Shown one piece after another: positions 1 to 64,000 of a DNA stretch of 64,000 bases. The position numbers and the translations under genes were made by a program. Every line of letters begins with the position of its first letter. Position 1 is the stretch's first letter. The notes below the pieces were generated by a model. It worked only from the letters and a program-made list of their open reading frames with translations. It did not search any database and was not told the DNA's origin. This DNA comes from Thermoanaerobaculia bacterium (GTDB lineage: Bacteria > Acidobacteriota > Thermoanaerobaculia > Multivoradales > Multivoraceae), in the NCBI GenBank assembly GCA_965116145.1, contig OZ220482.1, forward strand, positions 2,255,957 to 2,319,956, in the 5' to 3' direction.

Positions 1-617
1 GCCGGCGCCCTCGTCGTACGGGAACACCGTGAGGGTGTGGTTGCCGGCCTGCAGGCTGCCGTTCCACGAGTCTGCCGACGTGCTGCCCAGATTCGTGCAG
101 TCCGAGCTTCCCATCCGGCAGTCGAAGTCGATGGTCATGTCGTCCAGAGCTACCGTGACATCCGCCGCCGCAGGCAACGACAGACGGTAGGTCTGCTCGG
201 TGGACACTGCCGTCTCCTCCGCGTCGACGAGGGTCGTCGTCGTCGTCACCGTCCCGGAACTGCTGCCGCTGGATGGACGTTTCGTGGTGGCCTTCAGCGT
301 GTAGTTCCCGGTGCCGCTCTGGTAGGGGTAGACCACGATCTTGTGATCTCCCCTGGCCCAGCGTCCCGTTCCAGGAGTCATCCTGCGTTCCGCCGCGGTT
401 CGTGCAGCGATTCCCCGCCACGGTGCAGTCGAAGTCGATGGTCATTCCCGTCAACTCTACCGACACCTCAAGTTGCGACGACAGCCTGAGCACATAGGTC
501 CTGGCGGCCGACACGTTGACCCCCCGCTTCCCGCCCGAACCGCCGCTGGCCGGCGGCGGCGGCGGAGGCGGTGGCGGCCTCCCGCACCGAGTACGTGACC
601 CTGTAGGTCGTCTCCGC
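1..617 (-). pseudogene. Frameshifted remnant of a repeat-containing surface/secreted protein (PPC-like beta-sandwich repeats, poly-Pro linker); runs off the window edge
   Basis: Minus strand reads AETTYRVTYSVRE / PPPPPPPPPASGG...MTIDFDCTVAGNRCTNRGGTQDDSWNGTLG / DHKIVVYPYQSGTGNY...MTIDFDCRMGSSDCTNLGSTSADSWNGSLQAGNHTLTVFPY. A 21-bp repeat at 118-138 and 425-445 is 307 bp apart (not a multiple of 3). Frameshifts near 350 and 580. Confidence 0.6.
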
Positions 618-632
618 GGGGCGCCGGCCGCC

Positions 633-785
633 CGTGGCCGCGGCCAGGTTTCGGGGCTGAAGCGGGAAGACGTGGAGGCGGCGGCCCGGCTCGCGGCGGC
701 CGAGGGCACGGCCATCGGCCTGCGGGATGCCGCTCTTCTGCGTCTGGGCAGCGACTGCCTGCTCAGGGTCAGTCAGCTCGCCGCC
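633..785 (+). pseudogene. Tyrosine recombinase/integrase fragment (box I region only)
   Basis: RGRGQVSG...GLRDAALLRLGSDCLLRVSQL resembles the RD-ALL...LRxSE box I; putative catalytic Arg at 765-767; no N-terminal domain and no HxxR/Tyr downstream. Confidence 0.65.
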
Positions 786-837
786 ACCGCCGGGGAAACG
801 GAGGGCGCAGCGCTGCCCGACCGACAACCCCCGGTCG

Positions 838-843
838 TATACT
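838..843 (+). promoter_or_regulatory. -10 element for tRNA-Lys
   Basis: TATACT ending 5 nt upstream of the tRNA 5' end. Confidence 0.5.
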
Positions 844-848
844 GCGCC

Positions 849-924
849 GGGCCGTTAGCTCAGTTGGTAGAGCAGTGGACTTTTAATCCAAGGGTCGGGG
901 GTTCGATCCCCTCACGGCCCACCA
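849..924 (+). tRNA. tRNA-Lys (UUU)
   Basis: Cloverleaf GGGCCGT...ACGGCCC-A-CCA, anticodon loop CTTTTAA, T-loop GTTCGAT. Confidence 0.97.
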
Positions 925-1138
925 CGGCGGCTCCTGCCGTGCCAGGACGTACCGGACGGCATGAGCCCCTGCGCGATTCGGCCGCCGCCTGTCTGCGCGG
1001 ACCGGCGTGCCGGCTGCAGCGCGGCGAGCGCATGGGCGCGGGTCCGCAGACGAATCTCCGTCGACCGGCGCCTCGCGGCTCGCCGAAGGTCGAACGAGCG
1101 GTCCCGCCCTAAGGGCAAACGGAGTACGATGTCCGGTC

Positions 1139-3175
1139 ATGCCAACCGATCGGCGGTGCGCGATGTTCGGCGCGACTGTGGCCGCGTTGCTGCTCGCCGC
1201 AGCCTGCGGCCCGCGCGACGAGGACTGGCCCGTCTACCTCGGCGACGCAGGCCGGCGGCACTACAGCCCGCTGACCGAGATCAACCGGGAGAACGTCCAC
1301 CAGCTCGATGTCGCCTGGGTCTACGACGCGGGCGAGCCGCGCGGAGCGGGCGCCACGATGTACACGAGCCCCCTGGTCATCGACGGGGTGCTCTACGCGC
1401 TCTCGCCCCAGCTCGACGCCTTCGCATTGAACGCGTCGACCGGTGAGGAGCTCTGGCGCACGAACCTGAAGCTTCGCGGCAACGCCCAGCGAGGGCTGAT
1501 GTGGTGGGAACGGGGATCCGAGCGCCGCCTCTTCTATACCCACGGCAAGGACCTGATCGCCCTCGACGCCGCCGACGGAAGCCTGGTCGAGGAGTTCGGC
1601 GAGGGCGGACTGCTGGACCTGACGCCGGACGTCGACCGGGACGGAGTCATCTACGTCACCGTGCCCGGCGTCGTCTTCGAGGACAAGCTGATCCTCGGCT
1701 TCTCGACGAACGAGGACGAGAACGCCTACCCGGGTTCGATTCGCGCCTTCAGCGCGCTGGACGGCAGCCTCGTCTGGCGGTTCGACACGATTCCGGCGCC
1801 CGGGGAGCCCGGTTCCGAGACCTGGGCCGACGGGGCGCTCGGGCGCGCCGGGGGCGCCAACGTCTGGACCGGCATGGCGCTCGACAAGGAGCGCGGCCTC
1901 CTGTTCGCGCCGACGGGTTCGGCGACCCCCGACTTCTACGGAGCGAACCGTCTCGGCGACAACCTCTACGCCGACTCCCTGGTGACGGTCGACGCTCGCA
2001 CGGGCGAGCTCAGGTGGTACTTCCAGGTCGTCCGTCACGACCTGTGGGACAAGGACAACCCGTCACCGCCCACCCTGGTCCAGCTCGAACGCGGCGGCCA
2101 GGCGGTGGATGCGGTCGCGATGACGACGAAGACGGGACAGCTCTTCGTGTTCGACCGGGAGACCGGCGAGTCGATGTACCCGATCCACGAGATCAGGACG
2201 CCGATCCCGAGCACGCTCCCGGGCGAGGTGACGTCGCCGACGCAGCCGATGTCCGCCGTGGTCATCAGCCGGCAGGACTTCGAAGTCACGAACCGCACCG
2301 AAGAAGCGCGCAAGTTCGTCGAGGAGCGGATCAGGGACTGGGATCTACGGCCGTGGGCGCCGCCTCGGATCGGTACCGTGCTGTTCATGCCGTGGTACGA
2401 CGGCGGCGGCGAGTGGGGCGGCTCGGCGTTCGATCCGAGCAACAACCGCCTGATCGTCAACGCCAACGATGTCGCCGGCATCCTGGAACTGAACGAGGTG
2501 CCGGTCGGCTTCAGCCGCTACGGCGCCTATGCCGCGAACTGCGGGCGCTGCCACGGGCTGAAGCTTCAGGGAACCGACATGGCCGGCCCCCTGCTCGGCG
2601 TCGGCGACCGCCTGTCGCGCGAGGAGATCCGCCGCGTCATTCGCGAAGGCAGCGGCCGCATGGAGGGCTTTCCCCATCTCGACCGGGTCGAGCTGGGGGC
2701 CGTCGAGGCGTACATCCTGTCGCCCGAGCCAGTGGAGGACGAGCCGAGGGGCGAGGCCGCCTATGTCCTCGGCGGCTACGTCTATCTCCGCGACCACGAA
2801 GACCTGCCCGGCAACACGCCGCCCTGGGGAACGCTCAACTCGATCGACCTGGCCACCGGCGAGATCGTCTGGAAGGTCCCTTTCGGCGACTACCCGTCGC
2901 ATCCAGGTCTGGGGTTCGGGGCGGTCAGTTACGGAGGTCCGGTGGTGACAGCGTCCGGCCTCATCTTCATTGCCGCCACGCCGGATGAGATGTTCCGCGC
3001 CTACGACACCCGCAACGGCGAGATCCTCTGGGAGACGAAGCTCTCCGCAGCGGGCTACGCAACGCCGGCCGTCTACAGCGTCGAAGGAAGGCAGTACGTC
3101 GTCATCGCCGCCGGCGGAGGCCGCACCGGCGGGCCCTCGGGGGCCGACTACATCGCCTTCGGTCTGCCGGAATAG
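1139..3175 (+). CDS. PQQ-dependent (quinoprotein glucose dehydrogenase-like) dehydrogenase, lipoprotein with an internal c-type cytochrome domain
   Basis: Lipobox LAAAC; PQQ propeller motifs (GGANVW, HDLWDKD, GGGEWGG, GRQYVVIAAGGG); CGRCH haem-c motif; alternative ATG at 1163. Confidence 0.9.
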   Translation: MPTDRRCAMFGATVAALLLAAACGPRDEDWPVYLGDAGRRHYSPLTEINRENVHQLDVAWVYDAGEPRGAGATMYTSPLVIDGVLYALSPQLDAFALNASTGEELWRTNLKLRGNAQRGLMWWERGSERRLFYTHGKDLIALDAADGSLVEEFGEGGLLDLTPDVDRDGVIYVTVPGVVFEDKLILGFSTNEDENAYPGSIRAFSALDGSLVWRFDTIPAPGEPGSETWADGALGRAGGANVWTGMALDKERGLLFAPTGSATPDFYGANRLGDNLYADSLVTVDARTGELRWYFQVVRHDLWDKDNPSPPTLVQLERGGQAVDAVAMTTKTGQLFVFDRETGESMYPIHEIRTPIPSTLPGEVTSPTQPMSAVVISRQDFEVTNRTEEARKFVEERIRDWDLRPWAPPRIGTVLFMPWYDGGGEWGGSAFDPSNNRLIVNANDVAGILELNEVPVGFSRYGAYAANCGRCHGLKLQGTDMAGPLLGVGDRLSREEIRRVIREGSGRMEGFPHLDRVELGAVEAYILSPEPVEDEPRGEAAYVLGGYVYLRDHEDLPGNTPPWGTLNSIDLATGEIVWKVPFGDYPSHPGLGFGAVSYGGPVVTASGLIFIAATPDEMFRAYDTRNGEILWETKLSAAGYATPAVYSVEGRQYVVIAAGGGRTGGPSGADYIAFGLPE

Positions 3176-3460
3176 CTCGGGCCTTCCCACCCAAGACGCT
3201 GAACGGCTGGCCCAGCACATCCTCCGGGTCGACCGCTCCCGCGCCGAAGCTCTTGCCCGGGCGGTAGCGCTCGCCGAAGTCGGGCATCCGCTCGAACCGG
3301 ACCTGCGCGACAGTTTGGGGATCCGGCCGGACGGCCATGGTGCTCTCCAGGAGCTCGGCGCCGTCGCCGGTCCGTCCCCATCGCCTGGGCATCGGTACGT
3401 TCGGCGGCCGTCAGCGGCGTGCCGCCGGCCACGATCGACGGCGCGGTCGCGGGAGAGGGT

Positions 3461-4027
3461 TCACGGAGCCTGCAACCCCCAGCTATCCCAGCCCGCGGCC
3501 GGCGACCGGGCGAAGAGCTCGATCTTCCGTATGGCGGGGAACATCCGGTCGATCCGCCGTCGCACTTCCTCCGGCTTGCGCGAATGTTCCCGCCGCCGCT
3601 CGCTCACGAATTGACGGACGTCGCGCGCCCCGCGGGGCCGCGGAATCCGCCCGCGCCTGAACACCAGGCAGAGCTCGCACTGACTCATCGTGTAGTAGCC
3701 GGGGTTGACGCGGACCTTGTCCCATACGAAACCGACCGTCGCCCACCGGAACCCCCAGGCCTTGCCGAGGTCGATGGCCTGGTCCAGGTGCGGATTCGTG
3801 GCCCACATGAACAGCAGGCAGTCCGGCGCGGCGATGTGGGGAACATCCAGCGCCATCAGGTCTTCGAGCCGGACCGTCGAGTAGTGACGGATAGCGCCGC
3901 CGCTGTCGCCGGAGCCTTGTCCCGCGTGCTGTAGCTGGCCCTTGTAGTCCCACGGCGGGTCGGCGTAGATGACGCCGTACCGCGCCTGCGGAAGCGGCGG
4001 GAACGTGACCGGCGCCGTCCTCGTCAA
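3461..4027 (-). CDS. MT-A70 family N6-adenine methyltransferase (orphan)
   Basis: YGVIYADPPW, LFMWAT, FVWDK, HSRKP, KIELFAR motifs; TTG start at 4027 with AGGGA upstream. Confidence 0.9.
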   Translation of the reverse strand: MTRTAPVTFPPLPQARYGVIYADPPWDYKGQLQHAGQGSGDSGGAIRHYSTVRLEDLMALDVPHIAAPDCLLFMWATNPHLDQAIDLGKAWGFRWATVGFVWDKVRVNPGYYTMSQCELCLVFRRGRIPRPRGARDVRQFVSERRREHSRKPEEVRRRIDRMFPAIRKIELFARSPAAGWDSWGLQAP

Positions 4028-4065
4028 CCGGGTGGTCCCTGCCGGCCGCCAGCGGGCGCGGGCGC

Positions 4066-4196
4066 CGCACCGGGAAAGGCCAGGCGCCTGTCCGGCAAGG
4101 TGCTGCAGGCTGGAGGCCAGGCCGACGAAGAGCAACGAAGCCGGGCGGGATGCATGGCTGAAACGAGAATACAGCGACGTTCCTGTCGCGGAACTG
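4066..4196 (+). mobile_element. MITE-like family A, degenerate copy abutting the tkt TAG stop
   Basis: Shares CAGGCGCCYGTCCGGCAAGG and GAAGAGCAACG..GCCGG.CGGGATGCATGGCTGAAACGA with 41612-41769. Confidence 0.75.
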
Positions 4197-6242
4197 CTAC
4201 CGGCTGTCGAGCAGCCTCCGGGCGCGTGCTGCGATGGACGCCGCGTCGAGCCCCAGGTTCGCCGCCAGATCCCTGTACGGCGCCGACACGCCGAAGCGGT
4301 CGAGACCGACGACGTCGCCGTCGGAGCCCGTCCATCGTTCCCAGCCCAGGGTCGCCGCCGCTTCGACCGCCAGCCGCCGCCGGATCCCCGGCGGCAGGAT
4401 CCGGTTGCGGTACTCCTCGGGCTGGGCAGCGAACGCCTCCCAGGAGGGCATGCTGACGACCCGGACGGCATGACCCTCCGCTTCCAGCTCGGCCGCGGCG
4501 TCGAGCGCGGGGGCGACCTCGGAACCGGTGGCGATCAGGATCAGATCGGGCTCGACGCCGCCCTCCACCAGGACATAGGCGCCGCGAGCGACGCCGGCGA
4601 GGGCCCGTTCGGCGGTCGCCCCGAGCACCGGCAGCTTCTGACGGGAGAGAACGAGGGCACAGGGACCCGGCGTCTCCAGCGCAAGCGCCCAGGCCGCGGC
4701 GGTCTCGTTCGCGTCGGCCGGACGGACGACGACGAGCCCCGGCACGGCGCGCAGATGCGCCAGATGCTCGATCGGCTGATGTGTCGGGCCGTCCTCGCCC
4801 AGGAACACGGAATCGTGAGTGAAGACGTAGATCGTCCGGATCTCCATCAACGCGGCCAGGCGCAGGCTCGGCTTGAGGTAGTCGAGGAAGCAGAGAAAGG
4901 TGCCGCCGTAGGGCCGAACCAGGCCGGAAAGGGCCAGACCGTTCATCGCGGCCGCCATCGCGTGCTCCCGCACGCCGAACCGGATGTGGCGGGAGGGCGC
5001 TCCCGCCGCGTAGTCCGCCTCGCCCTCAAGCAGCGTGTTGTTCGAACCCGTGAGGTCCGCCGAGCCGCCGGCGAGTTCCGGGACAAGGTCCTTCAGGGCG
5101 TTGAGCGCGGCGCCGGACGCCGAGCGGGTGGCGATCGGACCGGCCGCCGGGTCGAAGCAGGGGAGCGCGTCACGCCAACCCTCCGGCAGGCGGCCGTCCA
5201 GGCGGCGGTCGAGCTCGGCCGCTGGCTCCGGGTACTCGCGGCGGTAGGACGCAAGCAGCGCCCGCCAGGCGGCCGCCGCCTCGGTTCCGGAGTTCGCCGC
5301 CGGAACGAACGCCTCGCGCGCCGCGTCCGGCACCAGGAACTCGGGCTCGAGCGGCCAGCCCAGGGCCCTTCTGGTTGCCGCCGCTTCCTCCGCACCGAGC
5401 GGTGCGCCGTGGGAATCGGCCGTGTCCTGCTTGTTGGGGCTGCCGTAGCCGATGTGGGTCCGGACCTGGATCAGGCTCGGCCGGGCGGTCTCAGCGAGCG
5501 CTGCCTCGAAGGCCGCGTCCAGAGCCCGGATGTCATTGCCGTCCTCGACCGACAGCGTGTGCCAGCCGCAGGCCCTGAAGCGGTCGGGCACATCCTCGCT
5601 GAAGCTCAGGTCCGTGGGGCCGTCGATCGTGATCCGGTTCGCGTCGTAGAGCACGTTCAGCTTGCCGAGCGCGAGGTGGCCGGCCAGCGAGCACGCCTCG
5701 GAAGCGACACCTTCCATCAGGTCGCCGTCGCTGGCGAGCACCCAGGTGCGGTGATCGAACAGAATGTGACCCGGGCGGTTGAAGCGGTCGGCCAGCAGTT
5801 CCTCGGCGATCGCCATGCCGACCGCCGCAGCGATGCCCTGGCCGAGCGGTCCGGTCGTCACCTCGACGCCCGGTGTCAGGCCGTGCTCCGGATGTCCGGG
5901 CGTCAGCGAGCCGTACTGCCGGAAGTTCCGGATCTGGTCGAGACTCAGGTCGTAGCCGGCAAGATGAAGGAGACCGTAGATCAGTGCCGAGGCGTGGCCG
6001 CAGGAGAGGACGAAGCGATCCCGGTTCGGCCACTGCGGGTCGCCGGGCGCGAAGCGCAGGTACTTCGTCCACAGCAGCGCCGCCATGGCCGCCTGCCCCA
6101 TCGGCGCGCCGGGGTGGCCGCTGTTCGCCCGTTCGACCATGTCGACGGCGAGAAAGCGCAGCGTGTCGGTCGCCGCGTCCAGCGCCGGATGCGGCGACGG
6201 ATCTTCGACGCCCGAGGCCTCGACAGCCCCGACCCGATTCAT
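4197..6242 (-). CDS. tkt: Transketolase
   Basis: [46 protein letters not shown] motifs. Confidence 0.97.
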
Positions 6243-6303
6243 CGAATCGTGGTCCTCGCCGTTCGCTGCCGAGGCGGCTCCGATCGGAGCAGGCAGCCGG
6301 TCA

Positions 6304-6831
6304 TCAGGGATCCGAGTTCAGGTAGCGGTCGACCGCGGCCTCGAGCGCGCGGCTCGCGAGACCGTTCTCGCGGGCGCGGTCCCGGGCCTCGTCCCGATCC
6401 ACGCCCTTCGCTACGACCTGGTAGGCGTAGTACATCGCGCCGACCCGGTTGCCCGTGGCGCAGTGGACCAGCACCGGGCCGTCCACCTTCTCCATCGCCT
6501 CGACGAAGCGCTCGAAGGTCTCGGGCTGCGCCAGCCGATCGCCGTCGACCGGCAGGTTCAGGTAGGGGACATCGAGGCCCTGGAGCGCCGCCGGCTCGTC
6601 GAAGCCGCGATCCTCTCGCTCCGTGCGCAGGTCGATCACCAGAGCCAGCCCGTCGGCGGCCATCGCCCGGAGCTGATCCTCGGTCGGCTGACCGCCGAAG
6701 AGCACACCCGGCTCCGGATGCTTCGCGTTGCGCAGCCCATGGCTGCTGTCTTCGGCGACGGCGGACGCCGCGAGGAGAAGAAACGCGGTCAGCGCCAGCG
6801 CGCCATTCATCGATTTCATCGGTTGTCGCAT
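6304..6831 (-). CDS. Secreted DUF442/PTP-fold sulfurtransferase- or phosphatase-like protein
   Basis: Signal peptide ([16 protein letters not shown]); [20 protein letters not shown] (Cx4R loop); ATG overlaps the sufT stop (TGATG). Confidence 0.8.
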
Positions 6832-7172
6832 CAGAAGAACCCCAGTTCGAGCCTGGCGGCTTCGCTCATCATCGCCGGATTCCAGGCTGGATCCCAGACC
6901 ACGGCGACCTCGGCGCCGCCGACGCCCTCGACGCCGCGCACCGTGCGCTCCACGTCCCCGGGGAGCGACTCGGCGACCGGGCAGTGGGGGGAGGTCAGGG
7001 TCATCTGCACCTTGACCTGAGCGTTCGCCTCGATCCGCACATCGTAGATCAGGCCCAGTTCGTAGATATCGACCGGAATCTCGGGATCGAAGACGGTCTT
7101 GAGCGCCTCGACGATCCGGGCCTCGAGTTCGGCCGTGTCCGTACCGGCAGCCGCCGGTGATCCGTCTTCCAT
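6831..7172 (-). CDS. sufT: SUF system Fe-S assembly protein (DUF59/PaaD-like, SufT)
   Basis: LKTVFDPEIPVDIYELGLIY, MTLTSPHCP, VWDPAW; GGAGG RBS upstream of ATG 7172. Confidence 0.9.
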   Translation of the reverse strand: MEDGSPAAAGTDTAELEARIVEALKTVFDPEIPVDIYELGLIYDVRIEANAQVKVQMTLTSPHCPVAESLPGDVERTVRGVEGVGGAEVAVVWDPAWNPAMMSEAARLELGFF

Positions 7173-7199
7173 CTCCAGAGACCTCCTGTCGCCGTCCAG

Positions 7200-7280
7200 C
7201 AGTCCGTGGTGAGCCCGGCCGTCCGTGGCGACATCGGCCTGCATTCGATTCGTTGCGGCACGCACTTCCAGCACGGACAG
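7200..7280 (-). mobile_element. MITE-like family A, internally deleted copy with a duplicated right end (sufU-sufT spacer)
   Basis: Reverse complement CTGTCCGTGCTGGAAGTGCGTGCCGCAACG...CGAATGCAG...GCCACGGACGG...CCACGGACTG matches both ends of 41612-41769. Confidence 0.7.
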
Positions 7281-7285
7281 CGAGT

Positions 7286-7732
7286 CTACTCCGTGGAGAC
7301 GGAATCCCCGCCCTCGAGCGCGGACCGCAGGGCATGCCACGCCAGCGTCGCGCACTTGATCCGTACCGGATAGTCCCGCACACCGCCAAGGACTTCCAGC
7401 TTGCCCAGGTCGACCGCTTCGGCCGCTCCGTTCTCGCCAGTCATCAGGTTGAGGAAGGCCGCGATCAGCGCCTCCGCCTGCGGCCGGTCGAGTCCCCGGA
7501 CCGCCTCGGTCATCAGGGACGCGGAGGCGGTCGAGATCGCGCAACCGACGCCTTCGAAGGTCACCCCGTCGATCCGGTCGCCGTCCAGGCGAAGGTAGAC
7601 CTTGATCTGATCGCCGCAGAGCGGGTTGTGGCCCTCGGCACAGGCCGACGCCGGATCGAGGACACCGAAGTTCCGCGGCGTTCGGTAGTGGTCCAGAATC
7701 ACCTGCTGGTACAGGTCGCGGAGATCGGACAT
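7286..7732 (-). CDS. sufU: SUF system NifU-family protein SufU
   Basis: LYQQVILDH, NPLCGD, GCAISTASAS, RIKCA. Confidence 0.95.
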   Translation of the reverse strand: MSDLRDLYQQVILDHYRTPRNFGVLDPASACAEGHNPLCGDQIKVYLRLDGDRIDGVTFEGVGCAISTASASLMTEAVRGLDRPQAEALIAAFLNLMTGENGAAEAVDLGKLEVLGGVRDYPVRIKCATLAWHALRSALEGGDSVSTE

Positions 7733-7756
7733 CGCCGGAGCCCAGGACTACGCCGA

Positions 7757-9043
7757 TCAGCCGAAGATCCGCCGCACTTCGTGCAGCCCGGCGACCAGCC
7801 GTTCGACTTCCTCGTGCGTGTTGTAGAGCCCGAACGACGCGCGCACGGTGGCCGGGACGCGGAACCGGTCCATCAGCGGTTGTGCGCAGTGGTGCCCGGC
7901 GCGGATGGCAATGCCCTGTTCGTCCAGGATGGTCGCTGCATCGTGCGGATGAGCGCCTTCGATCAGCAGCGAAACGACCGCGGCGCGGCGAGCGCCGTTG
8001 TCCCTGGCCCGCCCAACGACACGAATCCACGGCACGTCGTCCAGGATGGCCAGGGCGTGGGAGAGCAGTTCCTGTTCGTGGATTTCGATCTGCTCCAGCC
8101 CGACCGACTCCAGGAACTCGACCGCGGCGCCCAGGCCGATCGCCGGCGCGATGCTCGGCGTTCCCGCCTCGAACCGCTGCGGCGGCGCCGCGTACTCGCT
8201 GCGCTCGAAGGTGACCCGCGTGATCATCGCGCCGCCGCCGTGGTACGGGGGCATCGCCGCCAGCAGCTCGTGGCGGCCCCAGAGCGCGCCAATGCCGCCA
8301 GGGCCATACATCTTGTGGCCCGAGAAGGCGTAGAAGTCGCAGCCCAGGGCGGCGACATCGACCGTCATGTGCGGCGCCGCCTGCGCGCCGTCGACGACGA
8401 CGGCCGCATCGGACCGCGACCGCGCCAGCGCAACCACGGCAGGAACGTCGTTCACCGTACCCAGGGCGTTGGAGACGTGGGTCACCGCGACGACCCGGGT
8501 CCGCTCGTTGATCATCCCGGCCATCCGGTCGAGATCGAGCTCGCCCTCGTCGGTGATCGGCGCCGCACGCACCCGCGCGCCGGTCTGCTCGCAGACGAGC
8601 TGCCAGGGGACGATGTTCGAGTGGTGCTCCATCTCGGTCAACAGCACCTCGTCACCGGGGCCCAACCGGGGTCGACCGTAGCTCTGGGCGACCAGGTTCA
8701 GGCTCTCGGTAGTGCCGCGGGTGAACACGACCTCGCGGCTGTCCGGGGCGCCGATGAACCTGGCGACCTTGCCGCGCGCCGCTTCGTACGCGTCCGTCGA
8801 TTTCTCCGACAGCGCGTGGACGCCGCGATGCGCGTTGGCGTAGTAGGTGCGGTAGCAGTCGGCGACCGCATCGATCACGACGTCCGGCCGCTGCGAGCTC
8901 GCGGCGTTGTCGAGGTAGACCAGCCGGTGGCCGTGGATGTCCTGAGCGAGGATCGGGAAGCGGGCGCGCAAGCGCTCGACAGCCAGCGCCGTCATCGGCT
9001 CAGGCGGCGCCGCCGTTGCCCCTGCTGCCGTCGAGTCTCGCAA
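7757..9043 (-). CDS. sufS: Cysteine desulfurase SufS
   Basis: YLDNAASSQ, FSGHKMYGP (PLP Lys), RAGHHCAQP (type II). Confidence 0.96.
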   Translation of the reverse strand: MRDSTAAGATAAPPEPMTALAVERLRARFPILAQDIHGHRLVYLDNAASSQRPDVVIDAVADCYRTYYANAHRGVHALSEKSTDAYEAARGKVARFIGAPDSREVVFTRGTTESLNLVAQSYGRPRLGPGDEVLLTEMEHHSNIVPWQLVCEQTGARVRAAPITDEGELDLDRMAGMINERTRVVAVTHVSNALGTVNDVPAVVALARSRSDAAVVVDGAQAAPHMTVDVAALGCDFYAFSGHKMYGPGGIGALWGRHELLAAMPPYHGGGAMITRVTFERSEYAAPPQRFEAGTPSIAPAIGLGAAVEFLESVGLEQIEIHEQELLSHALAILDDVPWIRVVGRARDNGARRAAVVSLLIEGAHPHDAATILDEQGIAIRAGHHCAQPLMDRFRVPATVRASFGLYNTHEEVERLVAGLHEVRRIFG

Positions 9044-10403
9044 ACAGGCGGGCCTCGAGGTCCCGGCGCAGCGGATCGAACGTCACCTTGTCGGTGACCT
9101 CGCGCGCGAAGGCATGGACGAGCATGCGGTGCGCTTCCTTGAGGTCGATGCCGCGGGCCCTCATGTAGAAGAGAGCCTCGTCATCGAGACGGCCGATCGT
9201 CGATCCATGGGTGCAGCGGACATCGTCGGCGAAGATCTCGAGCTGCGGATTGCTGTTGGCCAGCGCGGCCTCGGACAGCAGCAGGTTACGGTTGGTCTGC
9301 TTGGCGTCCGTCTTCTGCGCCGCCCGATGGACGTAGATGCGGCCGTTGAACACCGAGCGCGACCGGTCCCCGAGCACGCCCTTGTAGAGCTGGTGGCTGG
9401 TCGTATGCGGCTGCCGATGCTCGACCCGCATGTGATTGTCGACGAACTGGGCGCCGGAGGCGACGTAGAGGCCGTCCAGAGTGCAGTCCGCGCCCTCGCC
9501 GTCGAGAGTCGCCGCCGTGTCGTTCCGCACCAGGGCGCCGCCGAAGCTCAGGGACAGGGAGTCGAAGACCGCCGAACGCTCGACCTGCGCATGCTGGCTG
9601 CCAAGATGAAGGGCGGCGCCCGCGTCCACCTGTACCCGGGTGTGACGAACGACGGAACCGGCCCCGCACACGAACTCGGCGGCTGGACAGACGAAGTAGA
9701 CGCCGCCGTCGTCCGGGCCGACGCCGGCGAAGGTCTCGATCACGACCGCCTGACTGTCCTCGCCGGCGACGACAAGCAGGCGGGGAAAGCTGACCTCGAT
9801 CGATCCCGGGACGCTGTCGTCTGAGGGCGCCGCATCGTCCGCGCCCGGCGCGCTGAGCCAGAGCACCTGGACGGGTCGTTCAAGAAGCCGGCCGGCCGGG
9901 ATCCCGAGAACCGCGCCGTCGGCATAGAGCGCCGTGTTGAGCGCCGCGAAGGGGTGGACGCCGGCGTCAGCGCTGCACGACGCCCGACCGTCCACCGTCG
10001 CCCCGAGATGTCCGGCCACGAGATCGGCGCCAGCGCCGGGATCGGCGAGGGAGGCGGCGGTGACCCCTTCCGGCGGCGACGAAGCCGACGGCACATAGCG
10101 TCCGTTCACGAACACCATCCGGTCGCAGTCGGCGTAGTGGAAGGGCAGTTCCTCGCCAGCCGGGAACCCGCGGCGCGCGGCCGATACCCGGGGTCGGGCG
10201 TGCAGCAACGGGCGCAGGTGCGTCTGGCGCCACTCTTCGTCGCGGGAGGTCGGAAAACCGGCCGCTTCGAAGCGCTCGATCGCCTGCTGCCGCCGCGCCC
10301 TCAGCACCTCCGGCTCGCCGCTGCCGCCTTCCCGGCCGGCGCAGAGATCGAGATACGGACCGATGCGACTGTCGGCGCCGGTGGTCACGATCCCCTCGCT
10401 CAA
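9000..10403 (-). CDS. sufD: Fe-S assembly protein SufD
   Basis: FNGRIYV, KTDAKQTNRNLLLS, PQLEIFADDVRCTHG; TTG overlaps the sufC stop. Confidence 0.95.
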   Translation of the reverse strand: MSEGIVTTGADSRIGPYLDLCAGREGGSGEPEVLRARRQQAIERFEAAGFPTSRDEEWRQTHLRPLLHARPRVSAARRGFPAGEELPFHYADCDRMVFVNGRYVPSASSPPEGVTAASLADPGAGADLVAGHLGATVDGRASCSADAGVHPFAALNTALYADGAVLGIPAGRLLERPVQVLWLSAPGADDAAPSDDSVPGSIEVSFPRLLVVAGEDSQAVVIETFAGVGPDDGGVYFVCPAAEFVCGAGSVVRHTRVQVDAGAALHLGSQHAQVERSAVFDSLSLSFGGALVRNDTAATLDGEGADCTLDGLYVASGAQFVDNHMRVEHRQPHTTSHQLYKGVLGDRSRSVFNGRIYVHRAAQKTDAKQTNRNLLLSEAALANSNPQLEIFADDVRCTHGSTIGRLDDEALFYMRARGIDLKEAHRMLVHAFAREVTDKVTFDPLRRDLEARLFARLDGSRGNGGAA

Positions 10404-11155
10404 GCCCCTGGGCGCGCGGCGGCGAGACCGCCGTAGCCCTTCTCTTCGAGTTCGAGCGCGAGCTCGCGGCCGCCGGAGCGCACGATGCGGCCGTCGAGAA
10501 GCACATGAACGTGGTCCGGCACGATGTAGTTCAGAAGGCGCTGGTAGTGGGTGATGACCACGAACGCCCGGCTCTCCGAGCGGAGAGCGTTGACCCCGGC
10601 CGCCACGGTCCTGAGCGCGTCGATGTCGAGTCCCGAGTCGGTCTCGTCCAGCACTGCGAGGCGCGGCTCGAGCACCGCCATCTGCAGGATCTCGTTCCGT
10701 TTCTTCTCGCCGCCCGAGAAACCCTCGTTGACCGGGCGCCGCAACAGCGCCTCGTCGACATCGACGAGTCCGGCGCGCTCCCGCAACAACTTGAGGAAGT
10801 CGATCGCGTCGAGTTCGGACTCGCCCCGAGCCCGGCGGTTCGCGTTCACCGCCGCCTTCAGAAAGTAGCTGTTGCCGACGCCCGGAATCTCGACCGGATA
10901 CTGGAAGGCGAGAAAGAGACCGGCGTGGGCCCGCTCCTCCGGCGCCATCTCGAGCAGGTCGTCGCCCGACAGCTCGATGGCGCCCGCGGTGATCTCGTAG
11001 TCCTCGCGGCCCGCGAGAACCTGGGCCAGCGTGCTCTTGCCCGAACCGTTCGGACCCATCACCGCGTGCACCTCGCCGGCCCCGACCTCAAGGTTCACAC
11101 CCCTCAGGATTTCCTGTTCTTCGACCTTCGCGTGAAGGTCCGTCACCCTCAGCAT
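10400..11155 (-). CDS. sufC: Fe-S assembly ATPase SufC
   Basis: GPNGSGKST, AFQYPVEIPGV, FSGGEKKRNEILQ, LDETDSGLDID. Confidence 0.97.
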   Translation of the reverse strand: MLRVTDLHAKVEEQEILRGVNLEVGAGEVHAVMGPNGSGKSTLAQVLAGREDYEITAGAIELSGDDLLEMAPEERAHAGLFLAFQYPVEIPGVGNSYFLKAAVNANRRARGESELDAIDFLKLLRERAGLVDVDEALLRRPVNEGFSGGEKKRNEILQMAVLEPRLAVLDETDSGLDIDALRTVAAGVNALRSESRAFVVITHYQRLLNYIVPDHVHVLLDGRIVRSGGRELALELEEKGYGGLAAARPGA

Positions 11156-11235
11156 ATGGCTAGTACTCCGTGCGGCGGCAAGGCAGCCGCCTGCGGTCCC
11201 GGCAGCATCCGCCGTTCCCCCCTTCAAGGAGAGAA

Positions 11236-12684
<1,449 letters not shown>

Positions 12685-13161
12685 CTAACTGGATCCCCGC
12701 AGCGGAATCAGAGTGGACTCGCCCGACGCCAGCGGACTGCCGGCAATCTGGCCGACGAAGACCTCGGGGCGCGCCATCTCGGCGATCGTGATGTCCTCGA
12801 GAGCGCCCCGCACGGCCCGGTTGATCCGGCGCCAGTTCTCCCGGACCCGGCAGGATGCCTCATAGCAGCACTCGTGATCCGAGTGCTCGCTGCATTCGGT
12901 CAGGGCGATCGGCCCCTCGAGCGCCAGGATGACATCGGCAACGCTGATCTCGACCGCCTCGCGCGCCAGCTCGTAGCCGCCGTTCACCCCCCGGTGCGAC
13001 ACCAGCAGTCCGGCCCGGGCCAGCAGCTTGAGGATTTTGCTGACCATCGGCGCCGGCAGGTGCGTCTGCATCGCCAGCTCCCCGGCCGCGGCCTGTCCGC
13101 TCGACGCGAGCTGGGTCATCAGGACGATCCCGTAGTCGGCTTGCTTGGTCAGTCGGAACAT
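12685..13161 (-). CDS. Rrf2/IscR-family SUF system regulator
   Basis: MFRLTKQADYG, SHRGVNGGY, LEGPIALTEC...CC...C; first gene of the suf operon. Confidence 0.92.
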   Translation of the reverse strand: MFRLTKQADYGIVLMTQLASSGQAAAGELAMQTHLPAPMVSKILKLLARAGLLVSHRGVNGGYELAREAVEISVADVILALEGPIALTECSEHSDHECCYEASCRVRENWRRINRAVRGALEDITIAEMARPEVFVGQIAGSPLASGESTLIPLRGSS

Positions 13162-13228
13162 GACGATGGAGCGTGGTGGACCGGAAGCGGGAGCAGCGGA
13201 CCGGAGGGCGGACCGACAGCGCAGATGC

Positions 13229-13241
13229 GACCGGGACGGTC
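13229..13241. promoter_or_regulatory. Candidate Rrf2 operator palindrome
   Basis: GACCG-GGA-CGGTC about 70 bp upstream of the regulator start. Confidence 0.3.
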
Positions 13242-13303
13242 CTGGCCCCAACGGGGACTCCACCGGTACGGATTCGGGAGACTAACACGGCCCTGCCGCC
13301 GGT

Positions 13304-14464
13304 TCAATCGCCGGGAGCTCCGGTGTCGACGGCCCTGCTGTCACTGAGCAGGACCGCAAACCAGCGGAATTCCTCGGTGTTCTCGAGCAGGATCTTGACC
13401 ACCATCGTCAACGGCACGGACAGGAGCATGCCGACCGGCCCCCAGACCCAGCCCCAGAAGACGAGGGACAGGACGACGACCAGGGTCGAGAGGCCGAGGC
13501 GCCGGCCCAGGAGCGGCGGCTCGATGAAGTTGCCGATCACCATGTTGACGACGAGGTATCCCAGGGCCACGAGCAACGCCCGGCCGACGCCGATCTGGAC
13601 CATGGCGAGAAGCGTCGTCGGCACCGCGGCGATGATCGACCCGAGATTGGGAATGAAGTTCAGAACGAAGGCGACCAGGCCCCAGAAGATCGCGAACTCG
13701 ACGCCCAGCACGCCCACCCAGATGCCGATCAGGAGGCCCGTGGCCAGACTGATGACCGTCTTGATCCCCATGTAGTGCTGGATCTCGTGCATCGCCTGCG
13801 AGAACCGCGCCTCGGCAGCGTCGCTGCGGAACGCCGCGCGCACCTTGGGTCCGAAGGTTGCCGCCTCGAAGAGCGTGAAGATGACGATCAGGGAGATGAC
13901 CAGGAACGACGACAGGGCGGCGGTCGTCGCACGCAGGGTCCGGTTCACGAAATCGACCAGAAAGCCTGGCTCGAAGCGAGAGAACAACGCCCTCGACAGG
14001 GACTCTTCACCGGCGAAGGGCGTCACCGGCCCGGCTGCGTCCGGCGGCAGCCCATCGACACCCTCCTCGCCCTCGGCAGCGGACCCGACCAGCCAGGCGG
14101 CGAGCGGTACGCCCCGATCCTCCAGCCACTCGCCGCTCTCCTCGATCCACTCGGTAAAGGTGGACTGGATCTCGCCCATCTCCCGGGCAAGCTGGTTCGC
14201 GGTCGTACCGACGAGGTAGCCCGCAATGACGAGGACCAGCAGGTCCATCAGGATGGTGCCGAGGACGGCGACGATCATCGGCAGCCGGCTCTGCAGCCAG
14301 GTCAGAAGGGGCAGGCTGATCGCAGCAATGAAGACCGCGACCAGGAACGGGATCATGAGCGCAGACGCGGCCTTGAGCCCGGCCACCAGGACGACGACGC
14401 AGGCCGCGACCAGCAACAGGCGCATCGGCGTGCCGATGTCCCGCCCCTGCTCGTCCCGGGTCAT
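13304..14464 (-). CDS. AI-2E family transporter
   Basis: Multiple TM helices; LNFIPNLGS, GNFIEP, FWGWVWGPVGMLLSVPLT. Confidence 0.92.
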   Translation of the reverse strand: MTRDEQGRDIGTPMRLLLVAACVVVLVAGLKAASALMIPFLVAVFIAAISLPLLTWLQSRLPMIVAVLGTILMDLLVLVIAGYLVGTTANQLAREMGEIQSTFTEWIEESGEWLEDRGVPLAAWLVGSAAEGEEGVDGLPPDAAGPVTPFAGEESLSRALFSRFEPGFLVDFVNRTLRATTAALSSFLVISLIVIFTLFEAATFGPKVRAAFRSDAAEARFSQAMHEIQHYMGIKTVISLATGLLIGIWVGVLGVEFAIFWGLVAFVLNFIPNLGSIIAAVPTTLLAMVQIGVGRALLVALGYLVVNMVIGNFIEPPLLGRRLGLSTLVVVLSLVFWGWVWGPVGMLLSVPLTMVVKILLENTEEFRWFAVLLSDSRAVDTGAPGD

Positions 14465-14467
14465 GAC

Positions 14468-16413
14468 TCAGCCGGCGCCGGCGCGGTGGTCCTCGACCAG
14501 GCCCTCGACCACCGCGGGCTCCGCCAGTGTCGTCACGTCGCCCAGATCTTCGTAGTCGCCGGCGGCGATCTTCCGCAGCACGCGGCGCATGATCTTCCCG
14601 GACCGGGTCTTGGGCAGCCCGGCGGCGACGTGGATGCGGTCCGGCGTGGCGATCGGTCCGATGACGGTGCGGACCTGCTGGCGCAACTCGGTCACGAGCT
14701 CCGACCGCTCCCGGTTCTCGGCCGCCGGTGTGATCAGGACGTAGGCGTAGATGCCGACGCCCTTGATCTCGTGCGGACAGCCGACGACCGCCGCTTCCGC
14801 CACCGCGTCGTGCGCCACCAGGGCGCTTTCGATCTCGGCCGTGCCGAGCCGGTGGCCGGACACGTTCAGGACATCGTCCACCCGGCCGGTGATCCAGTAG
14901 TAGCCGTTCTCGTCCCGCCGGCAGCCGTCGCCGGTGAAGTACAGCCCCGGATAGGTGCTGAAGTAGGTGTCCACGAACCGCTGATGGTCGCCGAAGATCG
15001 TCCGTGCCTGCCCGGGCCACGAGCGCTTCAGGCAGAGGTCGCCGCTCCGGTCGTTGCCGGAGATCTCGTTGCCGTCGGCATCGACAAGGACCGGTTCGAC
15101 GCCGAAGAAGGGCAGCGTCGCCGAGCCGGCCACCAGCGGGGTCGCGCCGGGCAGAGGCGTGATCAGGATGCCTCCGGTTTCGGTCTGCCACCAGGTGTCG
15201 ACGACGGGGCAACGGCCATCGCCCACCACATCGTGGTACCAGTTCCAGACTTCGGGGTTGATCGGCTCGCCGACCGAACCGAGGATCCGCAACGAACCGC
15301 GATCGTGCGTCGTGACCCAACGGTCTCCCTCCCGCGCAATCGCCCGCAAGGCAGTGGGGGCCGTGTAGAACAGGGTCACCCCCAGATCGTCGACGACCTG
15401 CCAGTACCGCCCCGGGTCCGGGTAGGTCGGAACGGACTCGAACATGACGCTGGTCGCGCCGTTGGCGAGCGGGCCGTAGACGATGTAGCTGTGACCGGTC
15501 ACCCAGCCGATGTCGGCAGCGCAGAAGTGGATGTCGTCGTCGCGATGATCGAAGACCAGCCTGTGCGTCATCGAGGCGTAGAGCAGATAGCCGGCGGTGG
15601 TGTGAAGAACGCCCTTCGGCTTCCCGGTCGAGCCGCTGGTGTAGAGGATGAAGAGCGGCGCCTCGGCGTCGAGCCTGGCTGCCGGCGCCGTCGCCCGCTG
15701 CTTCGCGGTTTCCTCGTGGAGCCAGAGGTCGCGCCCCGCGGTCATCGGCACCTCTGTATCCGTCCGCCGCACGACGAGCATGCGCTCGACCAGGTCCAGA
15801 TCTTCGATGGCCTGATCGCAGGTCGCCTTGAGCGGGATGGTGCGGCCGCCGCGCAGGCCTTCGTTCGCGGTCACCAGCAACCGGCAACCGGCGTCGACGA
15901 TCCGCTCGCGCAGACTGTCGGCCGAGAAACCGGCGAAGACCACGGAGTGCACCGCACCGATCCGGGCACAGGCAAGCATCGTGTACGCCAGTTCCGGGAC
16001 CATCGGCAGATAGATGCACACCCGGTCGCCGACACCGATGCCGAGCGAGGTCAGCACGTTGGCGATCCGGCAGACGTTCCGCTTCAACTCCCGGTAGCTG
16101 ATCCGGTGGTAACGGCCGGGTTCGTCCTCGACCCAGATCAGGGCCGTCCGGTCGGGCCGGTCGGCAGCGTGCCGATCGACGCAGTTCGTGCAGGCGTTCA
16201 GCACGCCGTCTTCGAACCAGGCGAAGTCGACCGCCTCGAAGTCCCACCGACCCGCCGACCGCGGCTCGGCGAACCAGTCCAGAGCACGGGCCTGTTCGAG
16301 CCAGAAGCTGTCGGGATCCCCGATCGACTCCCGGTAGAGCCTCAGGTAGGCGTCCATGCCGTCGACATGGGCTCTGCCGGCCGCGGACATCGTTCCGGGT
16401 CTCCGCGGCGGCT

Positions 16414-16417
<4 letters not shown>
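14468..16417 (-). CDS. acs: Acetyl-CoA synthetase
   Basis: [42 protein letters not shown]; GTG overlaps the pckA stop (alternative ATG about 16390). Confidence 0.96.
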
Positions 16418-18003
<1,586 letters not shown>

Positions 18004-18068
18004 CTCGACTACCTCGGCACGGTCAGGAGCGAGAAGTGGTCCCGCCTCACCGTCCAGGCCGTGAACAG

Positions 18069-18143
18069 TGGCTCCTCGGGAGGGATTCGAACCCCCAACA
18101 TTTCGGTTAACAGCCGAACGCTCTACCGTTGAGCTACCGAGGA
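18069..18143 (-). tRNA. tRNA-Asn (GUU)
   Basis: TCCTCGG...CCGAGGA-G-CCA, anticodon loop CTGTTAA. Confidence 0.97.
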
Positions 18144-18187
18144 AGAATCCGCCTCAAGGCAAAGAAGCGGCGGGCGACACGATGTTC

Positions 18188-18217
18188 ATCTTAGGAACGC
18201 TCCAAGCCGACTGTCAA
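18188..18217 (-). promoter_or_regulatory. Sigma70 promoter for tRNA-Asn (possibly also pckA-acs)
   Basis: TTGACA-18 bp-TAAGAT on the minus strand. Confidence 0.65.
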
Positions 18218-18234
18218 ACCCGCCGGAACGCCGG

Positions 18235-19956
18235 TCAGAGGCGGTCCCGGTAGGGGCTCAGCTTGCCCGCGCGGGTCGGCTGCCGCAGCTTGCGAAGCGC
18301 CTTCGCCTCGATCTGCCGGATCCGCTCTCGCGTCACGTTGAACGAACGTCCCACGTCCTTGAGCGTCGACTCGGCGCCCTCGCCGACCCCGAAACGCATC
18401 CGGAGCACGAGCTCTTCCCGCGGGCTCAGTGTCTGCAGCACCGTCGCCGTCTGCTCCTTGAGGTTCTTGAGCAGCAGCGTATCCAGCGGCGAGACCGCGT
18501 TCTTGTCCTCGATGAAGTCGCCAAGCGACGAGTCCGCCTCGTCGCCGACCGGCGTCTCGAGCGAGATCGGCTCCTGGGCGACCTTCATGATCTCGCGGAC
18601 ATCGGCAGGCTCCATGTCCATCTGCTCGGCGATCTCGGCGACCGTCGGCTCCCGGCCCAGCTCCTGCACCATCGCGCGGCTGGTCCGGGCCAGCTTGTTG
18701 ATCGTGTCGATCATGTGAACGGGAACACGGATCGTCCTCGCCTGATCGGCGATGGCCCGGGCAATCGCCTGGCGGATCCACCAGGTCGCGTAGGTGGAGA
18801 ACTTGTAGCCGCGGCGGTACTCGAACTTCTCCACCGCGCGGATCAGCCCGATGTTGCCGTCCTGAATCAGGTCCAGCAGGTGCAGCCCGCGGTTCGCATA
18901 CTTCTTGGCGATCGACACGACCAGCCGGAGGTTCGCCTGAATCATCTCGGAGCGCGCCTGCTCGCACACCGCCTCCCCCCGGCGCACCTTGTTCAGAGTG
19001 GCGGTGACCTGCGCCAGCGTTGTGCCGTAGCGCTCTTCCGCCGCTCGCAGGCGAGCACGGTACTTCTCGATCCGGCGACGATGCAGCGCCCGGAGTTCCA
19101 CGTCGCGCTCCCGCTCGAGCGCGACCTGCGCCCGGCGGATGTCCCGGTCGTGGCGCGACACCTCTGCGTAGAGCTGCTTCAGGATCTCGACCAGGCGGCC
19201 TCGCGTCTGCGCCGTCAGTTCGATCGACCGGATCTGTTCGGTGATCCTGCCGGCGGTGCGATCGATCTCGCGCTCGATCTCCGCGAACCGATCGCCGCCC
19301 GGCCGGCGCCGGTCACGCTGGAGACGTTGCCGGCGGACCTGCCGATCGAGGTCCTCGATCGCCTGGAAGATCTGCAGGTTCTTCGCGATCCGATCCTTGG
19401 CCTTCCGGTCGAGATCGCCGCCGTCATCGGCCAGCAACTCCCGCACCAGGCGCCGGTCGTGCCGCGCCAGTTCATTGATCCGCAGCAGCTCCCTCAACAC
19501 GATCTGGTTGTCGCACAGCGCCTGGAACACGATCCACTCGCCGCGTTCGATGCGCTTGGCGATCTCCACTTCGCCTTCCCGGTCGAGCAATTCGACGCGG
19601 CCCATCTCTCGCAGATAGGCCCGTACCGGATCCATCGTCCGGTCTTCGGACGCAGGGTCGGCCGATTCCGAGCCGTTCCGCTCGACGCTGCCGACCGCCG
19701 GCCGGGGATCGGCGTCGGCGGCCTTGACGAACGTCACCGGCCGACCGATCACGCCGGTCCCCATCGACTGCAGGCGCGCCCTGATTTCCGCCATGTCCCT
19801 CTGCTCGTCGAGCAGCTCGGCCGGCAGACGGGTTTCGAGTTCGTCCTGAAGCACGTAGCCCTTCTCGCGGCCGAGCAGGAACAGGTTGCGCACCGAGCTG
19901 TGGCGCTGCTCGATCGGTTCGGCCTGAACGGCCTTGACGACGGTGTGAAGCGCCAC
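18235..19956 (-). CDS. rpoD: RNA polymerase primary sigma factor
   Basis: [54 protein letters not shown]; downstream of dnaG. Confidence 0.95.
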
Positions 19957-19965
19957 GGGGATCCC

Positions 19966-21786
19966 TCAGCCTCTCGACGGCGGGTGGAGCTCGCGGCTGA
20001 GCTTCTGCTTCTCCTGGATCATCCGATGCAGGGCCTCCGTGTTGCCTTCACGATCTGCACGTTTGATCTCCCGGACGAGCAGTTGGAGCCGCTGTCGGGC
20101 GAACCGTCGAGCCAGCTCCGAGAGGCTGACCGCGAGCTCCTCCGACTCCCCCGACTCGGACGCCTCCGACTCGGACGCCGGTGAAGGTTCTAGCAAAAGG
20201 CCGGCGAGCCGGTCAACCGGTCGAGCGGTCTCGTTCTCCATGCTGCCGCCGCGCCCGAGGACATTGACCAGCTCGTCGGAATCGATGCGCTCCGAGCCGG
20301 CCTGCGCCTGGTCGAGCATGGCGCGATAGACGGCGCGAAGGGCCGGATCGAAGAACACCTCGGGAGCCGGCCACTCGAACCCGCCGAGTTCCGGGGCGGC
20401 GGCGATCAGACGCAGCACCTGCTCCTCGATCGACGAGGTCACTGCAGCGCTCGAACCGGTCGAGCGGCCGGGCGACTCGGCGGCAGCCTGCGGGTCCGCG
20501 GCCGCGGCGGACTCCTGCAGCAGCACCTCGACCCGGACGCCGAGGCGGTCGGCCGCGGCCTCGTAGTAGCCCCTTCGCACGATCGGGTCGTCGACCCGGT
20601 CGATCAGGGTGCGCACCCGCGCCGCCTCGCGCGCCCGCAGCCGCGGGTCGAGCTCGCCCCGGCCGGGCAGATCGTCCAGCTCGAGCGCCACGGCATCCCG
20701 GGCCTCCGCAACCGTCCTGCGCACGGCTTCGGGCCCCTCGTCGAGCCGCAGGGAGTCCGGGTCCTGGCCGGCCGGAAAGCGCGCCCGCCGGACGTTGAGC
20801 CCGGCGCCCAGCAGCAGGGCCGCCGCCTTGCGCGCCGCCTCGATGCCGGCCCGGTCGCCGTCGTAGCCCAGAATCACCTCGTCGGTATAGCGGGACAACA
20901 GCCGCACCTGCTGCCCGGTAAGCGCCGTTCCCATGCTCGCGACCGCCCAGTCGATACCGGAGGCCGCCGCCCCCAGCACATCGAAGTAGCCTTCGACCAG
21001 GAGCACCCGGCCCTGCTCCCGGATGCTGCGGCGGGCAGTGTCCAGTCCGTAGAGCAGGGCGCCCTTGCGGAAGTGATCCGTCTCGCTGGTGTTGATGTAC
21101 TTCGCCCTGTCGTCGCCCAGGGTGCGGCCGCCGAACGCCAGCACGCGGCCCGAGGGCGACCGGATGGGGAACATCAGCCGGTTGCGGAACCGGTCGTAGG
21201 GACGGTCCGGCGCCTTCTGGCTGCGCGCGATCAGCCCCGCGGCTTCAAGGGCGGGAACCGGTATGCGCTGGCCCAGCTCCTCGACCAGCGTCCGCCAGTC
21301 GTCGGGGGCATAGCCGATGCCGAACCGGGCGACCAGCTCCGGAGGCGCCTTGCGCCGCTTCAGGTACTGCCCGGGCAGCGGCTCCGTCCGCAGCCTGGCC
21401 CGGAAGAAGTCGTGCGCGGCGTCAAGCGCGGCCTGGATGCGCTCGGAACGGTCGGGGCGGCCGTCGGCGCCGGGTCCGCCAGGCCGCTGCACGGGGATCC
21501 CGTAGCGGTCGGCGAGATGCTCGATCGCGGTGGCGAAGGGGTCGCCGGTGAGTTCCATGTGCAGACGCAAGGCGTCGCCGCCGGCGCCGCAGCCGAAGCA
21601 GTGGTAGAGCTTGAGCTCGGGATCGAGTGACAGCGAAGGCGTCTTCTCCTTGTGGAAGGGGCAGAGCGCCACGAAGCGCTGGCCGCGCCGCTCCACCTTC
21701 GTGTACTCGCTGGCGATCTCGACGATGTCGATCGCCTCGCGCACCGCGTCCACCACCTGGTCCGTGAGCCTGACACGCCGCTGCAC
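19966..21786 (-). CDS. dnaG: DNA primase
   Basis: CPFH...CFGC zinc finger, FRNRLMFPI, KYINT, VEGYFD, DGDRAG, DPD. Confidence 0.97.
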   Translation of the reverse strand: MQRRVRLTDQVVDAVREAIDIVEIASEYTKVERRGQRFVALCPFHKEKTPSLSLDPELKLYHCFGCGAGGDALRLHMELTGDPFATAIEHLADRYGIPVQRPGGPGADGRPDRSERIQAALDAAHDFFRARLRTEPLPGQYLKRRKAPPELVARFGIGYAPDDWRTLVEELGQRIPVPALEAAGLIARSQKAPDRPYDRFRNRLMFPIRSPSGRVLAFGGRTLGDDRAKYINTSETDHFRKGALLYGLDTARRSIREQGRVLLVEGYFDVLGAAASGIDWAVASMGTALTGQQVRLLSRYTDEVILGYDGDRAGIEAARKAAALLLGAGLNVRRARFPAGQDPDSLRLDEGPEAVRRTVAEARDAVALELDDLPGRGELDPRLRAREAARVRTLIDRVDDPIVRRGYYEAAADRLGVRVEVLLQESAAAADPQAAAESPGRSTGSSAAVTSSIEEQVLRLIAAAPELGGFEWPAPEVFFDPALRAVYRAMLDQAQAGSERIDSDELVNVLGRGGSMENETARPVDRLAGLLLEPSPASESEASESGESEELAVSLSELARRFARQRLQLLVREIKRADREGNTEALHRMIQEKQKLSRELHPPSRG

Positions 21787-21893
21787 GATCGCTTCATCCT
21801 ACCCCCCGGGGGCGCGTACCCTGCCGGTTTCCTGCTGTGGTCACGGATCCCGTCACTCGAGCAGAGCTGCGGGTCGGGCAGGTCGAAGCGCGG

Positions 21894-24389
21894 TCAGCGG
21901 AGGACGACTTCCGTCGCGCCGTCGCCGCCGGCGGAGGCGGGAGAGGGACCGTAATCGGCCACCGCCGGATGCCCTCGCAGGTGCTCGCGGACAGCCCGGC
22001 GAAGCCGGCCGCTGCCGTGACCATGCACCACCCGAACCCGTTCGCGGCCGGCAGCCAGCGCCCGATCCAGGTAGGCATCGAGGGAATCGAGCGCCGGATC
22101 GACCAACTGGCCGATCAGGAGCAATTCGGCCTCCACGGAGTCTGCCTGCGACCTCCGGACCTGAACCTCAGCGGGCGCCGAGCGACGGTCCTCGGCGACT
22201 GCCTCGAGGTCGGCGGCCGGAGCGCGGAGCCGCTTGCCGCGGACCAGCACCGTCGCCCGGGCGCCGCGAATCTCGGTGAGCTCGCCCACCCAGCCGAGGG
22301 AACGGTGCCGCACCCGGACGCCGGCAACCAGGGGACGGCGTTCCTCCGTTGCGGACGGCCCCTGCGACTCCCGATCCGGCGGCGTGTCGGCAGCGTCGGG
22401 CGCCTGGACCATGCGCTCGACCGCCGCCGACACGTCCCGGTCGAGTTCTCCGTGCAACGACGCCGCCACGCGGGCGAAGGCCCGCTTGCCCGGTACCCGA
22501 GAGGTCGAGGACAGCTCGGCAAGGGCCTGGTCCAGCCGCCGGCGATTGGCCCGGCGGAGAGCGTCGATCTCGCGGCCGAGGGCCTGGTCGAGGCGCTGCC
22601 TGGCGGCCCCGAGCGCCTCCCGCCGCGACTCGAGGCGGGCGCGGGCCGTCTCCGTCTCGGCAGTCAGCCGTGCAAGCTCCGCCTCCCGTGCGAGCAGCCG
22701 CTCCCGGAGCCGTTCGTTGCGCTCCAGCACCCGCCGCAGTTTCTGGTGCTCGGAGCCCAGAACATGCTCCGCCCGCTTGAGCCAGGCGGACGGCAGGCCG
22801 AGCCGCCGCGCCAGCGCCAGCGCCTGACTGCCTCCGGGCGGCCCGACGACCAGGCGGTAGGTGGGCAGCCCGCTGTCCGGGGCGAACCCCATCGCGGCGC
22901 AGGAGGCCGCCGGCGCCTCGAGGGCGGCGGCAGCGAGCTGGGTGAGATGGGTTGTCAGCACGCCGAGCGAACCGCGCTCGACCAGGCCTTCGAGCAGGGC
23001 GATACCGAGCGCCGCGCCTTCCTCCGGGTTGGTGCCGGCGCCGACCTCGTCGAGCAGCACAAGGGTGTTCGGGCCGGCGTGGCGCCACACCTCGCGCAGG
23101 CGCAGGAGACGCGCGCTGAACGTCGACCGTTCCTCGAGCACGCTCTGCTCGTCCCCGACCACCGCCACCACGCGGTCGAGGATCGGCAGTCGGCTGTCTC
23201 GAGCCGCCGGCACCGGCAGTCCGGCCTGGTTCATCAGGCACAGCAGCCCCGCCGTCTTCAGGGCGACCGTCTTGCCGCCGGCGTTCGGACCGGTCAGGAC
23301 CAGGGTTCGGTGATGGTCCAGTGTCAGGTCGAGCGGCACGACGCTGCTCCAGTTGCCGGCCGCTCCCAACGCCAGCTCCCTGCGGTCGGCGAGGCGCGGA
23401 TCGAGCAACGGGTGCCGGGCGCCGCGTAGCTCCAGCAGAGATGCGCTGCCGGCCGGGCCTGGCGGCGCGGCCGCCGCCAGCGCCGCGTCGACCTCGCCGG
23501 CGAAGCGCACCGCGGCCTGCATCGCGTCGACCGCGGCCAGAAAGTCGATGCGGGCAACGATCGCCGGCGCGAGCGCCCGCGCCTGCGCCACGAGATCGGC
23601 CAGGATGCGGGTGCGCTCGAAGTCCCGATCGGAGGCGATGCGCTCCAGTTCGTCGTTGCCCTCGACCACCTCCGAAGGTTCGAAGTAGAAGCTCCGACCC
23701 GAGGCGGACCGGCCCCGGACGAGCCCGCCGAGCCGGCCGCGGCTGCCCGCTGGCAGGAGCACCGACAGGCGGCCGCCCCGCATGGGAGTCGAGTCGTCGG
23801 CCAGCGAACTGCCGTGCTCGCGCACGTAGGCCAGAAGAGTCGCCTCGACCGAGGCCTGGGTACGGCGGGCGCTCCGGATCAGCAGCCGCAGGCGCGGCGT
23901 CGCGTCGTCCCGCACGCCTCCGCGCCGGTCCAGGGTGCGGCGCAGACGGCTTGCCAGGCCGGCACAGCCGCCGTCTCCCGCGGCGTCGACAGCCGCGGCA
24001 TCGACCTCCATCCGCCTCAGGGTGTCGACTTCGCCGGCGCACTGTGGCGTGGTCTCGGGGTCTCCGAGCCGACCGAGGATCTCCTCGCTGGTCTCGATCG
24101 CAGCCGCCAGGTCGAGCAGCTCCGGGCCGGCCAGCCCGCGAGCATCCCCTTCGAGGTGATCGCGCAGATCGAGAAGCCCGTCGAGCGACGGCGCCAGGAC
24201 TCCGCCTCGTTCGGTCTCCCGGGCGATCTCGGCGTAGCGAGCCCGGCGCCGATCGATCTCGGCAGGATCGGTCTCCGGCGCGATCGCCCGCACCGCCCGA
24301 CTGCCGGCGTCCGTGGATGCGAAACCGGCCAGAACGGCCAGCAGCGACGGAAACTCGAGTGCCTCGGACGTTGCGCTGCTGCAGACCAT
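21894..24389 (-). CDS. mutS2: MutS2 (endonuclease/ribosome-collision ATPase) with C-terminal Smr domain
   Basis: GPNAGGKT, STFSA, LLDEVGAGTNPEEG, KOW-like region, VVHGHGSGRL...GGDGAT. Confidence 0.93.
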   Translation of the reverse strand: MVCSSATSEALEFPSLLAVLAGFASTDAGSRAVRAIAPETDPAEIDRRRARYAEIARETERGGVLAPSLDGLLDLRDHLEGDARGLAGPELLDLAAAIETSEEILGRLGDPETTPQCAGEVDTLRRMEVDAAAVDAAGDGGCAGLASRLRRTLDRRGGVRDDATPRLRLLIRSARRTQASVEATLLAYVREHGSSLADDSTPMRGGRLSVLLPAGSRGRLGGLVRGRSASGRSFYFEPSEVVEGNDELERIASDRDFERTRILADLVAQARALAPAIVARIDFLAAVDAMQAAVRFAGEVDAALAAAAPPGPAGSASLLELRGARHPLLDPRLADRRELALGAAGNWSSVVPLDLTLDHHRTLVLTGPNAGGKTVALKTAGLLCLMNQAGLPVPAARDSRLPILDRVVAVVGDEQSVLEERSTFSARLLRLREVWRHAGPNTLVLLDEVGAGTNPEEGAALGIALLEGLVERGSLGVLTTHLTQLAAAALEAPAASCAAMGFAPDSGLPTYRLVVGPPGGSQALALARRLGLPSAWLKRAEHVLGSEHQKLRRVLERNERLRERLLAREAELARLTAETETARARLESRREALGAARQRLDQALGREIDALRRANRRRLDQALAELSSTSRVPGKRAFARVAASLHGELDRDVSAAVERMVQAPDAADTPPDRESQGPSATEERRPLVAGVRVRHRSLGWVGELTEIRGARATVLVRGKRLRAPAADLEAVAEDRRSAPAEVQVRRSQADSVEAELLLIGQLVDPALDSLDAYLDRALAAGRERVRVVHGHGSGRLRRAVREHLRGHPAVADYGPSPASAGGDGATEVVLR

Positions 24390-24394
24390 CGGTG

Positions 24395-24461
24395 CCGTCC
24401 GCGGTGGAAGTGCAGGCGGCGCCGGGAGCCGTCGGGTAGCCCGTGCCGCAGATCGCTACAG
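24395..24461 (+). mobile_element. MITE-like family A, degenerate left half just upstream of mutS2
   Basis: CCGTCCGCGGTGGAAGTGC...GCCCGTGCCGCAGATCGCTACAG aligns collinearly (about 70% by eye) with 41612-41677. Confidence 0.55.
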
Positions 24462-24517
24462 ATGAGCCTGCAGAGCGCCTCCACGCCCTCGACGGGGCCG
24501 CGCCCGGAACCGCTGAC

Positions 24518-24727
24518 TCAGGCGAGACCGGCGCGTCGCTCGTCGGCCAGGCGACGCAGCATCTTCTTGCGAGCCTGCACGACCTTGCGCTTCCGCTTGA
24601 CCGAGGGCTTCTCGAAGTGCTGACGCTTCTTGAGCTCCGTCAGAATGCCCTCCTTCTCGCACTTCCGCTTGAAGCGGCGAAGCGCGTTCTCGAAGCTCTC
24701 GTCCTCGCGTACCTGCACAACCGGCAT
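24518..24727 (-). CDS. rpsU: 30S ribosomal protein S21
   Basis: [27 protein letters not shown]...FEKPSVKRK. Confidence 0.97.
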
Positions 24728-24813
24728 GACGTGATCTCGTTTCCTGTAGTCCAGCAGGCTCAAGCCCGGATAGCCCGCAACCGGCCACGCAAGACAGCCC
24801 GCGAGCGCCCCGC

Positions 24814-24842
24814 ATTCTGCAACGGCCTGCGGGCCGCGTCAA
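24814..24842 (-). promoter_or_regulatory. Sigma70 promoter of rpsU-mutS2-dnaG-rpoD
   Basis: TTGACG-17 bp-CAGAAT on the minus strand. Confidence 0.55.
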
Positions 24843-24884
24843 GGACTCTCCTGGCAGGATGCCTGCTCCTTCTGTGCTTCCTCG

Positions 24885-25724
24885 CTACTCTTCCCCGGTC
24901 TCGCCCTTCACCGCGTTGAAGTCGGTGCGGTAGACCTTCCCCGTGCCTTCGCGGAAGAACACGCCGACCGCGGCGTTCTTGCCGTGCTCTCCGGGGTCCT
25001 TGGGGTAGAACCAGGCGAACACGTCCTCGTCGTCGAACTCCCGGAAGTTGCGGTGGAAGACCTTGCCGAGCTGCGCCTCGACCTCGGCCGCGGTCATTCC
25101 GTTCTTCACCTGCGCGAATCGTTCGGCAGTGATGTAGCGGTCAGCCTGGTACCTGGCCAGCCGTTCCTGGACGTCGGCGTTGTCGGGATCAACGGCCAGG
25201 GCCCCTTCAAGGATGTCGACGGCGCGCCGGTAGTCGCCGCCCATCACCACGTATTCCTCGGCCAGGATCAGGTCCTCGGAGCTCTTCATGGCGAACGCGG
25301 CCCGCTGCTCTTCGGTCATCTCGCCGCCGAGTTCCCAGTTCGCTTCGTTGATGTAGTTGACCAGCTTGGCCGAGAACGCCTCGCCGTCGGTGCCGATCTC
25401 GATGTCCAGAGCGTCCATCTCCGCGGTGAGAGCCTCGACGTCGTCGCCCTCGCCCGCAACGTCGATCTGCTCGCGGAGTGCCGACAGTTCGTCGCGCTTC
25501 GCGTTCAGGGCCGCCTGGTCTTCCTGCAGCTCGACCCACGCATCGGCGCGTGCGACGGCGATGCGCTCCTCCTCGGAGGGCCCGCACGCACCCAGTGAAG
25601 CGAACAGGACGACGACCGAAGCGTGAGCGGCGAAACGCCGCGCCCTGCCCGGCCGCCCGTGGAGAAAGTGCGGGTCGAACGCAGCCCGACTTCCGCCACG
25701 GGCTGCTGGAGTGGATCTCGACAT
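24885..25724 (-). CDS. Lipoprotein with coiled coil, TPR-like segment and C-terminal SmpA/OmlA (BamE-like) domain
   Basis: AAGGAGG RBS; lipobox LGAC; ERFAQVKNGMTAAEVEAQLG...WFY. Confidence 0.75.
   Translation of the reverse strand: MSRSTPAARGGSRAAFDPHFLHGRPGRARRFAAHASVVVLFASLGACGPSEEERIAVARADAWVELQEDQAALNAKRDELSALREQIDVAGEGDDVEALTAEMDALDIEIGTDGEAFSAKLVNYINEANWELGGEMTEEQRAAFAMKSSEDLILAEEYVVMGGDYRRAVDILEGALAVDPDNADVQERLARYQADRYITAERFAQVKNGMTAAEVEAQLGKVFHRNFREFDDEDVFAWFYPKDPGEHGKNAAVGVFFREGTGKVYRTDFNAVKGETGEE
25653..25705 (+). mobile_element. MITE-like family A minimal copy (53 bp) inside a coding sequence
   Basis: TIRs CCGCCCGTGGAGAAAGT / ACTTCCGCCACGGGCTG, flanked by CCGG / CTGG. Confidence 0.75.
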
Positions 25725-25843
25725 GTCTGACGCCTCCTTGTACCGCCCGGGTCCGTGGCGCGGACTATACCCCAAGGCGGTCGCAGCAGGAGTACCGACG
25801 AGAGTTGCGGGATATACTCCGTCGCTGCGCTCAACGGCCCTCG

Positions 25844-25916
25844 GGGTCCATAGCTCAGCGGTTAGAGCATCCGGCTCATAACCGGCAGGTCCCTGGTTCG
25901 AATCCAGGTGGACCCA
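25844..25916 (+). tRNA. tRNA with CAU anticodon, probably tRNA-Ile2 (lysidine); CCA not encoded
   Basis: GGGTCCA/TGGACCC acceptor stem, loop CTCATAA, no initiator features; followed by CAC; TATACT at 25813-25818. Confidence 0.9.
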
Positions 25917-26028
25917 CACCGCGAACTGCGGAGCCTGCGATCGCCACTCACCAAGCAATCTCAGAACGATCGGCGGACCCTGAAGCCGTCGGGACGGCGA
26001 AGCCGGTCGAGCTTCGGAACGGAGCGGA

Positions 26029-26769
26029 ATGGAAAGAGTCCTCGACACGATCGTAGAGCTGCAGCGGGCGAGCACGGAGCTCGCCCGTTGTCGTGCCTTG
26101 CTGGACGGAGTTCCCGAATCGATGCAGGAACTCCACGACGAACACGAGCGTCAACAGAGCGAGATCGAGCAGCTCGAGCAGGACTGCCAGCAGGCCGAAC
26201 TCGAGCGCCGCGCCGCGGAAGCTGAAGCGGCGACGGGGAAGGAGAGCATCGAGCGCTACCAGGAGCAGACCGCCCGGGTGACGACCCAACGCGAGTACGG
26301 CGCGCTCCTGAGCGAGATCGACACCGTGCGGGCCAGGATGCGGGAAGCGGACGAGGAGGCGCTGCAGGCGATCGAACGGCAGGAGGCGGCAACGACCCGG
26401 CTCGACGACGTCCGCGACCGGTTCGGAACCGTCGACCGGGAGTACCAGAAGCAGCTTGCCGCGTGGGAACAGCAGAAGCCCGAGATGCGCAAGCAGGTGG
26501 AGGTGCTCGAGGGGCGGATCGACGCGCTCCGTGAACGCCTGCCGCCGGCGGTGCTGCTCCAGTACGAACGCCTCTTCGAGCGCCACGACGGCTCGCCGCT
26601 GGCGGCCATTCGGGTCGTGGAGGGCGCCGGCCCCCCGATCCGGCACTGTTCGTTCTGCAACTACCGGACGCGGCCCCAGGTGGTCGTGCAGATCCAGACC
26701 CAGGGCGCTCTCGTACCCTGCGATTCCTGCCAGCGGATCCTGTATCTGGACGACGGAGCCGCCGACTGA
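26029..26769 (+). CDS. Coiled-coil protein with C4-type zinc ribbon (DUF164/CT398-like)
   Basis: Long coiled coil, REYGALLSEI, CSFC...CDSCQRILY. Confidence 0.9.
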   Translation: MERVLDTIVELQRASTELARCRALLDGVPESMQELHDEHERQQSEIEQLEQDCQQAELERRAAEAEAATGKESIERYQEQTARVTTQREYGALLSEIDTVRARMREADEEALQAIERQEAATTRLDDVRDRFGTVDREYQKQLAAWEQQKPEMRKQVEVLEGRIDALRERLPPAVLLQYERLFERHDGSPLAAIRVVEGAGPPIRHCSFCNYRTRPQVVVQIQTQGALVPCDSCQRILYLDDGAAD

Positions 26770-27500
26770 ACGAGGCATCGGGCAGGACCGCTGGCGAACG
26801 GTACTCGGAGATCGCCGCACGGCTGGCGGCTGCCTGCCGCCAGGCCGGCCGGCAGCCGGCCGATGTCGCCATCATCGGCGCCTGCAAGCGCCAGCCGCTT
26901 GACCGCATCACGGAAGCGCTGGATGCGGGGCTCCGGATCCTCGGCGAGAACCAGGTCCAGGAGGGCGAGGCGCATCGCGCGGCGCTGCTCGAGTCCGGCT
27001 ACGCCGACCGGATCGAATGGCATCTGATCGGGCCGCTGCAGACAAACAAGGCGGCGCGCGCCAGCGCCGCGTTCGACGTCTTCGGGGCGGTCGACCGGCC
27101 GCGGATCGCGGAACGGCTCGACCGGGTTCTCGGGCGCCGTGGTCAGGGCGTCCGCACCTGCCTGCTCGAAGTGAACATCGGACGCGAACCCGGCAAGCAC
27201 GGATTCCTGCCCGACGAAACGGAAGCGATGCTGCGAATCGGCGAGCTGGAACACCTGAGAGTCCGCGGCCTGATGGCCATTCCTCCGCGGCGTTCCGACC
27301 CGCGCCGCGCCCGCTCCGACTTCGCCGCTCTCCGGCGCCTGCGCGACCGGCTGGCCCGGCGTGGACTGTTCGGCGATCGGGACGGCTGGCTGTCGATGGG
27401 CATGAGCGCCGACTACGACCTTGCAGTCCTCGAGGGCGCCACCCACGTGCGGATCGGATCGGCCCTGTTCGGTCCGCGGCCGCCGCGCGAGCCGCTCTGA
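26766..27500 (+). CDS. yggS: PLP homeostasis protein YggS/PLPBP (probable CTG start)
   Basis: Open frame from 26766: IAARLAAAC...IGACKRQP, GENQVQE, WHLIGPLQTNK, GLMAIPP, LSMGMSAD, GATHVRIGSALFG. Confidence 0.92.
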   Translation: MNEASGRTAGERYSEIAARLAAACRQAGRQPADVAIIGACKRQPLDRITEALDAGLRILGENQVQEGEAHRAALLESGYADRIEWHLIGPLQTNKAARASAAFDVFGAVDRPRIAERLDRVLGRRGQGVRTCLLEVNIGREPGKHGFLPDETEAMLRIGELEHLRVRGLMAIPPRRSDPRRARSDFAALRRLRDRLARRGLFGDRDGWLSMGMSADYDLAVLEGATHVRIGSALFGPRPPREPL

Positions 27501-27531
27501 GTGCTGTTCGAGTGCTGCTAGCGTTCCCCCC

Positions 27532-29304
27532 TTGGAGACCCTGTCCGATCTGGTCCGCCTGGTCGCCGAGCGCTACGGCCGCCGCGAGGCCCTGCTGTCC
27601 ATTCGGCGCCATGGCCGGACGGAGTCGCTTTCCGCCCGGGAGTTCATCGACGGCGTCTGCCGGACCGCGACGGCGCTCGAAGCGCACGGCGTGGCCAAGG
27701 GCGACCGGGTGGCGCTGTTCGCGGCCAACCGACCGGAATGGCACATCGTCGACTTTGCCTGTCACCTCCTGGGCGCGGTGTCCGTGCCGCTCTATCCGAC
27801 GCTCAACGCACCCCAGGTCGCCTACATCCTGCTCGACTGCGGCGCCGGCTGGGTCTTCTTCGGTGACCGGGCGAAGCGCGATCTGCTTGCCCGGATCGTT
27901 CCGCAGGACGCCGACGAGAACGGCAGCGACCAGCAGGGCCTGCGGCTGGTGGCCCTGGATGCCGACGCCGCGGCCGAAGACGGCGCCCATCTCGACGCCC
28001 TGATCGCCAGCACGCCGCCCACGACGGACGCAGACCCTGCCGCCTTCGGCGGGCGGGTCGGCCCGCACGACCCGGCGAGCATCATCTACACCTCCGGCAC
28101 CACCGGCGAGCCGAAGGGGGTCGTCCTGTCGCACCGGAACTTCGTCTCGAACATCCTCGCCTGCCAGGACCTCTACCCCCTGGGCGAAGCGGATCAGGCG
28201 CTCTCCTTCCTGCCGCTTTCCCACGTCTTCGAGCGCACCGTCGACTACCTCTTCTTCTACCGCGGGGTGTCGATCCACTACTCCCCCGCCATCGAGAGGG
28301 TCGCCGGCCTGCTGCCGGAGGTGCGGCCGACCGTCCTGTGTTCGGTGCCGAGGCTCTACGAAAGCGCCTACGTGCGCATTCAGGGCACGTTCGCCAAGCA
28401 GCCTGCGACGCGCCGGCGGCTGATCGGTTGGGCCCTCAAGGTCGGCAAGCGGCGGGCCGAACGCGGCGGAGCGGCGCTCCAGGGCCTGGTCGCCGACCGC
28501 CTCGTGTTCCGCAGGATCAGGGAGCGGTTCGGGGGCCGCCTGCGATTTGCCATCTCCGGCGGCGCCGCCATCGCCAACGAGGTCGCCGAGTTCTTCGACG
28601 CAATCGGCATCCGTCTCTACCAGGGCTACGGACTGACCGAGACCGCGCCGGTTCTCGCCGTGGAGCGTCCCGGCGCGTCCCGACGCGGTTCGGTCGGAAC
28701 GGCCGCTCCCGGCGTGGAACTCCGCATTGCGGAAGACGGCGAGATCCTCGCCCGCACCGAGGGCCTGATGCAGGGCTACTGGAACCAGCCCGAAGCCACC
28801 GCGGCAGTGGTCGACCCGGATCGCTGGTTCCATACCGGCGACATCGGACGCCTGGATGACGACGGCTACCTGTACATCACGGACCGCAAGAAGGACCTCC
28901 TGGTGACCAGCGGCGGCAAGAACATCGCGCCTCAGCCGATCGAACAGATGCTCGTCACCCACCCGGCGGTCGCCCAGGTGGTCGTGGTCGGCGACGGCTA
29001 CCCGTATCTCAACGCCCTGATCGCGCCCAACTACACGGAACCGCCCGAGCCCTTCGCCGGACTCGAGCCGGTCGAATTCCGGCAGGATCCGCGCCTCCAC
29101 GAGATCGTCCAGAACCTGGTCGACCGAGCGAACGAGCGGCTGCCGGCACACGAACGTGTGCGCCGTTTCCGCCTGCTCGAGCGGGAGCTGTCGATCGAGG
29201 AGGGCGAGATCACACCGACGCTGAAGGTGCGCAGGAAGATCGTCAACGAGCGCTACCGCGACGTCATCGCCTCCATGTACCTCAAGAGCCAGCGCGTCGG
29301 CTGA
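27532..29304 (+). CDS. Long-chain fatty acid-CoA ligase (AMP-dependent)
   Basis: YTSGTTGEPKG, QGYGLTET, HTGDIG, DRKKDLLVTSGGKNIAP, TPTLKVRR; TTG start uncertain. Confidence 0.92.
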   Translation: METLSDLVRLVAERYGRREALLSIRRHGRTESLSAREFIDGVCRTATALEAHGVAKGDRVALFAANRPEWHIVDFACHLLGAVSVPLYPTLNAPQVAYILLDCGAGWVFFGDRAKRDLLARIVPQDADENGSDQQGLRLVALDADAAAEDGAHLDALIASTPPTTDADPAAFGGRVGPHDPASIIYTSGTTGEPKGVVLSHRNFVSNILACQDLYPLGEADQALSFLPLSHVFERTVDYLFFYRGVSIHYSPAIERVAGLLPEVRPTVLCSVPRLYESAYVRIQGTFAKQPATRRRLIGWALKVGKRRAERGGAALQGLVADRLVFRRIRERFGGRLRFAISGGAAIANEVAEFFDAIGIRLYQGYGLTETAPVLAVERPGASRRGSVGTAAPGVELRIAEDGEILARTEGLMQGYWNQPEATAAVVDPDRWFHTGDIGRLDDDGYLYITDRKKDLLVTSGGKNIAPQPIEQMLVTHPAVAQVVVVGDGYPYLNALIAPNYTEPPEPFAGLEPVEFRQDPRLHEIVQNLVDRANERLPAHERVRRFRLLERELSIEEGEITPTLKVRRKIVNERYRDVIASMYLKSQRVG

Positions 29305-29432
29305 GACCGAGCCAGCCGGCCGCGGCCCGGGGGTCGCTCAGGCCTCGGCCGGGCGGGCGCCCAAGGCCGACTCGACCCGGTGTCGGCGGCGCCGGCATGC
29401 CCTCGCTGCGGACCTCCGAGGGGAGTTGCGGG

Positions 29433-29747
29433 TCAGTTGACGCTGCCGGACGGATCGGTCGGGTCCGGCGCCTCCTCGATCACTCCGTGAACCTCCTCGT
29501 AGCGTTGCAGGTTCGCGCCCAGCGCCCGGATGATCCGCTTGAGGTGCCCGGGACTGGTCACGATCCGGGCGCTGACGATGCCCTGGGGCGGAACCACGTT
29601 GATGAAGTCGAGGATGAACTCCTCCCGGGTGTGGGTAATCCGCAGCAGGTTGGAGTACGTCCCCTTGAGCTCGGCGTCTCCGATCTTGACGTTGATCGAC
29701 GAGGACACCTCCTCGTCGCCTGTTCCTTCCCTCGGTTCGTCGCTCAT
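29433..29747 (-). CDS. DUF3467 family protein
   Basis: GTYSNLLRITHTREEFILDF...ARIVTSPGHLKRI; ATGA overlap with wzt. Confidence 0.85.
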   Translation of the reverse strand: MSDEPREGTGDEEVSSSINVKIGDAELKGTYSNLLRITHTREEFILDFINVVPPQGIVSARIVTSPGHLKRIIRALGANLQRYEEVHGVIEEAPDPTDPSGSVN

Positions 29748-31162
29748 TCGATCCTCCGTTCGTCGCCGGCCGGTTGGCCGGGTGCATGCCAGTCGATGGC
29801 CGTTCGTGGTTCGTCGCCTTCCGCCCGTTCCCCGTCGATCCGCGCGCCCAGCGTCGCCACCTGCCACCGATGCTCGGGCAGGTAGAGACCGATGCTCCTG
29901 GACACTGTGCTCTCGGCCACCGTGAAGCGAAGCGCCTGGCGCCGGTAATCGTACGCCCTGCCGTCGCGGGCGTGCACGGCGACATCCACCGTGTACTCGC
30001 CCGGCGCCAGCCGGAGCTCCGGACAGATGAGCCGAACCCGGACCGGACCGGACAGGAGACGCGGCCGGAAGCCGGCCAGGTCGGTGTTCGTGCCCCAGCA
30101 GTCGATGCCCCGCGGCGTCCTGACGCCGACGCCGAAGACGAAGTCGGAGAGTTCCTCGCGCGGCTCGACCTCGAGTTCGAAGACCGCCGCTTCCCCGCTG
30201 CACAGGTGGTAGCGCTCTTCCCGCTCACCGCCAGCAAGCAGGCGCACCGCCACGATCTCCGCCTGGCGCGAGCCCCAGCGCAGCTTCCCGGAGACGGCAG
30301 CCGCGCTCGCCGGTTCCTCTGTCCCGCCTTCCTCCGCCGCCTGCGCAGCCGCCGGAACGGCGCCGCTTCCGGCTGTCGGCAAGCGGTGACGGCCATGGGC
30401 CTGGCCCTCGCGCGACGCCACCGACTCCAGGTAGGCATCGATGACTCGACGCGTCGATCCCAGACCGCGGACGCGCCCGCGGTCGAGCCATATCGCCCGG
30501 TCGCAGATGCGGTCGATCAGCGTCATCGTGTGGCTGACCACCAGCAGAGTGCCGCCGCCGGCGAGATGTTCCTCGATCCGTGCCAGACACCGGTGGACGA
30601 ACTCCTCGTCGCCCACCGCGAGGACCTCGTCGACGAGGAGGATGTCGGGGTCGGTGTGGATCGCGACCGAGAAGCCGAGCCGGACGTACATGCCCGAGGA
30701 GTAGTACTTGATCGGTTCCTCGATGACGTCGGCCAGCCCTGCGAACTCCACGATGTCGTCGTACCGCTGCTCGATCCGACGACGACTCGACCCGAGCAGC
30801 GCGCCGTTGATGAAGATGTTCTCGCGTCCCGAGATCTCGGGGTGAAAGCCGGCGCCGAGTTCGATCAGGGCCGCCGCACGGCCGGTCACCGAGAGCCTGC
30901 CGGACGTCGGCCGCAGCAGACCCGCGACCAGCTTGATCAGGGTCGACTTGCCTGAGCCGTTGCCGCCGATGATCCCGACCGCTTCGCCGGCAGCAACGTC
31001 GAACGTGACGTCGGCCAAGGCCTCGACGACATCGGTCGAGGCCAGACCGCCGGTCAGGCTGCGTTCGAGCAGGGCGCTCTTCAGCGTCCGCAGCCGATAG
31101 CCGCCGGCAGCGCGGCGGTAGCGTTTGCACAGGCCGCTTGCCGAGATCGCCTCCGACTTCAA
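29744..31162 (-). CDS. wzt: Polysaccharide ABC exporter ATP-binding protein with Wzt C-terminal domain
   Basis: GGNGSGKST, GAGFHPEISGREN, YSSGMYVRLGF, DEVLAVGD; C-terminal beta domain. Confidence 0.92.
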   Translation of the reverse strand: MKSEAISASGLCKRYRRAAGGYRLRTLKSALLERSLTGGLASTDVVEALADVTFDVAAGEAVGIIGGNGSGKSTLIKLVAGLLRPTSGRLSVTGRAAALIELGAGFHPEISGRENIFINGALLGSSRRRIEQRYDDIVEFAGLADVIEEPIKYYSSGMYVRLGFSVAIHTDPDILLVDEVLAVGDEEFVHRCLARIEEHLAGGGTLLVVSHTMTLIDRICDRAIWLDRGRVRGLGSTRRVIDAYLESVASREGQAHGRHRLPTAGSGAVPAAAQAAEEGGTEEPASAAAVSGKLRWGSRQAEIVAVRLLAGGEREERYHLCSGEAAVFELEVEPREELSDFVFGVGVRTPRGIDCWGTNTDLAGFRPRLLSGPVRVRLICPELRLAPGEYTVDVAVHARDGRAYDYRRQALRFTVAESTVSRSIGLYLPEHRWQVATLGARIDGERAEGDEPRTAIDWHAPGQPAGDERRIE

Positions 31163-31163
31163 G

Positions 31164-31976
31164 TCAGACCGCCTCGGCCAGGGTCTCGGAAAGGCGCGAG
31201 AAGAGACCGGCGCCCAGGACCCAGGACACCGCCGCCGTGGCGGCCATGACCGCCCAGACCCGGGGCTCGGGCAGACGACCGAAGAACAGAAGGTCCTGGG
31301 TCGCCGTCGTGAACCAGGTCATCGGGTTCAACTGCACCACGTTCGCGAGCGGCGCCGGCAGGTCGCTCAAGGTATAGATGATGGGCGCCAGAAAGAACGC
31401 GAGGACCAGCAGATTGCCAAGAAGATCCCGCACATCCTTGAAGTGAACGCACAGGGCCGACAGGGCGAAGGCGAGGCCGGCGACCATCACCAGCTCGATC
31501 GCCAGGACCGCCGGCAGCAGGGCCGCCGTCCAGCCGGAAACCGGAAAACCGACCAGGCGGCTGCCCGCCAGGGCGGCGCCAACGATCGGCAGCGCCAGCA
31601 GGAAGTGCAGCAGATTCGCCGCCACGGCGACCGCCGGCAGGACCTCGACCGGGAACACCGCCTTCCGGATCAGCCCGCCGTTGGCGGTGAGCGAGGTGCA
31701 GCCTTCCAGCAACGAGGTGGACACCCAGATCCAGGGGAACAGGCCGGTGACGATAAACACGCCGTAGGGCTCGACGGCCACCAGATCCGAGCGGTCGAGG
31801 AGCCAGCCGAAGACGAAGGAGTAGACCGCAAGCAGCAGGAGCGGATTCAGCAGGGACCACAGGAAGCCGAAGACGCTGCCCCTGTAGCGTGCACGCAGCT
31901 CCCGCATCACGAGGGTCCAGAGCAGGCTGCGGTAGCGGACCAGCGATCGGGCCAGGGCAACCATTGCTGCGCGCAT
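31164..31976 (-). CDS. wzm: Polysaccharide ABC exporter permease
   Basis: RELRARYRGSVFGFLWSLLNPL, LIRKAVFP, FKDV, PIIY, NPM. Confidence 0.92.
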   Translation of the reverse strand: MRAAMVALARSLVRYRSLLWTLVMRELRARYRGSVFGFLWSLLNPLLLLAVYSFVFGWLLDRSDLVAVEPYGVFIVTGLFPWIWVSTSLLEGCTSLTANGGLIRKAVFPVEVLPAVAVAANLLHFLLALPIVGAALAGSRLVGFPVSGWTAALLPAVLAIELVMVAGLAFALSALCVHFKDVRDLLGNLLVLAFFLAPIIYTLSDLPAPLANVVQLNPMTWFTTATQDLLFFGRLPEPRVWAVMAATAAVSWVLGAGLFSRLSETLAEAV

Positions 31977-31977
31977 C

Positions 31978-34215
31978 TTACGCCCCGGCGACGGGGCCGC
32001 CGGGCTGCCGGAACTCGACGTACACCGGCGCCCCGCCGAGCACCGCGGGCAGGTCGTCGAGCTCCCGGCCGTCCCGGTCGCGTACTGCACGTACACCTGC
32101 TGCGTCCGGCAGCCGAAGGGAGCGGCCTCGTTCGTCGCGCGCCCAGATGACCCGGACTTCCCTTCCCCGCCGCAGCGCCCGGTAGCCGCGCATACCCGGC
32201 GGCATTCGCAGGCGCAGGACCTCGGAGCCGGCCAGTTCACGGTGAAGCTGACGGAACGCCCGGTAGGCGGAGCGCTGACGGAGGCCGCCGCCGCGGGGAT
32301 CCAGCAGCCCGTAGCCGGCCGCCGCCAGTTGCCACCAGTAGACGCGCTCCGCCAGACCGCTGCCCAGCGCCTCCAGCGCGTAGCGGACCAGGAAGCTGGC
32401 CTGGGCGTCCTCATCGACCGCCACGTCGCGGCCCGCAGGAGAGTGCGGACCCTCCGCCAGCGGCCAGTTGAACTCGGTAACCCAGCTCCGCCCCGACGTA
32501 CAGTCCGGGGAGCTGCGGGCGAGGGACCGCAGGACGGCCAGCTTGCCGGCGAGATCGAAGCCGAACTGGCTGTTCTCCGGGGCGCCGCGTCGGTCCACAT
32601 AGAGCTGGCTGGCCAGAACGTCGAACCGGTGCCGCCGCCGGCCGGAGTGCACCAGCGCGGCTGTCACGTGCGGTTCGAAGTCGATCACGGCGGGGGCAAG
32701 CAGGCAGGCGTCCCGGCAGTGAGCCCGAACCGCCTCGGCGCCGACCCCGAGGAGGTTCCAGTAGTCGACCGGCCGCCACACGCCCCACTTGCTGCGGTTG
32801 GGCGCCTGGCCGATCACGAATCGGCGGCCGTACGACGAGAGCGCGGCCGCGGCTTCCTCGACGCTCCGGCGCCAGAGGCCTGCGTCACGAACCAGCGAAC
32901 GGTCCTGGCAGAGCTGGAACACGAGATCGACCGGGCGATCGGCGGCGCTCAGGGTTCTCGCCAGATCCAGAAGACCGCTGTCCAGGCCCTGCCAGAGATG
33001 GAAGCGCAGGAGCACGGTATCGACCCCGAGATCGTCGAGCTTCTCGAACAGGGCGGGGACCGGCGCCGAACCCGGACCGACCGCGACGCCGAGCCCGCCG
33101 AAGCGAACCGCTTCCGGGTCACGGTCGAGACCGCTCCGCACACGGCGCGCCTCGGCAACGGACCGAAACAGCGGGACGACGGCCCGAAGCAGGGGACCCG
33201 TGTGATGGCCGAGATCCCGCAGGCGCACACCGAGACGCTGGCTGCGCGTCGCCTGCTGATGCGGCTGATCGGTCAGCGGATCCCAGACGGTGCGCTCGGT
33301 GGCTGCAGCGCCCCGCTCCGCATCGGGAACATGGGGATGGGCACGACGGCGCGGCAGAACGAGATCGGCGAGCCGGCGCAGGCCCCGGCGCGCTCCCTGC
33401 TTCGATCCCGACTTCAGGCGGAATCCGTGGTGGTACGCCTCGAACCAGAGACGCTGCAGTCGGGACAGGCCGCCCGGGCGATATCCGGAGAGAAACTCTG
33501 TGCGGTGCTCCGGCCGCAGCACCGGCATCCGGCTCAGATCCCGCAGCCGACGGCTGGTCGACAGCCGTCGGCGGAAACGGGCCCGGTTCAGGTCGACGAG
33601 GAACAGCTCGGCGTCCGTGGACGGTTCCGACAGGAGGACGTTGCCCGAGGTCAGATCCCTGAACCAGACGCCATGGCCGTGCAGCTCGGCGGCGAGCGCG
33701 CCGACCCGCCTCAACAGGGTCGGACCGTCGATCTCCGGAAACCGCTCGGCAGCGGCGCCGGCGTTCAGGGCGCGCAGGACATAGCGCAGTTCCAGCGCGT
33801 CGGGCACCAGCCGGCAGACGAACCAGGCCGGACCGTCGAGCGTCTTCGACTCCGCATGGAGGAGGGGATCCGGCGTCGGGATGCCGAGGCGAGCGAACTG
33901 CTGCGCCGCCTGAAAGCTCAGGCGGGCACGACTGCCGCGCCGCCGACGGCGCAGCCGCGCCCGCAGGTCGTCGTGACGGAACTGCTTGACGACCACCGCT
34001 GTCTCGGCGCCCTGTCCGGCCGACCGCCAGGCCGCTTCGTAGAGGTAGCTGCGCCCCCAGTGCAGGCTGCGCCGGCAGTTCGCGGGGTCGAGCAGTCGGC
34101 GCAGGGCCTCCTCGAAGCCGGCGTCAAGGCCCCCTGCCACTGCCTGCGGGACAACGGCGCCGAGAAGATCGTCGAACTCGAACCGCAGTTCGGGCGCTTC
34201 GGTCCCGGTGGTCAA
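31978..34215 (-). CDS. Fusion of a Kdo/WaaP-like (LPS/sugar) kinase and a clan GH-A-like TIM-barrel domain
   Basis: N-half: VVVKQF, FRDLTSGNVLL, LVDLNR. C-half: IGQAPNRSKWG, LYVDRRGAPEN, WVTEFNW, ERVYWWQL, GYGL. TTG overlaps the rng stop. Confidence 0.8.
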   Translation of the reverse strand: MTTGTEAPELRFEFDDLLGAVVPQAVAGGLDAGFEEALRRLLDPANCRRSLHWGRSYLYEAAWRSAGQGAETAVVVKQFRHDDLRARLRRRRRGSRARLSFQAAQQFARLGIPTPDPLLHAESKTLDGPAWFVCRLVPDALELRYVLRALNAGAAAERFPEIDGPTLLRRVGALAAELHGHGVWFRDLTSGNVLLSEPSTDAELFLVDLNRARFRRRLSTSRRLRDLSRMPVLRPEHRTEFLSGYRPGGLSRLQRLWFEAYHHGFRLKSGSKQGARRGLRRLADLVLPRRRAHPHVPDAERGAAATERTVWDPLTDQPHQQATRSQRLGVRLRDLGHHTGPLLRAVVPLFRSVAEARRVRSGLDRDPEAVRFGGLGVAVGPGSAPVPALFEKLDDLGVDTVLLRFHLWQGLDSGLLDLARTLSAADRPVDLVFQLCQDRSLVRDAGLWRRSVEEAAAALSSYGRRFVIGQAPNRSKWGVWRPVDYWNLLGVGAEAVRAHCRDACLLAPAVIDFEPHVTAALVHSGRRRHRFDVLASQLYVDRRGAPENSQFGFDLAGKLAVLRSLARSSPDCTSGRSWVTEFNWPLAEGPHSPAGRDVAVDEDAQASFLVRYALEALGSGLAERVYWWQLAAAGYGLLDPRGGGLRQRSAYRAFRQLHRELAGSEVLRLRMPPGMRGYRALRRGREVRVIWARDERGRSLRLPDAAGVRAVRDRDGRELDDLPAVLGGAPVYVEFRQPGGPVAGA

Positions 34216-35675
34216 GATCCGTCGATCTCGGTGACGACGAAACGCTCCCGATGCAGATCCGGATCCGGCCGCAACAGGATGGGAACGTCGAACGCTCCCT
34301 GCATCCCGTCCAGCACTTCCGACTCGGAACCCCGAAGACCCTGCAGCACCTCCGGGTGAACCCGCACCGCGAGCCGGCGGCAGCCGCGGCCGGCATGCGC
34401 CAGACAGGTGCGCCACAGCTCCAGGCAGACGGTCGCGACCGACTTGACCAGGCCCCGGCCCCGACAGGTCGGGCAGGGACGCGTCAGCGCCTGCTCCAGG
34501 TTCGCGCGCCGACGCTGCCGCGTGAGCTGGACCAGGCCGAACTCGGAGATCTCGAGCAGCCGCTTGCGGGCGCGGTCCTTCCGCAGTTCCGCTTCGAGGT
34601 GCGCGAACACGGTGCGGCGGTCCTCTGCGTGCTCCATGTCGATCAGGTCGATGACGACGATGCCGGCGAGGTCCCGCAGCCGGATCTGGCGCGCTGCCTC
34701 TGTCGCGGCCTCGAGATTCGTCCGCAGGACCGTGTCGCGGAAGTCGCCGGCGCCTCTGTCGCGGCCGGAGTTCACATCGATGGCCACCAGCGCCTCCGTC
34801 TGGTTGATGACCAGGTGACCGCCGGATGGCAGCGGGGTTCCGGGCTCGAGCGCAGCATCGACCGCCTCGTCGATCCGATAGCGGTCGAAGAGGCCGCGGC
34901 GACTCCTCTCCAACCGCTCGAGCAGCCCTGGCTGCACCCGTTCGAGGTACTCCCGGACGACCCGGTAGGCATCGACGCCGTCGACCCGCAGCGCGGAGAA
35001 CTCCGCGCCGAAGTGGTCGCGAATCACGCGGACCGCAAGGGCTTCCTCCCGGTGGACGAGCGCCGGGGCGGCGGCCTTGGCCGCGCGTGCCTCGATCTCG
35101 CGCCAGGCGTCCGCGAGAACCTCGTGGTCCCTCGCCAGATCCTCCGTCGACGCCCCCGCCGCGGCCGTGCGCACGATGCACCCGGCCGCCTCGAGGGAAT
35201 CGCCCAGCGCTTCCCGGGCCGCCAGCCTCAGCCGCTCCCGCTCGTCCGGTTCCTCGATCCGCCGGGAAACTCCCAGCCGATCGGCGCCGAAGGGCGCCAG
35301 CACCAGGTAGCGGCCCGGAAGCATGATCTCGGTAGTGACCCGCGGCCCCTTGTCCGCCAGGTGCTCCCTGGCGACCTGAACGAGGATCTCCTGGCCCCGT
35401 CGCGGGGCCGCGGCGGCGGCGCCGCCTCCACCCTGTGCTGCCGACTCGTCGCCCGCCGTTTCCTCGAGGAACAGGTAACCGTCCCGCCTGAGCCCGAGAT
35501 CGATGAAGGCGGCTCTCATGCCGGCAAGGACCCGCCGCACGCGCCCCTTGTAGACGTTGCCGACCAGACCGCGGCCGCGCCGCCGCTCGACGAAGAACTC
35601 CACGAGTCGGCCGTCCTCCAGCACGGCGACCCGGGTCTGGTGCGGGTCGTGGTCGACCAGGAGTTCCCTGTTCAT
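34212..35675 (-). CDS. rng: Ribonuclease G/E family
   Basis: VGNVYKGRV, AAFIDLG, KGPRVT, IDVNSG, TNLEAA, IDLIDM, CPTC; alternative GTG at 35696. Confidence 0.93.
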   Translation of the reverse strand: MNRELLVDHDPHQTRVAVLEDGRLVEFFVERRRGRGLVGNVYKGRVRRVLAGMRAAFIDLGLRRDGYLFLEETAGDESAAQGGGGAAAAAPRRGQEILVQVAREHLADKGPRVTTEIMLPGRYLVLAPFGADRLGVSRRIEEPDERERLRLAAREALGDSLEAAGCIVRTAAAGASTEDLARDHEVLADAWREIEARAAKAAAPALVHREEALAVRVIRDHFGAEFSALRVDGVDAYRVVREYLERVQPGLLERLERSRRGLFDRYRIDEAVDAALEPGTPLPSGGHLVINQTEALVAIDVNSGRDRGAGDFRDTVLRTNLEAATEAARQIRLRDLAGIVVIDLIDMEHAEDRRTVFAHLEAELRKDRARKRLLEISEFGLVQLTRQRRRANLEQALTRPCPTCRGRGLVKSVATVCLELWRTCLAHAGRGCRRLAVRVHPEVLQGLRGSESEVLDGMQGAFDVPILLRPDPDLHRERFVVTEIDGS

Positions 35676-35703
35676 GCCGATGCCGCCGGCCGACACGGGC
35701 CAG

Positions 35704-36819
35704 TCAGGTATTGACGAACCGTCGCACGTCCAGGCCGATCATCAGGCCGGTGGCCGCGCAACAGAAGAGCATGAAGGAACCGCCGTAGCTCAGGAAGGGA
35801 AGCGGGATGCCGGTGATCGGCAGCAGGCCGACCACCATCGCCGTATTGTAAAGAACGTGGCCCGCGATGAAGGAGAGCAGGCCGACGACGAGGAGCATGC
35901 CCGACAGCTCCCGCGCCGCCAGGGCGACGCGGACACCGTTCGCCAGGTAGAGAAGGAGCAGCCCCAGGGTCACCGAGACGCCGACGAATCCGTACTCCTC
36001 GCCCAGCACGGCGAAGACGAAGTCCGTGTGAGGCGTCGGCAGGAACTGCAGGTTCGACTGCGTGCCCTCGCCGTAGCCCTTGCCCAGCAACTGGCCCGAC
36101 CCGATCGCGATCCGGCTCTGCCGCACCTGATATCCCGACCCGAGCGGGTCGGCGTGAGGTCGGAAGAAGCTGAAGAGCCGCTCCTTCTGGTAGTCCTGCA
36201 GAGCGAAGATCCAGACGCCGCCCGCAACGACGGCGGCGACCGCGACCGCGACCAGCGCGGAACGGAGCCTGACGCCGACAACGAGGACCACGGCGGCGAG
36301 CATCGGCGCGAACATCAGCGCGCCGCCCATGTCCGGCTGGAGAGCGATCAGCAGCACGGGCAGGGCGACGACCGCCGTGGCTGCCCACAACCAGCCCCGG
36401 GGCGCCACCGGCGCCTGCGCTTCCGCTACGTTACGGGCCAGCAGCAGGACGGTCGCGATCTTGCAGAAGTCCGAAGGCTGACCGCCGAAACCGCCGATCC
36501 CGATCCAGCTCCGGGCCCCTCCCGCTTCGTGTCCGAAGAGGGTGACCGCCGCCAACGCCGCCAACGCCGCCAGGTAGATCCAGAGAGCGTGTCGGAGCAG
36601 GAACGTGTAGTCGACCGCAGCAGCGGCCGCCATGACCAGCACGCCCAGCCCGATCCACGCGGTCTGGCGCGCCACGTAGTCGGTGGTGAGTTCTGCCGAA
36701 GCGCTGGAGATGACGACCAGTCCGATCGCCGACAACGCCAATGCCGATCCGGCAAGCAGCCAGGAAACGGACCGGACCCGACGCACGAAGGGCCACGGGT
36801 CAGCTCTTGCCGCGAGCAC
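35704..36819 (-). CDS. rodA: Rod shape-determining SEDS glycosyltransferase RodA
   Basis: GARSW, QPSDFCK, QPDMG, GYQVRQS, HTDFVF, GIPLPFLSYGGS. Confidence 0.95.
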   Translation of the reverse strand: MLAARADPWPFVRRVRSVSWLLAGSALALSAIGLVVISSASAELTTDYVARQTAWIGLGVLVMAAAAAVDYTFLLRHALWIYLAALAALAAVTLFGHEAGGARSWIGIGGFGGQPSDFCKIATVLLLARNVAEAQAPVAPRGWLWAATAVVALPVLLIALQPDMGGALMFAPMLAAVVLVVGVRLRSALVAVAVAAVVAGGVWIFALQDYQKERLFSFFRPHADPLGSGYQVRQSRIAIGSGQLLGKGYGEGTQSNLQFLPTPHTDFVFAVLGEEYGFVGVSVTLGLLLLYLANGVRVALAARELSGMLLVVGLLSFIAGHVLYNTAMVVGLLPITGIPLPFLSYGGSFMLFCCAATGLMIGLDVRRFVNT

Positions 36820-38590
36820 CGAAATGACCCTCGTGCATCGCTCTTGCCAGCGGCGCCGCCGCTTCGGAGCCCCGACCGCCGTTCTCGATGAACACTACGA
36901 CGACCAGCTCCGGCGCCTCGACCGGAGCCCAGGACGTGAACCAGGCGTGGTCGGCCTGGTCGGGCGGAAGATCCTCGGAGCGGGTCCAGGTCGCCTGCGC
37001 AACAACCTGGGCCGTGCCCGTCTTGCCCGCAACGGCGACGATCGGCGTGCTGGCGCTCCGGCCGGTGCCGTTCTGCACGACGTTGGCCAAGGCCTCCGCG
37101 ACGAAGGGGACGACGTCGGCATCCAGGCCGAGCGGTTCCGGCGGTTTTCCGCCGCCAGCAATCAGGTAGGGGCGCACCCGGAACCCGCCATTCGCCACCG
37201 CCGCGGTCATCACCGCGACCTGCAGCGGCGACGTCAGCAGCGGACCCTGGCCGATCGCGACCGAGACCGTATCGCCCGGGTACCACGGAACGCCGCGCCG
37301 GTGTCGGCTCCATTCGGGATCCGGCACCAGACCCTGACTGTCGCCAGGAAGTTCGACGCCCGTCCGCTCGCCCAGACCGAGCAGCCGGGCGTACGCGGCG
37401 ATCTTTTCGATTCCGATCCGGAGACCCTGCCGGTAGAAGTAGATATCGCAGGAATGCTGCAGCGCTCCACGCAGGTCGGTCCAACCGTGCCCGCGGCGCT
37501 GCCAGCAACGCCACCGTCGGCCGTGGAGCCGCGTTGCGCCTCCGCAGAACACCCTCTCGTCCGGGTCGAGCACGCCGCTCGCCAGACCTGCTATCGCGAC
37601 CGCGATCTTGAACACGGAACCCGGAGGGTAGGTGTTCTGGATCGCACGGTTCTGAAGCGGTTTGCGCGGCGCGTCGACGATCCGGCTCCACTCCTCGTGG
37701 CTGAGACCGCCGGCGAAGCTGTTCGGATCGAAGGAAGGAGAAGAAGCCATCGCCCGAATCGCGCCGTCCCCGGGATCGAGCGCCACGATCGCGCCCGTCC
37801 TGTCGCCCAGCAGGCTGTCGGCCAACTGCTGGAGGCGCAGATCGATGGTGAGGGTGACGGATTCCCCGGGCGCGGCATCGGTCCGCCGCACATCCGCGTC
37901 CTGCATCAGCCGGCCGCGGCTGTCGACCACCACGGTCCGTTCTCCGGGGGCGCCGCGCAGGACCCGCTCGCGCAGCAACTCCACGCCGCTGCGGCCGATG
38001 AGGTCGCCGGCTGCCAGCGAGGGGTCACGGTCGTTCTCGGCGGGAGTGGGCGCGCCGAGGTAACCCACAAGGTGGGCGGTCTGGCGGCTGTGCCGGTAGA
38101 GACGCCGCCTGGACGTCGAGATCTCGAATTCCGGGTGCTCGGGCAGCGATACCTCGAACCGTGCGACCTGGTTCAGTTCCAGGTCCTCGGCGAGGAGGAC
38201 GGGGACGTCGCGGGCCACTCCCGGGTAGCGAGCCAGGGCGGCGCGGAGGTCCCGCTCGTCCCGGCCGAGGATCTCGGCCGCGAACGCCAGGCTGGCGGAC
38301 AGATCCGAACTCTCGCTGCGGTCGATCATCAGGCGGAACGTGGGCGCGTTCTCCACCAGGATCCGCCCGGCGCGGTCGAGGATCCTGCCCCTGGGCGCAT
38401 CGAGCCGCAGCACCCGCAGCCGGTTGTTCTCGGCCAGCCGCTCGTAGTGCTCCGCCCGAACGACCTGGTGGTACCAGCAGGCGATCCACACCGCCGCCAG
38501 GCCCACGCCCAGGACGACGCATAGCCACTTGAGCCGGACCGCCGCGTCCAGAAGCTGGTCCGACCCTTGGTCACGGCCTGGCAGGCTCAT
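36800..38590 (-). CDS. mrdA: Penicillin-binding protein 2
   Basis: APRGRILDR, PGSVFK (SxxK), SCD, KTGTAQ, HAWF. Confidence 0.95.
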   Translation of the reverse strand: MSLPGRDQGSDQLLDAAVRLKWLCVVLGVGLAAVWIACWYHQVVRAEHYERLAENNRLRVLRLDAPRGRILDRAGRILVENAPTFRLMIDRSESSDLSASLAFAAEILGRDERDLRAALARYPGVARDVPVLLAEDLELNQVARFEVSLPEHPEFEISTSRRRLYRHSRQTAHLVGYLGAPTPAENDRDPSLAAGDLIGRSGVELLRERVLRGAPGERTVVVDSRGRLMQDADVRRTDAAPGESVTLTIDLRLQQLADSLLGDRTGAIVALDPGDGAIRAMASSPSFDPNSFAGGLSHEEWSRIVDAPRKPLQNRAIQNTYPPGSVFKIAVAIAGLASGVLDPDERVFCGGATRLHGRRWRCWQRRGHGWTDLRGALQHSCDIYFYRQGLRIGIEKIAAYARLLGLGERTGVELPGDSQGLVPDPEWSRHRRGVPWYPGDTVSVAIGQGPLLTSPLQVAVMTAAVANGGFRVRPYLIAGGGKPPEPLGLDADVVPFVAEALANVVQNGTGRSASTPIVAVAGKTGTAQVVAQATWTRSEDLPPDQADHAWFTSWAPVEAPELVVVVFIENGGRGSEAAAPLARAMHEGHFGARGKS

Positions 38591-38606
38591 CGTGCAACCG
38601 TCACGG

Positions 38607-39149
38607 TCAACGCTGGCGGCCCCTTCCGCCAGTCCGTGCAAGCCGCACCGCAGCCCGGACCCGGAGCCGGCCGACCAACCACAACGCCGGCACGCCGACC
38701 GCGGTCGTTGCCGCCACCCGCAGCGGCACGGCAGCGCCGCCGCCGGGCTCGACGCCCGCCAGCAACGCCAGCAGACCGAGCACGATCGCCTGATGGACCA
38801 GCACGCCGACCGCGACCAGAAGAGAAACCGTCACGTGCTGGCTGGTGACGATGCGCTGCGACAGTCGGGCCATGGCGTAGCCGACGACGCAGCAGGCGAG
38901 GGCGTGCAGACCGACCGGCGACATGCTCAGTGTGTCCTGAACGAACCCGGCCACCAGGCCGCCCGCCATGCCATGAAGCGAGTTGCCGGCCAGTCCGTTC
39001 AGGACGACCAGCAGCACGAACAGATCGACAGCTTGACCGGCGGCTGGCAGCGCCTCGGCCAGGAACAACTCGACCAGCGACACCGCAGCCAGACCGACCG
39101 CGAACCTGCCGGCCCACGCCAGGAGCCGCGCTGCATTCGTTTCAGCCAT
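38607..39149 (-). CDS. mreD: Rod shape-determining protein MreD
   Basis: Hydrophobic; GLVAGFVQD...PVGLHAL; lies between mreC and mrdA. Confidence 0.85.
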   Translation of the reverse strand: MAETNAARLLAWAGRFAVGLAAVSLVELFLAEALPAAGQAVDLFVLLVVLNGLAGNSLHGMAGGLVAGFVQDTLSMSPVGLHALACCVVGYAMARLSQRIVTSQHVTVSLLVAVGVLVHQAIVLGLLALLAGVEPGGGAAVPLRVAATTAVGVPALWLVGRLRVRAAVRLARTGGRGRQR

Positions 39150-39267
39150 GCATTCTGCCCGGCAGCGTTGCTATTCGGTCGAACATCACCGATGCGCTCA
39201 CCCATGGCGTCCTGCCGGACGGGCGCCCGACCGCTCTCGGTGCGACACGCACCTCTGCCACGGGCTG
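39128..39267 (-). mobile_element. MITE-like family A copy between mreC and mreD, overlapping the mreD start
   Basis: Begins at CTAG 39268-39271 (mreC stop); left TIR CAGCCCGTGGCAGAGGT; 26 bp identical to 41726-41751. Confidence 0.85.
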
Positions 39268-40107
39268 CTAGCGGCCCAAGGCATCCGCGCCGTCCATGAC
39301 CGCCTCGGGCACCACATCGCGGCGCCAGACAAAGGCATGGCTGAGCGAACTGAAGTCCACGCTCGGGGTGACCTCGATCTCGTGGAAGAGGTCGCCGCCG
39401 GAGTCCACGGAGGTGATCGTCCCGATCGGGACACCGCGCGGAAAGACACCGTCGATGCCGGCGGTCACCACCCGGTCTCCCGGCCGGACCTCCGCCATGA
39501 GCGGCACGTACGCGAGCGACAGGACACCGGGCTCGCTGGCGCCGCGGACGATGCCCTGGCGACGGCTGCGCTCGATCATCGCGCCGACCGAGGAATCGCG
39601 GTCCGTGACCAGGAGAACGCGGGCGTACGTGCCGCCGTCGGCAATGATCCGTCCCAGCACGCCGTCGACCGTGGTTACGGGACGCCGCAGCCAGTCGCCG
39701 CTGGCGCGCGCCCGAGGCAACCGGAGAATGGCGGTGCGCCGCCAGGAGCGGTGGTCGACGTAGACGACATCCGTCAGCATGAGATCGGCGTCCGGCGGCC
39801 GCTCGTATCCCAGGGGCGACGACAGCAGGTCGACCTCGAGTTCCGCGCCGAGGGCAGCCGTGTGAGCCGCCTCGAGCTCGCGCAGCCGGTCCCGAAGCTG
39901 CTCGTTCTCGCGTTGCAGTCGAGCTCTGGTGCGCCGTCCCTCGCGGAGCGCCTCGATGCCGTCGGCCGCCCCGCCGACGAGCCGCTTGACCGATGCTTCC
40001 ACCCACAATCCAGGATGGCCCGCCCGCTCCGGTGACTGAGCGGTCAGCAGCGCAAGCAGAACAGCCACCGCGGCGACGAACAGGACGGCGACCCGACGCT
40101 CGTTCAT
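39268..40107 (-). CDS. mreC: Rod shape-determining protein MreC
   Basis: N-terminal TM, LQRENEQLR coiled coil, GDRVVTAGIDGVFPRGVPIG. Confidence 0.92.
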   Translation of the reverse strand: MNERRVAVLFVAAVAVLLALLTAQSPERAGHPGLWVEASVKRLVGGAADGIEALREGRRTRARLQRENEQLRDRLRELEAAHTAALGAELEVDLLSSPLGYERPPDADLMLTDVVYVDHRSWRRTAILRLPRARASGDWLRRPVTTVDGVLGRIIADGGTYARVLLVTDRDSSVGAMIERSRRQGIVRGASEPGVLSLAYVPLMAEVRPGDRVVTAGIDGVFPRGVPIGTITSVDSGGDLFHEIEVTPSVDFSSLSHAFVWRRDVVPEAVMDGADALGR

Positions 40108-40127
40108 CTCCCGGGGCCCCAGGCTAT

Positions 40128-40250
40128 GAGCTTGCGCCGTGGCAGGCGGCGCAGCGAACTCGCGCTTCGCCGGAAGGAGAGTGCCCGACCGCTCTCGGTG
40201 CGACACGCACTGCCAGGAGCTTGCGCCGCAGAACGCAGCGCAGCAAGTTC
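40128..40250. repeat. Two 34-bp REP-like direct repeats (40128-40161, 40217-40250) bracketing a family A fragment (40183-40210)
   Basis: GAGCTTGCGCCG-N-GCGCAGC(G/A)A..TC occurs twice, each self-complementary; GCCCGACCGCTCTCGGTGCGACACGCAC lies between them. Confidence 0.6.
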
Positions 40251-40266
40251 TCCGGTGCAAGGTCTA

Positions 40267-40323
40267 TGGTGAGGTGGGGGCTGGGGCCAAACACTGAGTC
40301 AGCGACGGGCTTGGCGGCTCTAG
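40267..40323 (-). repeat. Repeat family B immediately after the mreB stop
   Basis: 52/57 identical to 61630-61685; both end in GGCTCTAG containing the TAG stop. Confidence 0.85.
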
Positions 40324-41336
40324 TGAATCGACACCCTGCGCAGCAGCCCCATGTCGGGCAGCACGCGGCCGGCGCCCAGAACGACCGAGGCCAGCGGATC
40401 CTCCGCGGCGAAGACCGGCAGCCCGGTCTCCTCGCGCAGGCGTTGATCGAGAGAGTTGAGCAATGCGCCGCCGCCCGAGAGGACGACTCCCTTGTCCATC
40501 ACATCGGCCGAGAGTTCCGGCGGCATCCGTTCAAGGGCCTGAAGCACGGACTCCACGATCATGGCGACCGGCTCCTCGAGTGCGCCCCGGATCTCGGCGT
40601 CCGAGATCCTGAGGCTGCGAGGCACACCGCGCACGAGATCCCGCCCCTTGATGTCCATGCTCAGGGCCTTCTCGAGCGGAAAGGCGGAGCCGATCTCGAG
40701 CTTGATGTTCTCCGCCGTGCGCTCGCCGACCAGCATGTTGTGCTTGCGCTTCAGGTACTGGGCGATCGCTTCGTCCATCGCGTTGCCGGCCACCCGCAGC
40801 GAGCGGCTGTAGACGGTCCCGGACAGCGAGATGACGGCGATATCGGTGGTGCCGCCGCCCATGTCCACGATCATGTTGCCCGTCGGCTCGGTGATCGGCA
40901 GACCGGCGCCGATGGCTGCCATCATCGCCTGCTCGACCAGGAAGACCTCGGAGGCGCCCGCGCTCAGGGCGGACTCCCTGACCGCGCGCTTCTCCACCGG
41001 CGTGATCTCGGAGGGCACGCCGATCACGATTCGCGGACGCACCAGACGGCGGCCGTGATGAGCCCGGCGGATGAAGTACTTCAGCATCTGCTCGGTCATT
41101 TCGAAGTCGGCGATCACGCCGTCCTTCATCGGGCGCACCAGTTCCAGGATTCCGGGCGTGCGCCCGAGCATCTCCTTGGCCTCCGCCCCGACCGCCTCGA
41201 TGCGGTTGCTCTGCCTGTTCACGACGACCACCGACGGCTCGCGCACGACGATGCCGTTCGCCCGGGTGAAGACGAGAGTGTTGGCCGTCCCCAGGTCGAT
41301 CGCGAGATCGCTGGAGAACCACTGCAGGAAACGCAT
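40320..41336 (-). CDS. mreB: Rod shape-determining protein MreB
   Basis: DLAIDLGTANT, RPMKDGVIADF, VDMGGGTTDIA, SGGGALL. Confidence 0.98.
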   Translation of the reverse strand: MRFLQWFSSDLAIDLGTANTLVFTRANGIVVREPSVVVVNRQSNRIEAVGAEAKEMLGRTPGILELVRPMKDGVIADFEMTEQMLKYFIRRAHHGRRLVRPRIVIGVPSEITPVEKRAVRESALSAGASEVFLVEQAMMAAIGAGLPITEPTGNMIVDMGGGTTDIAVISLSGTVYSRSLRVAGNAMDEAIAQYLKRKHNMLVGERTAENIKLEIGSAFPLEKALSMDIKGRDLVRGVPRSLRISDAEIRGALEEPVAMIVESVLQALERMPPELSADVMDKGVVLSGGGALLNSLDQRLREETGLPVFAAEDPLASVVLGAGRVLPDMGLLRRVSIH

Positions 41337-41611
41337 TCGGGATGAACCTCGGGCCAACAGCCAGCAGGGTTCACCTCATGAAGCGTAGAACGGCCTCGGA
41401 ACTCGCCGCATCTCCTGCGCCGGGAACGCAATGCTCCCCGAGACAGGCGCAAGGACACGCCCCGCCAAGCGGCGAGAAGATACCACAGAAAGGGCCGCGT
41501 CCTGCCGCCAAACGGCTGAGCCCAGGACAGTTCACGGTCGACCCGAGACGCCGCCGCGAGAGGAGCCCCCGAACCGGCGCCCGAGCGCCGGCTCCCGTCC
41601 CGTCCTGCTGG

Positions 41612-41769
41612 CAGTCCGTGGCTGAAGTGCGTGTCGCAACGAGAGCGGTCAGGCGCCCGTCCGGCAAGGCGCTACAGGTACGCATACTGGGCATATGTGA
41701 CCGAAGAGCAACGCAGCCGGACGGGATGCATGGCTGAAACGAATGCAGCGCTACTTCTGCCACGGACTG
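41612..41769 (+). mobile_element. MITE-like family A, full-length reference copy (158 bp)
   Basis: TIRs CAGTCCGTGGCTGAAGT / ACTTCTGCCACGGACTG flanked by CTGG / CTAG; internal perfect 10-bp inverted repeat CCCGTCCGGC / GCCGGACGGG; no transposase ORF. Confidence 0.85.
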
Positions 41770-41814
41770 CTAGCATGAAGTCTGTTTGCGCCCCGTGGGC
41801 GCCGGAACCGAATC

Positions 41815-43767
41815 ATGCTGAACGTCATCCGAAAGAACATCAAGAGCTTCTACCCGCTGGCGATCGGTCTCGCCGGAGTGTTCGTGCTTCTGGTCTTCAC
41901 CGACTTCCAGTCGCTCGAGGGGACGCGCATCAACCCGGACGCCGCGATCGTGGGCAACGACCGCATCTCGTTCGCCGAGTTCGAACGCAGCTACCGCGCC
42001 GCCGAGAGCAACTACCGCGAGATGTACGGAGACGCCTTCAACGCGGATCTCGTGGATCAGCTCCAACTGCCGGTCCAGGTGCTCGAGTCCCTGATCAGAG
42101 ACCGTCTCCTGCTCCTGGAGGCGGAACGGATGGGACTTGCCGCCAGCGACGCGGAGCTGCAGGAGGAGATTCTCTCCGTGCCTGGCCTGACCGACGGCGA
42201 CGGGAACTTCATCGGCGCCAGTCAGTACCAGCAGCTTCTGCGGATGAACCGCTTCACGGTGGACGAGTTCGAGTCCGACCTGTACCGCTCCCTTCTGCTC
42301 CGGAAGCTGCGGACCTCGCTCGAGGACGCCGCGCACGTCTCCGACGCCGAAGTCGAACAGCGGGCGCGCCAGGAGGCCGAACGCGCGGCGATCCGGTACT
42401 TCCAGGTGTCGGCAAGCCGCTTCGCCGACGAGGCCGAACCGTCCGACGAAGAGGCCCAGGCCTATTTCGAGGAGCACCCCGAGGAGTTCGAGCTTCCCGA
42501 GCGGCGACGGGTGGGCTATCTCCTGGTCGCCACGAACACGGTCCGGGGCGAGGTCGAGGTGACCGACGAGGAGGTCCAGGAGTACTACGACGCGAACGCG
42601 GAGCAGTACGAGATCCCCGAGCAGGTGTGGGCCAGCCACATCCTGCTGCTCGAATCCGGCGATCGGGACGCGGAGCAGGCGCGCGATCTGCTGAACCGGT
42701 TGCGAGGCCGCATCGAGGCAGGAGAGGACTTCGCCGAGCTTGCCCGCGAATACTCCGACGACGAAGCGACGAGCGAGGCCGGCGGCGACCTCGGCTTCTT
42801 CGGCCGCGGCGCCATGACGCAGGCCTTCGAAGAGGCCGCGTTCGCTGCCGCTGCCGGCGAGCTCGTGGGGCCGATCGAGAATCAGCTCGGCCCCCGCACC
42901 GGTCACCACCTGATCTTCGTTCACGAACGCCGCGAAAGCGGCCGCCAGAGCTTCGACGAGGTCAGCAACCTGATTCGGGTCCAGCTCGTCGCCACCCGCG
43001 CCGAAGAGGAGTCGAAGGCCCGAATCGAGGGCCTGCACGAGCGGCTGGCCGAAGAGGCCTTCGCCGGAGAGGACCAGGCCAGCGAACTGGCCGCCGCCGA
43101 AGGGCTCGTCTACGCCAGCACGGAGCCCTTCGGCGAAGACGACCCCGTCGCGGGTATCGGCCGCAACTTCAACTTCAGCTCCGCTGCATTCGGTCTGGAA
43201 ACCGGCGCCTGGTCGGAGCCCGTGCGCATCGCCTCGGGTTGGGCGCTCCTGTCGGTGCTCGAGGTGTTGCCGTCCCGCGACGCCGAGTTCGCGGAAGTCG
43301 AACAGGAAGTGCGCGACGTCGTCCGCGGCAAGAAGGAGAGCGAGCTCCTGACGGCGGCTCTCGCCGAGGTCCGGGAGCGGATCGAAGGCGGGCTGGGCAT
43401 GGACGACGCGGCCGACGAATTCGATGCGGCGATCGAGGAGAGCGGGAGCTTCGGCCTGCGTGAACCGATCGGCGTCCTGGGCGCTCTGCCCGAGCTGTCC
43501 CGCCAGGTGTTCGCCCTCTCCACCGGCCAGTTCGGCGGACCGGTAGCCACGCCGCTCGGCGCCGTGGTGTTCGAGGTGACCGAGCGGGAGTCCTTCGATC
43601 CGGAGCTGTTCGAGCCGGAAGCGACCCGGAACGAACTGCTGAACGAGCGGAACACGACGTTGCTCCAGTCCCTGCTGCAGCGCCTGCGCGAGGAGGTCGG
43701 CGTCCAGTACACGCAGGACTTCATCGACAACTTCGATCTGGGCGAGACCGAGGACGTAGAGACGTGA
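41815..43767 (+). CDS. ppiD: PpiD/SurA-N domain peptidyl-prolyl isomerase chaperone
   Basis: N-terminal membrane anchor, SurA-N region, ASHILL...FAELAREYSDD...GGDLGFF parvulin domain. Confidence 0.88.
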   Translation: MLNVIRKNIKSFYPLAIGLAGVFVLLVFTDFQSLEGTRINPDAAIVGNDRISFAEFERSYRAAESNYREMYGDAFNADLVDQLQLPVQVLESLIRDRLLLLEAERMGLAASDAELQEEILSVPGLTDGDGNFIGASQYQQLLRMNRFTVDEFESDLYRSLLLRKLRTSLEDAAHVSDAEVEQRARQEAERAAIRYFQVSASRFADEAEPSDEEAQAYFEEHPEEFELPERRRVGYLLVATNTVRGEVEVTDEEVQEYYDANAEQYEIPEQVWASHILLLESGDRDAEQARDLLNRLRGRIEAGEDFAELAREYSDDEATSEAGGDLGFFGRGAMTQAFEEAAFAAAAGELVGPIENQLGPRTGHHLIFVHERRESGRQSFDEVSNLIRVQLVATRAEEESKARIEGLHERLAEEAFAGEDQASELAAAEGLVYASTEPFGEDDPVAGIGRNFNFSSAAFGLETGAWSEPVRIASGWALLSVLEVLPSRDAEFAEVEQEVRDVVRGKKESELLTAALAEVRERIEGGLGMDDAADEFDAAIEESGSFGLREPIGVLGALPELSRQVFALSTGQFGGPVATPLGAVVFEVTERESFDPELFEPEATRNELLNERNTTLLQSLLQRLREEVGVQYTQDFIDNFDLGETEDVET

Positions 43768-43792
43768 CCGCGGCGCACCGCTTCCCGGCGGC

Positions 43793-44407
43793 TTGATCGG
43801 CTATCTCCGCGGGCGCCGTCTGGCGCTTGATCCCGAGCGCCTGGTGCTCGACACCAACGGCGTCGGCTATACGGTGCGAATCCCCCTGTCGACCTGGTTC
43901 GAGCTGGACAAGCTCGACGACGGTGCCGAGATCGGGCTGTTCGTCCACACCCACGTCCGGCCCGAAGCGATCGAGCTCTTCGGCTTCTGGACCGAGGCCG
44001 AACGGACCCTGTTCGAGCACTGCCTGGCCGTCAGCGGCGTCGGTCCGAGACTGGCCCAGGTCATCCTGTCGGGCGGTTCCACGACGGACCTTCTGAGCGC
44101 CATCGGCGGCGGCAACGTGGCGGCCCTGACCCGAATCCCCGGAATCGGCCGCAAGACCGCCGAACGGATGGTGCTGGAGCTCCGGGAGAAGGCGAAGACC
44201 CTGCTCACCGAGTCGGGCGTCGAACCGAAGGACGCCGAATCGCAGGTCGACAAGGACGAGCAGGAACAGGCGGCCAGCGCGCTCGTCAATCTGGGCTATC
44301 GAGCGCCCGAGGCGCAGCGAGCCGTGGCGCAGGTCCTCGAGGACAACGCCGAGGTGGACTTCAAGGAACTGGTGCGCCTGAGCCTGCGACGGCTCTCCCC
44401 TCTCTGA
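43793..44407 (+). CDS. ruvA: Holliday junction branch migration protein RuvA
   Basis: [43 protein letters not shown]. Confidence 0.96.
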
Positions 44408-44522
44408 CGCGGAATCCGGCCCCGGTCTTCCTGCCGCACGGCACCCTTGCGCCGAAGAGCCCGCTGCACCGCGTTGCACGGCTCAGACTCCCGGCAGCCC
44501 GCATCGCTGTAGCATCGCCGCC

Positions 44523-45554
44523 ATGGCCGGGGCGGGCGCCGACGAGATCGAACCGAACATCCTCTCGGCCGCCCAGGATCCCGACGACCAGCGGGTCGAG
44601 CCGTCGCTGCGGCCCCGGCGCCTCGCCGACTACCTGGGCCAGAAGAAGATCGTCGACCTGCTCGACATCTACATGCAGGCCGCGCGGCGCCGCGGCGAGG
44701 CGCTCGATCACGTGCTCCTGTTCGGTCCGCCGGGGCTGGGCAAGACGACCCTTGCCCACATCATCGCCCGCGAGATGGGATCCGCACTGCGCGCCACCTC
44801 GGGTCCGGTGCTCGAGCGCGCCGGCGACCTGGCCGCGATCCTGACCAACCTGGAACGGGGCGACATCCTGTTCATCGACGAGATCCACCGGCTCGGCCCG
44901 ACGGTCGAGGAGATCCTCTACCCGGCGCTGGAGGACTTCCAGCTCGATCTGGTCATCGGCCAGGGACCGATGGCCAGGTCCGTACGGATCGACCTGCCGC
45001 GGTTCACGCTGGTCGGGGCAACGACCCGCGCCGGCTTGATCACGCGGCCGCTCCAGGCCCGCTTCGGCATCGTCCACCGGCTCGACTTCTACCACCCGGA
45101 CGTGCTGAGCGTGATCGTCCAGCGTTCCGGCGAGATGCTCGAGGTGCCCGTGGACCAGGGCGGCGCCGGCGAGATCGCCCGGCGCAGCCGCGGCACGCCG
45201 CGGATTGCCAACCGGCTCCTGCGCCGGGTTCGGGACTTCGCCCAGATCGAAGGCGACGGCCGCGTCGACCGCGCCACCGCGGACCGGGCCCTGCAGCAGC
45301 TCGAGGTCGACGAGCACGGCCTCGACGACATCGACCGGCGGATCATGGACGTGCTGATCCGGCAGTACAGCGGCGGCCCTGCCGGCATCAAGGCCCTCGC
45401 CGCATCGGTCGGCGAGGACGAGGGAACGATAGAGGACATCTACGAGCCCTACCTGATCCAGGAGGGCTTCCTCCAGCGCACCCGCCGCGGCCGGGTCGCG
45501 ACCCGCAAGGCCTACCAGCACCTCCACCTGCCGGTGCACGACACGCTGTTCTGA
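44523..45554 (+). CDS. ruvB: Holliday junction helicase RuvB
   Basis: [37 protein letters not shown]. Confidence 0.98.
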
Positions 45555-45666
45555 CGACCTGCGCCTTCCGCCGGGACTGCCGCATGGCGTCGGGGTCCGC
45601 TCGCGTGTACGCTATTGCGCCCCTTGAGCCCCGGCTCCGACGACGTGGCTGCCAGCGCATCCGACC

Positions 45667-48210
45667 ATGAAGGTACTCAAGTTCGGCGGCTCCTCGGTAG
45701 CCGACGCCAACCGCCTGCGGGCGGTGGCGGGCATCGTCGAACGGCAGCTCGAAGGGCGGCCCGGGGAGGGTGTGGTGGTGGTCTCCGCCATCGGCGGCGT
45801 CACCGACCGTCTCCTGGCCCTGGCCGCGGACGCTGCGGCCGGGAAGGGCAGGGCCGAGGCGGCGCGCGAGACCGCTGCGCTTCGCGAACAGCACCGGAGG
45901 ATCGCGGCAGAGGTCGCCGTCGGGACCGACCGGGGCGCCCTGGACGCCGCCATCGAGGAACTGTGCGACGGGCTGGTCCGGGAACTCCGCGACTGCGCGC
46001 GGGCCGGAGTCACCGCGGAACGCCCCCGGGCCGCCTGGATCGACCGGATCGTATGCCACGGCGAGCTCCTGTCGACCCGGCTTCTGGCAGCGGCGCTCCG
46101 CGCCCGGGGACTGCCGGCCGAGGCCTGTGACGCGCGCCCCCTGGTGCGGACCGACCGGTCCTTCCAGACGGCAGCGGTCGCGCTCGAACCCACCTTGGAG
46201 GCGATTGCCGCCCACTTCGCCGGCCGGGGCCGGGACCGTCCGCTGCAGGTGGTCACGGGATTCCTCGGCAGCACCGCGGACGGCGAGACGACGACCCTGG
46301 GCCGGAGCGGATCGGATCTCACGGCCTCCCTGGTCGCTGCTGCCCTCGACGCCGAGAGGATCGAGATCTGGACCGACGTTCCGGGGGTCATGACGGCCGA
46401 TCCGAAGCGGGTGGAGGACGCGCTTCCGATCCCCAGGCTGAGCTACGAGGAGATGCTCGAACTGTCCCACTTCGGCGCCAGGGTGGTCTACCCGCCGACC
46501 GTCACCCCGGCCCGCCGCAAGGGGATTCCCCTGTTCGTCCGCAGCACCCTGGATCCCGAACACCCGGGGACGCTGGTCGGCTCGGCAAGGGGCGGACCAG
46601 GGGCCCATGGCACGGCGGTGACCGGCATCTCCTCGATCGACGATGTTCATGTGCTGTTGCTGGTCGGCGACAATCTGGTCGGGACTCCAGGAGTCGCCGC
46701 GCGCCTGTTCGAGGCCCTCGCGGCCAGCGGCGCCAGCGCGATCCTGATCTCCCAGGCCTCGAGCGAGCACTCGATCTGCCTTGCGGTCGAGCCCGCAGTC
46801 TCCGAGGCAGCCCGCCGGGCGGTCGACGACGAGTTCCGGTCCGAGATCGAGTCCGGATCGGTCCGGCCCCTGATCGTCGAACGCAACCAGTCGATCGTCG
46901 CAGTGGTCGGCGACGGGATGAGGGACCGCCCCGGCATCGCCGCCCGGGTGTTCGGCATTCTCGGCCGGCGGGCGATCAACGTGCGGGCGGTAGCGCAGGG
47001 ATCCTCGGAGCGGAACATCTCCATGGTCGTGGCAAGGGAGGACCAGGGACGGGCAGTGCGCTGGATCCACCGGGAGTTCTTTCACCGCGCCGCTTCCGGC
47101 AGGCTCGCGGTGTACGTCCTGGGCGTGGGGGGTGTCGGTTCGGCGCTGCTTCGTCAGCTCGCCGCCGAACGCAGGCCGCTCGAGCAGCGGGGGATCGACC
47201 TGCAGTTGCGGGGGCTGGCGAGCTCGCGCTTCATGGAACTCGCCGCCCGGCGCGGAGGGCAGCGCCTCGATCCCGGCGCCGCCGAGGATCCGGACGGCTG
47301 GCGGGCTGCCCTGGAACGGGGCGGCGAGACGGCACACCTGGACCGCCTGCTCGAGCATCTTGCCGAAACGGCGGCTGGCGGAGGCCGGACCGTGCTCGTC
47401 GACGTGACCGCGAGCGGCGCCATGGGCGGGGTCTACCACCGTGCGCTCGCTGCCGGCGCGGCAGTGGTCAGCGCGAACAAGCTCCCCTTCGCCGGACCGA
47501 TCTCCGCTTTCCGCGCCTTCGCTGCCGAGGGCAGCGCAGGTGTCTTTCACGAGGCCACCGTGGGCGCCGGTCTGCCGGTCCTCCACACCGTCGATCTGCT
47601 CCTTGGGACGGGCGATCCGATCGAATCCGTCTCGGGCGTCTTCTCCGGCACCCTGGCCTATCTCACCGGGGAGCTGGGGGCGGGGCGGGGATGGAGCGAC
47701 GCCGTGCGCCGGGCCCACCGCCTGGGCTACACGGAACCCGACCCGCGAGACGATCTCGGGGGCCTGGACGTGGCCCGCAAGCTCCTGATTCTGGCCCGCC
47801 TCTGCGGCGCCGACCTCGAGTTGAACGACATCGAGGTGACGCCCATGCTCGACCGGCCCGATCTCGCCGATCTGCCGCTCGAGGAGTACTGGCAGCGTCT
47901 GGACTCCGCCGACGAGGAGATGGCGGCTCGCTTCGCGGACGCCGAGTCGGCCGGGCTCGAGCTGGCCTATCTCGCCGAACTCGACGTCGACAGCGAGCCG
48001 GTCAGGGCGCGGGTGGGGCTCCAGGCAGTTCCGTCCGACCATCCGGTGGCCGGGATGCCGTCCTCGGACAACATGTTCGTCTTCCGCAGCAGGCGATACA
48101 ACGCCCGGCCGCTGATCGTGCAGGGACCCGGCGCCGGAGCGGAGCTGACCGCCGGCGGCGTGTTCGGCGACATCCTGAGAGCCTGGTCCGAGCGAGAGGC
48201 GACACCATGA
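45667..48210 (+). CDS. thrA: Bifunctional aspartokinase/homoserine dehydrogenase
   Basis: [15 protein letters not shown], two ACT domains, [31 protein letters not shown]. Confidence 0.95.
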
Positions 48211-49286
48211 CGCAGCGCGACACCCCTCTGCGAGCCGCCGTGCTCGGGGCGACCGGGACCGTGGGACAGCGGTTCGTCACCCTGCTGGAGAAACACCCGT
48301 GGTTCAGGTTGAAGGCGCTGGCCGCGTCGCAGCGCTCGGCCGGAAAGGCGTACCGCGATGCGGTGACCTGGATTCAGACCCGGCCGATCGACGAGGCGGT
48401 GGCGACGATGCCGGTTCATACGATCGACGAACTGATGGACCGCGACATCGACATCGTCTTCTCGGCCCTGGACAGCGGTGTGGCTCAGGGCATCGAGCCG
48501 CAGTTCGCCCGCCGCTGCCTGGTCGTCACCAACGCCAGCGCCCATCGCATGGACGCAGATGTCCCGCTGCTGGTGCCGGAGGTGAACCCGGACCACCTCT
48601 CGCTGTTGCCGCCGCCGGAGGCCGGCGCCACGCTTCCCGCCGGCATCGTCGCCAACCCGAACTGCTCGACGATCGGCCTTGTGCTGGCGCTCAAACCCCT
48701 GGCCGACGCCTTCGGGATCGCACGGATCTCGGTGGTGACCCTGCAGGCGGTGTCCGGCGCGGGCCTTCCCGGCATCTCGAGCTATCGGATCCTCGACAAC
48801 GTGATTCCCTGGATCCCCAGCGAAGAGGAGAAACTCGAGATCGAGACCGGCAAGATCCTGGGCCGGGTCCAGGGGGGAACGATCGAGCCGGCGGCGATGG
48901 CGGTTTCGGCCCAGTGCAACCGCGTTCCCGTCGTCGACGGGCATACTCTCTGCATCTCGGTCGAACTCGAAGAGAAGCCGTCACTGGAGGAGGTTCGGGA
49001 GGCATGGCGAACGTTCCGGGCGGAACCCCAGGAACGCCGACTGCCGCTGGCGCCGACCCGGCCGACCCTGTATCTCGGCGACGATGAGCCACCGCAGGCG
49101 CGCGTTCATCGAGACCTGGGACAGGGCATGACGACGTCGATCGGGCGATTGCGCCACTGTCCGATTCTCGGCTACCGTTTCGTCGCGCTCACACACAACA
49201 CGCTGCGGGGCGCCGCCGGAGGCGCCGTTCTTGCCGCCGAGCTCGCCGCCGACCGCGGCGCACGGCCGAACCCGAACGCTACATGA
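48207..49286 (+). CDS. asd: Aspartate-semialdehyde dehydrogenase (archaeal/eukaryotic-like subtype)
   Basis: GATGTVGQRF, NPNCST, QAVSGAG, DNVIPWIPSEEEK, RVPVVDGH, HNTLRGAAG. Confidence 0.95.
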   Translation: MTQRDTPLRAAVLGATGTVGQRFVTLLEKHPWFRLKALAASQRSAGKAYRDAVTWIQTRPIDEAVATMPVHTIDELMDRDIDIVFSALDSGVAQGIEPQFARRCLVVTNASAHRMDADVPLLVPEVNPDHLSLLPPPEAGATLPAGIVANPNCSTIGLVLALKPLADAFGIARISVVTLQAVSGAGLPGISSYRILDNVIPWIPSEEEKLEIETGKILGRVQGGTIEPAAMAVSAQCNRVPVVDGHTLCISVELEEKPSLEEVREAWRTFRAEPQERRLPLAPTRPTLYLGDDEPPQARVHRDLGQGMTTSIGRLRHCPILGYRFVALTHNTLRGAAGGAVLAAELAADRGARPNPNAT

Positions 49287-50278
49287 CGGACTCGGCGACG
49301 GCGTTCGCCCCGGCATCGGTCTCGAACGTCGCCTGCGGGTTCGACATCCTGGGCTTCGCCCTGCAGGCAGGAAGCGCCCGCAGCCCGGGAGATGTCGTGA
49401 CCGCCCGCCGCCGCAAGCCGACCGCAGGCGCCGACCGGAACGAACCGGTTCGCGTCACGGCAATCACCGGTGACGAAGGCCGGCTGCCGCTCGCAGCCGA
49501 ACGCAACACGGCCGCCGTCGCCGCGAAGGCGCTGCTCGACGGGGAGGCGCCGGACATCGCGGTCGACCTGGAGATCGAGAAGCGCATGCCGCTCGAGAGC
49601 GGCCTCGGCTCCAGCGCCGCCAGCGCGGCGGCGGCGGTCGTCGCAGTCGACGCACTTCTGGGCCTGGAGCTGCCGGCGCCGGAGCTGCTCCGTCACGCCA
49701 TCGCCGGCGAGGTCCTGGCCAGCGGCAGCGCGCACGCGGACAACCTCGCCCCTTCCCTGTTCGGCGGGCTGGTCCTGGTCCGCTCGCTCGATCCCTGGCC
49801 GGACGTGATCGAACTGCCGGTGCCGGAAGGCCTGACCTGCGCACTCGTTCGCCCCCACGCGGAAGTCAACACCAGGGAGTCCCGGGCCCGGCTGGAGCGC
49901 CGCCTGCCGCTCGACCGGGCAGTGACGCAGTGGGGCAACGCCGCGGCGCTGGTCGCGGCGCTCTACCGCGGCGACCTGGAACTCCTCTCCCGGGCGCTGG
50001 TCGATGTCGTCGCCGAGCCGGTCCGCGCGCCGAACGTGCCGGGATTCCACGCCGCCAAGGAAGCCGCCGCCGAGGCCGGCGCGCTGGGCTGCAGCCTGTC
50101 GGGCAGCGGCCCCGCCCTGTTCGCCCTGTGCGAAGGTCCTGCATGCGCCGCGCAGGTGGCGGCGGCGATGGCGGCCGCCCTGCGAACCTCCGCCGGCATG
50201 GATTGCGACCGGTTCCTCTCGCCCCTGCCTGCGCCGGGAGCCCGCGTGCTGGACGGCGCGCAAACCGGGCGGACGTAG
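49283..50278 (+). CDS. thrB: Homoserine kinase
   Basis: PASVSNVACGFD, PLESGLGSSAAS, HADN, SGSGP. Confidence 0.95.
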   Translation: MTDSATAFAPASVSNVACGFDILGFALQAGSARSPGDVVTARRRKPTAGADRNEPVRVTAITGDEGRLPLAAERNTAAVAAKALLDGEAPDIAVDLEIEKRMPLESGLGSSAASAAAAVVAVDALLGLELPAPELLRHAIAGEVLASGSAHADNLAPSLFGGLVLVRSLDPWPDVIELPVPEGLTCALVRPHAEVNTRESRARLERRLPLDRAVTQWGNAAALVAALYRGDLELLSRALVDVVAEPVRAPNVPGFHAAKEAAAEAGALGCSLSGSGPALFALCEGPACAAQVAAAMAAALRTSAGMDCDRFLSPLPAPGARVLDGAQTGRT

Positions 50279-50284
50279 GGCGGA

Positions 50285-51613
50285 GTGCGCTTCGTCAGCA
50301 CCGTCGGCAGGACGCCGCCAGCCTCCCTTGCCCAGGCTCTGCTCGAAGGGCCGGCGCCGGACGGAGGCCTGTTCGTCCCCGAGCGCCTGGAGCCGCTTGG
50401 CGCCGAGGACCTGGCGCTCCTGCGGAGCCTGTCGCTGATCGGCATTTCCGCCCTCGTCGGCAGACGCTTCTACGGCTCGGACGTGCCCGAAGGAGACCTC
50501 GCCGCGCTGCTGGAGACCGCGCTCGACTTCCCGATCCCGCTGGTTTCGATCGAGCCGGGCGTTCACTGTCTCGAGCTCTTCCACGGGCCGACGCTTGCCT
50601 TCAAGGATGTTGCCGCGCGGGTGATGTCCCGGCTGATGTCCCGGTTCGCGATCGCTGCCGGAGAGGCAGACACCACCGTGGTCGTGGCGACCAGCGGCGA
50701 CACCGGCAGCGCCGTGGCCCACGCCTTCGGCGGCGTCAAGGGGTTCCGGGTCTGCGTGCTCTACCCCGACGGCCTGGTCACCGAAGCGCAGCGGCGGCTG
50801 TTCACGACCCTGGGGGGCAACGTCACCGCGGTCGCCGTGGACGGCGCCTTCGACGACTGCCAGGGTCTTGCCCGGGCCGCGTTCGCCGACGGTGAACTGC
50901 GGCGGAAGCGGCCTCTCGCGTCAGCCAATTCGATCAACGTCGGCCGCCTCCTGCCGCAGGTCTTCTACTACTTTCACGCTTGGGCGCAGCTCGGCCCGGC
51001 GCTGGCCGGCGGCGACGGCGGGCCGCTCGTGTTCTCGACTCCGAGCGGCAACTTCGGCAATCTGACCGCCGGCCTGATCGCCAGGCGCATCGGCCTGCCC
51101 GTTCACCGTTTCGTCGCGGCGACCAACGTCAACGATGTCGTGCCCGCCTACCTCCGGAGCGGCGAGCACCGGCCTCGGAAGTCGGTCGCGACGATCTCGA
51201 ACGCGATGGATGTCGGCAACCCGAGCAACTTCGCGCGCATCCTTCATCTCTACGCCGGCGGGGCCGAGCCGCTCGATCGACTGCGCCGCGACGTCGCCGG
51301 CCATGCCTTCGACGACGACGCAACCCGACACGCCATGCGCGATGTCCACAGCCGCACCGGCTATCTGATGGATCCCCACACCGCGGTCGGCTATCTGGGC
51401 CTCAAGGCGGAACTCGAAGCCCTGGGCGGCGGGATCGGCGTCGTCCTCGCCACCGCTCACCCGGCCAAGTTCTCGGAAACCGTGCGGAGAGCCGTCGGCA
51501 TCGACCCACCCGCAGCGCCGGCCCTTCAGCGCTGCGCCCGACTCCCCGAGCGGATTCTGCGGATCCCTGCGGACTACCGGGCCCTGCGCGACATCCTGCT
51601 CCAGGTCGGGTAG
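50285..51613 (+). CDS. thrC: Threonine synthase
   Basis: ELFHGPTLAFKD, ATSGDTG, SANSIN, PSGNFGN, ATAHPAKF. Confidence 0.96.
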   Translation: MRFVSTVGRTPPASLAQALLEGPAPDGGLFVPERLEPLGAEDLALLRSLSLIGISALVGRRFYGSDVPEGDLAALLETALDFPIPLVSIEPGVHCLELFHGPTLAFKDVAARVMSRLMSRFAIAAGEADTTVVVATSGDTGSAVAHAFGGVKGFRVCVLYPDGLVTEAQRRLFTTLGGNVTAVAVDGAFDDCQGLARAAFADGELRRKRPLASANSINVGRLLPQVFYYFHAWAQLGPALAGGDGGPLVFSTPSGNFGNLTAGLIARRIGLPVHRFVAATNVNDVVPAYLRSGEHRPRKSVATISNAMDVGNPSNFARILHLYAGGAEPLDRLRRDVAGHAFDDDATRHAMRDVHSRTGYLMDPHTAVGYLGLKAELEALGGGIGVVLATAHPAKFSETVRRAVGIDPPAAPALQRCARLPERILRIPADYRALRDILLQVG

Positions 51614-51660
51614 ACGGCCGGGCCGACGGCGCCGCAGGAGCTCGGGCAGACTGTCCGGGG

Positions 51661-52731
51661 CTACTCCGGGGACTCCGACGGACCCGGCGAATCCAGCGGC
51701 GTGAAGACCAGCCCGTTCCGTTCCGTGCTGGCCGCGGCAAGACCGCAGTCGGCCGGCGTGACGAGCTGACCTTCGATGCGGGAACGGGCGGGAAGGAGGA
51801 TTCCCGGAGCAAGGATGGCGTCTCGAACTCGCGCGCCCGAACCGATCCGGACAGAGGGCAGGACGAGGCTTCGTTCGATCAGGCAGCTCTCGCCGATGCT
51901 GCTGCCTGTCTCGACGACGCTGTGCTCGACGACGGCGCTCCGAGCCAGCGCGACGCCGGGGGCAACGAACCGGCGGCGGCGCCGGCGGCCGCCGGCGGTC
52001 CGACCCCAGTCCAGGGCGCCGTCCAGGTAGCGGCGCGGGGTTCCCAGGTCGTGCCAGCGGCGGCGGCAGCGGAACCCGACAATGCGGGCGCCGGCGCGCA
52101 GCAGCGGCTGGTAGAGGCCCTCCACGATGTCGCTCGACGACGGACGAACCGGGATCTGCTCGATCACACGGCGCGAAAGGACATGGAGGCCCTGGAACGT
52201 TCGCACCCGGCCGCGGACCGTACCGACCCTGACGTCACGCAGCCCCACCACCAGGCCGCGGGAGTCGACCTCCACACCGCCCCCCAACCGCTCGTTCCAG
52301 CCGACCTGAAGCGTGACGTCGGCGCCGCTGCGACGGTGGCGGGCGAGCACCTCGCGAATCGGCCACCGGCACAGCGAATCGCCGTTGATCAGCAGGATGT
52401 CGTCGGCGCCGGCCAGGAAGGCGCGAAGATTGACCACTGCGCCCAGGGTGCCGAGCAGGTCCGGCTCGACCTCGAACCGAAGCCCGGGCCGGTCGGCGCT
52501 CGCGGCGCCTGCAGCGGCCTCGAGCCGGCGGCGCAGCATGTCGCCGAGGTGGAAGACGTTCACCGCCATCTCGCAACCGGCACGGTGAAGAAGGTCGATC
52601 GTCCGTGAAGCAACCGACCGGCCGGCCACCGGCAGAAGCGGCTTGGGCAGAACGGCGGTCAGGGGCCGCAGCCGCTCGCCGCGGCCGGCGCAGAGCACCA
52701 GCGCCCGAACCTGACGGTCCGCGTCGTTCAC
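51661..52731 (-). CDS. NDP-sugar pyrophosphorylase/nucleotidyltransferase with C-terminal beta-helix
   Basis: LCAGRGERLRPLT..LPKPLL, INGD, WHDLGTP, hexapeptide repeats; GTG at 52731 overlaps the CYTH remnant stop. Confidence 0.88.
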   Translation of the reverse strand: MNDADRQVRALVLCAGRGERLRPLTAVLPKPLLPVAGRSVASRTIDLLHRAGCEMAVNVFHLGDMLRRRLEAAAGAASADRPGLRFEVEPDLLGTLGAVVNLRAFLAGADDILLINGDSLCRWPIREVLARHRRSGADVTLQVGWNERLGGGVEVDSRGLVVGLRDVRVGTVRGRVRTFQGLHVLSRRVIEQIPVRPSSSDIVEGLYQPLLRAGARIVGFRCRRRWHDLGTPRRYLDGALDWGRTAGGRRRRRRFVAPGVALARSAVVEHSVVETGSSIGESCLIERSLVLPSVRIGSGARVRDAILAPGILLPARSRIEGQLVTPADCGLAAASTERNGLVFTPLDSPGPSESPE

Positions 52732-52887
52732 CGGGCGCACGGCGGGAAGACCATGTCGAAGATCCAGTTCGACTCCATCGCGGCGGCGCGCTCAAGCCGA
52801 CCGCCAGCCGCAAGGAGGCGCTCCCGGACCCGGTCCAGATCCGCGACCGCCGCCTTTGATTTCGCGCTCGACCCGGCGTCCGGTCAA
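52728..52887 (-). pseudogene. CYTH-domain (class IV adenylate cyclase/triphosphate tunnel metalloenzyme) remnant
   Basis: TTG-TGRRVEREIK (ExExK motif), +1 frameshift in AAA at 52855-52857, then AAVADLDRVRERLLAAGGRLERAAAMESNWIFD-MVFPPCAR*; start and stop overlap both neighbours. Confidence 0.75.
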
Positions 52888-54281
52888 GCGGCGGCGCAGC
52901 CTCCGACGCGGTCGAGCACGTGGACCACGGTGCGAATGCCCTGGTAGAAGTTCGACAGATCCATCTTCTCGTTCGGAGCGTGGAGCCGGTCGTCCGGCAG
53001 GCCGAAGCCGATCAGCAGGACCGGGACGCCCAGCACATCGGACAGGGTGGAAACGATCGGAATCGATCCTCCCTCCCGGACGCGCACCGGGGCCCTGCCC
53101 CAGGCCTCGCGCACTCCCTCGAGCGCCGCGTCGACGAGCGGGCCGTCGAGGTCGACCAGCACCGGCGGCGCTCCGCTCAGCGTCCTCACGTCGACCTCGA
53201 TGCCTGGCGGCGCGAGCGACCGCATCCAGGCGGCAAGCGAGCGGAACACTCGCTCCGGCGCCTGGTCCGGCACCAGCCGCATCGACACCTTGGCGCCCGC
53301 CCGGTTGGCGATGACCGTCTTGGCGCCGGGGCCCTGGTAGCCGCCCCACACCCCGTTCACGTCGCACGTCGGCCGCGCCCAGACCCGTTCCAGGGTCGTG
53401 TAGCCCGCCTCTCCCCAAAGGGCGGAGGCGCCGATCTCGTCGCGGTACTTCGCCTCGTCGAACGGCAGCGCGGCGAACGCGGCGCGCTCGTCCGGCTCGA
53501 GCGGCCGCACACCCTCGTAGAAGTCGGGGATGAGGATCCGGCCGTCCTCCGGGTCACGCAGCGCCGCCAGCAGGGAACCCAGGACGTTCAGCGGGTTCGC
53601 CACCGCGCCGCCGAAGGTGCCGGAGTGGAGATCCCGACCGGCGCCGCGCACCTCGACCTCGGTGTAGAGCAGCCCCTTCAGGCCGTACAGCACGGACGGC
53701 TGGCCCGGCCCGAACATCGACGTGTCCGAGACCAGCGCCAGGTCGCAGGCCAGGCGCCCGGCCGCCGGGCTGCGGACGTAGGCTTCGATCGCCTCGCCGC
53801 CGCTCTCCTCCTCGCCCTCGATCAGGAACTTCACGTTGACAGGCAGGGCGCCGGTCTCGGCCATGAGCGCCTCGACCGCCTTGATGTGGGTGAACGACTG
53901 CCCCTTGTCGTCGGTGGCGCCCCGCGCAACGATCTGCTCTCCGCGTTCTCCCGCTTCGATCGTCGGCTCGAACGGGTCATTGCGCCACTCCGCCACCGGG
54001 TCCACCGGCTGCACGTCGTAGTGGCCGTAGAAGAGGACCGTCGGGCGGCCGGGAGCGCCAAGCCACTCGCCGTAGACCAGCGGATGCCCCGCCGTGTCGA
54101 TGATGTCCGCCGTCATACCCGCGGCCGCAAGCCGGTCCCTGACGAAACCGGCGCAGCGGCGCACGTCGGCGGCGTACTCGGGATCGGTCGAGACGGACGG
54201 AATCCGCAGGTACTCCTTGAGCTGCTCCAGGCTGGTGTCCGCTTCGCGGTCCACCCGCCCGAGAACGGCCGCGATGCTCAT
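52884..54281 (-). CDS. M20 family dipeptidase
   Basis: YGHYDVQP, ARGATDDKGQ, EGEEESG, DLHSG, GGSIP, HAPNEK. Confidence 0.93.
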   Translation of the reverse strand: MSIAAVLGRVDREADTSLEQLKEYLRIPSVSTDPEYAADVRRCAGFVRDRLAAAGMTADIIDTAGHPLVYGEWLGAPGRPTVLFYGHYDVQPVDPVAEWRNDPFEPTIEAGERGEQIVARGATDDKGQSFTHIKAVEALMAETGALPVNVKFLIEGEEESGGEAIEAYVRSPAAGRLACDLALVSDTSMFGPGQPSVLYGLKGLLYTEVEVRGAGRDLHSGTFGGAVANPLNVLGSLLAALRDPEDGRILIPDFYEGVRPLEPDERAAFAALPFDEAKYRDEIGASALWGEAGYTTLERVWARPTCDVNGVWGGYQGPGAKTVIANRAGAKVSMRLVPDQAPERVFRSLAAWMRSLAPPGIEVDVRTLSGAPPVLVDLDGPLVDAALEGVREAWGRAPVRVREGGSIPIVSTLSDVLGVPVLLIGFGLPDDRLHAPNEKMDLSNFYQGIRTVVHVLDRVGGCAAA

Positions 54282-54305
54282 CCCGGACTCCCGTTGCCGC
54301 TGACG

Positions 54306-54962
54306 TCAGTCATCGAATCTCCGGCCCGTCGCCCGCCAGTCGGCAAGGAAGCTCTCGAGGCCGCTGTCGGTCAGCGGATGGCGGTAGAGCCGGCTCAGCG
54401 TTCGGAAGGGAAGCGTCGCGACGTCGGCCCCCATCTCCGCCGACTGCACGACATGAACCGGATGGCGTATCGAGGCAACGAGAACCTCGGTCTCGAAGTC
54501 GTAGTGCGAGTAGATCGAGATCACCTGCCGGATCAGGTCCATGCCGTCCTGGGCGATGTCGTCGAGGCGGCCGACGAAGGGCGAGATGTAGGCGGCCCCC
54601 GCCTTGGCCGCCAGCAGCGCCTGGGCCGGCGAGAAGCACAGGGTGACGTTGCACCTGATCCCGTCCTCGGCCAGCCGCCGCACCGCGGTCAACCCCGGCG
54701 GTCCGAGCGGCACCTTGACCACCACGTTGTCGGCGAGGTCGGCGAGGCGGCGGCCCTGCTCGATCATGCCGTCGAGATCCGTCGCCAGCACCTCGCCGCT
54801 CACCGGTCCCGGCACCAGATCCGCGATCTCACGGACAGTCGGGAGGTAGGGCCTGCCCTGCCTGGCGATCAGGCTGGGGTTGGTCGTGACGCCGTCGACC
54901 AGGCCCCACTCGAGACCGGTCTCGATCTCTCCCGTATCCGCCGTGTCGAGAAAGAACTTCAT
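54306..54962 (-). CDS. fsa: Transaldolase/fructose-6-phosphate aldolase (TalC/FSA family)
   Basis: [45 protein letters not shown]. Confidence 0.94.
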
Positions 54963-54981
54963 CGCGGCGCTCCTCCGTGCC

Positions 54982-57534
<2,553 letters not shown>

Positions 57535-57547
57535 GTCGGCGAATCGA

Positions 57548-60052
<2,505 letters not shown>

Positions 60053-60166
60053 TCACGACCGTGGCCGCAAGCTGCTTGCAGACTCCCTGACCAGCCAGCA
60101 GAGCGATACGTAACTGCCAGCAAACAGTAGGTTTGTCCGCTGCTCTCCTGGCGTCCCCCGCGGCCC

Positions 60167-61279
60167 TCAGACACGCATCGGCATGATCACGCACAGGTAG
60201 CGGAAATCGGGCCCTCCGACGGGCCGCGCCAGGCACTGGCTCTCGCCGTCCTTGAGGGCGAACTCGACCTTCCCGGTATCGACCGCCGACAGGAAGTCCC
60301 GCACGTAGACCGGGTTCAGGCCGATGGCCAGTTTCTCCTCCTCGTAGTCGCAGGCGAGGCTCTCCTCCGCCTCGCCCAGATCCGGATTCGACGACGACAC
60401 GCGCAGCGACTTCTCCTCGAAGCCGAATCTGACCATGGGGGCGCGGTCGCCGGTCAACAGGGAAACCCGGAGAACCACGTCGGAGAGGGCATCGCGATCG
60501 AAGGTCGCCGTCCGGTCGTTGTCCGTGGCGATCACCCTTTCGTAATCCGGGAACGTGCCCTCGAGGATACGGCAGGTGAGCTCGCGACGGCCGATCACGA
60601 AGCCCAGGTGATGCTCGCCGCGGCGGAAGCGGACCGTCTCTTCGCTGTCGAACCGCATCAGTTCGAGCAGCGCCTTGCGTGGAGCCAGAACGCCGTCCGC
60701 TTCCGCGGCGCCCGACATCTCCGTCTCGATCAGGGCCAGCCGATGACCATCGGTCGCAACCATCTCGACTCTGCCGTCCTTCAGCTTGAGCAGGGCGCCA
60801 TTCAACTGGAACCGGGATTCTTCGGCCGAAACGGCGTAGACGACCTTGCCGATCATCCGCTTCAGCGCCGGGAACGGCGCCTCGAACGAGGAGGAAGACG
60901 ATCCCTGATCGACGGTCGTCAGGGTCGGGAAGTCCTCGGCAGCCAGACCGTTGATACGGAACCTGGACGATCCGGAGTCGATCCGAAGGGAGTTGGAGTC
61001 GCCGGCTGACAGCTCGATCGGACCGTCGCCCAGGGCGCGGACGATCTCGAGGAACTTGCGGGCCTGCACGGCGGTCGCGCCGGCCTCACAGCTCCCTGGC
61101 TCGGCAGTGCACCAGGATGTGAGAGAGACGTCCAGGTCCGTGGCGGCCAGCTTCAGGCGATCGTCGTCGACGGTCAGGAGAAGATGGGAAAGCACCGGGA
61201 TCGTCGACCTGCTCTCGACGATCCCGCGCATCGCCGCGAGTTCGGCCAGAAGTTCGCCTCGTTCGACTCGGGTCTTCAT
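60167..61279 (-). CDS. dnaN: DNA polymerase III beta sliding clamp
   Basis: ATDL, VATDGHRL, GTFPDY, VIMPMR. Confidence 0.97.
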   Translation of the reverse strand: MKTRVERGELLAELAAMRGIVESRSTIPVLSHLLLTVDDDRLKLAATDLDVSLTSWCTAEPGSCEAGATAVQARKFLEIVRALGDGPIELSAGDSNSLRIDSGSSRFRINGLAAEDFPTLTTVDQGSSSSSFEAPFPALKRMIGKVVYAVSAEESRFQLNGALLKLKDGRVEMVATDGHRLALIETEMSGAAEADGVLAPRKALLELMRFDSEETVRFRRGEHHLGFVIGRRELTCRILEGTFPDYERVIATDNDRTATFDRDALSDVVLRVSLLTGDRAPMVRFGFEEKSLRVSSSNPDLGEAEESLACDYEEEKLAIGLNPVYVRDFLSAVDTGKVEFALKDGESQCLARPVGGPDFRYLCVIMPMRV

Positions 61280-61681
61280 CTACGTTCTCCTACAGGAGTC
61301 AATATATACCAAGGAAGTCATAGCAGAAGAGGGCAGGTTCACGTGCGGACAGACTCCACAAGTTCTTTCTGGTCAACGGTTTGACGGCACGTAGAGGGGT
61401 TGGCGGCAGGCGGAGAAGCGAGTGGAAGGACTGTGCATTCTGCGGATATCGACGGCTCGGCCCAGGAACTGGACGCCGGTGTTCCTCAGGACTGCCGAAC
61501 CTGCTCCTCGGGTCATCCGCCGACCGTACCCGGATCCTCCGACATCCCATCCGCAGGCAATCCGCAGCACGCTGCACCTGCGGAGCCTGACCGCTCTCGG
61601 TGCGACACGCACCTATGCCACGGACTGCCTGGCGAGGTGGGGGCTGGGGCCAAACACGGAGTCAGCGACGGGTGTGGGGCT
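61280..61681. other. Putative oriC unwinding region (dnaA-dnaN spacer)
   Basis: Degenerate DnaA boxes (GACTCCACA, CCATCCGCA, CAATCCGCA on +; CTGTCCGCA, ATATCCGCA, GAATGCACA on -); on the minus strand a box is followed by GCCC, a trinucleotide tract and TATATATT. Confidence 0.65.
61585..61627 (-). mobile_element. MITE-like family A left end within the dnaA-dnaN spacer
   Basis: Reverse complement CAGTCCGTGGCATAGGTGCGTGTCGCACCGAGAGCGGTCAGGC matches 41612-41654. Confidence 0.8.
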
Positions 61682-61685
61682 CTAG
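61630..61685 (-). repeat. Repeat family B immediately after the dnaA stop
   Basis: Near-identical to 40267-40323. Confidence 0.85.
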
Positions 61686-63019
61686 CCGAGCTGGCGGGTG
61701 AAGCGCTCGAGCTGAGCAGCCAGGCGCTCGTCGTCGGCGCGCCGGCGTTCGATCTTCTCGACCGAGTACATGACGGTCGAGTGGTGCTTGCCGTTGAAGG
61801 CCTTCCCGATCTCCGGGTAGGACAACTCGGTCAGGCGCTTGCAGAGGTACATCGCTATCTGCCGGGGATAGGTGACCTGCCGGGAACTGCTCCTGCTCTT
61901 GATCTCGCGGACCTTGAGACCGTAGTGGTGGGCCACCGTCTTGATGATCTGGGCGGCGGAGACCGGGCGATCCTGTTCGGGAAGCACGTCTCGCAACGCC
62001 TCCTTGGCGAAGTCGAGGTCAAGAGGCATGCCCGAGAGCGAGGCGAAGGCGGTGACCCGGTGGAGCAGGCCCTCCAGTTCCCGCACGTTCGACCTGACCT
62101 GCTGTGCGATGAACATGGCGACATCGGTGTCCAGGTCCAGATTCTGAAGCTGGCGGGCCTTGCGCTGAAGGATCGCGACCTTGGTTTCCAGGTCGGGGGG
62201 CTGGATGTCGGCGAGGAGACCGGAACCGAAGCGGCTTCGCAGGCGCTCCTCGATGTCTGCCAGGTCGCGCGGCTGGGCGTCCGAGGTGACGATGATCTGC
62301 TTGCGTCGGGTGTAGAGGACGTTGAAGGTGTGGAAGAACTCTTCCTGGGATCTCTCCTTCCTGGCCAGGAACTGGATGTCGTCCATCAGCAGCACGTCGA
62401 TCGTTCGGTAGCGCTCGCGGAAATCGGGCATCCGCTCGAACCGGATCGAGCTGACCAGGTCGTTCACGAAGTCCTCGGCGGCGAGGTAGAGGACCCGCGT
62501 GTCGGGCGCCGCGTGCCGGAGGCGGTTTCCGATCGCATGCAGAAGGTGGGTCTTGCCCAGACCCACGCCGCCGTAGAGGAAGAGCGGGTTGTACGAGAGG
62601 CCCGGCTTCTCGGCAACGGCCTGGGAGGCGGCGCTGGCGAACCGGTTCGAGTTGCCGACCACGAACGAATCGAACCGGTACCGGGGATTCAGGGAGCTGC
62701 CGGGCGCCGCTTCCGGCTCGGTACTCCTGACGGCCGTCGTCGTCGACGAGCCCTTGCGTGCATCGGTCCTCGCCGTCATGTCGCCGCTCCTGAACAGGAC
62801 CTGGTAGCTCGGTCCCTTGAGGTCGGCGATCGCCCAGTCGACGATGGGCCGAAAGCCCTCTTCGAGCGCCTCGACGAACCGTGAGTTCGGCGCTTCGAGG
62901 ACGAGGCGATCGCCTTCCTCGGACGCCACCTTCAGAGGCTGGAACCAGGTGCGGTAGTCCTCGGCGGGAAGATCCGCACGCAACTGCTGGCGTAGAGTCG
63001 GCCATACGGAGCTAGGCAT
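61682..63019 (-). CDS. dnaA: Chromosomal replication initiator DnaA
   Basis: [47 protein letters not shown]. Confidence 0.98.
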
Positions 63020-63202
63020 GTTCCGTGCTCCTGGTGCTTCCGCTCTCTCCAGGCATCGTGGTCAGCCGGGGGACTTCAGCGGGACCCCCGAACTCTCGCT
63101 CTGCTGTTGCTCCGAACTGCCGCACCTCACCTCCTGAGTCCCGACGCGCACGACCACCGACTGCCCTCTTCCAGGCAGGAACCGCTGCTCTGCGCAGCTT
63201 GT

Positions 63203-63234
63203 TTCTCCACAGCTTTTCCGCACATTGTGGAAAA
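63203..63234. promoter_or_regulatory. Cluster of three DnaA boxes upstream of dnaA
   Basis: TTCTCCACA (63203-11), TTTTCCGCA (63214-22), TGTGGAAAA (63226-34). Confidence 0.75.
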
Positions 63235-63429
63235 GCCCAGGAAGCCGGCAACGAGACGGGGGGCAGACAGCCGGAAGGGGCTACGTACTTGATCTCACGC
63301 CGGGTGGCCTCCGTAGCGCGATGGCGCAGAATAGCAGCGGGATCCGTCGTCAACAAGTGTCTCCGCGCATTTTCTTCGTCTTCTTCCGGCAGCACCCGTC
63401 CGACCTGTCCTGCCTGCGCCTGAACCGCC

Positions 63430-64000
63430 GTGCCGAGAGTGGATCCTGCAGAGCTTCGGGCCCCGCTCCTGGCCTGGTTCGACCGCTGTCGCCGCGACCT
63501 GCCCTGGCGGCGATCCGAGGATCCGTACGAGATTCTGGTCGCTGAGGTCATGCTCCAGCAGACCCGAAGCGAAGTCGTCGCGAGTCGCCATCGGGACTTC
63601 CTGGACCGCTTTCCCGACATCGACGCGCTGGCGGAAGCACGGCTCGAGGCCGTCGAGGCGGCCTGGTCCGGTCTCGGTTACTACCGGCGAGCCCGCGATC
63701 TCCACCGGACGGCTCGGATCCTGGCGACGCAGGAGTCTCTTCCTGCAAACGCTGCAGAATGGGCGGTACTACCGGGAATCGGCCCGTATACCTCGGCGTT
63801 GCTCGCGAGCCGCTGCTGCGGGGAAATGTCGCCGGTGCTGGACGGCAACGTCGAACGGGTGCTGACCCGGTTTCTGGCGTTCGGCAAGTCTCCTCGAAGC
63901 GCGGAAGCCCGGCGCAACCTGCTGGCGACTGCGGCTCGACTGCTGGATCCCGCGCGGCCGGGGGACTCCAACCAGGCCCTGATGGAAGTCGGTTCCCTGG
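63430..64000 (+). CDS. mutY: A/G-specific adenine glycosylase MutY (partial, runs off window)
   Basis: RDLPWR, EVMLQQT, WSGLGYYRRAR, LPGIGPYT, LDGNVERV, NQALME. Confidence 0.93.
   Translation, partial: MPRVDPAELRAPLLAWFDRCRRDLPWRRSEDPYEILVAEVMLQQTRSEVVASRHRDFLDRFPDIDALAEARLEAVEAAWSGLGYYRRARDLHRTARILATQESLPANAAEWAVLPGIGPYTSALLASRCCGEMSPVLDGNVERVLTRFLAFGKSPRSAEARRNLLATAARLLDPARPGDSNQALMEVGSL

Follow-up and report, generated by a model that had tools for sequence, protein, structure and literature searches.

From which codon is mreD read when a mobile repeat lies across its junction with the preceding gene? The question is raised by a row of cell-shape genes in an uncultured Thermoanaerobaculia bacterium, whose genome (G000) is a single contig of 3,728,387 bases; all positions refer to the window, the whole stretch of 64,000 nucleotides that was analysed. 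The row mreB-mreC-mreD-mrdA-rodA is complete at this locus and lies on the minus strand. We take the translated open reading frame at 40320..41357 to be mreB, from the familiar MreB sequence pattern and gene order, and the frame at 36800..38641 is, again from gene order and familiar sequence, presumably mrdA, encoding PBP2. Gene order also identifies rodA (35704..36819). The gene mreC (39268..40104) comprises 278 codons from an ATG at 40104 to the native stop TAG at 39270-39268, and the identity of its product was confirmed by a Pfam profile (E = 4.7e-33). The mreD frame (38607..39149) consists of 180 codons and a stop and overlaps mrdA by 35 nt at its 3’ end. Its product scores 34.5 bits against the Pfam MreD profile (PF04093; curated cut-off 24), and each of the other 41 genus genomes has an orthologue. 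A protein search returned no MreD relatives above 71% identity. An AlphaFold2 model of MreD based on a 16-row alignment reached a mean pLDDT of 54, which is too poor to judge helix 1 or the N-terminal extension.

A family of hairpin MITEs

A blastn search of the 3.73 Mb genome with a free copy of the repeat as query (41608..41773, plus strand, upstream of mreB and beside ppiD; E ≤ 1e-5) revealed 216 matches, a number far above chance, of which 123 were full length and 93 partial. The consensus of 166 nt begins with CTAGCAGTCCGTGGCAG at the left and ends with CTGCCACGGACTGCTAG at the right, and 166 nt is also the modal length, found in 49 of the 123 full-length copies. The two ends are inverted copies of one another and are mirror-symmetric even in their variation, with CTAG or CTGG at the left and CTAG or CCAG at the right. 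The consensus folds into one end-to-end hairpin with a free energy of -103 kcal/mol (mean over the 123 copies -95.3, standard deviation 10.9). Target of the element is a TA within CTAG or GTAG. The tetranucleotide CTAG is scarce in this genome, and many of its 581 sites are element ends. A general preference for end-like targets was considered and rejected, as the flanks of the 123 copies did not differ from other CTAG flanks (Mann-Whitney p = 0.61).

The family was matched in 30 of the 42 genomes of the genus. The element is short and has no transposase gene, is bounded by terminal inverted repeats, is present in many dispersed copies and occurs, with a target-site duplication, at sites that are empty in one genome and filled in another, all of which are features of a bacterial MITE. 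A search of Rfam with the MITE gave no match, and a search for promoter-like sites gave none. A search, at the level of end pairs, for an autonomous insertion sequence with the same ends gave pairs 400-6000 nt apart that could all be explained by separate MITE copies. Elsewhere in the genome, 107 open reading frames are opened by a MITE ATG and 32 of them reach at least 200 codons, a number to be read in light of the GC-rich sequence, in which long spurious frames are common.

The copy at the mreC-mreD junction

When aligned globally with the family consensus and with a subfamily consensus, the latter built from 17 copies that share a 21-mer described below, the junction proved to hold a complete copy of 166 nt at 39106..39271 on the minus strand. 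As the preliminary description of this DNA had it, the copy starts at a CTAG (39271-39268) that holds the mreC stop TAG (39270-39268). This CTAG forms the first four bases of the left terminal inverted repeat (39248..39271). Read along the minus strand, the end of mreC (...GAT GCC TTG GGC CGC TAG) leads into the element, which runs from CTAG 39271 past an ATG at 39149 to GCAGCGC; then follow the 22 nt 39127-39106 and mreD with GTTCGCGGTC....

The right terminal repeat, which the preliminary description considered lost, is occupied by these last 22 nt (39106..39127). They are colinear with the right end of the consensus without a gap and identical to it at 13 of 22 positions, a match that is equalled by only 0.16% of 200,000 random genomic 22-mers. 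The degenerate repeat encodes MreD residues 8-14 and supplies bases one and two of the Arg15 codon.

Divergence is unevenly spread over the copy. Compared to the subfamily consensus there are 4 mismatches in the first 60 nt, 16 and one gap in the middle 60 columns, none in the 26 nt around the ATG and 9 in the right 22 nt. The probability of at least 9 mismatches in 22 positions is 0.003 at a background of 15% and 0.02 at a background of 20%. The right repeat would thus have changed much more quickly after insertion than the left arm. Its last 17 nt resemble the native junction (13/17) and the nearest family variants (13/17) to the same degree. As the cause of the divergence we infer substitution or a short conversion patch from the upstream native sequence, which cannot be told apart. 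At -73.3 kcal/mol, the junction copy folds more weakly than 117 of the 123 copies.

The native start and the empty site

We compared the junction of mreC and mreD across the remaining 41 genomes of the genus. In 39 of them it reads uninterruptedly ATG-N14-TAG-GTTCG, with the mreD ATG 17 nt before the mreC stop. One relative, for example, has ...GGCGCGG ATG CCG TGG GCC GCT AGG TTC GCC..., in which the TAG of the other frame is the mreC stop. MreD of these relatives opens with MPWAARFA, MASAGRFA or similar.

The same arrangement is recognisable on both sides of the element. The native 17 nt, ATGCCTTGGGCCGCTAG (39284-39268), lie directly upstream of it and the native GTTCGCGG directly downstream. 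The mreC stop is therefore native, and the mreD ATG (39282..39284, minus strand), in the position and context found in 39 of the 41 relatives, has been retained inside the 3’ end of mreC and is cut off from its gene. The stranded ATG opens a vestigial frame of 28 codons (39198..39284, minus strand), derived by hand, which encodes MPWAA followed by MITE-encoded residues and stops at a TGA inside the element (39200-39198). An in-frame read-through from the native start, of the kind known from Rickettsia palindromic elements, is thus not the case here. We also considered whether translation of the 28-codon frame could open the hairpin. Holding 39284-39198 single-stranded raised the openness of the start region only from 0.35 to 0.45, which lends this idea no real support.

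An empty version of the site was found when 38800-39600 was compared with contigs from three public runs of one study; the comparison listed differences at least 30 nt away from the ends of a matching piece, so that the bases right beside the joint described here fall outside it and 5 plus 3 differences lack a listed position. A contig of 11,225 nt from one run (X3) joins 39105 to 39268, skips the 162 nt between them and leaves 2 bases ambiguous where the two meet. It differs from our sequence at 29 positions in 306 nt on the mreD side (38800-39105) and at 17 positions in 333 nt on the mreC side (39268-39600); it represents a close relative, about 5-9% diverged. The joint is an empty site, and all of 39106-39267, with the degenerate right end, has been inserted. 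Since exactly these positions are skipped, the right end belongs to the insert and no native bases are missing: the insertion is a plain gain of 162 nt at a TA, comprising the element and a 2-base duplication without deletion. Contigs of the two other runs carry the filled form without any difference (38800-39266 and 39239-39600), and as these runs are possibly the source samples, they add no independent support.

These observations decide between insertion alone and the insertion with deletion that the preliminary description had proposed, in which loss of the right terminal repeat also took the native mreD start. With only 13 of 22 bases like the consensus, the right end does seem absent by eye. 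However, the native ATG is still present at 39284-39282, the copy has the full length of the family, the X3 relative lacks exactly 39106-39267, and MreD codons 8-10 (RLL) agree with the peptide encoded by the MITE subfamily (see below). We consider such a deletion extremely improbable. The insertion itself stands, whereas the deletion of the native start does not.

A candidate start codon within the MITE

With the native ATG severed, the question of the present mreD start turns to the element. The open reading frame list and the subfamily peptide both point to the MITE-internal ATG at 39147..39149 (minus strand). It opens a 21-mer, ATGGCTGAAACGAATGCAGCG (39149-39129, minus strand), which, as the preliminary description stated, equals 41730-41750 (plus strand) of the free copy and encodes MAETNAA in frame with mreD. 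The genome has 19 occurrences of this 21-mer, and the MreD frame 38607-39149 that it opens has 180 codons. In the alignment of the junction, no repeat-free relative opens with MAETNAA; they begin with MPWAA, MASAG or similar. The contribution of the element is larger than the seven residues noted at first: it encodes 14 residues of MreD, MAETNAARLLAWAG, after which the native RFAVGL... follows, and the codon for Arg15 consists of the last AG of the element and a native G.

Of 96 full copies with the motif ATGCATGG, 34 have its second ATG 44 nt from the element end, in the phase that is needed at mreD, and 27 of these 34 have an open frame. Such copies most often encode the peptide MAETNAARLLPRTA (10 copies), as compared to MAETNAARLLAWAG in MreD, with agreement at codons 8-10 (RLL). 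As ATGCATGG contains two ATGs 4 nt apart, 86 of the 123 full-length copies would provide some in-frame ATG at a site of this kind. Moreover, the terminal repeat reads LPR(T/A)A-R in the mreD frame and the native start reads M-PWAA-R; the junction agrees with the element end at 9 of 13 positions, which is unusual among CTAG flanks. This mimicry of the lost residues by the terminal repeat is probably the reason why the insertion was tolerated.

The alignment of 16 MreD sequences constrains the start further. Conservation is at least 90% at Arg15, Phe16 and Ala17 and complete at Leu20 and Val23, which places the start of translation before codon 15. Upstream of codon 15, the element ATG is the only canonical start in the mreD frame. 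The sequence evidence suggests that the MITE ATG at 39149 is probably the working start of mreD. Upstream of it, none of GGAG, GAGG and AGGA occurs within 20 nt, and no Shine-Dalgarno-like motif precedes any of the candidate mreD starts; a good one is also missing in the relatives. The openness of the start region is 0.44 in the junction copy, the highest value, compared to 0.14 ± 0.06 in 98 copies. Openness climbs with the divergence of the copies (r = -0.69) and reaches up to 0.37 in other old copies, and the high value at the junction is a weak sign of selection.

Two alternatives move the start further into the gene. Initiation at the CTG of codon 10 (39120..39122, minus strand), or at another near-cognate codon, would make the MITE ATG incidental. 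This CTG aligns with the native methionine codon in 14 of 15 relatives, and a second genome with an insert at this junction (G013, see below) likewise has CTG at the aligned position, though the consensus of its own family version is TCG. In our genome, however, CTG is simply the family consensus triplet at codon 10 and needs no selection to explain it, and 27 nt before it, where the sequence is less structured, stands an in-frame ATG whose frame is open. CTG is moreover a very weak initiator in the bacteria tested, and we regard a start at this codon as unlikely. The next canonical in-frame start is, as the preliminary description stated, the GTG of codon 23 (39081..39083, minus strand) in the first hydrophobic stretch; a TTG follows at codon 28 (39068). 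Both are canonical and in frame, and the absence of a Shine-Dalgarno-like motif is no worse for them than for the MITE ATG. A start at either would remove the first half of helix 1 from MreD, yet codons 15-22 retain the pattern of the genus, with the conserved Arg15, Phe16 and Ala17 and the invariant Leu20. The GTG itself encodes a valine that is invariant in 16 of 16 sequences and clearly internal in relatives that start upstream, and position 29 of the Pfam MreD profile falls on residue 36, so that the domain projects to about residue 8. A start at codon 23 or 28 is accordingly quite unlikely.

It might also be argued that mreD is dispensable or no longer made and that the frame is a decaying remnant, given that the native start has been uncoupled and that no clear ribosome-binding site has taken its place. 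Against this reading stand the intact frame of 180 codons, the 38 invariant columns that the host shares with 15 relatives, the Pfam MreD score above the cut-off, the intact row from mreB to rodA and the second lineage, G013, in which mreD is intact behind an insert as well. Decay is thus very improbable, and the MITE ATG remains our preferred start.

Insertions at the same TA in other lineages

At the same TA, the genome G013 carries about 300 nt of inserted DNA, a composite of the family version found in that genome and other repeated DNA. At the right end of the insert stands GATTTCTGCCGCGGGCCGCCAG, which leads into GTTCGCGG. In G013, too, the mreD frame traverses the right repeat (…HAERFLPRAARFAV…), with an in-frame ATG further up in the insert; gene callers have used this insert-borne ATG for an annotated MreD of 192 amino acids (P0018). 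In a tree based on 910 columns of MreC, MreD and PBP2, G000 and G013 are not sisters. At 17 diagnostic columns, the G000 copy has 9 states of its own genome, 5 of the other genome and 3 of neither, and the G013 copy has 11, 4 and 2, respectively. We rejected a single ancestral insertion shared by both: the lean of each copy towards its own genome, the tree and the empty site in a much closer relative of G000 together argue for independent hits in the two lineages.

Smaller traces occur at the same position. In G003, 9 extra bases, GGCTGCCAG, lie between TAG and GTTC and add RAA in frame; they equal the last 9 bases of a common right-end variant, and the same RAA is found in the proteins P0034 and P0039. 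The MreD protein P0013 opens with MPWAA-SSLPRPA-RFAAS, and its SSLPRPA is likely encoded by a 21-nt remnant made of the first left-end and the last right-end bases. At least four lineages thus carry traces of a hit, namely the host, G013, G003 with the two further proteins and, probably, P0013. A scan of metagenomes for further filled junctions with a loose gapped pattern returned at least 119 stretches; a blastn comparison of 80 of them with the junction gave no match.

Discussion

The anatomy of the element, the empty site and the stranded native ATG are directly observed, and they give the following history. A non-autonomous 166-nt hairpin MITE went into the TA of the mreC stop TAG, which in the genus lies 17 nt inside mreD (overlap ATG..N14..TAG), so that one hit touched both genes. 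Target duplication rebuilt the stop and left mreC unaffected, while mreD was severed after codon 5, its own ATG staying with mreC as the opening of a dead-end frame of 28 codons. From the ATG in the right arm a frame runs without a stop across the right terminal repeat and on into mreD, and MreD would now consist of the MITE-encoded MAETNAARLLAWAG and the native RFAVGL....

The traces in other lineages invite a wider reading, which we put forward tentatively and consider rather improbable. The TA may be a recurrently used and tolerated landing pad and the family a portable start-codon cassette that replaces coupled starts in compact operons. Tolerance would come from the mimic of the native N-terminus and from the two ATGs, and the right repeat might be driven to diverge after insertion, which could tune the N-terminus and lock the element in place.

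Several known repeats resemble the element in part. The Correia elements or NEMIS of Neisseria and ERIC are hairpin MITEs of about 100-170 nt that target TA, reach hundreds of copies and are co-transcribed with their neighbours. They are known chiefly for effects as promoters, processing sites and terminators, whereas our element affects where the coding sequence of a conserved gene begins; they also have no sequence relation to our element.

Repeats that have become fused to a gene at its 5’ or 3’ end have been reviewed (Delihas 2011, PMC3184786). As described there, MIRUs (Supply et al. 1997) are 40-100 bp long and often in tandem. Like the present element, these small repeats lie between operon genes, have an open frame and overlap the neighbouring stop and start with their ends (PMC3184786). 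The present element differs from them in being a single 166-nt whole-length hairpin that has terminal inverted repeats and targets TA, and in leaving the native start stranded at the head of a dead-end frame. Closer in effect is the Neisseria REP2 repeat, in which a repeat-borne translational start is fused to a chromosomal frame; according to the account in the review, however, REP2 lacks terminal inverted repeats and carries a 5’-UTR-like sequence and a ribosome-binding site (PMC3184786). No ribosome-binding site of this kind was seen here. Rickettsia palindromic elements (Ogata et al. 2000, cited in PMC3184786) are likewise palindromic mobile repeats that are translated within a conserved protein. 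As the review presents them, they are read through from the start of the host gene itself, whereas the stop inside our element makes a new start necessary. For the BOX elements of pneumococci, a supply of start codons by boxC has been described (Croucher et al. 2011, PMC3049150). BOX, RUP and SPRITE repeats form or extend the 5’ ends of frames, also with poor Shine-Dalgarno sequences, although the frames described in that study are hypothetical proteins of no known family (PMC3049150). Here, in contrast, the recipient is a conserved cell-shape gene, the empty site has been seen and several independent hits are found. Search listings contained no report on a MITE at mreC/mreD, and no paper at all was found under ‘Candidatus Multivorans’.

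The supply of a translation start by a repeat is thus an event of a known type, of which mreD is a well-documented further example, and the general understanding of MreD or of MITEs is not changed by it. The locus offers a clean natural example, for which the empty site is available, of a selfish hairpin that splits an overlapping stop and start in a conserved cell-shape operon without killing either gene, and in which the sequence of the element would provide 14 N-terminal residues as well as a replacement start codon. There is also a consequence for annotation. Such starts are silently accepted by gene callers, as the products of 180 and 192 amino acids in the records indicate (the former, starting at the MITE ATG, is an exact match to a gene-caller prediction in public records), and a stranded native ATG and in-frame remnants are overlooked unless junctions are compared. 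The most interesting aspects of the event are the repeated hits on a single junction and the speed with which the right repeat, once captured, has changed.

The mreC-mreD junction in related genomes

The overlap of the mreC stop codon TAG with the native start of mreD, whose TA is the site of the MITE insertion in the window, carries additional sequence in relatives as well. In G003, another genome of the same genus, the mreC stop is separated from GTTC by 9 additional nt, GGCTGCCAG, that keep the reading frame (locus L208). One of the common variants of the MITE right end has the identical sequence as its final 9 bases. It places the residues RAA in MreD, which are found at the G003 junction and in the MreD proteins P0034 and P0039. 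This insert looks like the remnant of an old insertion that is common to at least two related lineages. Another remnant may be present in P0013, a MreD of 177 amino acids known here from the protein alone, which begins with MPWAA-SSLPRPA-RF. Judged from this protein sequence, SSLPRPA looks like the product of a 21-nt in-frame remnant comprising both MITE tips at the same junction site.

In a further genome of the genus, G013, a composite insert was found in the 300 nt upstream of mreD, at the same TA as in the window (locus L015, contig C19). Besides this genome's own version of the MITE, it includes approximately 100 nt of different repeated DNA and, as an internal insertion, 72 nt in which the in-frame ATG is located. 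The flank of this insert, GTTCCATGC, recurs next to four MITE copies in G013, a hint that the MITE may be paired with a second element. Repeated insertion at one site may be due to a scarcity of free CTAG/TA targets in the window's genome, where only 581 CTAG sites were counted in 3.73 Mb and MITE ends make up a large share of these.

Repeats in the mre operon of the window

The mreB-mreC spacer (40160-40323, minus strand) consists of repeated DNA over its full extent, namely a repeat from a second family of approximately 110 nt with about 50-80 other matches in the genome, and an adjoining 52-nt piece of the 166-nt MITE family. Repeats therefore sit in both mre operon junctions. At its 3' end, mreD overlaps the mrdA (PBP2) open reading frame, counted from the first TTG, by 35 nt (38607-38641).

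Variation and start codons within the MITE family

In an alignment of 123 copies from the window's genome, the bases flanking the element core vary mirror-symmetrically (CT[A/G]G on the left, C[T/C]AG on the right), in combinations consistent with a pairing path from A-U via G-U to G-C at the hairpin base. This suggests selection on the fold of the MITE itself, or biased repair. The right arm contains ATGCATGG (for example at 41726-41733 in the window), with two ATGs spaced 4 nt apart, and occurs in variants of 43 and 44 nt to the element end. Owing to this spacing, both lengths offer an ATG in a frame that is open through the terminal repeat. As judged by their sequences, 86 of the 123 copies have the potential to provide a start in this frame for a gene downstream.
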